Shown here: piece after piece, positions 1 to 32,000 of the stretch | How positions within the stretch are numbered: the stretch's first letter is position 1 | Layout of the letters: the number at the start of each line of letters is the position of its first letter | From: Candidatus Thorarchaeota archaeon | GTDB lineage: Archaea; Asgardarchaeota; Thorarchaeia; Thorarchaeales; Thorarchaeaceae | Length of the DNA stretch: 32,000 nt | Reading direction: 5' to 3' | NCBI GenBank assembly: GCA_003345555.1 | Contig: PRDJ01000039.1 | Location: 46,954 to 78,953, forward strand | Notes under the pieces: model-generated | The model's input: the letters and a program-made list of their open reading frames with translations, nothing else | Database searches by the model: none | Told to the model about the DNA's origin: nothing | Program-made: the position numbers and the translations under genes

Positions 1-17
1 GGGCGCATCCCGTACAG

Positions 18-392
18 ATGCCCAAGTCGATGCCCACGAAACCAGAGGCGCCTGAAGAGCTTCTCGTTGCTGATGAGCTGCGCGATACGATTGCCGCCAA
101 CATCGAGACAGCAAGCAGAGACGAAAAATCATTACAGAGTATTCTCATAGATCGACTGAATTCCATGCGCGATCAACCGGCGAACCAGATGGGGGATCAG
201 GTCGTCAATATCGCTGACGGATTTCATGAGTACCTATTGGAGTCAACAATACGAAGCATCGGAAAGCTGCTGCCGCGTGCTTCACGGGTCTATCTTAAAT
301 CGCCTGAAGAACCCGACCTGATTTATCTCGTGAGCTACGAATACAAGAAGGACGAGATGATGGTTCAAATCGGCAGCAATTTCCTGAGGTGA
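18..392 (+). CDS. Hypothetical protein, probably the 3' end of a gene starting upstream of the window
   Basis: 124-aa ORF; the frame is also open from position 3 to the ATG at 18, so it may be 5'-truncated; stop lies 4 nt before the next ATG (397), suggesting co-transcription. No motif recognised. Confidence 0.65.
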   Translation: MPKSMPTKPEAPEELLVADELRDTIAANIETASRDEKSLQSILIDRLNSMRDQPANQMGDQVVNIADGFHEYLLESTIRSIGKLLPRASRVYLKSPEEPDLIYLVSYEYKKDEMMVQIGSNFLR

Positions 393-396
393 TTCA

Positions 397-2841
397 ATGT
401 CAAGCTCTTGGATACTCAGAACTCGTCAGATGAGTGAAGCTGGAAAGGAAATCCTTCTGAGAGAAGCGCTCGCTTCTCATATGAGGAACACACGCGATCG
501 ACAGTTTGTCGCAGAGCTCCTGAAACAGAGATTGCCTCTGGAAGACATTGTTTGCCTCTTTGCAGCTTATTACCTCACGAGCTATCAAGACGTGAGGCTG
601 AGGGGACATGAATCCTTTGAGAACGTTCCCGGCGAACAGAAGGATCGGGTAGCGGCTGAGTCGCGGAGACTTCTGGAACTGGAGATACGCGGGCTCTTGG
701 GTAACAAACAGAAAGAAGAGATGGACGTTGCAAGACTCATCAGCGAATTCATAGTTGAATTCTGTGATGAAGTCGTGAGACCTGACTCGTCAAACCCTCA
801 GGCAGGGATTGAAGTCACTAAGCTGCTGCAATCGTATGTCAAGAGAATTCCTAATGACTACTCGCCAAACCATCATATCGATTTCATCAATGGTGTTACA
901 GGCTGGGGGTCTATATGGAGAGACGAGATCTATGAGAAGGCATCGGGGCTCAAAGAGTCATCCCTGACGCTCAGAGAGGAGCTGCTTAAGGAGCGTGAGC
1001 CGGAGATACCCGAAACAGCTGTTCTTCTTAGGTGCATTACACGTTTGCTGGGACATACTACGTACCTTCAGGGCCCGTTGAGCCCCGGTGATATCGATAA
1101 TAGCAAGTGGGAGGAGATTGCCCGAGCAGTAACCCAGAATATCGCCAAGAGCGGACAGGGGCTGCAAGCGCTGAGGAAAGCCCATCAGATTCGTCTAGAA
1201 GCTCTTGATGCCATCGAGAGGGAATTTCAAACCCCGACTTCCCTTGAGGAATTCGAGAATCGAGTCGGCGATTTTCTGGCGAAGCGAATTGCCGAGGAGA
1301 TTGCAGCTAATCCAAATGACGCGTACTTTCTCTTGGGGCACTTGCTTGGCCTCAACCCAAATGATGTCAAAGCGGCACTCAGACCGAAAGGAATCGCCAG
1401 CCCAACTGACCTTGTGTCTGGGTTCGGCGCACTGACCGCGGGAGCACCTGAGGATGTTGGGCGCACCCCAGCGGAAAAGGGTGATTTGGAGGACATGGAC
1501 CGCTCGCTGAAAACATTGGACAAGATCGAGCAGACCCTTGAGAAGTCTGTGAAGGGTATGCTTCGTTCCCGCGGTCTCAAGTCTTCCGAACTCGACAAGA
1601 TATCCCTCCAACTTCTCACCAAAGAGCGAAGCAGCCTCATAGGAATCGAGATTGTTGTATTGGAACAGTTGAAGAAGATGGTACGTGTTCCTCCTCCGCA
1701 AGAGATTGCCCGATTAATCAAACTCCGCGAGGACGTACAGAAAGGTGCCCTGACTTCTTCGGGTGTCTCCTCAGGACCACAAGTCAGCCGCCAGCTGAAG
1801 CAAGATGAGACAATCCGTTCTCTTAAGCTGGATATAGTCTGGCACCTGATGATAGGCCTGTTTACGAACCTGACTCGTGTAGTAGAAATGTACGTGCGTT
1901 CCAAGCAGGACATTCTTCGTATCAAAGCGCTTCTCAAAAGCATCTACGAGAAGACCGAGAGTGAATTGCAGGTCTACCGAGAAGAGATACTTTTCGACTT
2001 TGCCATCGTACGAATCCAAGAGATCAAGTGTATTTGCCCTGAGTTGGACACCCTTTCCCTTTGGGCTTGGTTCCATGCGCGGCTGTCAGGCGAGGACATG
2101 GATTCTGCTAAGTCTGAGTTCACTGGTTCGTCAAGTTCTGTGTTTGAGGGCGTGGTCAAAGCCCCTCTCAGAATAGCTGGTCTTGAATTTGATAACTACG
2201 CTATAGCTTTCGACGTGATGAACAGATTCCTAGTGAGGGAGAAAAGGGCAAAGCAGGCTAAGGAAGAGGTTGCGGTAGAGACGAAGCTTGAAGAACAGAA
2301 AATGATAGAAACCAAACGGAAGGAGCTCGACGTCCTCACATTTATCTATACTAAGGCTCACACCGTATTCAAGGCCACGGGCAGGACCGGTCCCAAAGGC
2401 TTGGAATGGACATCAACTGATAGTTCCAAATGTGCGAATCTCCTGAGTCTGTACTTGAGAACCAATCGGGGCCGAGCCATATGCACGGCATGTGGGTCAA
2501 TGGCTAAGGAGGGAACGTGTCCTAATCATGGTTCAGAGCTTGTAAATGCGAGTTCCGACTTGGACAACTTGGCGGTGTTCATAATGCAGGGAATCTCCGA
2601 AATCAAGACTGGCCTTATCGGGCCGTCTGCTGAATCCATGTCGTGGGAGAAAGCGAAGGCCGTCGTGCAGAAAGAAACTAGCTTGCTCAAGCAGAAAGGC
2701 AAGCTTGACAAGAAGGCGAACTTGAAGCTTCTCTTGCCGGGTGAGATAGACTATGTGGTCGGCCCAGCAATGGCGGCCGTCGTGGCGCAGTACTTCAATG
2801 AGTCACTTCAGTATGCCGCTCGTCGGGCACGCTTGGCATGA
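397..2841 (+). CDS. Large, mostly helical hypothetical protein with a C-terminal zinc-ribbon motif
   Basis: 814-aa ORF with typical Glu/Lys/Leu-rich protein composition; CxxC-x8-CxxH motif (AICTACGSMAKEGTCPNHG) near aa 695-713. Confidence 0.85.
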   Translation: MSSSWILRTRQMSEAGKEILLREALASHMRNTRDRQFVAELLKQRLPLEDIVCLFAAYYLTSYQDVRLRGHESFENVPGEQKDRVAAESRRLLELEIRGLLGNKQKEEMDVARLISEFIVEFCDEVVRPDSSNPQAGIEVTKLLQSYVKRIPNDYSPNHHIDFINGVTGWGSIWRDEIYEKASGLKESSLTLREELLKEREPEIPETAVLLRCITRLLGHTTYLQGPLSPGDIDNSKWEEIARAVTQNIAKSGQGLQALRKAHQIRLEALDAIEREFQTPTSLEEFENRVGDFLAKRIAEEIAANPNDAYFLLGHLLGLNPNDVKAALRPKGIASPTDLVSGFGALTAGAPEDVGRTPAEKGDLEDMDRSLKTLDKIEQTLEKSVKGMLRSRGLKSSELDKISLQLLTKERSSLIGIEIVVLEQLKKMVRVPPPQEIARLIKLREDVQKGALTSSGVSSGPQVSRQLKQDETIRSLKLDIVWHLMIGLFTNLTRVVEMYVRSKQDILRIKALLKSIYEKTESELQVYREEILFDFAIVRIQEIKCICPELDTLSLWAWFHARLSGEDMDSAKSEFTGSSSSVFEGVVKAPLRIAGLEFDNYAIAFDVMNRFLVREKRAKQAKEEVAVETKLEEQKMIETKRKELDVLTFIYTKAHTVFKATGRTGPKGLEWTSTDSSKCANLLSLYLRTNRGRAICTACGSMAKEGTCPNHGSELVNASSDLDNLAVFIMQGISEIKTGLIGPSAESMSWEKAKAVVQKETSLLKQKGKLDKKANLKLLLPGEIDYVVGPAMAAVVAQYFNESLQYAARRARLA

Positions 2842-3342
2842 GCCTTTGCGATCTCAATCAAGGAAAAAAACCACTCTTCCTCTCCGTCAGATGGTAACCT
2901 CTGTGCTATTTAATCACCTCAAATCCAGCGCAATCGCAGGACAGTCTCCGCCGTTCTGACCGACAGAAAACGTAGAATATTGTCTGTCGGCAGATTGTGG
3001 GTGAATAGTTGAATTGATTCTCGGTGAATAACCGAAATGAACGTCGAGACAAGACCCGTTGTTCCACCGGACGGTCCTTGGGTCTTCTAAGGAGCACCAA
3101 GGTCAACCTCTGGAATCACATCATTGAGAGATTCGTGAATATTCAAAGCCCCTGGTGCCGGTACCGATTCTGGGACCGGCACACCATCCTCTTTTTTCGT
3201 CTTCAAGTAACTCCGTTGGGCTGATTCATTCTACCAGTTCGCCGATTGTTGTCCTCCTTCCGCATTCTTCACGAATCGCTGCTTTTGTTAGAAGAGGCGG
3301 TTGATCGGCCTATTCCCCTGATAGTCATAGAGCAACGTAACC

Positions 3343-3355
3343 TGAAACTTATATA
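3343..3355 (+). promoter_or_regulatory. Putative BRE/TATA box of the DapA-Fae operon
   Basis: Purine-rich TGAAAC followed by TTATATA (3349-3355), 37 nt upstream of ATG 3393. Confidence 0.55.
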
Positions 3356-3392
3356 CGGCCTTAGGACCGGCTTGGCTGCTGAGTGAATTCAG

Positions 3393-4796
3393 ATGCCTAA
3401 GAAGTTCGTGCCAAGAGGGATAATGCCAGCCCTCATAACGCCATTCGCGAAAGATGGCGAGATAATCGAACAGAGCTTTCGCGAGATTATCGATTACACA
3501 ATTAGCAAAGGAGCCGCCGGAGTCGTACCCGCTGGCACAACGGGCGAGTTCGTTTACATGAATATGGACGAGCGCAAGAAGCTTCTGAGTCTGACAACGG
3601 AATGCGTGAATGGTCGCGTTCCGATTATTGCAGGCACAGGTCAGAGCAGCACTGAAGCAGCTACTGAGCTGACGAAGTACGCGGCAGATATTGGATGCGA
3701 TGCAGCTTTGATCGTTTCTCCCTTCTATTTGAAACCGACTGACAAGGGCTACTACGAGCACTATGCCACTATCGCAAGAAAGAGTGACCTGCCTGTCATA
3801 ATGTATAATATTCCTCAGATGGGCGGTATGGGTGTCCTCCCTGTTAGCGTTGTGGAAGACCTAGCCGAACTGGACAATATCGTAGGCATCAAGGACAGCA
3901 GTGGTAACATAACCTACATGCTGGAACTACTGCAGAAGCTAAAAGGCCGCATTTCTGTGATAAATGGCAATGACGAGATCTTCTTCTCTGCAGTGACTGC
4001 GGGTGTGAACGCCGCAATCATGGCCTCAGCGAACTTGATGCCTCATCTTTGGAATGATCTTTTGAAGAAAGTCCGCAAAGGTGACATTGATGGAGCCCTC
4101 AAGCTTCAGCTCTCGATGCAGACTCTGACTCGAATTGTGACAAGGTATGGAGGTGCTCCGCCAGTCAGGGCAGCACTGAAGATGATGGGAATCGATTCGG
4201 GTAAAGCACGAATGCCACTTAACACAGGTGGGACGTTGACTCCCGAACTTAAGGAGGAAATAAGAGTCGAGCTGGAGAAGCTAGGGCTGATTGGGGGTTC
4301 AAAGCATGTTGGTCCAGCGAAAGAAGTCGACATTAATGGTGTCCTACTAGAGGCCGGATTGAGTGCCGAACAGCAACAAGCCCTCAAGGTCGGACGCGGA
4401 TCGAGTCAAGCTTGTACCGCCAGCGTCGTTTGTGGATCCAAGACCGGTCCCCTGGGATCAGCGTTTGTCCGATTGCTGACGACTCCGCGAATTGGACGCG
4501 AGGCACTATCAGTGATTCTTGAACCGAACTTGGCTGTCAGACCTTCCAGCCTAATGTTGCCGGGCAGAAAGATCAGCTCAATGCGTCAGGCGTCAGTGTT
4601 CTACGGTCCAGTGCAGTCCGGCGCTGCTAGAGCTGTTGCAGGTCACCTAGCTGCTGGCAAGATATCTCCTGACGCGGTTCAAAACAATGTCATGGTGATG
4701 GTGATCGATGTGGACTTGGATACAGTCGACAGAAGAGCAGTCACTGCCGCTACGGAGGTAGCGGTTTCCGCGGCTCTCAGTCAGATTTGGAGGTGA
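3393..4796 (+). CDS. DapA/NanA-family class I aldolase fused to a degenerate Fae (formaldehyde-activating enzyme)-like domain (copy A)
   Basis: N-terminal ~300 aa: PALITPF, GTTGE (3534-3548), VSPFY, MYNIP (Tyr133 equivalent), GIKDSSG with Schiff-base Lys codon AAG at 3891-3893; the DapA Arg138 position is Met. C-terminal ~140 aa (from ~4380) aligns to Fae (GSKTGPLGSAF, VILEPNLAVRPSSLMLP, FYGPVQSGAARAV) but lacks the AHIDL histidine, the FIHW histidine and the terminal HPF. Confidence 0.85.
   Translation: MPKKFVPRGIMPALITPFAKDGEIIEQSFREIIDYTISKGAAGVVPAGTTGEFVYMNMDERKKLLSLTTECVNGRVPIIAGTGQSSTEAATELTKYAADIGCDAALIVSPFYLKPTDKGYYEHYATIARKSDLPVIMYNIPQMGGMGVLPVSVVEDLAELDNIVGIKDSSGNITYMLELLQKLKGRISVINGNDEIFFSAVTAGVNAAIMASANLMPHLWNDLLKKVRKGDIDGALKLQLSMQTLTRIVTRYGGAPPVRAALKMMGIDSGKARMPLNTGGTLTPELKEEIRVELEKLGLIGGSKHVGPAKEVDINGVLLEAGLSAEQQQALKVGRGSSQACTASVVCGSKTGPLGSAFVRLLTTPRIGREALSVILEPNLAVRPSSLMLPGRKISSMRQASVFYGPVQSGAARAVAGHLAAGKISPDAVQNNVMVMVIDVDLDTVDRRAVTAATEVAVSAALSQIWR
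4789..4796 (+). promoter_or_regulatory. Shine-Dalgarno sequence for DapA-Fae copy B, overlapping the copy A stop codon
   Basis: Perfect archaeal SD GGAGGTGA, 6 nt upstream of an in-frame ACG at 4803. Confidence 0.6.
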
Positions 4797-4802
4797 GGAA
4801 AA

Positions 4803-6281
4803 ACGCCTGAAGGATCTTGGCGATTCAAAGGTGTGTACGCCGGACTAGTCACACCGTTTGGTGAGAACGGCGTCAATGAGGCACAATACCGCAATCTGAT
4901 TGAGCATGTTATCAAGGCAGGGGCAAACGGCATTGTTCCCTGCGCATCACTCGGCGAATTCACAAGTATGTCATTTGAGGAGAAAGCTGAAGCTATTCGA
5001 GTCGCATGCGACGCTGCGAAGGGACGGGTGCCGGTGCTTGCGGGTGCATGCGCGGCTTACACTGCCGACGTCGTCAAGCTGTATCTAAAGGCTGCCGAGT
5101 ACGGAGCTTCGGGGGCGTTGGTAGTCTCTCCGTATTTCATGAAGCCTTCCACAAAGGAAATCTATGAACACTATGAGAAGGTTGCGAACTCAGCTGGTCT
5201 CCCAGTATTCCTGTATAATTGTCCACAGTTCACTGGCGTGAACCTCGACTGGTGGCTGATCGAAGGTCTGCGCGAGATCAAGGGCATTATTGGGCTCAGC
5301 GATGCGAGCGGCAACTTGGTCAATGTCTCGCAGATACTCGCTCGTCGGCCAGAGGACTTTCAAGTTGTTGTTGGCCATGATGAAGTCGTTCTGCCGAGTA
5401 TGGCAGCAGGCTGCGATGGAGCTATCCTAGCAACTGCAAATATCTTCCCCGACAGATATGTAAGAATGGCGATTGCTCTAAGTCAAGGCGATCTCAAAGA
5501 GGCTAGACTCATTCAGCGTAGCGTTCAGAGAACCGCGAGAATCGTTGTCAACAAGGGCGGTCCTCTCGCTGTCAAGGCGGCCCTGAATATGATGGGCATC
5601 CCCGTCGGTTCTGCTCGAATGCCTCTCCTACAGGGCGATGTTCTGGGCTATGATGACTTAGATGAACTCAGGACACAGCTGGAAGACCTCCAGCTGATGC
5701 CTAGAGGGTCAGTCACCTACAGGGCGCATGGTCGATCCGTTGTTACGGATGCATATCCGAAGGCTGTGGGAATGAGCAAGGACATCATCGATGACCTCAC
5801 CCTCCTTCATGGAGAAGCTTTGTGTGGGGAGGGATTGGAAGTTGCTCATGTCGATCTGGTTGTGGGACTCAAGGATGGGCCTATGCAGGCTGCCTTGACC
5901 AACGCAGGTATCAAGACCGATGGCTTCCATATGTCCAACATCATCAAGGACCTTCGACCTACGACCGTATTTGCGCCCACGGTGACAATCACCGACGAAC
6001 ATCACAGCAGGCTCGTGTTCGAGTTCGCTCAGAAGGCCGTTGCTGACGCTGTGACAAGGACAATCACAGACCGGATGATTCCCGAGGAGCTTGTGCCAGA
6101 CCTAGTGATTGCTGTGAAAGTGTTCGTCCATCCCAATGCCAACAACCCAAGACGGGTACACATGAACAATTTCCGAGCCACGAGGTTTGCGATAAGGCGA
6201 GCTCTGGAAGGTCGACAATCTGTAGAGGAGGTAGTTGCCCGAAAGGACTCAGCTCGTCATCCATATGGCTACAATCCATGA
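4803..6281 (+). CDS. Catalytically altered DapA-family domain fused to an intact-looking Fae domain (copy B)
   Basis: DapA fold: KGVYAGLVTPF, ASLGE instead of GTTGE, LYNCP, GLSDASG with Ser codon AGC (5298-5300) at the Schiff-base Lys position. Fae domain from ~5796: GEALCGEGLEVAHVDLVVG (His codon 5847-5849), AQKAVADAV, VFVHP, RHPY. The track start (GTG 4833) falls inside the first beta-strand; ACG 4803 gives (M)PEGSWRFKGVY, matching copy A's MPKKFVPRGIM. Confidence 0.85.
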   Translation, partial: TPEGSWRFKGVYAGLVTPFGENGVNEAQYRNLIEHVIKAGANGIVPCASLGEFTSMSFEEKAEAIRVACDAAKGRVPVLAGACAAYTADVVKLYLKAAEYGASGALVVSPYFMKPSTKEIYEHYEKVANSAGLPVFLYNCPQFTGVNLDWWLIEGLREIKGIIGLSDASGNLVNVSQILARRPEDFQVVVGHDEVVLPSMAAGCDGAILATANIFPDRYVRMAIALSQGDLKEARLIQRSVQRTARIVVNKGGPLAVKAALNMMGIPVGSARMPLLQGDVLGYDDLDELRTQLEDLQLMPRGSVTYRAHGRSVVTDAYPKAVGMSKDIIDDLTLLHGEALCGEGLEVAHVDLVVGLKDGPMQAALTNAGIKTDGFHMSNIIKDLRPTTVFAPTVTITDEHHSRLVFEFAQKAVADAVTRTITDRMIPEELVPDLVIAVKVFVHPNANNPRRVHMNNFRATRFAIRRALEGRQSVEEVVARKDSARHPYGYNP

Positions 6282-6378
6282 GCCTACCTCATAGATGTTG
6301 ATATAAGCCAGAAACGCTCGGGAAGATGTAAGCCGGCCATACATCGCCACCATCTCCAATCTACGGCAGGCGAAACGG

Positions 6379-6588
6379 GTGTCGGGACAATACGGTCAGT
6401 CGCTAAAGGATCTACTTGAGCGAATGCATATTTCTGACTCAGAGAAGCTTGTTGCGGAAGGTGAGACCTTAGTGATAGACACGAAAGCAGAACGAATTCT
6501 CCTCTCGCGAAAGGATGGCGTTCTGTCAATCAGGTCTCTTCCTTCACCGGGATCCGGCAGTATTGCTGGAAAGGGTCACAACACTTAG
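6379..6588 (+). CDS. Small hypothetical protein
   Basis: 69-aa GTG-start ORF with globular-looking composition and a TATA-like ATATAAG at ~6301; no family recognised. Confidence 0.4.
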   Translation: MSGQYGQSLKDLLERMHISDSEKLVAEGETLVIDTKAERILLSRKDGVLSIRSLPSPGSGSIAGKGHNT

Positions 6589-6747
6589 TTGGCCGATTGT
6601 TAAGCCAAGTTGTCACCGAAAGTGTGACAATTCGAGAGGCCTTGGCCATCACAGTTGGAATTGGCTCTTCTTTGCCCTTCTTCGCTCTCCGGGAGGTTTC
6701 TGTGCCTGTTTGGGGTATTTATACTTACAGAGCCAGTATTGAGTGAG

Positions 6748-7114
6748 CCAAGCAGATTTGTCTTAGCGTGCTAGCCCAGATTCCGTTGGAGCTCGACAAT
6801 ATGGTTGAAACCCGTTCTGCCAAAGTGGGCCTCCATCAAGGGGACGAGACGGCATGCTTGGCTGGGCCCACAAGGGGGACCAAGACGTTGGCGATCGACA
6901 CCGCCGAAATCAACAGTTGCGTATCTATCTCGAAGGTTCTCCACATCACCTCTTCGAGGGATGGCGGACCTTGTTCGGTTTGTCCTGTGAAAGTGTCTCA
7001 TAGATAGCAACCTGAGAAAGCGGCCGTTTGGTATGGAACGGGTTTCAACCTAACCATTCTGCAGGTCCGGCAGGTCATAAACAACTCTGGTGGCAAGTCT
7101 CAGCCTGCTCTTGG
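6748..7114 (+). ncRNA. Candidate structured non-coding RNA (long rod with multibranched apex); a MITE-like element is the alternative
   Basis: Nested complementary segments: 6754-6762/7092-7100, 6776-6780/7086-7090, a perfect 15-bp pair 6803-6817/7036-7050, 6818-6824/7027-7033, 6825-6831/6865-6871, 6916-6928/7000-7011 (one bulge) and 6929-6935/6952-6958. G-U pairs work only on the + strand. TATA-like TATTTATA at 6716-6723, ~25 nt before the 5' stem. Confidence 0.5.
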
Positions 7115-7257
7115 ATCGTCATTGCTCGGTGCTCAGATAGGGGTAACCGCCTCATCGACCCGCCGTTCTCCACTTGTCTCGCGCTCACCTTATGAAACTG
7201 CCTTTTTCCGTCGCAATCTTCTTAGCGTGCCTAGACTGGTCCCTCACTGATGCAGCG

Positions 7258-8397
7258 TTGGTAAACACATCGCGAGTTCTTCATCTTGTCAAAGCCCTCG
7301 TAGCCGCGAACTCAGAGAATCCCCCAGGTCGAGAGGATCGGGCCGCCCAAGTCCTACGTGAACACGTGGAGGAACATAGTCTTTCCTGCACGACAATCGG
7401 TCCAGACGAGCGACCGAATCTGGTCGTTTCGACCGATCGTCTTGACGAGGCAGAGCTGGTGCTTCACGGTCATCTTGATACGGTCCCCGTAGGTCCGAGA
7501 GACTCATGGTCGCATGAACCATTTCAGTGTGAGCAGGTGGGTGACAGACTCTATGGGCGAGGAGCCTGTGACATGAAAGGGCCACTAGCAGCATTGGTTG
7601 AGACGATGATAACCTATGCTGACGAAAGGCACGCGAAGCCGCTGCTTATGCTAGCCACGACTGATGAAGAGAGCGGTTCTTCTGGTGCTGACCAAGTAGC
7701 TGCAAGCAAGATCCTAACCGGAGTTCGCTATGGCGTATGCGCGGAACCTACGTCGCTTGAGGTTCTGGTGGGCGAGAAAGGGATGCTATGGGTTCGCGTT
7801 ACTGCTGAAGGGAAGTCAGCCCATGGTTCTAGGCCTGAGGAGGGGATCAATGCCATTGAACTCTGCATAAACGCCGTCAAGATACTGACAAAGCGCCCCT
7901 ATCCGTTCGAGCGAGATTCACTCATGGGAAAGCCGACGATGAACGTAGGTGTCATAAACGGCGGCGTCAAAATCAATGTGGTACCCAATCGGTGTGAAGC
8001 ACTTATCGACATGAGACTAGTGAAAGGGCAGGGCATCGAGTCCACCCTTGAGCAAATGAAGAACAGGTTGAAAGAAGCTGGTCTATCTGAAAGAGTCAGG
8101 GTGGATTATGTCCACGGACTCCCCGCAGTAATCACTCCGATTGATGCAGAGATAGTGTCAGCAAGTCTTGAAGCTGTTGAGAAGGTGACGGGCCGAGCAC
8201 AGCGACCCCGTGCCGCAACGTTTGGCACGGACTGTTCTGTTCTGCAACCCAAGATAGGCATCCTGAATGTGATTTGCGGGGCAGGTTCAATTGAACAGGC
8301 GCATCAACCTGATGAGTACGTTTCTGTGGAGCAGTTGCTCTCTTCTGTTGATGTCTATCTCCATATAGCGAGGCACTTTGCTCGCGACATCTCTTGA
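7258..8397 (+). CDS. M20-family metallo-deacylase (ArgE/DapE-like)
   Basis: HGHLDTVP, GRGACDMKG, TTDEE, AEPT, GKSAHGS and AHQPDE motifs. The likely start is TTG 7258 (MVNTSRV); the track start at 7174 adds a non-homologous leader. Confidence 0.9.
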   Translation: MVNTSRVLHLVKALVAANSENPPGREDRAAQVLREHVEEHSLSCTTIGPDERPNLVVSTDRLDEAELVLHGHLDTVPVGPRDSWSHEPFQCEQVGDRLYGRGACDMKGPLAALVETMITYADERHAKPLLMLATTDEESGSSGADQVAASKILTGVRYGVCAEPTSLEVLVGEKGMLWVRVTAEGKSAHGSRPEEGINAIELCINAVKILTKRPYPFERDSLMGKPTMNVGVINGGVKINVVPNRCEALIDMRLVKGQGIESTLEQMKNRLKEAGLSERVRVDYVHGLPAVITPIDAEIVSASLEAVEKVTGRAQRPRAATFGTDCSVLQPKIGILNVICGAGSIEQAHQPDEYVSVEQLLSSVDVYLHIARHFARDIS

Positions 8398-8531
8398 TTC
8401 CTCCGCAGTAGCGTCCACAATGAACCGCACTAGCAGCATGTAGTGGACAAGATTCTGCCAATACGTAGAAACCTACTTATCGATGTTTGCCGGCAGCATG
8501 AGTCGGGCCTGCTGGCTCGGGGCAAAACCAG

Positions 8532-9026
8532 ATGCACGACGTTACTTTTGTCATGTTCTTGCAGAGCCCTCTTGCTCTCTTGCTCCTTACTGCCGGGCTT
8601 GTTCTGAAGAAACGCTCCAAAAAGCCCACGAAGGCTCCGTACGAGAAACAGATTCGTTCCATGATCACAGCGATTGACAAGGGAAAGACTGTCACAGCTC
8701 CTGCCACTGATAGTCGTCTGGAGATTATCACCGACCTCTTTGAGAGCAAGATGAAAGCTGTAGGTCTGGAGCCGTCTCAGGATTCGGGCTACGTACCTAC
8801 CGGTTTCACACCTCTAGCTACCTTTCTTCACGAGCATGGTGCATCAGAAGATATCGTGGGCGCAATGCTCTCAGGTTTGAAAGAGGCCAATTCTGAGTCA
8901 GAAGTTCTCGATATGATCGACGCGGCAGCAGAGTCGAAGGAAATTGACTTGCGCGGATCGACGTTGGCCAAAGCCAAAGAGCTTGCTATGCTCGAATGGA
9001 AACGTTCCGGACACGACACGTCGTAG
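8532..9026 (+). CDS. Hypothetical membrane-anchored protein
   Basis: N-terminal hydrophobic stretch (FVMFLQSPLALLLLTAGLVL) followed by KKRSKK (positive-inside), then a soluble helical domain; 12 nt upstream of alaX. Confidence 0.75.
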   Translation: MHDVTFVMFLQSPLALLLLTAGLVLKKRSKKPTKAPYEKQIRSMITAIDKGKTVTAPATDSRLEIITDLFESKMKAVGLEPSQDSGYVPTGFTPLATFLHEHGASEDIVGAMLSGLKEANSESEVLDMIDAAAESKEIDLRGSTLAKAKELAMLEWKRSGHDTS

Positions 9027-9038
9027 AGGGAGAATCCC

Positions 9039-9767
9039 TTGACCGAGTTACTACATATGCAGGATAACTATCTCCGAGAGTTTGACGGACGGGTTGCCAG
9101 CATAAGTGAAGGTGCTGTCGTTCTTGACAGGACCTGCTTCTATCCAGAAGGAGGAGGGCAGATCGGCGACAAGGGCACTCTTAGCGACAGCAAGAGCACA
9201 TTCCAAGTTACGGACACTAGGAAAGTGGATGATGAGGTTCGACATATCTGCGCAGGTATTATTCCGCAGGGATTTGGTCCAGTGGTTCATGGGTCTCTTG
9301 ACTGGAATTCACGTTACGAATGCATGCGTTTCCATACTGCACAGCACGTTCTTTCTCGTTATCTCCTCTTGAACTATGGACTTGAGACAGTGGGAAATAT
9401 GGTCAAGCCGGGCGAGAGCAGAGCCGACTACCAGCAAGTGGATCACATAACTGAAGATATGAAAAGGGAAGTTGAGGCGGGTGTCAATTCCATTCTTGCC
9501 CGCAACCTCGATATCGCCATTCGCTTCATGCCGCGCGAAGAGGCCATCACTTTTCTGCAGGAAGCCGGCTATCAGGTGAGGTACCTCGAGATGGTTCCTA
9601 AGTCGGTCTCCGAATTCAGGGTTGTCGCCGTGGGTGACTACGACTTCGCCTCATGTGCAGGCACGCATGTGGCCAACACCGGGGAAATCGGGAGAATCGT
9701 AATCGGGAAGAGTAAGAACGTGGGAGCAGGAAAGCAGCGGATATACTTCTCACTGTCTCGCGCGTGA
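9039..9767 (+). CDS. alaX: Free-standing alanyl-tRNA editing protein (AlaX-M type)
   Basis: LDRTCFYPEGGGQIGDKG, HxxxH (HTAQH) and CxxxH (CAGTH) zinc-binding editing motifs. Confidence 0.93.
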   Translation: MTELLHMQDNYLREFDGRVASISEGAVVLDRTCFYPEGGGQIGDKGTLSDSKSTFQVTDTRKVDDEVRHICAGIIPQGFGPVVHGSLDWNSRYECMRFHTAQHVLSRYLLLNYGLETVGNMVKPGESRADYQQVDHITEDMKREVEAGVNSILARNLDIAIRFMPREEAITFLQEAGYQVRYLEMVPKSVSEFRVVAVGDYDFASCAGTHVANTGEIGRIVIGKSKNVGAGKQRIYFSLSRA

Positions 9768-9842
9768 ACCCGTCATGTCATAAGCATCTCGGGCCAAAGA
9801 CTTTATTCAGCCTGAGTATCTCGGGAAGGCAGTGTGAAAGAG

Positions 9843-11138
9843 ATGAAAGCACTGGTTCTGACTGCAGGCGTCGGTAATAGGCTCAGGCCTCTCACTGCCA
9901 ATCGATCAAAGTCGATGCTCATGATAGCTGGCAAACCTGTGGTGCAGTACATTATCGATAGTCTCAAAGAAAACGACATACGAGATATCACGATTGTTGT
10001 GGGACACGGCAAACAGGAGCTTATGGACTACATTGAGCAGGGTGGTGACGAGGACATCAGCATCCGCTATGTCCACCAACTCGAACAGAAGGGAGTGGAA
10101 AATGCAATACTCTGTGCAAGAGATGAGCTGGGCGACGAGGAGGAGTTCCTTGCTGTGCACGGAGACGTTCTGGTCGAGCCCGAAATGGTCGCACGTGCAC
10201 TCGAAAATCACGAAACGCAGGACGCCTACATGACTTATCTCGTGACACTTGTCTCAAACCCTGAGCAGTTTGGCACCGTGAAGATAGGCCGAAATGGGAT
10301 GGTGGAGCGGCTTGTGGAGAAGGGTGGTCCCGACCGCTATGTAAGCAACTACGCAGTGGCGGGCTTGACCGTATTCAACCGAGAGATCTTCTCACTGCTT
10401 TCAAAGCATGGAACCATGGAACGCGCAATCGAATCTGTAATCACAGGCGGTAAGAGAGTTGGCGCCGCTGTCTGGGAGAAGGAGTGGGCCGAATTCACAT
10501 GGCCATGGGACATTCTTAAGGCAAACAGGATTGTCATGGATAGAAAGCTGAAGGGCCATGGGACATTCATAGCCGAGTCTGCAGAGATTCATAAGAACGT
10601 GGTACTAGAAGGGCCAGTCTTCATTGATGAGGGAAGCATCATCCGCCCTGGTACGACTCTGCACGGCCCGATATATATCGGAAAGGGAGTCTATATCGGG
10701 AACAACTCGCTCGTGAGGGACTACGCAAGTCTGTGTGATAACGTTCACATAGGCTACGCTGTTGAAGTGAGGAACAGCATGGTTTTCGAACGAGTGAAGA
10801 TTGGAAGAATGACTTACTTAGCTGATAGTCTCGTGGGTGCTGACGCTGTCATAGAAGCCGGGGTCCAGCTCTGGAACTGGAGACCGGGAAATCAGCCACT
10901 TTACCTGCGGGAACCGGAAGAGAAGATACGAGTGCCGATGAGTAAGTTCGGGGCTATCATAGGCGATGGCGTTATCATCGGAGTGAATACGTCAATCTAT
11001 CCCGCTACGCGTATCGGGGAGAATAGTGTCATTGCAGCAGGGTGCATAATTGACGAGGACATCCCGCCTGACAGCGATGTCCGAGTACAACAGAACCTTT
11101 CAATCACCAAGCGTTCTGATTCCCAAAGCTGTGAGTAG
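9843..11138 (+). CDS. Sugar-phosphate nucleotidyltransferase with C-terminal left-handed beta-helix (archaeal bifunctional GlmU-like)
   Basis: LTAGVGNRLRPLT..K nucleotidyltransferase signature; hexapeptide repeats (GPVFIDEGSII, GAIIGDGVIIGVN). ATG 9843; GTG 9834 is an alternative start. Confidence 0.9.
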   Translation: MKALVLTAGVGNRLRPLTANRSKSMLMIAGKPVVQYIIDSLKENDIRDITIVVGHGKQELMDYIEQGGDEDISIRYVHQLEQKGVENAILCARDELGDEEEFLAVHGDVLVEPEMVARALENHETQDAYMTYLVTLVSNPEQFGTVKIGRNGMVERLVEKGGPDRYVSNYAVAGLTVFNREIFSLLSKHGTMERAIESVITGGKRVGAAVWEKEWAEFTWPWDILKANRIVMDRKLKGHGTFIAESAEIHKNVVLEGPVFIDEGSIIRPGTTLHGPIYIGKGVYIGNNSLVRDYASLCDNVHIGYAVEVRNSMVFERVKIGRMTYLADSLVGADAVIEAGVQLWNWRPGNQPLYLREPEEKIRVPMSKFGAIIGDGVIIGVNTSIYPATRIGENSVIAAGCIIDEDIPPDSDVRVQQNLSITKRSDSQSCE

Positions 11139-11140
11139 GA

Positions 11141-11812
11141 TCAGTCCTGGCTGTCAATATGCGTTTTCGCGACAAGCTTTTCATCAATATAGAGAGCGAC
11201 TGAATCTTCTCTCACTAGAAGCTTCACACTAGACCCGGGCAGGATGGTTACTCCTTGGAACACATAACCCCCGACGTGGGCTTGACAATCCCCGCCAATT
11301 GCCGTGTCATGGATGGTTTCCGTCAAAGAGACACCGTAGCTCGATGGTACAATCTTTAGTAAGTCAAGCAAGCGGTCCAGCTGTTTCGTTTCATGCTGTG
11401 TCAGGTACTCTCTCACAGTCTGATAGCCGAGATACCTATCTCGACCCCTGCCAACTACTTGGTCACGATATCGTCCGGTCGTAATCCTTTCAGCGGCGAG
11501 GTAGACCCCAAGCCCTCTCTCAATTGCATCGAGGTCTGTTCTTTCTTCTGCACGCCTCGAAGTGGACACGCAGGGATGGCTCATTTCATGAGCCAGTAGA
11601 CCTAGCAACGCGCACTGGTGCCATCGCTGGGCAGTCTTGTCACAAACAAGACTGATTGCCTCGCGTGGGTTGGTCCACCTTATTTCAGCGAACGAGGACA
11701 GCCTGCTCCACTTTGCCCTCAGAGGCTGGTCAACGAGTTCTGGGTATGCGTATCTGGAAAGATTCGATACAAGCATGCTGAGCTCAGAGTCGGAGTGTTT
11801 CTCCCTTCTCAT
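11141..11812 (-). CDS. Hypothetical protein with HExxH zinc-metalloprotease-like motif
   Basis: 223-aa ORF convergent on the GlmU-like gene; LLAHEMSH motif followed by acidic residues (EERTD). Confidence 0.7.
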   Translation of the reverse strand: MRREKHSDSELSMLVSNLSRYAYPELVDQPLRAKWSRLSSFAEIRWTNPREAISLVCDKTAQRWHQCALLGLLAHEMSHPCVSTSRRAEERTDLDAIERGLGVYLAAERITTGRYRDQVVGRGRDRYLGYQTVREYLTQHETKQLDRLLDLLKIVPSSYGVSLTETIHDTAIGGDCQAHVGGYVFQGVTILPGSSVKLLVREDSVALYIDEKLVAKTHIDSQD

Positions 11813-11936
11813 TGGTCATCACGCAAGCAAGCATAATGGCGGCACTTAAGCCTGAGTCACACTTTTTCAGCGAATCCGCAGTCGCCGCTGCCCGGGTTGA
11901 CACAAATTGCCAACATTCACACAACAACGCATGAGC

Positions 11937-11946
11937 ATATTTAAAA
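11937..11946 (+). promoter_or_regulatory. Putative TATA box of rps25e
   Basis: ATATTTAAAA ~53 nt upstream of the inferred start; GGAG SD-like sequence at 11991-11994. Confidence 0.5.
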
Positions 11947-11998
11947 GCCAAACTCCAGATTCCCGCGAAGGAACCGTCCCAAATCAACTAGGAGAGTA

Positions 11999-12814
11999 AT
12001 TGCCATCAGCAAGAAGAAGTGGGGAAAGCCTGCCGCAAAGACCGAGCGATTGGTGCGAGAAGCAGTTCCCAAGCCAGAGACACTTCAGGAAGTGGATGAC
12101 TACCTCAAGAAGGTCAGATCAACAACGGTTTTTGATGTGGCCAATCGGTTCAACATTCGTATGAGTGTTGCTCGGAGTATATTGGCGGAAAGAGAGGCAA
12201 ACGGCAGTCTTGTTCCGTACGTGCGCGATGGCGGATTCGTAGCATACTCAACTCCAGCTGAAATGGAGAAACGTCAGTCGGGTCGTGCCGTCCTTATCGC
12301 TGATGCACTCGAGGAGGTCGCATCATCTGTCACTCATGAGAGTCTTATGACTGACCAGGTGGAAACAGCGTTGGCAGCAGCTGCCAGCATGGCAGTGGTG
12401 AAGCCGGGCAAGATTGCACGCCAGAGACGAGAGTTTGGCGAAAGAAAAGAGAAGACAAGGGATCGGAGACCCGAAGTCCTCGTGCAGCCTTTGGAAGGCG
12501 AAGGCGAGACTGGGCGAACGCTGGAACCAGAAAGGGGATTCACTCGGCCGGTTGCTCCGAAGGAGACTCCCCGGGAGGTAGCGCCGAAGACCGCTATCGT
12601 ATCGCCAGAGGCCCCACAAGCGAGTTCCCGTTCGAAGAAGACTCCATCCAAGCCCGAAAAGCCCGCCAGACCTGCGGCGAAGCCAAAAGAGAAAGCCGGG
12701 CCCAAGAAGAAGCCTGAGGCCGCAGCGAAGAAGCCTGCCAAGCCTGCGCAGAAGGCTCAAGTCAGGAAGAAACCATCTTCCGAAAAGCCGACCAAGACCG
12801 TCAAGAAGAAGTAG
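11999..12814 (+). CDS. rps25e: 30S ribosomal protein eS25 with a long Lys/Pro/Ala-rich C-terminal extension
   Basis: Winged-helix core (TTVFDVANRFNIRMSVARSILAE...G.L) typical of eS25. The in-frame sequence upstream of the track start encodes SKKKWGK (the eS25 KKKW motif). No ATG/GTG/TTG occurs in frame between the stop at 11942-11944 and TTG 12050; ATT 11999 is the inferred start. Confidence 0.75.
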   Translation: MAISKKKWGKPAAKTERLVREAVPKPETLQEVDDYLKKVRSTTVFDVANRFNIRMSVARSILAEREANGSLVPYVRDGGFVAYSTPAEMEKRQSGRAVLIADALEEVASSVTHESLMTDQVETALAAAASMAVVKPGKIARQRREFGERKEKTRDRRPEVLVQPLEGEGETGRTLEPERGFTRPVAPKETPREVAPKTAIVSPEAPQASSRSKKTPSKPEKPARPAAKPKEKAGPKKKPEAAAKKPAKPAQKAQVRKKPSSEKPTKTVKKK

Positions 12815-12827
12815 GAATATTCCTACT
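12810..12827. repeat. Perfect 18-bp palindrome at the rps25e stop (possible terminator or stability hairpin)
   Basis: AGTAGGAATATTCCTACT is its own reverse complement and lies between convergent genes. Confidence 0.5.
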
Positions 12828-12978
12828 ATCAAGCGGTCGTCCGGCTGTCTACAGAATCACGTTCAGTCAGGGTCATCGCCACTAGGTCCCACGAGTACGT
12901 CGACAGAATCCGAGTCACCGATGGAAAGATAGGATGAGGCAAGAAACAAAGAGTATCTTGCCTTTCCAAAACTCGATC

Positions 12979-13623
12979 TCACTTCATGCCAGCTATTTGC
13001 CTATCAAGATCCTCAAGCTGCGAATCCAGTTCGGCTTCCTTGGTCTTGTAGTCCTCTTCTGGAATGTATCCTCTCATGTAGTCAAAGCGCAAGTCAGTCA
13101 AGGCAGCCTTCAAACGATCCTTCTGTTGCAGAAGGAAGTCGAGTTGGTCGCTAGAACCTGCAGGCGCTGCTGGAGCTGGAGCAGGAGCTACCTTTGCTGC
13201 GGGTGCAGCAGGCGCTGACTTCGCTGGGGCCGGAGCTAGTGCCGATTTCGCGGGAGCGGGTGCTGGCGCAGGCTTTGGCGTAGGTGCTGGAGCTGCTTTT
13301 GGAGTTGCAGCAGCCTTCGGAGGAGCTGTCGGTGCAGCCCTCGGTGGCGCAGTCGGGGCAGCAGCCTCTGCCGACAATGAGCTTGGTTGTACTGCCTCCA
13401 TAGTCTCCATGTTACGCCTAAGAGTGTCAATCTGGTCAGCAATCTGAGTAAAGCTATCATTGATGGTCTGATTAATCGCGGTCTTCATCCTTGCCAAGTT
13501 CTCTGCCAGCTGATCGGCAAGCTTCTTTGTCTCCGCGACCTTGTTAGCAAAGCTTTCTATCGCCCTGAGCTTCTGGTTCAGCTCTTCCATTTGTCTTTGA
13601 ATAGCGCTAAAATCGAAGGCCAT
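12979..13623 (-). CDS. Coiled-coil / Pro-Ala linker / C-terminal helical hairpin (SHOCT- or steadiness-box-like) protein
   Basis: Heptad-rich N-terminus (aa 1-76), ~70-aa AP/PA-rich linker, C-terminal LTDLRFDYMRGYIPEEDYKTKEAEL. Confidence 0.8.
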   Translation of the reverse strand: MAFDFSAIQRQMEELNQKLRAIESFANKVAETKKLADQLAENLARMKTAINQTINDSFTQIADQIDTLRRNMETMEAVQPSSLSAEAAAPTAPPRAAPTAPPKAAATPKAAPAPTPKPAPAPAPAKSALAPAPAKSAPAAPAAKVAPAPAPAAPAGSSDQLDFLLQQKDRLKAALTDLRFDYMRGYIPEEDYKTKEAELDSQLEDLDRQIAGMK

Positions 13624-13720
13624 GTATACTCACCTGATGGACAGCCTCTGTGCATGAAAGTCTGGGCTGTCGTTCTTAACCTTTGTCGTCATCAACTCCG
13701 TCACCTGCGCGTATGGGAGC

Positions 13721-14578
13721 CTACGCAGGCACCGGTTTGGCTTCACCCTTTCCTTCAAGGATGGCTTTCCGGATGATTTGAATGAGGCGGTCTCTATAGG
13801 AGATGTCTATCGCGACGAGCTCGTAAGTGGCGATTCCGAGAATCTGGCCCACTCTCTCAGGAGTCAGAGCAGTGGGCAGGTCTTGCTTGTTGGCGATGCC
13901 AATTACCTTGGCTTCAGGAACCTCCTCTTTGACCAGAGACACCAACTTCTTGCTACGCAAAACGTTCTCAAGGGTACTATCGGTCACAATGATGACAACT
14001 TGGGCATTCGCTATCATCTTGGCCCAGAGGATACTAAACCGCGATTGACCCGCAAGGTCCCAGAGTACTATGTTCGCATTTTGGACTTCGTCCGGGAGCT
14101 TCTTTATCGATACACCGATTGTAGGATCATGTACCAGTGGAAGTGTCTCTCCCCTGAGCAGATGCAGTGTGGTGGTCTTGCCAACGCCTGCGTATCCAAG
14201 AATCGCCACCTTCACCATTGTCACTGCTATCTCGTCGACCTTTGCATCAAGACCTTCCAAGGGGAGGTTCGCTTCTGCAAGGGTTGCGAAGTCCTTTATG
14301 AAGGCATCAACTAGCTGCGTCATCCGCTCCTCTATCTGAGCTGTGTCGTCGGCCTTGTCGGCCACAAACATGAATACGAAGTCGCGTCGAGCAGCATAGA
14401 ATATCCTTGTCCCTGAGAAACCCATGTACTCTGTCTTTCCCTCCAGGTCAACTGAGGAAATGAAATGAGCGAAATTCACTAGGAACTCAACCAGTCCCTC
14501 TCCTGATTCGCTCTTGGCGTATTCTTTGGAATATATGACATTGCTCTGTTGTCCAAGTATGTATAGGCTTCTAATCAT
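13721..14578 (-). CDS. Longin-domain::small GTPase (Arf/Rab-like) fusion
   Basis: N-terminal longin fold (MIRSLYILGQQSNVIYSKEY, as in sigma/mu adaptin N-termini); G1 GYAGVGKT, G2 PTIG, G3 WDLAGQ, G4 NKQD. ATG 14578 overlaps the upstream TGA (ATGA coupling). Confidence 0.9.
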   Translation of the reverse strand: MIRSLYILGQQSNVIYSKEYAKSESGEGLVEFLVNFAHFISSVDLEGKTEYMGFSGTRIFYAARRDFVFMFVADKADDTAQIEERMTQLVDAFIKDFATLAEANLPLEGLDAKVDEIAVTMVKVAILGYAGVGKTTTLHLLRGETLPLVHDPTIGVSIKKLPDEVQNANIVLWDLAGQSRFSILWAKMIANAQVVIIVTDSTLENVLRSKKLVSLVKEEVPEAKVIGIANKQDLPTALTPERVGQILGIATYELVAIDISYRDRLIQIIRKAILEGKGEAKPVPA

Positions 14579-15684
14579 TGCTCGCCACTCCACTTCTCGG
14601 CAAGTATCTCAAGATGTCTTCTGGCAATCTCAGGGGTTATCTCGTCGTTAGACAGCTTATCTGCTATCAGCGGCAGAACAAACTCTGGGATAAATGATTC
14701 CATGATTGGGTTGGTCACCAAAGCCCAGATTCCTTCTCCGATTTGTGCCGCAACATTTTCAGACTCTAAGCTGAATAGCGCGTTTTGAACGATTTCTTCC
14801 TGAAGCAGCGTTCTGTTCGATATCTCTCTCACTGAAAGCGGCTCATCTCGCAGAGAAGTTAGGACCTTGTATTCGATCTTCTTGGAAAGCACTCTCGCGA
14901 TCTTTTCCCTGTCTTCGACCAGCGGTGAATTGGGGTCGTCGCTGGGTATCGTGGGGTTGTATCCTCGGCTCGGAGGTGGCGGTGCGAAGAACTCAGCAAC
15001 TCGCTGTTGGTACTGAGCGGCGAGCCCGGGCATGGATTTCCTAGCTTTCGTGATGGCTTCAACTGGCGGGGCCCTGTAGGCAAATACGTCCTTTACTAGA
15101 AACACGGCCTCGATGCCTTTTCCTATGATTTCGACGTTGACGATACCAGAGTCCATCAAAGGTAAGATGGACTCCCGCAAATCCACGGAGTCGCTCTGGA
15201 CTTGGCTCTTGAGCCAAATCGAGAGCTTCGCAGCTCTCTCGACTCCTTCGTTCTCAATCTTTTCAAGTACCAATCCTGATGATGGTGTCAGGAATATCTG
15301 GGCATATCTCTGTTCTTCGCTAGCTTCCCCTAGGCTGCTGTGGCTCTCGAGTATCTCATCAAGGTGAACCAGCTCAGGATTCTCGACCATGAGCTCAATT
15401 ATCAGTCTCCCCATCCCTGGTATTTCTTCCTTAAGCCCTTCATAGTCCTCGTCAGCGGTCAAGACGAAGCATGCCATCCAGCGGGGACGCGCTCTGTCTA
15501 CAAAGGAGACTATCCGCACGTTGTCGATTTCACTGTACCTTAAGTTCTCCTTCTCTTCCTTCTCATGTTCATAGAATATCAAGTTCAGGATCTTCTCGTT
15601 CAGCGAGAAAGAGAAGGGATGTCTCTTCTCGACAACAAAACCTTGGTAGTCGTCTAGGTGGACCACGAATATTGCTTGTGGCAT
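14575..15684 (-). CDS. uDENN/longin-like N-terminal domain plus two winged-helix-like domains (NPRL2/FLCN-like architecture)
   Basis: N-terminal AIFVVHLDDYQGFVVEKRHP matches the uDENN pattern (hydrophobic strand-D-x-x-x-G-x-x-x-x-x-x-P); HTH-like segments DLRESILPLMDSGIV and PLSVREISNRTLLQEEIVQNALFSLESENV. ATG 15684; GTG 15693 is an alternative. Confidence 0.7.
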   Translation of the reverse strand: MPQAIFVVHLDDYQGFVVEKRHPFSFSLNEKILNLIFYEHEKEEKENLRYSEIDNVRIVSFVDRARPRWMACFVLTADEDYEGLKEEIPGMGRLIIELMVENPELVHLDEILESHSSLGEASEEQRYAQIFLTPSSGLVLEKIENEGVERAAKLSIWLKSQVQSDSVDLRESILPLMDSGIVNVEIIGKGIEAVFLVKDVFAYRAPPVEAITKARKSMPGLAAQYQQRVAEFFAPPPPSRGYNPTIPSDDPNSPLVEDREKIARVLSKKIEYKVLTSLRDEPLSVREISNRTLLQEEIVQNALFSLESENVAAQIGEGIWALVTNPIMESFIPEFVLPLIADKLSNDEITPEIARRHLEILAEKWSGEQ

Positions 15685-15773
15685 GCCATGCACTGATATG
15701 TGTTCGTAGCCGTTCGGTTAAATGTTTGACTCCGATGTTCTATCCCCTGCGGGTCATATTCAAGAGGATGAGG

Positions 15774-16274
15774 TCAGCTCTGTGAATCGTGAGCGTTTCG
15801 CTTTTCGAGATGCTTGACGCAGTTGATTCTGCCGAGGTTGTCAAGTATCCAGCAGTGTTCACACACAAGTTTCCCGCACTGAACACAGGTCCCAATGTAG
15901 TGATCGGGGCCATTCATCACGACCTCAAACCGGTTCCGGCTATGGTGAGCGCAGTATGGACGGCCGCAGGCGCTGCACTCAACAGATTTTGCCTCGTTGC
16001 ACAAGCAGCATGTCCTTTCCCGTTCAGAGGAGGCTTTCATGCCTTTTCCGTGTGGTGAAGGTACTCGTCGCTGTTCCTTTTCAGGTAGCTCGAGGGAACC
16101 GGGGCAATCAGAGTACCGGCAAGGGCCGACGCCCTTATAGCGGCCACATATCCCGCAGTAGGGGTCGAGGAGTTCGCTGTCTCTTTTCATAGCATTAGAT
16201 AACCTCGCACCGTGACGGGACGACTCGTTTGACACGGTGTCGCCTTTTCGAGTCACTGGCTGGACGTCTAACAA
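15774..16274 (-). CDS. Multi-zinc-finger protein
   Basis: CxxC-x7-C-x4-C, then CxxC-x7-CxxC-x4-CxxH, then CxxC-x4-CxxC-x10-CxxH. Confidence 0.75.
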   Translation of the reverse strand: MLDVQPVTRKGDTVSNESSRHGARLSNAMKRDSELLDPYCGICGRYKGVGPCRYSDCPGSLELPEKEQRRVPSPHGKGMKASSERERTCCLCNEAKSVECSACGRPYCAHHSRNRFEVVMNGPDHYIGTCVQCGKLVCEHCWILDNLGRINCVKHLEKRNAHDSQS

Positions 16275-16327
16275 TCATCTAGAAAGGATGAAAAGCATTG
16301 CCTCGCACTTTGGGGCAAGGGACCATT

Positions 16328-18694
16328 ATGGACCACCACCATCAGCGGACTATTGTCCCAGTGGCAGCCATTAGTACTGTTGAGATGGTAACCGGTCCAC
16401 CTGTTCAGAAGCCAATCCCGGAAGACTACGTACTAGCGGATTTCGTTTTGAGGGCTATTGACAGCAAAGAGGGTCGGGATCTGGAATTCGTTTTGAAGGC
16501 ATATCTGGATTTTCTCGTCATGCCCACCGGGTCCCCCGGCAAGTGCTTCTTTGTGGAAATGCGGGGCCTGACATCAGCCTCAGTTCCCGTACTCCAAGAA
16601 TATGACTTGGATGAACTAATCAGGAAAGTGCACCATTCCGAAACACAATCACAGTTGGTTGCAGCCATCAAGGAGACAGGCGTCTATGCGCGTGGGATTA
16701 CTGGAGTCGAAGAGATTCTCCTCAGGGGCGTCGTTTCCAATCCGACTGCATCGAGCCTAGCCCAGCTACTTGCTTGGCCTATGAAGGAACAGGCCGAGAC
16801 CTACTCTATGCTATTTCCGTCAACGATTGACACCTCGTATTGCACTTCGGTTCGCAACACTCTAAGGAATCTATCTGAGTTCACCCATAAAGCGGAGACG
16901 GGTCTACCGTGGTTGGTTGACGCTCTGAGAATGAAGGCTCGTGACATCATGGCTGCTCTGGAAGGCGATCTGTCTCCGAAGTTGAGTCGGCTTGACCTCA
17001 GGATATCTGCCCTGCGCAGGGAGATTTCTGGTATCGAGTCCAAGACCAAGCAGATACCAAGGTCTGAACGACACGGGCCTAAGGAGGCCGAAACAAGAGA
17101 CCTGCTCAGGGCTCGTCAAACCGCCCTAGACAGAGACCTCAAGAGACGGGACAAGACGGTGTCGGAATCCGAGACGCTCAAGAGCGAGCTCAGTGAGACA
17201 CTGAATGCAGTCCTCTCAGAGCTTGAAGTCTCTCATGAAATGATACTGGCTTTCCGAAAGAGCATCGACTCCATAGAGGCAACTGTGGGATCTCTTGATG
17301 TGCCCGAAGATGGTATCCGACTCCTTGTTCCTGTCATCATCGCTGGGCTATCAAAGAAGGGACGACTTGACATGGTCGTATACCCTCCCTCGATACTAAT
17401 TCCCGGCACCCAGAAGGCTGGCCGCCGCAAAGACTTCACGGATTCACTGATATCGGCATCAGAGGAACTTGCACAGATTGCTGCATGGTGTGAAGAACAG
17501 ATATCAAATGATGTCACTCTGAAGAAGTCAATCCGTGACTCTTCGGAGGTTCGCAATCTTCTTGCCCTGAAGAACACAAGAGCCGCAATAGGGGAAGGAG
17601 TGAAGCTACTGTTGGCCGACGGTTTCGCGAATGAGCCGGCGGTCAATCAGATTGAAACACTTCTTTCAGGCGTGCCAGAGCATTCACTGACCTTGGATGC
17701 AACTCCGCCGGCTGGTACTGAGCTGATTCCGGGCAAGGCATCAGACTGTACGCTAATCCTTCACGTTCGCGATGAAAACGATACTCCGGTGAACCATCCG
17801 GTCCTTGAAACAGCTGACATCAAAGCCGAAGGCAATCAACAAGGAGTCATCAGGGTCCGTCTTTGGGCTGGTCTTCACAGGGCGAGCATTTCAGGAGCGG
17901 GCCACAGAAGCAAATCCATCGAGTTCAGCCTCCAATCAGGTACCGATGTTGTTATCCCTGTTGCTCTGTCTCCCCTTTCACGTGAGGAAGAGATTGAGAA
18001 GGAACTTGACCAACTAGTGGGTCGGGCGGAGCGCATTGACCAGGTTCGGAAGCGGCTGGCGGATGCATTTGGCGCACAGGGCGAAACGATGCTCAGCATT
18101 CCGGCGTATCGGAGTTCCCTAGTTGAGCTCCTAGTGGACCTCGGATACGATCCGGAATCATGGATTTCAGAAGCAAAGAAGAAGAAAGGAATGGTCAAAC
18201 GCTTTCTGAAACGAGACGACCGGGCGGATGCGCTCAGAAGAGATATCCTCCGAATTGCCGAGGAGTCAAAGCGATCAGGAGGTATCATGCTCTTTTCGGG
18301 TCTATTGGTCCAGCTGGACGCCAAGGGCTGGACAACAGACATGAATGAGGTGACGTCCATCATAGGCGGTTTGTCGCGCGATGGACTGATAGAGGGTCTA
18401 GCGACAATCGAAGGAGGTGCACGCCTAGTGAAATTCGTGCCAGTGGGGCTGACTGATGATCCTCAGAAAGTGCTGAGCCTCGCTGCAGAGAAGGATGGTC
18501 ACCTGACCCCCGAAGACGTTGTGCTGAGCCTTGGGTGGACAGAGGAAAGAGTGAGAAACGCGCTGAATCTACTTGTCGCCAATGGAGTTGCGAAGGTCCA
18601 AAAGAGCTACTCGCAAAGTACTCAGTACTGGTTCCCGGGGCTTAGAATGCGCCCCGCGAGAGAACAGGAATCGCAAAAAGATGAGACAACCTAG
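16328..18694 (+). CDS. Large protein: helical/coiled-coil N-region, small beta-sandwich, C-terminal ESCRT-II Vps22/Vps36 (EAP30)-like tandem winged helix
   Basis: C-terminus has LGYDP, SGGIMLFSGL, HLTPEDVVLSLGWTEERVRNALNLLVANGVA and QYWFPGL, matching EAP30-family hallmarks (GVDP, NGGLI.L, LGW...A...L..L...G, YWFP). Coiled coil at ~aa 225-330; PEGA/carboxypeptidase-regulatory-like strand pattern at ~17745-17975. ATG 16328; TTG 16298 is an alternative. Confidence 0.8.
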   Translation: MDHHHQRTIVPVAAISTVEMVTGPPVQKPIPEDYVLADFVLRAIDSKEGRDLEFVLKAYLDFLVMPTGSPGKCFFVEMRGLTSASVPVLQEYDLDELIRKVHHSETQSQLVAAIKETGVYARGITGVEEILLRGVVSNPTASSLAQLLAWPMKEQAETYSMLFPSTIDTSYCTSVRNTLRNLSEFTHKAETGLPWLVDALRMKARDIMAALEGDLSPKLSRLDLRISALRREISGIESKTKQIPRSERHGPKEAETRDLLRARQTALDRDLKRRDKTVSESETLKSELSETLNAVLSELEVSHEMILAFRKSIDSIEATVGSLDVPEDGIRLLVPVIIAGLSKKGRLDMVVYPPSILIPGTQKAGRRKDFTDSLISASEELAQIAAWCEEQISNDVTLKKSIRDSSEVRNLLALKNTRAAIGEGVKLLLADGFANEPAVNQIETLLSGVPEHSLTLDATPPAGTELIPGKASDCTLILHVRDENDTPVNHPVLETADIKAEGNQQGVIRVRLWAGLHRASISGAGHRSKSIEFSLQSGTDVVIPVALSPLSREEEIEKELDQLVGRAERIDQVRKRLADAFGAQGETMLSIPAYRSSLVELLVDLGYDPESWISEAKKKKGMVKRFLKRDDRADALRRDILRIAEESKRSGGIMLFSGLLVQLDAKGWTTDMNEVTSIIGGLSRDGLIEGLATIEGGARLVKFVPVGLTDDPQKVLSLAAEKDGHLTPEDVVLSLGWTEERVRNALNLLVANGVAKVQKSYSQSTQYWFPGLRMRPAREQESQKDETT

Positions 18695-19038
18695 AGCCAA
18701 TCTTCCTCCTCGTCTTCGCTGCTCTCTTCCTCTTCTTCTTCGTCTTCCTCTAACAAATCCTCTTCGGTCTCTTCTTCAATCTCCTCTTCCGGCTGTTCTT
18801 TAGCTGCGGGGCTGATCACTTCTTCTTCCTCTTCTTCTTCATCCTCGAAGAGGAAAGTTTCCTCATCTGGTTCTTCTTCACCCGGACGCTCCTTCTTGAC
18901 TTTCCTCGGTTTCTGAACGGCAAGACAGATCTCATCGTCCGGGTCAAGAAATTCGCACTCTGGACAACACTCGCCCTTGTGAGTGCAGGTATAGAAGGCT
19001 CCACATTTCCGGCAGCATTTGAGCTCTTGAGTCAACAT
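18691..19038 (-). CDS. Small Cys-rich zinc-binding protein with a long acidic tail
   Basis: CCRKC...CTHKGECCPEC...C N-terminus; the C-terminal ~60 aa are mostly Glu/Asp and end in EEEDWL; stop overlaps the convergent gene's stop (CTAG). Confidence 0.7.
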   Translation of the reverse strand: MLTQELKCCRKCGAFYTCTHKGECCPECEFLDPDDEICLAVQKPRKVKKERPGEEEPDEETFLFEDEEEEEEEVISPAAKEQPEEEIEEETEEDLLEEDEEEEEESSEDEEEDWL

Positions 19039-19199
19039 CCCACATCCAGTAGAGGTGTGTTTACCGCAAGATTACTCCGTTCACACCCAAAAAAGCTATC
19101 TCTAAGCTCAAACCGACTTTTGTGATTGGACGTGATGGTATGCATGGCCAGTCAAAGTTAAATGATTGGCCCAAGCACCCAACTCCGGGTTGCATGTGA

Positions 19200-20933
19200 T
19201 TGAGCGATCTGAATCTGGAAATCCGCAAGTTTGTGCTTGAAAACGCGATTAGGTACAGCGGGACTCCGGACGCCAAGTCCGTGATGAGTGCTCTGCTCGG
19301 GGCTCGTGCAGACCTGCGTTCACGGGCCTCAGAGGTGAAAGCGATAGTCGAGAGGACGGTGACTGAGGTCGGGAAGCTCTCTCTCGAACAGCAACAATCT
19401 TTGTTGGCCGAAATCGCTCCCGAAATGCTGGGACAGGAGGCAGAATCTAAGATCGGTCCGAAGGGGCTTCCTGATTTACCAAACCTGAGTAGTTGGCCCA
19501 AGGTCGTCATGCGGATGGCTCCATTTCCATCAGGTCCGCTCCACATAGGCAACTCCCGCATGGTCATACTCAATGATTACTATGTTCAACGGTACAACGG
19601 CAAGCTAATCCTCGTGTACGACGACACCATCGGGTCAGAAGAGAAGGTGCTTGAGCCCGATGCCTACGATCTAATACGGGAAGGTCTTGAATACCTCGGT
19701 GTCAAGTATCATCAGACCATATACAAGTCCGATAGGTTGGATGTATTCTACAGGTATGCAGTTGACCTCATCAGTAATTCACAAGCGTACGTGTGCACCT
19801 GCGATGCTGAAGTATGGCGGAAACAGAACAAGGTCAAGGGAAAGCCATGTGCATGTCGTGATCTCAGTCCTGAAGAGAACCTCGCTCGTTGGGAGAAAAT
19901 GGTTGATGGCTCATACACAGTGAAGGCCGCTGCGGTTAGGCTCAAGACTGGCATGGACCTGCCCGACCCTGCACTTAGAGACCATGTCATTCTCAGGATT
20001 TCAGAGGCACCACACCCGAGGGTGGGAACCAAGTACAGAGTCTGGCCCCTTCTCGAGTTTTCGTGGGGAATTGATGACCATGAGCTCGGCATCTCTCACA
20101 TAATAAGAGGAAAAGATCTCGTGAAGGAAGGGAAAATCGAGGAGTTCGTGTGGAATATCTACGGCTGGCCGCATCCAGAGTTGCTTTATTATGGCAAGCT
20201 GAGGTTCGAGGACGCTACTTTGAGCAAGAGCAAGTCCCGCAAAGAAGTGAAATCGGGTGCCTACAGTGGTTGGGATGATCCTCGGACTTGGAGCATGCAA
20301 TCGCTTGCGAAACGCGGAATCGAGGCACAAGCTCTCCGGAAAGTCATGCTTGACCTCGGTCTCAGCATGGTTGACATATCGATTTCAATGAAGGCCGTAT
20401 ACTCAGAAAACAGAAAGCTGAAGGATGCAGAAGCACCGAGGTTATTCTATGTGGATGACCCGGTCTGGCTGGGTCTAACTCGAGTTCCTGCCGAAATACG
20501 AGAAGCAGACGCACCCATACACCCTGACTTTCCTGAGCGCGGCAACAGGCACATTCCGCTTGTGCGAAAAGGCACGAAGCTAGCTGTGGGCATAAGTGAT
20601 CTTGACTATCAGCGGTTTGAAGATGGACAGATCTTCCGGCTCAAGGACTTTGCCAACTTCACATTGAAGAAGGGCCCGACCCCTAGTGCAGGTTTCCACA
20701 GTCGCGAGGTGGAGAGGGCAAGAGAGGCCAACGCCTCAATCATCCATTGGGTACCAAAGGAAGGTCGCGTTGGCGTGGAGATGACTTGGGCGGATGGCAA
20801 TCGGACAGCGGGCTTCGCAGAACCCTCCGTGTCTGGGGTTGCCGCTGGGACGCTCGTTCAGTTTGAACGTGTGGGCTTCGCCCGTATCTATGAGATCAGT
20901 CCTTCAATAAGGGCTGCATTTGCTCACAAGTAA
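19200..20933 (+). CDS. gltX: Glutamate--tRNA ligase (archaeal type)
   Basis: RMAPFPSGPLHIGN (HIGH), DDT, CTC/CACR zinc motif, HIIRGKD, LSKS (KMSKS), GWDDPR; archaeal N-terminal extension. Confidence 0.97.
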   Translation: MSDLNLEIRKFVLENAIRYSGTPDAKSVMSALLGARADLRSRASEVKAIVERTVTEVGKLSLEQQQSLLAEIAPEMLGQEAESKIGPKGLPDLPNLSSWPKVVMRMAPFPSGPLHIGNSRMVILNDYYVQRYNGKLILVYDDTIGSEEKVLEPDAYDLIREGLEYLGVKYHQTIYKSDRLDVFYRYAVDLISNSQAYVCTCDAEVWRKQNKVKGKPCACRDLSPEENLARWEKMVDGSYTVKAAAVRLKTGMDLPDPALRDHVILRISEAPHPRVGTKYRVWPLLEFSWGIDDHELGISHIIRGKDLVKEGKIEEFVWNIYGWPHPELLYYGKLRFEDATLSKSKSRKEVKSGAYSGWDDPRTWSMQSLAKRGIEAQALRKVMLDLGLSMVDISISMKAVYSENRKLKDAEAPRLFYVDDPVWLGLTRVPAEIREADAPIHPDFPERGNRHIPLVRKGTKLAVGISDLDYQRFEDGQIFRLKDFANFTLKKGPTPSAGFHSREVERAREANASIIHWVPKEGRVGVEMTWADGNRTAGFAEPSVSGVAAGTLVQFERVGFARIYEISPSIRAAFAHK

Positions 20934-20951
20934 CCGTGGAGTCTTAATCAT

Positions 20952-22139
20952 ATGGAACCAGAGTACTCGGCTGTACTTCTCAGATATGGTGAGATTGGCA
21001 TTAAGTCAAGGCAGACCAGAAAGCACATGGTGGACCTTCTCGTCAAGCATGTGGGTACTGCCCTGAGGGAGAAGGGAACTCCGTTCGACAGAATACGGAC
21101 GGAGTATGGTCGTATCTTCATCGAGACAAGTGACGCTCCGAGAGCAGCTGCCGTTGCCTCGCGTGTCTTCGGCATTGTGTCGGTATCCCCTGTAATCGTA
21201 GTGGAATCGGCCATGGAGAAGATACTCGAGATGGGGCTCTTGGTGGCCCAGAAGCATTTCACGAGGGGGAAGAGCTTCGCTGTTCGAGCCAGCAGACTGG
21301 GGTCGCATGCCTATACGAGCCAAGAGATTAGAGAACAGCTGGGTGCCCGGATTCTGGAGGGATTGTCCGAGCTTGAACTAAGGGTTGATCTTGATTCGCC
21401 AGATCAGTACATATACGTCGAAGTGAGAAATGACAGGGCCTATTTGTTCACACAGACGGTCAAGGGTGTGGGGGGAATGCCCACAGGTTCCCAAGGCACC
21501 GTGGTCTGTCTAATCTCAAGTGGCCTGGACTCTCCTGTCGCAGCATACAAGGCTATGAAGAGGGGCTGCATACCGGTCTTTGTCACATTCGACAATATGC
21601 CCTACTCAAATGAAGCCTGCGCCAACATAGCGGTGAAGCAGGCAAGTCTGCTGGCACAATACATCTACGACCACGAAGTCAAGATGTATATTGTGCCGCA
21701 TGGGCTGGACCTAACCGATATTGTTGATCACGTACCGCAACGGATGACTTGTCTGTACTGCAAGAGGAATATGTTCCGATTGGGGCGTGAAGTCGCTATC
21801 AGGGAAAACGCTGATGCTATAGTGACCGGCGAGATAATCGGTGAACAAGCGTCTCAAACTAGCAGGAACCTGAGAGCGACCAGCAGTGCGGTCTGTGACT
21901 TTCCGATACTGAGACCCTGCATCGGAGAAGATAAGGTGGACATAGAGCATTTGGGCATGGAGATTGGCACCTATCAATTCGCGAAGGAGAATGTTTCTTG
22001 TTGTACCCTTCCTCCCAAGTATCCGGTCGTGAGGGCGAACATTGACGAAGTAGGTGCGTTAGAAGGGGGCATGGATCTGAGCGTCCTCGATAAGGAAATC
22101 TCTCTCGCAAAGGTAATCGTCTTGAGGTCTGTTGAGTGA
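20952..22139 (+). CDS. thiI: tRNA 4-thiouridine synthase (THUMP + PP-loop, no rhodanese domain)
   Basis: LRYGEIGIKS N-terminus, THUMP domain, GGMPTG, SSGLDS PP-loop, CLYCKRNM, TGEIIGEQASQT, RPCIG.DK. Confidence 0.95.
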   Translation: MEPEYSAVLLRYGEIGIKSRQTRKHMVDLLVKHVGTALREKGTPFDRIRTEYGRIFIETSDAPRAAAVASRVFGIVSVSPVIVVESAMEKILEMGLLVAQKHFTRGKSFAVRASRLGSHAYTSQEIREQLGARILEGLSELELRVDLDSPDQYIYVEVRNDRAYLFTQTVKGVGGMPTGSQGTVVCLISSGLDSPVAAYKAMKRGCIPVFVTFDNMPYSNEACANIAVKQASLLAQYIYDHEVKMYIVPHGLDLTDIVDHVPQRMTCLYCKRNMFRLGREVAIRENADAIVTGEIIGEQASQTSRNLRATSSAVCDFPILRPCIGEDKVDIEHLGMEIGTYQFAKENVSCCTLPPKYPVVRANIDEVGALEGGMDLSVLDKEISLAKVIVLRSVE

Positions 22140-22292
22140 ATGGCGCCCCATGCCAGATTGATGCGCCAATCTATGATAAACCAAATCGCAGTCCATGGAC
22201 GTTTCGTTCTCAAAACCAATGTCTTAAATAGTGCAACGGGGGAATAGAAGTTTATGAGGACTGCTTCGGGCAGTCCGAGGAGCGAGAACACT

Positions 22293-22529
22293 TTGCCGAG
22301 GTCCAGAAAGGACAGGATTATCCCTGTTGCGCCCGTAGATCGCCTCATACGAAAGGCAGGCGCTGGTCGAGTGAGTGACAAGGGTTCGGAGAGGTTGGCG
22401 GCAATCTTGGAGGAAGTCGGCGAATTCCTTGCAAGGCGAGCTTTTGAGCTGACGGAGCATACAGGTCGTAAGACAATTACTGACAAGGACATCGATTTAG
22501 CTTACAAACAGTGGACCAAGCCCAAGTAA
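22293..22529 (+). CDS. Archaeal histone (HMf/HTk family) with a short basic N-terminal extension
   Basis: IPVAPVDRLIRKAGAGRVS...LAAILEE...HTGRKTITDKDIDLA aligns to HMfB, including the R10/R19 and RKT..D (R52-D59) residues. TTG 22293 follows GAGG and a TTTATG TATA-like box at 22251; ATG 22254 is an alternative. Confidence 0.93.
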   Translation: MPRSRKDRIIPVAPVDRLIRKAGAGRVSDKGSERLAAILEEVGEFLARRAFELTEHTGRKTITDKDIDLAYKQWTKPK

Positions 22530-22610
22530 TCGAACACGAGACGAGTTTCTTCGTTATCCCTAATAGCCAAGGGTGGTTCACATTGACTCCCGAGAAGGAG
22601 AAAGAGCCCA

Positions 22611-23309
22611 GTGCAGCAGCCAAAGACAGATGCAAGTGTAAGCGAAAGAACTGCACTTCTGTCCCTTCATGATGTAAGTCCTGCCTTTGAAGACGATGTT
22701 GTAAAGACCATAGACAGACTGACTGACATGGGCATCGAGAGCTTCACCTTGCTTGTTACGCCATTTTACGGAATGAAAATGTCGAATAGCATTGAGAAAA
22801 GCGAGCTCTTCTGCAAGTACCTCCAGTCTCTTGGTCTGGAGATTTCTATGCATGGGTACTCGCATCTCTCGAAGTCCGGTGCCGGGGACGAGTTCACAAG
22901 AATGGTCCAAGACCGAGCAATTGCCAGACTACGATCGGGCTTCAGCGCAGTCGAGAAGGCAATCGGAAAGAAGCCGAGCGGATTCATTCCACCCCTATGG
23001 CAGGCGCCCTTAAGAATTGTCGACGCTGCGAGATTGACTGGTTTCAGATACTGCGCGGTCGGCAACAGGCTCTATTCATTTGCCGAGCCGAGGGTCTTCA
23101 CGACAGCTCAGTATCTTGTCAGCGAGGGCGCGGCTCGCACTTCTTTCGTTGATTCAGTAGTCGAGCTCGAGCTAGGCGGCCCCGTACAGGTGGGGGTCCA
23201 TCCCCTAGACCTACGGACAAACAAGGTTCTCGAAATGCTTGACGATATGAGGGATCGACTGGGGTACCGTTTCACGGGCTATCTCAATTTCCTTGACTCT
23301 GTTCATTGA
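22611..23309 (+). CDS. Polysaccharide deacetylase-like protein (DUF2334/NodB fold)
   Basis: LHDVSP, MHGYSH, GFIPP, VHP motifs; no obvious signal peptide. Confidence 0.85.
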   Translation: MQQPKTDASVSERTALLSLHDVSPAFEDDVVKTIDRLTDMGIESFTLLVTPFYGMKMSNSIEKSELFCKYLQSLGLEISMHGYSHLSKSGAGDEFTRMVQDRAIARLRSGFSAVEKAIGKKPSGFIPPLWQAPLRIVDAARLTGFRYCAVGNRLYSFAEPRVFTTAQYLVSEGAARTSFVDSVVELELGGPVQVGVHPLDLRTNKVLEMLDDMRDRLGYRFTGYLNFLDSVH

Positions 23310-23765
23310 GCGACTCCCTGATCAGCCTGCTGGTGAACTCAGAGGTCGTCGCCGGCAACTCACTTTCCGGCCCATTGGCTTGGATAGTCGTGCCATGTGC
23401 AAGTCTTTGATTCCAACACCTTAAGCTTATCAATAAAGAACGCAGATGAACGACCGTCTTGCCAAGCGCGTCGCGATATGGCTGACTGCACGACAATCGC
23501 GAAATCGCGTGCTCCAACGATTCTGCCGCACGGAGGGCTTTGGTGATTTGAATCCGAAGTCACGGTTCTGCAAGTGGTCAACCGCCGCATGTGTCGGATG
23601 GCCAAAAAAAGGAACGGCTTTGCGACCAAACGAATGGCTTTGTACGGAATTGCTTATTATGCGAAGCCAAACAACTGGGCGTCATTCCGAAGTGAGCCGG
23701 TCAGGCCGTCTGATAGCTATCCCGTATCCATCCATCGTAGGGAACGATGCTGGAGGTAGTGATTG

Positions 23766-26700
23766 ATGAAGAGAATTAGCACCTCTTTGATAGTCATGTT
23801 CGTGATGTTGCTCTTTACAGGTGTGGGTTTTGCGGGTACTCCCGTTGCACTAAGTTCTGGATCTCAGCCCAGTCTGGTTGACCAGAGTCTCGACGCGGCC
23901 GGGCAGGGTGCGTACACCGGCACCGGCGCAGCACGCACTGCCACACTGAAAGGCATGACAAGCAACGTGACTGGAGTTACGAATCTTGACTCCACCGGGA
24001 CAGCAACGACCAAGGTGCTCCGCCCGACGGGTTGGACAGGGACCAATCTGAGGACAGACATCAAAGGGCTGAGGGCATGGTACTACAACGTCCTTAGGAA
24101 CGGCAACTTCTCGACATACCACGATGAGATATACACCGAGCGGGGCGGCGAAGACCAGATTTCATTCCCTGATTATTGGCGCCTTCACAAGTACGATGCG
24201 CATGGAAGTCAGAACGCTACAAGCGGATACCTATATTTCTCCGTAGAGGGCACAGATCCAGATTATTACTGGCGCATGGTGATTGACGATTCTCCTCCCG
24301 ACGCAGGCGAATACCTGTCTCTCTCCCAAGAACTGAAGCTGCCATACATGGCAATCGAAGAGATGCAAATCACCGTCTCATTCAGACCTGATTACTGGGG
24401 AGGCACATACAATAACTCATTCATGTTCATCAAGGTAGGAACGTATCAGATCTCAGATTACTGTTTCAGGAGTACGGACACTTTTGGTGCGAGACTATTG
24501 AGGACATACACTGTACCGGGTTCATACTTGTCTTCTCTTACTTGTCCAACTGCTGTGAATTTCGAGATAGGACACAAAGTCAAAACTGGCGTGAGTAGCG
24601 GATGGTATGGAGCCATTCTTGACATCATGTATGTCACTGTGGATATCAAGGTAAGGCCGCTCCCTGACAGAATAAACATGAAAGCCAACTCAACCGCGAT
24701 ACTAGATGCAACAACTGGCAGCGGAGGTCCATACAAGGTACCTCTGGCTCAATACATCGCTGGGGTCTCGAGCCGAGATGGGTACAACATAGGCTCAAGC
24801 ACGTTCGATATAAATGGGTATTCAGATGATGGCCACCTTTTCGTCGGTTATGCTCCAAACTGGGGTGGTGTCGGCCGAATGGGTCTTCAGATGCAGGTTT
24901 ACGTCCCGAAGGGTGCCATCATTACGAGTGCAACCCTTACTCTTACTGGCGCAGACTACTCCGGGTCGCCCACCTATCCAGCTAGATTACTAGTTGACGT
25001 GGCAGATCGTTCCAATTCCGCCACATTCACACAGGGCGGGACCACAATCCTGTCACAATCGACTTGGATGAATAACCCCGTGGTTTGGCAATTCTCGAGT
25101 TTCAGTGGCGGGACGAAGTACACTTCACCAGACATCTCAGCTCTACTTCAAAGAGTTGTATCGAACAGCACATGGGCCAGTGGTAACTATGTCGTCCTGA
25201 TGGTGTCTGGAGCGTATTTCGGCGGCGAGACGGTGGACGCCGGTCTTAACTTCTATGGTACTGCGGCCGGAGTGGATGCGAATGTTGGATATCTCACCAT
25301 GACCTGGCTTGTTCCGTCAAGCACGACAGAGCAGACCAAGTATACGAGCACGGGCTCTTGGTCAAGCACCAGCTCCGTATCATTGAGCTTTCAGTCAAAC
25401 GCAACCGACGTTTCGTTCAGCTCGAACATGTACTTGAACGCCTCTATCATTGTAATCTCTCTAGACAACAATCTAAATCCCGGCACAACATTCAGTGTGG
25501 CCAACAACACTGTCATGACTTGGACAGCCAATGTACTGGTATCACCGCCGGTGGGTGTGGGCTACACTAACATCTCTTTGAGCAAACCGGCAACTTCTTG
25601 GACCCTCTCAAGTGTTACCGATGCTGATGGTTCTACTCGAACGTCAGAAGTTACTATAACCTCAAATGCGGTGCAAGTCAAATCATCGGTGGTTGATGTA
25701 TTTGGAATATGGAAGTTCGTTTTCACGGCCGACCAGCAGTTAGCCAGCCCGTATCTGCAATGTGGAATCAATGGTGGTAGCTACGCCAACACCTACACAT
25801 ACTATGTGGGGAACTCGGCCTCTTTCATCAGTTGGGCTCCATATTTGTCCACCAATGCAGAGCGTCTTTTGCTTACTGCCCCCAGCGGTCAGCTTTTCTA
25901 TGCCGTAGACGATCTTACGCAATCAGTTAACAGTCCATACCCCTTTGAATGGACTGGAATCACTGTCACGAGTGCATGGCCGGCCGGGGTCTGGTACGCT
26001 GATGTGAACTTCAACAACACCAAAGGTGCCGTTCCTTCGGTTGTGGGTAGAGCAACGCGCAGTTTCACGGTCATACATGCGACGAGCCTGAGTCTAATAT
26101 CGCCTGCCACTCAAATTACGAGTAGGATTGCAGGTAACTTGCTCTACGTTCAGGTAAAACTCACCGACACAGACAACTCGGCTCTCGTAAGCGGTGCAAC
26201 TGTTACTATGAACTGGACGAGTCCGAGCACTGTGACTCTTGACGACTGTGGCAACGGTTACTACGAGAAGACATTGAACACTACTGACTTGGGCACTGCC
26301 AAGAGATGGAGAATTGATCTGTCCGCCTCCAAATCATACTACTCTGGTTCGTTAACTTACTTCAATTTGGACTTGACCCATTCAACGTTCTTGACCTATC
26401 AGACTCCAGCATCCGCACCCTACGGAGACGACTTCAGGGTCAAGGTGACGCTCTACAACGCTTTCACCAAGACGACAGTACCCGGCGCTACTATCACATC
26501 CAACGGCACCTTCTTTGGCTCGCCCACAGATCACGGTAACGGCAGTTACACGGTCACATTCGAGACTTCCGGCCTAGGTGTGGGTGACTATCTGTATCGG
26601 ATTATTGCGACTCCAGCCAGCGCGTATATTCTGGCAAGCAATGTGACCATCAGGTTCACCCTGCGCAATGTCTACACTACCACGTACGGCGTGGGCGGCA

Positions 26701-29700
26701 GTTCGGTCTCAACACCTTACTCGATAAGCACATCCAAGATAATAACGTATAACGATACTGACCACGCGTTTGCAGGAATAGCCGGAGCATCGAATTCGGT
26801 TCAGAGCCCGACCGGCGTCATAACTACCGTGTCTGATTCTGGTGGAGGCAAGTACACAGTAAGCATCAATGTTGGTACCAAGACTGTCGGAACGTACTTG
26901 ATCAACATCACGCTGTCCAAGTCGAATTACTACAGCAGCACAATTCGGATCTCTCTGACTATTACGGCGCGTATCACGAGCGTTGTCTGCAAATATACTA
27001 ACATTGTTCCCTACGGGTCCAACTCCCCGTTCACTGTTACTTGGTATGACATTGACGGCGGAGGAGCAAACATCTCAGGTGTAGTGGCCATAAGCAGCAT
27101 CACTGTCAATGGTACGTCCTATGGAAGCAATCCTAGTTTTGCATACGTTTGTAGTAGCCTCTCTGTGCGGAGCTATGTACTGAACGTTACTGTAAACTCC
27201 GGCAATACCGGTTACAAGAGCTCATGGCAGATTGTGACTCTCACGGTCCGAAGCTTGGGCATCTATATCTACAATGAACCCAGTGATCTTGTGTTTCCAA
27301 GCGGTGACGATTTCGTCATTGTCATTCGCGTCAACATTAGCGAACCGGGCAATCAGTTCAACAAGCAGCCGATAAGCAACCTTACTGCTGCTCAGTTCAC
27401 AATCTCGAACTCTACGTACACGTTCCCCAAGACGATTACAGCGCTCGGAAACGGTAGGTACAACCTTACGATAAGTCACACCTATCTGAACATGAATGCA
27501 TACACAATCACCATACTTCTGACTCCAAGTAATTCGAGATTCGCTAGCGCGTCTGTGCAGATATCATTCAGCTACAGGGCGGCCAGAAGCTACCTTTCAT
27601 CACCAAACTATCCTTACATTATCACACCATACGGGACATCGGTCGTAGTCACACTCAACTTCACCGATGTGGACCGCAACAAGGGTATCACAACAGCTGA
27701 CATCACTGCTACGGGCATCTCGATATACGGAAAGACGAACGTCGGCAATGGCATCTATAGAGTGACGCTCAATGTCACTGGTTTAGCTAAGGGAGATCAT
27801 CAGTTCAACCTGAAAGCAACTGCATCACAATATCAGTCGCAGAATCTAACGTTCACTCTAACGGTCAGGATTGTCTTCACGTCTGTTATTCCAACGGTTG
27901 GTTCTCTTGACATACCCGTCGGCAACAGCCCCGTCTTCTATGTGAGGTTCTGGGACCAAGACAATAACCTGCCCATAGCGGGCGCCACAATGACCAGCAC
28001 TTGGATTAGGAGCTTGACAGTTACATACATACCAGCAGATCAAAGATACAGCGTTACTTTCGCAACTCTCGACACGGACATACTGAGATCCAACTATGTA
28101 GTAACCTTCAACTTCTCGAAGGGTGTCAACTATCAGCTCGGTATCTTCAATGTCACGATTACTATTCGAACTCACAATACTGACTTTCGACTTGTGAGCG
28201 CCGTACAACCATCATCCTATAACGGTATCATCAACGTATCAGTGTACTACGGTGACCTCGATAACAATGCAGGAATAAGGTCAAGTTATGTCCATCACAA
28301 AGTGATCAACTCAACGGGTTCTGTAAGCTCAACTTTGTACAATGATACGGTCTTAGGAGCTGGCTTCTACATAATCAGGATTCCAGCGTCTCAGTTTGCC
28401 GGTCTAGGTCTTCGGACTTTCACAATCTACTTCAACTGGACAGGTTCTGTCTACAAGTACCTCAATAAGACCTTGTCGACAAGCGTCAATCTTGTAGGTA
28501 CTGATTCCAAATATACGTTGCTTGTGGCAGCCGAGCCGACAGCATATCTCAACAACATGAGCTACATGTTCCTCTATGCTCAACTCAGCGGTATCGGCAT
28601 TGACAACAGTTCCGGCAACGTTCATATCAGGGTCGCATTCCAAGGTGAATCCGTAGACCTGTCGAGAGTCAAGATTTGGTGGGTGGCGGGCGGGAACTAC
28701 TCTATCCGCTTCAACACAACGGTGTTCACTCATACCGGTCTCATATACATGACTGTATACGTCAACTGGACCAAGGGTGCGGTGCCGTTCTACACAAACC
28801 GCACCGATGTGATTTCTGTTCGCATTCTCCCGCGAGACACACTTGTGTCCGTCATCCCACCATCGCCCACATCATGGGGCCAGAACGCAACGTTCACGTT
28901 TGCTTATGAGGATGTAACTGGAGGCGGCAGTGTACCCATCCCCTACAACGTTAAGATGACAATCAAGCTGAGCCTATCTAGCTACACACTCACCTACAGC
29001 AGCGCGACCAAGTTATTCACGGTGTCGTTCAATTGCAGTCAATCTCCGATAGGTCTCGCGCCTCTTGGTTCGAAATCCTTCATACTGAATGTCACCTGGG
29101 CTGGGTCGCCGTTTTACAACAACCGGACAGGTCAGTCGATCAGCATAACGGTGCTTGCTCGGCAGACGGTCTTGGACTATCAGACTCCTGCCCCGACATC
29201 GTATTCCGACAATGTAACATTCGTCGTGAGTTGGTTTGACGTAACTACTGGTTCTTCTGTGGGAATCAATGGAGCAACAGTAACGCTCTATGATGGTGCG
29301 GTTCCAGTGTCCGCGAGCAAGTACAAGGTCACGCCGCTCGGAGGAGGCAGCTACTCCATTCAGCTGAACACGACCTACAAGTCGTCTCCTGGTACCTACG
29401 CTTTGAAGGTGATCCTCGACAAGTCTCTGTTCTACCTTCCGGCTGCCAACTCCACAAGGCAGTTCAGCATCATCTGGCGCATAACGCTTCTTTCATCAGA
29501 ACCTGTTGATCAAGTACCCTACAACTCGTCGATCCAGGTCAGAATCCACTATCAAGACTTGCTGAGATTGACCTCAATCGGGAATGGTTCAGGCTACACT
29601 TCAATCAAGATACTCAACGGGACAAGTTGGCTGTTCACGAGTTCTTGGCAATCCGCGTTTGACTACTACCTTCTTACGATTCAAACCTACAATCAAGCCG

Positions 29701-32000
29701 GGCTCAAGCTTGGAACCGTATACACTCTACATCTCAACATGACCTACGCGAGTCTATCTCCATTCTATCGTTGGGATGATGCTTACATAACATTCCAGCT
29801 GCGCCCGCGGACAACAAGCCTCAGTGCCTCCTCGCCGTCTTCTACACCGTATCTCGACTATGCCAACTTCACTGTCACCTACTTGGACACAGATGCTGGT
29901 GGGAAAGGAATCGGGTCTGCTACCATTTCAATAAAGAAGAACGGCACACTTCTGACACCCGGTTCACAGTACTTGGCTGTTCAGACTTTGCCTGGTGTGT
30001 GGGCCATCTCGGTGAACTCCACAGCCCTGAATGCCCTGACCACGACTAGGATTGATGTCTATGCGACCTGGTTCGGAACGCCGTACTACGCCAACAACTC
30101 AAGGTCTGTTGACATCACGGTCATTCGGAGACCGACGGCAGTTGATGTTGTGACGCCGCCATCGCTCACGCGGTATCTCGACAATGTCACATTTACAATC
30201 GGTTTCTCGGACGTCGAAAGAGGCAGCTACATCGGTAGCATAATCAACAACATCCTCATTTACAATGGTACGAAATACCTCACTTCGAGTCAGTATAAGG
30301 TGGTAACGGGTTCTGTTGCAGGCACCTTTGACATAAGGATTAACTCGACGATTCTGAGTGCTCACTTACTTACCAACTATCAGATAACAGTGAAAGTGTA
30401 CTGGCTCAACATACCGTACTACGCAAATGCAACAATCTCTGTGCGCTTAACAACTACGAACAGAGCTGGGGCGCTTACTTGGGACCAGATTGATAACACT
30501 CCCATGGGTGACCTCCTGAACCTGACGTTCTACTACAAGGATCTCGATACAGGTCTAGGAATAGCAAACGCAATTGTTCAGTTCGACTGTGTCCAGAAAC
30601 CGGGTCTACAAGTGGGGATTGACTATACGCTCGTGAAAGGGACTGGCGTAGATACCGGTACATACTACATCCGCGTCAACACAAACAGGCTCCTTGGGAT
30701 TAGGAGCTACAACTTCCTATTGACTGTACTATGGAACGCAGCAAATGCTCCTTTCTACACTAATCAAACTACTAGGAACATCGGCGGCGCAGTCAGAGCG
30801 ATTTCAGCTTCGCTCACACCCGGGACTCCGACGCCTCTTCTTGTACCCTACTACGGCAACGTGTCGGTCGATGTTACATATTATGACAATGATCACTTGC
30901 GTGCAATCACCAACGTTGTCAAGACCAATGTGACTGTAACATACGGGTCCGGCAGTGGACCGATAGCTTGGGGGTTCGCAAACCTAGGCGGTGGTGTGTA
31001 CAGGATCACTGTAAACACTTCCGACTCGGGACCCTACGGCTCGAAGACACTGCAAATAGCTTTCAACCGGTACCCGTACACTGCACAACTGACGAGTGTT
31101 CCGTTTACCACCCGATTGAGGAATATGCAGGCGGCCGCTACTGTTCCTACTGACCTCTATGCGGGCGATCCTTCGTACGTGACTGTCAATATCAGCGACA
31201 GTGATTCTGTCAAGCAGTTGGCAGGTGTAACGCTGGTCATCACATGGGAATCGACTTCGTCTTGGATTTATATCGGTTCGGGGCTGTACAACGTATCTTT
31301 CGGCACGACCGGAATCCCGGCAGGTTCTGCGACAATGGAAATACAAGCGACCAAAGCCAACTATACTACCCAGCTGCTGATTCTTAGCATTTACCTCAAG
31401 CCCATACCGATAGAAGTTGTAGTCCCGCCCGCGATTGATGGCATGTCAGTGTATTGGAACAAGAAATTTGTGATTTACGTCTTCATCAACGACACCTTCC
31501 ACGACATGCTGGTGTCGGGAGCCACAGTAACCTATGTGTTTGGAGGTCACTCTGGGAGCCTGACGGAGACTTCAAGTGGTAACTACAGCGCGACCCTTGA
31601 TACTTTCTGGGTGTCTCCAGGAACTGAGGTCATTTCAATTCAAGCAACGAAGAACAACTATGCTATCGCCGGTACCCTCATTCCGGTGAACGTTGAGAGA
31701 ATCCCCACAACCCTGACAACACCCATCTACTCGTCAAGCCAGCACCGAGGTTCTCCTTGGAACATTAGTGTGTACTTCAACGACACGTACAACAATCAAC
31801 CGGTCACTGGCGCGACAGTGACAATATCATGGTTCTACCTAACCTCCGAAAGTGGTACCATGACCTCTCTCGGCGGGGGGTGGTACACCTTCAACCTTCC
31901 GACGGAGAACGCTTCAATTGGACAGAACTATGTGATTAATGTGAACGCCATCAAGACGAACTACCAGACTTCTTACACTTCACTATACCTTTCGGTCTCA
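23766..32000 (+). CDS. Giant secreted cell-surface protein with tandem Ig-like beta-sandwich repeats (3'-truncated, >=2745 aa)
   Basis: SD GGAGGT at 23752-23757; signal peptide MKRISTSLIVMFVMLLFTGVGFAG. The frame is still in register at the window end (...SLYLSVS) and the track lists no stop-terminated ORF in this frame. Thr/Ser/Tyr/Asn-rich with many N-x-S/T sequons; recurring ~100-aa unit containing (D/N)xG(N/G)GxY. Confidence 0.9.
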   Translation, partial: MKRISTSLIVMFVMLLFTGVGFAGTPVALSSGSQPSLVDQSLDAAGQGAYTGTGAARTATLKGMTSNVTGVTNLDSTGTATTKVLRPTGWTGTNLRTDIKGLRAWYYNVLRNGNFSTYHDEIYTERGGEDQISFPDYWRLHKYDAHGSQNATSGYLYFSVEGTDPDYYWRMVIDDSPPDAGEYLSLSQELKLPYMAIEEMQITVSFRPDYWGGTYNNSFMFIKVGTYQISDYCFRSTDTFGARLLRTYTVPGSYLSSLTCPTAVNFEIGHKVKTGVSSGWYGAILDIMYVTVDIKVRPLPDRINMKANSTAILDATTGSGGPYKVPLAQYIAGVSSRDGYNIGSSTFDINGYSDDGHLFVGYAPNWGGVGRMGLQMQVYVPKGAIITSATLTLTGADYSGSPTYPARLLVDVADRSNSATFTQGGTTILSQSTWMNNPVVWQFSSFSGGTKYTSPDISALLQRVVSNSTWASGNYVVLMVSGAYFGGETVDAGLNFYGTAAGVDANVGYLTMTWLVPSSTTEQTKYTSTGSWSSTSSVSLSFQSNATDVSFSSNMYLNASIIVISLDNNLNPGTTFSVANNTVMTWTANVLVSPPVGVGYTNISLSKPATSWTLSSVTDADGSTRTSEVTITSNAVQVKSSVVDVFGIWKFVFTADQQLASPYLQCGINGGSYANTYTYYVGNSASFISWAPYLSTNAERLLLTAPSGQLFYAVDDLTQSVNSPYPFEWTGITVTSAWPAGVWYADVNFNNTKGAVPSVVGRATRSFTVIHATSLSLISPATQITSRIAGNLLYVQVKLTDTDNSALVSGATVTMNWTSPSTVTLDDCGNGYYEKTLNTTDLGTAKRWRIDLSASKSYYSGSLTYFNLDLTHSTFLTYQTPASAPYGDDFRVKVTLYNAFTKTTVPGATITSNGTFFGSPTDHGNGSYTVTFETSGLGVGDYLYRIIATPASAYILASNVTIRFTLRNVYTTTYGVGGSSVSTPYSISTSKIITYNDTDHAFAGIAGASNSVQSPTGVITTVSDSGGGKYTVSINVGTKTVGTYLINITLSKSNYYSSTIRISLTITARITSVVCKYTNIVPYGSNSPFTVTWYDIDGGGANISGVVAISSITVNGTSYGSNPSFAYVCSSLSVRSYVLNVTVNSGNTGYKSSWQIVTLTVRSLGIYIYNEPSDLVFPSGDDFVIVIRVNISEPGNQFNKQPISNLTAAQFTISNSTYTFPKTITALGNGRYNLTISHTYLNMNAYTITILLTPSNSRFASASVQISFSYRAARSYLSSPNYPYIITPYGTSVVVTLNFTDVDRNKGITTADITATGISIYGKTNVGNGIYRVTLNVTGLAKGDHQFNLKATASQYQSQNLTFTLTVRIVFTSVIPTVGSLDIPVGNSPVFYVRFWDQDNNLPIAGATMTSTWIRSLTVTYIPADQRYSVTFATLDTDILRSNYVVTFNFSKGVNYQLGIFNVTITIRTHNTDFRLVSAVQPSSYNGIINVSVYYGDLDNNAGIRSSYVHHKVINSTGSVSSTLYNDTVLGAGFYIIRIPASQFAGLGLRTFTIYFNWTGSVYKYLNKTLSTSVNLVGTDSKYTLLVAAEPTAYLNNMSYMFLYAQLSGIGIDNSSGNVHIRVAFQGESVDLSRVKIWWVAGGNYSIRFNTTVFTHTGLIYMTVYVNWTKGAVPFYTNRTDVISVRILPRDTLVSVIPPSPTSWGQNATFTFAYEDVTGGGSVPIPYNVKMTIKLSLSSYTLTYSSATKLFTVSFNCSQSPIGLAPLGSKSFILNVTWAGSPFYNNRTGQSISITVLARQTVLDYQTPAPTSYSDNVTFVVSWFDVTTGSSVGINGATVTLYDGAVPVSASKYKVTPLGGGSYSIQLNTTYKSSPGTYALKVILDKSLFYLPAANSTRQFSIIWRITLLSSEPVDQVPYNSSIQVRIHYQDLLRLTSIGNGSGYTSIKILNGTSWLFTSSWQSAFDYYLLTIQTYNQAGLKLGTVYTLHLNMTYASLSPFYRWDDAYITFQLRPRTTSLSASSPSSTPYLDYANFTVTYLDTDAGGKGIGSATISIKKNGTLLTPGSQYLAVQTLPGVWAISVNSTALNALTTTRIDVYATWFGTPYYANNSRSVDITVIRRPTAVDVVTPPSLTRYLDNVTFTIGFSDVERGSYIGSIINNILIYNGTKYLTSSQYKVVTGSVAGTFDIRINSTILSAHLLTNYQITVKVYWLNIPYYANATISVRLTTTNRAGALTWDQIDNTPMGDLLNLTFYYKDLDTGLGIANAIVQFDCVQKPGLQVGIDYTLVKGTGVDTGTYYIRVNTNRLLGIRSYNFLLTVLWNAANAPFYTNQTTRNIGGAVRAISASLTPGTPTPLLVPYYGNVSVDVTYYDNDHLRAITNVVKTNVTVTYGSGSGPIAWGFANLGGGVYRITVNTSDSGPYGSKTLQIAFNRYPYTAQLTSVPFTTRLRNMQAAATVPTDLYAGDPSYVTVNISDSDSVKQLAGVTLVITWESTSSWIYIGSGLYNVSFGTTGIPAGSATMEIQATKANYTTQLLILSIYLKPIPIEVVVPPAIDGMSVYWNKKFVIYVFINDTFHDMLVSGATVTYVFGGHSGSLTETSSGNYSATLDTFWVSPGTEVISIQATKNNYAIAGTLIPVNVERIPTTLTTPIYSSSQHRGSPWNISVYFNDTYNNQPVTGATVTISWFYLTSESGTMTSLGGGWYTFNLPTENASIGQNYVINVNAIKTNYQTSYTSLYLSVS

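Follow-up and report, generated by a model that had tools for sequence, protein, structure and literature searches.

A conserved tandem pair of DHDPS–Fae fusion proteins in Thorarchaeota as a candidate two-subunit enzyme with a divided Fae site

Two adjacent genes of the window, which is the whole 32,000-nucleotide stretch of Thorarchaeota DNA that was analysed, encode fusions of a DHDPS-type barrel with a C-terminal Fae-like domain (proteins A and B), and these two proteins probably constitute one two-subunit enzyme. The explanation that best accounts for the data as a whole, which we put forward tentatively, is that A and B are subunits of a conserved hetero-oligomeric enzyme with a split Fae site and with aldolase activity through Lys167 of A. 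Judged by the residues of A and B, the label 4-hydroxy-tetrahydrodipicolinate synthase (DapA), under which public databases list both proteins, is unsupported.

Gene organization and conservation of the pair

The two ORFs lie on the same strand, and each of them is real according to the ORF list of the window. As the initial annotation had proposed for both genes, with coordinates that were correct throughout, profile searches matched the Pfam DHDPS model (PF00701) along the entire (beta/alpha)8 barrel of both proteins, at 260.7 bits in A and 226.3 bits in B against a gathering score of 22.1, and the Fae model (PF08714, cut-off 27) at 83.4 and 120.2 bits, respectively. TIGR03126 (Fae) scored above its cut-off of 118.05 in B (132.3 bits) and below it in A (72 bits). 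Weaker matches were obtained with NanA, KdgD, HpaI-like and KDG aldolase models. Residues were assigned by aligning the proteins with PDB 1Y5Y and with 229 orthologues (119 of A and 110 clusters of B). The features are listed in Table 1.

Table 1. Features of the A/B locus (window coordinates)
Feature	Position	Strand	Basis
Gene A: DHDPS-type class I aldolase barrel plus C-terminally truncated Fae-like half-domain	3393..4796	+	ORF, 467 aa; Pfam; 119 full-length orthologues
A: DHDPS barrel, aa 8-278, with GTTGE and the Tyr133 and Tyr107 equivalents	3414..4226	+	Pfam, orthologue alignment
A: substrate-entrance loop QMGGMG, Met143 at the DapA Arg138 position	3816..3833	+	Alignment; complex model
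A: Schiff-base Lys167	3891..3893	+	Alignment; Lys invariant (119/119)
A: Fae-like half-domain, aa 335-463	4395..4781	+	Pfam, 1Y5Y and orthologue alignments
A/B junction: GGAGG Shine-Dalgarno running into the TGA stop of A (4794-4796), then ACG (4803-4805)	4789..4805	+	Sequence, relatives
Gene B: DHDPS-like pseudo-aldolase barrel plus Fae half-domain with catalytic motifs	4833..6281	+	ORF from GTG, 482 aa; Pfam; TIGR03126
B: DHDPS-like barrel, aa 4-267, decayed active site	4842..5633	+	Alignment
B: Ser156 replacing the Schiff-base Lys	5298..5300	+	Alignment; Lys kept by 106/110 B clusters
B: Fae domain, aa 327-478, canonical PNL loop shortened by 5 residues	5811..6266	+	1Y5Y and orthologue alignments
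B: Fae His339 (AHVDL)	5847..5849	+	Alignment
B: Fae His433 (FVHP)	6129..6131	+	Alignment
B: RHPY tail	6255..6266	+	Alignment

In the tree, the fusion family was monophyletic with respect to stand-alone DHDPS (100/99), and A (93/84), B (94/99) and the single-copy forms (95/83) each made up a clade. The A/B pair is the product of one ancient duplication, kept in tandem across Thorarchaeota and other archaea. A and B are spaced by 5-6 nucleotides in Thorarchaeota relatives, and they overlap or lie 18 nucleotides apart in distant archaeal lineages. Among 26 sampled relatives of the family, two Fae-domain matches were found in 24, a single one in one and none in one; the pair was the source of the only Fae-domain matches in the sampled Thorarchaeota genomes, and no high-scoring canonical Fae or Fae-Hps was found in this sampled family. 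The fusion family is widespread in Asgard archaea and is also present in at least one archaeal lineage labelled Korarchaeota. Its single-copy forms reach 180-208 bits on the Fae model, and in Lokiarchaeial genomes the fusion is present together with canonical Fae-Hps.

Against a relative 84-85% identical, dN/dS was 0.02-0.05 in all four domains (about 0.05 in the B barrel), ratios that are approximate because dS is saturated (1.6-3.6). By this measure all four domains are under purifying selection. In Thorarchaeota, the neighbours of the pair (an unknown 814-aa protein upstream and an ArgE/DapE-family deacylase downstream) reflect synteny only, and a protein of about 320 aa without Pfam match, which adjoins the fusion genes in three non-Thorarchaeota loci, is absent from the genome of the window. 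Conserved neighbours were thus rejected as a pathway clue; gene neighbourhoods vary between lineages and name no pathway.

The start of B differs from that of its relatives, which have ATG where only the window has ACG. Read from this ancestral position B would comprise 492 aa; because the ancestral ATG reads ACG here, the listed ORF begins 10 codons later at GTG. The GGAGG motif, located at the stop codon of A and 5-9 nucleotides upstream of ACG, is placed so as to allow coupled re-initiation of B, and the expression level of B is uncertain given the ACG start. Read-through of TGA into a single A-B chain was also considered: the two genes are in the same frame in the window and in L010, and in a different frame in L011. 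B contains no frameshift and no internal stop.

Fae-like domains and aldolase barrels

In the pentameric Fae of Methylobacterium extorquens (PDB 1Y5Y/1Y60), the active site lies between subunits. The Fae-like domain of A keeps the central block (K, G, F, the PNL loop and GP) and is devoid of His22, Asp24, the FIHW His and the RHPF tail: ACTASV replaces VAHIDL, VIDV replaces FIHW, and the domain ends about 23 residues early. This degeneration is ancient and universal (119/119). B has the opposite set, and its motifs, His22 and Asp24 among them, show about 100% conservation in the orthologues. The initial annotation had listed correctly both the missing motifs of A (AHIDL His, FIHW His and C-terminal HPF) and those retained by B (AHVDL, FVHP His and RHPY), but it took the domain of A to have lost its activity, whereas the alignments present it as a complementary half with the central block missing from B. 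Five canonical Asgard Fae domains share 78 invariant columns, of which 23 are retained in A, 33 in B and only nine in both; the columns kept only by A form the central block, and those kept only by B form the N- and C-terminal motifs. Neither A nor B alone holds the complete Fae residue set, while all motifs are united on a single chain in the single-copy Lokiarchaeial fusions. A Fae site split between the two subunits is therefore rather likely by alignment, and with domains so complementary a working Fae-type site would need both chains.

The barrel of A is by its residues a competent class I site, since Lys167, Tyr138 and Thr49/Thr50 (GTTGE) are each found in all 119 orthologues, in agreement with the initial description of GTTGE, the Tyr133 equivalent and the Schiff-base Lys in A. 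That of B, for which ASLGE and the Ser in place of Lys had been noted as well, shows in addition GAC for GTG, YNCP, Phe133, and Phe102 at the Tyr107 position; with S156 and ASLGE it does not have the residues of competent members of the DHDPS/NAL superfamily. In DHDPS dimers, Tyr107 reaches into the active site of the partner. At this position 107/119 A sequences have Tyr and 108/110 B sequences have Phe, which makes the barrels asymmetric; in a heterodimer, B would give Phe, not Tyr, to the active site of A, and this counts against the explanation that we favour. The substrate-entrance loop of A has a one-residue insertion only in the species group of the window (the A consensus is QCTLG), and A residues 143-146 fall in the A:B interface of the complex model.

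In DapA, Arg138 binds the carboxylate of aspartate semialdehyde. As initially annotated, A has Met and B has Phe at the equivalent position, and Arg occurs in none of the 229 orthologues (Cys, Met or Val in A; Val, Leu or Phe in B); such neutral residues fit an aldehyde substrate without a carboxylate. Both proteins scored above the cut-off of TIGR00674 (dapA; 222.3 and 221.9 bits against 206.15), which explains the database label, and the solved structures nearest to the A barrel are true DHDPS enzymes. DapA/DHDPS (TIGR00674; PDB 1DHP, 3PUD, 2YXG) is indeed the closest sequence family, with the same barrel fold and tight-dimer surface, and A shares the equivalents of GTTGE, Tyr133, Tyr107 and Lys161. 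However, it is exceedingly improbable that both proteins serve lysine biosynthesis as DapA enzymes with an additional domain. The position of Arg138 is occupied by Cys, Val, Met or Phe in the orthologues, B has no Schiff-base Lys in this clade, both proteins carry the added Fae-like domain, and dapB (TIGR00036) was not found in the genome, whose completeness is about 93% (93.5%), so that this absence from an incomplete assembly is not proof. The scores just above the cut-off (222 against 206 bits) are outweighed by the missing Arg138 and dapB; the DapA annotation was rejected on these two grounds, of which the initial annotation had pointed to the first.

The replacement of Lys in B is of limited extent. 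Lys is lost in 4/110 B clusters; the Lys-less form is present in two of the three genomes of this genus, Ser occurs only in the clade of the window and in G157, and B of G120, of the same genus, keeps Lys. By this distribution, the loss of Lys in B is recent and narrow, and ancestral B combined an aldolase site with the Fae motifs, given Lys in 106/110 clusters. The initial annotation had each copy keeping one activity after the duplication and had named a strain-specific Ser in B as evidence against this; the exchange is in fact restricted to one species group within a single genus, and the Fae loss of A is universal but the Lys of B is mostly retained. Neither is the anti-correlation between loss of Lys and loss of His a family-wide rule, because in lineage L012 the Schiff-base Lys is absent from both partners. 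We therefore rejected reciprocal loss as a rule for the family. L012 still has the tandem and the B-type Fae motifs, so Schiff-base aldol chemistry is not indispensable to the pair.

The Lys-less B form comprises at least five sequences, 83-86% identical in protein, with dN/dS of about 0.04. Within this clade, 17/139 conserved barrel columns of B have changed versus 1/60 Fae columns (Fisher p = 0.015), and the changed columns include GTTGE, GTG, YNIP, K161 and S163. In A of the same clade, six of the seven clade-specific changes affect predicted interface or substrate-loop residues. The loss of Lys in B thus goes along with decay of its entire aldolase pocket and with an altered substrate loop in A.

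Association of A and B and genome context

The A:B complex model scored 0.72 and the best of three controls 0.00; this mark is reached by 58/80 solved complexes and 2/110 mismatched pairs, counts that are rough here, own alignments having been used. Runs agreed in at least 94% of contacts, with pLDDT of at least 88 for the partner. The predicted interface corresponds to the DHDPS tight-dimer surface, and for this reason the result may reflect likeness to solved DHDPS homodimers. No contacts between the Fae-like domains were named by the 1:1 model, in which unnamed residues are simply uncertain and beyond which a higher-order ring would lie. The model thus favours a DHDPS-type A:B dimer, in keeping with the A/B complex suggested initially, and together with the conserved tandem and its short spacing in relatives it speaks for the proposed coupling of A and B. 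We consider it likely that the two proteins form a heteromer.

With regard to C1 carriers, the initial annotation had pointed to H4MPT genes, of which mch was present and mtd and ftr were not found, so that the set is incomplete. A Mer-like protein scored below the cut-off, and RFAP synthase was not found in this genome either, nor was Hps by tblastn with two Asgard Hps parts as queries. Accordingly, the usual cofactor of Fae and its usual source of formaldehyde are not evident, and the genome contains a folate-type C1 cluster (Fhs-FolD-FTCD). Ftr was found in 19/27 genomes of the family and in 0/3 of this genus; a tie between its loss and that of Lys in B was not supported, since G120 B keeps Lys.

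PanB uses a methylene-pterin as formaldehyde donor. PanB was not detected in the genome of the window, and the pair was considered as a substitute for this ketopantoate hydroxymethyltransferase. This was rejected because canonical PanB coexists with the pair in 25/26 sampled genomes of the family.

Proposed reaction, alternatives and related systems

In the proposed mechanism, A and B would pair through the classical DHDPS tight-dimer interface, B supplying His22/Asp24, FxH and RHPF, and A the K/G/F/PNL/GP block that is deleted in B. In the species group of the window, only the A barrel retains a Schiff-base lysine, and the B barrel would be a selected, non-catalytic scaffold. A 2-oxo acid, probably pyruvate, would form a Schiff base on Lys167 of A and would react reversibly with a small uncharged aldehyde, in the simplest case formaldehyde, in an aldol reaction giving 4-hydroxy-2-oxobutanoate (HOB). 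The composite Fae site would then pass formaldehyde to or from a reduced pterin, a carrier that may be folate-like here because the H4MPT genes are incomplete. This formaldehyde/pyruvate chemistry is possible, if doubtful, and slightly more doubtful still is that the pair is a natural, dedicated pyruvate-formaldehyde (HOB) aldolase physically coupled to a Fae site split over two subunits.

The pair might instead be selected only for activation or detoxification of formaldehyde on a pterin carrier, with barrels that serve mainly as an oligomerisation scaffold and an aldolase that is accessory or unrelated. The persistence of the tandem and of the B-type Fae motifs in L012 agrees with this, as do the purifying selection on the B barrel of the window clade in spite of its lost active site, and the lack of other Fae-domain matches in the sampled Thorarchaeota family. 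We nevertheless regard it as unlikely, since a mere scaffold would have no need of Lys, GTTGE and Tyr133 in every A orthologue, nor of Lys in nearly all B clusters, and since the coexistence with canonical Fae-Hps in Lokiarchaeial genomes indicates that the fusion is more than a spare Fae. A different chemistry, in which the barrel acts on another 4-hydroxy-2-oxo acid or aldehyde (glycolaldehyde, glyoxylate, acetaldehyde or a deoxy sugar acid) and the Fae-like module binds a pterin or other ligand for regulation or condenses a different aldehyde, would suit the many pyruvate-dependent lyases of the DHDPS/NAL superfamily, the incomplete H4MPT genes of this genome and the uninformative neighbourhoods; it also seems unlikely to us in view of the near-complete conservation of the B-type motifs and of the Fae scores of the single-copy forms, which argue that the Fae-type chemistry is real and the domain not purely regulatory.

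Decay of B into a pseudogene in this organism, with A acting alone or as a homodimer, could account for the change of ATG to ACG in the window and for the loss of Lys161, Thr44/45 and other pocket residues. It is highly improbable, however, given an intact frame, a Lys-less form shared by several sequences under constraint with a single conserved Fae column changed, and a strong GGAGG suited to re-initiation; moreover, A without Fae catalytic motifs cannot replace B.

The two-subunit enzyme that we favour resembles Fae-Hps (NF009833) of methanogens and many Asgard archaea, 5,6,7,8-tetrahydromethanopterin hydro-lyase / 3-hexulose-6-phosphate synthase, in which Fae is likewise fused to a carbon-carbon lyase able to release or consume formaldehyde and which follows the same logic of an aldol-type formaldehyde reaction coupled to pterin capture. 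Its model matches B at 110 bits over the Fae part only, with no Hps domain. The partner of Fae is an OMP-decarboxylase-type Hps in Fae-Hps and a class I DHDPS-type barrel in A/B, where moreover the domains come in the opposite order, Fae being C-terminal, and the Fae site is apparently divided between two paralogous proteins. In other Asgard families Fae-Hps occurs together with the DHDPS fusion; in the genome of the window no Hps was found. With respect to the Fae of M. extorquens AM1 (1Y5Y/1Y60), B aligns over residues 8-168 with His22, Asp24, FxH and the HPF tail, and A over the central part; that enzyme stands alone, whereas A and B are fused to barrels, neither has the complete conserved set, and the cofactor context is doubtful here.

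Escherichia coli RhmA has a promiscuous HOB aldolase activity that was used in the synthetic homoserine cycle; a review of this work terms HOB a 'non-native metabolite' (PMC8879981). Its reaction (pyruvate + formaldehyde <-> HOB) is the one that we propose for A/B, although RhmA is a promiscuous class II metal-dependent aldolase without pterin coupling and A/B would operate with a Schiff base and a pterin. The literature searches yielded no publication on a fusion of DHDPS with Fae.

Irrespective of its chemistry, the pair illustrates stepwise subfunctionalisation cleanly, in the order of a single complete fusion, a split Fae site and the loss of one aldolase site, with both lost elsewhere, and its variants are ready-made natural mutants for biochemistry. 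If A/B is a dedicated coupled aldolase, it would represent an undescribed route by which Asgard and other anaerobic archaea connect pterin-bound C1 units with C3/C4 metabolism, and the species group of the window would be a natural 'half-dead' variant in which one aldolase site per heterodimer suffices. Coupling of a formaldehyde aldol reaction to a pterin carrier would give the synthetic homoserine-cycle step a counterpart in nature and would change metabolic reconstructions of these archaea, in which the presence of a lysine pathway would prove to be over-called and the handling of formaldehyde and C1 units under-called.

Architecture and ancestry of the tandem genes

Genes A and B (see table) both encode a DHDPS barrel followed by a C-terminal Fae-like domain. 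Pfam profiles matched both domains in each protein, with 261 and 226 bits for DHDPS and 83 and 120 bits for Fae in A and B, respectively. With the NCBIfam Fae model, the C-terminal domain of B reached 132 bits, above the cut-off of 118, and that of A 72, below it. Identity between A and B is about 28% over the pairwise alignment.

Residues were assigned by alignment to M. extorquens Fae (PDB 1Y5Y) and to 229 full-length orthologues. The barrel of A carries GTTGE, the Tyr133 equivalent and Lys167 (3891-3893), and its Fae-like domain lacks His22/Asp24 and the FxH histidine, the chain stopping before RHPF. In B, the barrel shows ASLGE and Ser156 (5298-5300), and AHVDL, FVHP and RHPY of the Fae domain are all intact. 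The domains and residues described in the initial annotation were thus confirmed throughout; its interpretation, a heteromeric formaldehyde-channelling aldolase, was supported only in part.

Homologues carry the names Thorarchaeota or Promethearchaeota, and A-type (about 465 aa) as well as B-type (about 491 aa) proteins are found across the Thorarchaeota family. Among 26 sampled relatives, 24 have two Fae-domain matches, one has a single match and one has none. Relatives keep the order A then B, 5-6 nt apart, and an A-like to B-like tandem is also found in one Korarchaeota-labelled and three other distant lineages; in Lokiarchaeial genomes the fusion is single-copy and about 500 aa long. Maximum-likelihood analysis separated the fusion family as a monophyletic group from stand-alone DHDPS (100/99), and A, B and single-copy forms were each set apart by one branch (93/84, 94/99 and 95/83, respectively), which indicates that the pair stems from one old duplication. 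We found no paper describing a DHDPS-Fae fusion.

Coordinates of the features discussed (window positions unless a contig or locus is named)
Feature	Position (strand)	Description
Gene A	3393-4796	467 aa; same strand as B
Gene B	4833-6281	482 aa; same strand as A, adjacent
Upstream neighbour	397-2841	814-aa protein immediately upstream of gene A; unmatched in Pfam and NCBIfam
Small GTPase and adjoining coiled-coil protein	13721-14593 (-) and 12979-13623 (-)	Arf/Ras family, N-terminal extension of about 125 aa
Giant ORF	23763-32000	>2745 aa; runs past the window end
Neighbour of DHDPS-Fae genes	L025:1625-2593 (-), L028:1039-2058 (-), L029:840-1787 (+)	about 320 aa; 68-77% identical; no Pfam match
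Lys-less pair of GCA_003560875.1	L012:4544-7449	A-like and B-like partners
Third DHDPS-family gene	C12 35884-36735 (L003)	stand-alone; same genome as the window
C1-gene cluster	C1 54864-60492 (L033)	same genome as the window

Distribution of the active sites over A and B

Five canonical Asgard Fae(-Hps) domains share 78 invariant columns, which we took as reference for the Fae site. Of these, 23 are conserved in A-types and 33 in B-types, with only 9 common to both. A alone retains the central block (Lys, Gly, Phe, the PNL loop and GP), and B alone GEAL-G, AHxDL, VT, the FxH Phe, RA and HP; a five-residue deletion in B falls exactly at the PNL loop. Lokiarchaeial single-copy proteins carry all Fae motifs together with GTTGE, Tyr107 and Lys on one chain. 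Fae forms homopentamers in which H4MPT binds between adjacent subunits, and its PDB entries have five chains each; complementary decay would therefore be expected were A and B to alternate around one common site. Judged by these patterns, the Fae site looks divided over the two proteins rather than simply lost in A.

On the aldolase side, GTTGE, Tyr133 and Lys are present in 119/119 A-types. Among B-types, Lys is retained in 106 of 110 clusters, the four exceptions being the window and relatives 83-86% identical to it. Within the genus, Ser also occurs in one genome (G157, 85% identical) but Lys is kept in another (G120, 74% identical), so that the loss in B is a recent event inside one genus; a strain-specific Ser in B was counted in the initial annotation as evidence against its own reading. 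The Lys position did not change alone. All four members of the Lys-less clade differ at 17 of 139 barrel columns of B that are conserved elsewhere, against 1 of 60 columns in the Fae domain (Fisher p = 0.015); the altered barrel positions include GTTGE, the GTG motif, YNIP, the Arg138 position, K161 and S163. A shows just seven clade-specific changes, six of them in predicted A:B interface residues, among them an added residue in the substrate-entrance loop (QCTLG to QMGGMG).

Decay of B was considered as an alternative. In relatives B begins with an ATG located six bases past the stop of A, behind GGAGG; in the window this ancestral start is ACG (4803-4805), and ATG stands there behind the same GGAGG in the close relatives L010 and G157 and the distant L011. 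B may be started from ACG by coupled re-initiation or from GTG 4833, or may be produced weakly. Its ORF has no frameshift or internal stop, and all four domains of A and B are still under purifying selection (dN 0.07-0.10 against L010; dN/dS 0.02-0.05, approximate since dS is saturated). In 4794-4835 the two genes share one reading frame, with only the TGA of A and 12 sense codons between them, as in L010 and not in L011; read-through, conceivable though not conserved, would yield one A-B chain of about 960 aa.

Association of A and B and candidate reactions

Full-length A and B were modelled as a two-chain complex with custom alignments and three controls. The A:B model scored 0.72, against 0.00 for the best control. 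Among solved complexes 58 of 80 attain that mark, and among mismatched pairs 2 of 110; because of the custom alignments these counts apply only roughly here. Runs shared at least 94% of contacts, with partner pLDDT of at least 88, and the predicted interface comprises the DHDPS tight-dimer surface and the C-terminal tail of B against A. The modelling proposed in the initial annotation favours association, but the score does not separate the heterodimer from homodimers, and the pass may reflect likeness to solved DHDPS homodimers. In DHDPS dimers, Tyr107 reaches into the partner's active site; its equivalent is Tyr in 107/119 A proteins, but 108/110 B proteins have Phe there. Taken with genes that nearly abut or overlap in lineage after lineage, the complementary Fae halves, this Tyr/Phe asymmetry and the interface-focused co-changes, the model indicates that A and B probably form a heteromer.

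The reading with most support is an enzyme of two subunits, A and B, from a conserved but unstudied family; its Fae-type site would be split between them, its barrels are of the DHDPS type, and in the window's species group the barrel of A alone would be catalytic. It might perform a reversible aldol reaction of pyruvate with formaldehyde, coupled to methylene-pterin, a rather doubtful proposal drawn from the Fae-Hps analogy, the domain fusion and the neutral residue that replaces Arg138 (Met in A, Phe in B). The presumed product, 4-hydroxy-2-oxobutanoate, has been called a 'non-native metabolite' whose sole source is a class II aldolase acting promiscuously in a synthetic pathway (PMC8879981), and another aldehyde or oxo acid was considered as substrate. 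A true DapA was also weighed: both proteins pass the NCBIfam dapA equivalog cut-off, though barely (222 vs 206 bits), and dapB was not found in the 93%-complete, 2.28-Mb genome. A Fae-only function, considered as well, would leave the barrels as scaffold. In the pair of GCA_003560875.1, from one other lineage, the Schiff-base Lys is gone from both partners (Ala in the A-like, Leu in the B-like protein) and the B-like Fae motifs are intact, showing that the barrel can persist without Schiff-base chemistry; Lys is nonetheless invariant in the 119 A-types. A RibD_C-domain gene lies directly upstream of that pair.

Genomic setting and C1 metabolism

The H4MPT pathway on which the initial annotation relied was recovered in part: the window's genome has Mch and a Mer-like protein scoring below cut-off, and no Mtd, Ftr, RFAP synthase or Hps was found in it. 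Ftr occurs in 19 of 27 genomes of the family and 0/3 of the genus, and RFAP synthase exceeds its cut-off in only 1 of 27. None of the 26 sampled relatives has a high-scoring canonical Fae or Fae-Hps, but the majority of the other Asgard families do, frequently together with the single-copy fusion. A RuBisCO-like large-subunit gene is clustered with formate-tetrahydrofolate ligase (Fhs), FolD and formimidoyltransferase-cyclodeaminase (FTCD); the Fhs-FolD-FTCD genes suggest that C1 metabolism here is of the folate type, and the carrier of the Fae-like site may be a folate-like pterin.

The 814-aa protein has a counterpart of equal length at the equivalent position of two further Thorarchaeota loci (L010, L011). 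Synteny of this protein and of a neighbouring ArgE/DapE-family deacylase holds among Thorarchaeota but does not extend across lineages, and neither gene indicates a pathway. The protein of about 320 aa accompanies DHDPS-Fae genes at three non-Thorarchaeota Asgard loci, and tblastn found no homologue in the window's genome. For the third DHDPS-family gene, models of KdgD (5-dehydro-4-deoxyglucarate dehydratase) gave the best matches, though below their cut-offs. PanB (ketopantoate hydroxymethyltransferase) was not detected in this genome, possibly through an assembly gap; replacement of PanB by the pair was rejected because 25 of 26 sampled family genomes have it. Elsewhere in the window, the giant ORF had no Pfam match at E <= 1e-4, and the small GTPase and coiled-coil genes, the latter with sub-threshold CdvA and Mis12 matches, are eukaryote-like content typical of Asgard archaea.

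The A/B family is a variant within the known aldolase/lyase-Fae kind, to which the window adds the lineage-specific pseudo-aldolase state of B and the matching changes in A.

Follow-up and report, generated by a model that had tools for sequence, protein, structure and literature searches.

A segment of some 370 nt in a Thorarchaeota genome (2.28 Mb, 93% complete) lies between a DapA-Fae fusion gene (end 6281) and an M20 peptidase gene, at positions 6748 to 7114 of the window, the 32,000-nt stretch of DNA analyzed here. Is it a free-standing structured RNA, a mobile DNA element, or something else? The original prediction, made from this one sequence, was a non-coding RNA with its own promoter, novel or a highly diverged housekeeping RNA, with a MITE carrying 15-bp terminal inverted repeats as the alternative. 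Our analysis indicates that the element is probably the stand-alone transcript of a small gene specific to Thorarchaeota, whose 3′ end folds back onto its start region, and that the form found in the window's genus is a locked, non-coding descendant. A genome-wide search, as the original prediction had proposed, found one copy. Elsewhere in the window, positions 23500 to 32000 hold few long ORFs (ATG, GTG or TTG starts) over 8 kb and have no Rfam or tRNA match.

In relatives the unit has a constant layout: a TATA box ~88 nt upstream of the AUG, a conserved ~55-nt leader ending in GGAG, an ORF of 53–78 codons starting MAET, a 10-nt 3′ segment complementary to codons 1–4, and a U-tract. TATA-like boxes are present in most orthologous loci at −79 to −97 (mostly −85 to −92), and the 3′ arm usually lies at a distance of 220–245 nt. 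In the window, the TATA-like box noted ~25 nt before the first paired base is indeed there: TATTTATA, at 6716–6723 on the plus strand, has five exact copies in the genome and lies 85 nt upstream of an AUG at 6801. The pyrimidine-rich 5′ leader (6748–6800, its start placed at TATA + ~25 nt) ends in the UCCGYYGGAG motif that is conserved in the alignment. Its Shine-Dalgarno (SD) site, GGAG at 6788–6791, is part of a hairpin (6778–6793) that has 6 bp in the consensus of four genus members and only 3 bp in the family consensus. The perfect 15-bp helix 6803–6817/7036–7050, which we confirm as originally drawn, begins at this AUG: its 5′ arm runs from the last base of the AUG to codon 5–6, and its 3′ arm lies at +240. 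Because the TATA box at −85, the SD site at 6788, the AUG at 6801 and the 3′ arm at +240 coincide with the family landmarks, this helix corresponds to the start-codon/3′-arm helix of the relatives; the SD site and AUG had been overlooked. The window element is an orthologue of the small-protein mRNA, and the part conserved across loci is the promoter, leader and start-codon helix, the multiloop excluded. Only one other locus genome-wide has perfect 15-mer inverted repeats less than 400 nt apart: a palindromic 15-mer present three times at 14253–14830 of contig C32.

The small gene encodes a protein of 53–78 aa and is found as a single copy in 65 of 85 family genomes and in none of the four of the window's genus. 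Pairs of coding relatives differ mostly by synonymous changes (synonymous/non-synonymous 13/8, 15/10, 8/4 and 15/14), a pattern that shows the aligned ORFs of other genera to be under selection at the protein level. A search of 1.84 billion representative proteins gave 17 strong matches, of which 16 are small proteins and the other is long and repetitive. One short homologue, P0010, considered as a circle, turned out to be an ordinary contig end. Pfam, NCBIfam and PADLOC contain no matching family, the single sub-threshold Pfam match being to Paratox in one member. The protein is globular and mildly basic and lacks a membrane segment (its best 19-residue hydropathy has a median of 0.18), and its predicted model (pLDDT 86) has a soluble beta-alpha-beta-beta-beta topology. 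Foldseek returned nothing under E 0.08 for this model; the best VIA match was to KH-type domains (Z 4.5), atlas TM scores were at most 0.6, and a feature search gave 0.87 to DUF7092, none of which assigns a fold. In several genera, in or out of frame, the coding orthologues carry a G-rich GACGGGGA-like motif ~170–190 nt past the AUG (alignment columns 345–395), which could pair with leader CAUCCC. Comparison of 13 leaders with 16S helix 45 and helix 6, 23S, SRP and RNase P RNA, for complements or mimics, gave a single match of 11 nt, in one genome, with an uncorrected p of 0.013; all else was at chance level. Upstream of the element, an unannotated, conserved 69-aa gene (6379–6588, plus strand) follows the DapA-Fae pair as a single copy. 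It aligns with the locked small gene end to end (hhalign 63%, E 7e-5), may be a distant paralogue of it, and is present both in the window's genus and in genus g12, neither of which has the locked small gene.

Is the helix maintained as RNA? Given 44 aligned rows that had not been fitted to it, RNAalifold recovers the helix de novo. In the alignment 97.3% of cells are paired and 5 of 10 pairs show two-sided change; none of 500 shuffles equaled this, and slid registers were 21–52% paired. At the silent third position of codon 3 the pair is A-U in 31 loci, G-C in 20, G-U in 1 and A-C in 0, with 8 changes on each side on a tree built without the helix columns in question. Codons 2 and 4 are also fixed at their third positions (53/56 and 50/56), which are free to vary elsewhere. 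A strict independent-contrast test left four well-supported pairs, all concordant (p 0.125). Two controls gave the same picture: a comparable helix occurs in 42 of 60 loci but in only 3 of the 1,223 other genes examined in the genome, and among matches to the leader pattern it accompanies none of 57 chance bacterial matches versus 21 of 23 archaeal ones. The wobbles expected to work on the plus strand alone are borne out across loci, where the helix core has 26 G-U against 4 A-C combinations; the helix thus belongs to the plus strand. As judged by these substitution patterns, the helix is shown to be under selection as RNA. In computed folds its pair probability exceeds 0.5 in 55 of 56 loci, and the unpaired probability of positions +1 to +15 drops from 0.37 without the arm to 0.15 with it. 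The SD site of the four genus members is no more occluded in the full-length fold.

This pattern bears directly on the MITE alternative, to which we assign a practically negligible probability. A perfect 15-bp inverted repeat would suit such a DNA element, but it is perfect in the window's genome alone. The locus is single copy, without dispersed copies or target duplication, it occupies the same syntenic site throughout the family, and its covariation is biased to G-U wobbles on one strand.

The structure originally drawn around the helix fared less well. The folding signal comes entirely from the long helix: 6801–7052 has a z-score of −4.4 and the inside alone −1.1. The shuffle test proposed for the whole of 6748–7114 gives −1.9 on the plus and −2.5 on the minus strand, only slightly better than shuffles. 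Helix 6818–6824/7027–7033 is marginal, with a pair probability of about 0.5 (7027–7032 side). Pairing is feasible for the two outer helices of the rod (−8.9 and −6.9 kcal/mol), but no MFE fold contains the outermost, and its 3′ strand (7092–7114) is the antisense of a C/D sRNA gene on the minus strand. Since the outer helices pair the leader with this antisense, read-through would be needed to form them. The three-arm multiloop lies 7 kcal/mol above the MFE; of its arms 6888–6907 is well supported (probability 0.98), 6825–6871 reaches only 0.40 and 6916–7011 only 0.02. The proposed GNRA loop at 6985–6992 is a misreading: GUGA is followed by AA where AG had been given, and the loop does not form. 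The interior (6825–7011) is variable, ~86 nt of it being absent from genus member G003, and hairpin 6888–6907 is its only confidently predicted part; an inner multiloop is not supported, given a z-score of about −1 and a lack of conservation.

Could the segment still be a free-standing ~370-nt non-coding RNA built around a functional multiloop, or a diverged housekeeping RNA? Its own promoter and strong helix would fit, as would the similarity of arm 6825–6871 in G003. The reported absence of an RNase P, SRP or other known RNA consensus also holds, as an Rfam scan found no family at gathering score. With E up to 10, no RNase P, self-cleaving ribozyme, group I/II intron or riboswitch matched within 6748–7090, and neither RF00373 (RNase P RNA) nor RF01857 (SRP RNA, helix 8) matched the element; a search of the element for tRNA or tmRNA was likewise negative. 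Both housekeeping RNAs were located elsewhere. The true RNase P RNA lies on contig C57 (144.6 bits), and in the same-genus genome G003 the SRP RNA and the element copy are on different contigs (a search of the window's own assembly found no SRP gene). Furthermore, the orthologues are small-protein genes whose product is under selection, the interior z-score is about −1 with folds that differ in G003, G001 and G002, and the last ~23 nt of 6748–7114 belong to the opposite-strand gene. We consider this reading very improbable. What survives of it is a plus-strand RNA that has its own promoter and a long-range helix, but not its proposed nature and bounds.

The description as non-coding, which fails for the coding relatives, does hold for the window's genus. 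A protein-profile search matched none of its four members. Three have frames of 68, 42 and 54 codons, and the fourth (G002) has an ACG start and a frame shift. Pairs within the genus show no synonymous excess (synonymous/non-synonymous 2/12 for the window versus G003, and 3/9). The 68-codon frame of the window (6801–7007) resembles the family CDS no more than shuffles do, in either DNA- or protein-profile comparison; it would be a decayed or replaced orthologue and probably encodes no selected protein. A resemblance of the interior to the family CDS in another frame, seen by eye, was no better than shuffles. G001 and G002 fold otherwise than the window. All four members retain the TATA box, the SD hairpin and a 15–16-bp helix, longer than that of coding relatives and with fresh compensatory changes. 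Judged from these four members, which fall into two pairs, the comparison shows that the ORF was lost and the helix retained; a search for further genus members returned one near-copy of G002 and six chance matches.

Continued selection on promoter, SD hairpin and helix points to a role at the RNA level, carried by the leader and stem and not by the interior. Such a function would be the most economical reason for keeping the unit in the genus. The leader and stem might serve as a binding platform or decoy for a factor that normally controls the mRNA, an idea we hold at somewhat less than even confidence. The RNA could instead be a functionless relic, its lock kept only to silence a junk frame and its promoter only for read-through transcription. 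The unconstrained interior, the absence of the U-tract (found after the arm in most relatives) from all four members, and RNA contigs in X1 (a sister species) and X2 that continue through the sRNA gene agree with a relic. Silencing would be achieved more simply by losing the SD site or promoter, yet both are retained in both species pairs, and a helix lengthened relative to coding relatives with new compensatory changes is not what a relic predicts. A relic is unlikely, in our estimation, but deserves weight.

Elsewhere in the family the parts also come separately. Three genera with the ORF (g5, partly, g15 and g16) have a weak helix or none, and searches of g10, g12 and g14 did not find any of the unit; the unit is thus not essential. 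Since two genera have ORF and leader without the helix and the window's genus has the helix without the ORF, leader, ORF and lock are separable modules.

RNA from the locus is present in four metatranscriptome assemblies from three studies, available as contigs only; the runs were selected because they contain this sequence. Contigs that match the window exactly or almost exactly span 6775–7020 in X1 and 6812–7023 in X3 and X5, so that 6775–7023 is represented in RNA libraries. Contig depth over the element is 312 (X1), 94 (X3) and 2.3 (X5), and flanking genes have 2–9 (2–7 for exact-match pieces in X1 and X3); these depths are unfit to rank expression and give a hint of abundance at most.

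Two of the four runs, X3 and X5, from two studies, contain a back-junction from 7023 to 6812 of the type expected of a circle, another feature that had been suggested for checking, and the X3 contig is exactly 212+30 nt, a closed loop. The other two lack the junction: X2 is linear through 7023, and the X1 contig ends at 7020. The apparent 212-nt circle (6812–7023) has a junction that slides by 5 nt on a direct repeat, CCGTT at 6812–6816 and 7024–7028, at the inner edge of the helix. Short repeats at the base of a hairpin give reproducible false junctions by reverse transcriptase (PMC2923612), and G003 and G002 have not retained the repeat. The back-junction is probably such an artefact; a false junction at the helix edge would in turn be consistent with stalling of the enzyme by the helix. 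The alternative, compatible with our main reading, is that a precursor is cut near the inner helix edge and ligated into a true 212-nt circle as mature product. In its favor are the same junction in two studies, the closed loop in X3, recovery in X5 at a depth of 2.3, the stop of the X1 contig at 7020, and reports that archaea also form RNA circles independently of BHB, omegaRNA circles among them (PMC12558985). Besides the repeat, the absence of the junction from X1 and X2 and the lack of conservation of the interior, the geometry argues against it: the 5′ end of the junction (6812–6817) lies outside the 3′ end (7023–7028) on the stem, a stagger opposite to that of a BHB intron cut by EndA, and the stem has only one 2-nt bulge. 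A search of JGI metagenome contigs did not find the junction pattern, which is weak evidence against a DNA circle. We regard a true RNA circle as unlikely. A broader version, which we consider rather improbable, is an Asgard dual-function RNA that is essential as RNA: an abundant transcript defined by leader and start-codon stem would be processed at the stem, independently of BHB, into a covalently closed ~210-nt circle without SD or AUG, converting an mRNA into a non-coding circle, and one genus would have given up the protein entirely.

The convergent sRNA gene, also missed originally, occupies 7091–7163 on the minus strand. A DNA search of 61 genomes gave matches mainly at 7090–7160, in 25 of 36 family genomes. 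All Rfam C/D matches are weak, the best being snoR38, below all Rfam thresholds. We could assign a C box (7158–7152), D′ guide (7150–7137), D′ box (7136–7133), C′ box (7122–7116), D guide (7115–7104) and D box (7103–7100). Both guides match the 23S rRNA of the window's genome in the peptidyl-transferase region, with 9 and 8 contiguous pairs. By its four boxes and agreement with the +5 rule this is a separate gene for an ordinary dual-guide C/D sRNA, with methylation predicted at positions that we take to be the equivalents of E. coli 23S G2446 (D′ guide; yeast Gm2815) and C2510. Three relatives (L017, L020, L026) have a tandem or alternative sRNA copy whose D guide matches the A-loop region (23S ~2682 of the hit). 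At the equivalent of E. coli A2448 (~2577 of the hit), all three Thorarchaeota genomes read have G in the 23S, in agreement with the guide; guides of genus g5 carry the A-matching version although the 23S of G022 has G. The 16S genes of two genomes contain insertions that look like small rRNA introns by their sequence: ~29 nt, self-complementary, just before the anti-SD at the 3′ end in G003 (~3020–3060 of L090), and ~90 nt in the helix 45 loop in G022. Downstream, the listed TTG start (7174) of the M20 peptidase gene (7174–8397) overlaps the sRNA promoter region, and its true start is probably further downstream. An 11-nt direct repeat, 6761–6771 and 7220–7230, has its only two exact genomic copies here, the second overlapping a promoter-like motif that is conserved upstream of the M20 gene in many relatives.

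How might the unit work where it is coding? It consists of TATA box, ~55-nt leader, SD, AUG, short ORF and 3′ arm, with a U-tract added in most relatives, and pairing of the 3′ arm with codons 1–4 would bury the start region. The helix may block initiation on the finished mRNA, so that protein would be made only on the nascent transcript or once trimming or displacement has removed the 3′ arm; paired ends could also stabilize the RNA. A 5′–3′ long-distance interaction is likewise a property of type I toxin mRNAs such as hok and AapA1 of Helicobacter pylori. The locus might accordingly be a type I toxin-antitoxin-like system, with a toxic small protein silenced by fold-back and a dead toxin gene in the window's genus. 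A start region sequestered in cis by 5′–3′ pairing is found here by both comparison and computation, and together with the small ORF and the SD hairpin it belongs to the annotation hallmarks of these systems (PMC8594479). There is also a convergent small RNA whose 3′ end could pair with the 3′ arm; covariation between the two was looked for by eye and not seen. This RNA is the only antisense candidate near the mRNA, but it is a normal guide accounted for by its rRNA targets, persists in genomes that lack the element, and has no overlap with the leader. The protein, moreover, is not a hydrophobic membrane peptide, it has no match in the defense and domain collections named above, and its gene is single copy at a site fixed across the family. 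A toxin is therefore improbable, and we favor the small gene whose start is locked by its own 3′ end.

In our search of the literature, whose coverage was incomplete, we found nothing on the locus or on such a lock in archaea, and comparisons are thus with more distant systems. Like the type I toxin mRNAs with 5′–3′ pairing (T1TAdb, PMC8594479), the element is a short stand-alone mRNA with a small ORF, an SD hairpin and a 3′ end that pairs with the start region. It differs in being archaeal, in pairing over codons 1–4 and not over the SD, in encoding a soluble protein from a single fixed copy with no leader antisense found, and in a lock that outlives the ORF. Dual-function RNAs (SR1 and SR7 of Bacillus subtilis; Methanosarcina mazei spRNA/asRNA pairs, 10.1101/2025.10.28.685009), are also small transcripts that encode a small protein and may act as RNA. 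They have no sequence relation to the element, of which one genus has shed the coding part and for which the RNA role is putative. Archaeal circular RNAs (PMC12558985) share the back-junction in RNA-seq assemblies beside a long closing stem, but the element lacks the geometry of BHB/EndA circles and has its junction on a 5-nt repeat. The minus-strand gene alone compares with archaeal dual-guide C/D sRNAs and eukaryotic snR38/SNORD1, with the same boxes and a D′ guide at the G2446 equivalent; unlike snR38/SNORD1, it has a second guide that targets the C2510 equivalent in the same RNA. Post-transcriptional control is almost undescribed in Asgard archaea, and the element offers a family-wide, covariation-supported 3′-end lock on a start codon together with a new family of small proteins for which no fold match is known. 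An mRNA that lost its protein and kept its promoter and structure would be a natural experiment, showing a non-coding RNA in the course of its origin from a coding one. The element is real and previously undescribed, a variation on a known regulatory design in a lineage without a reported case, and its transition from coding to non-coding is unusual.
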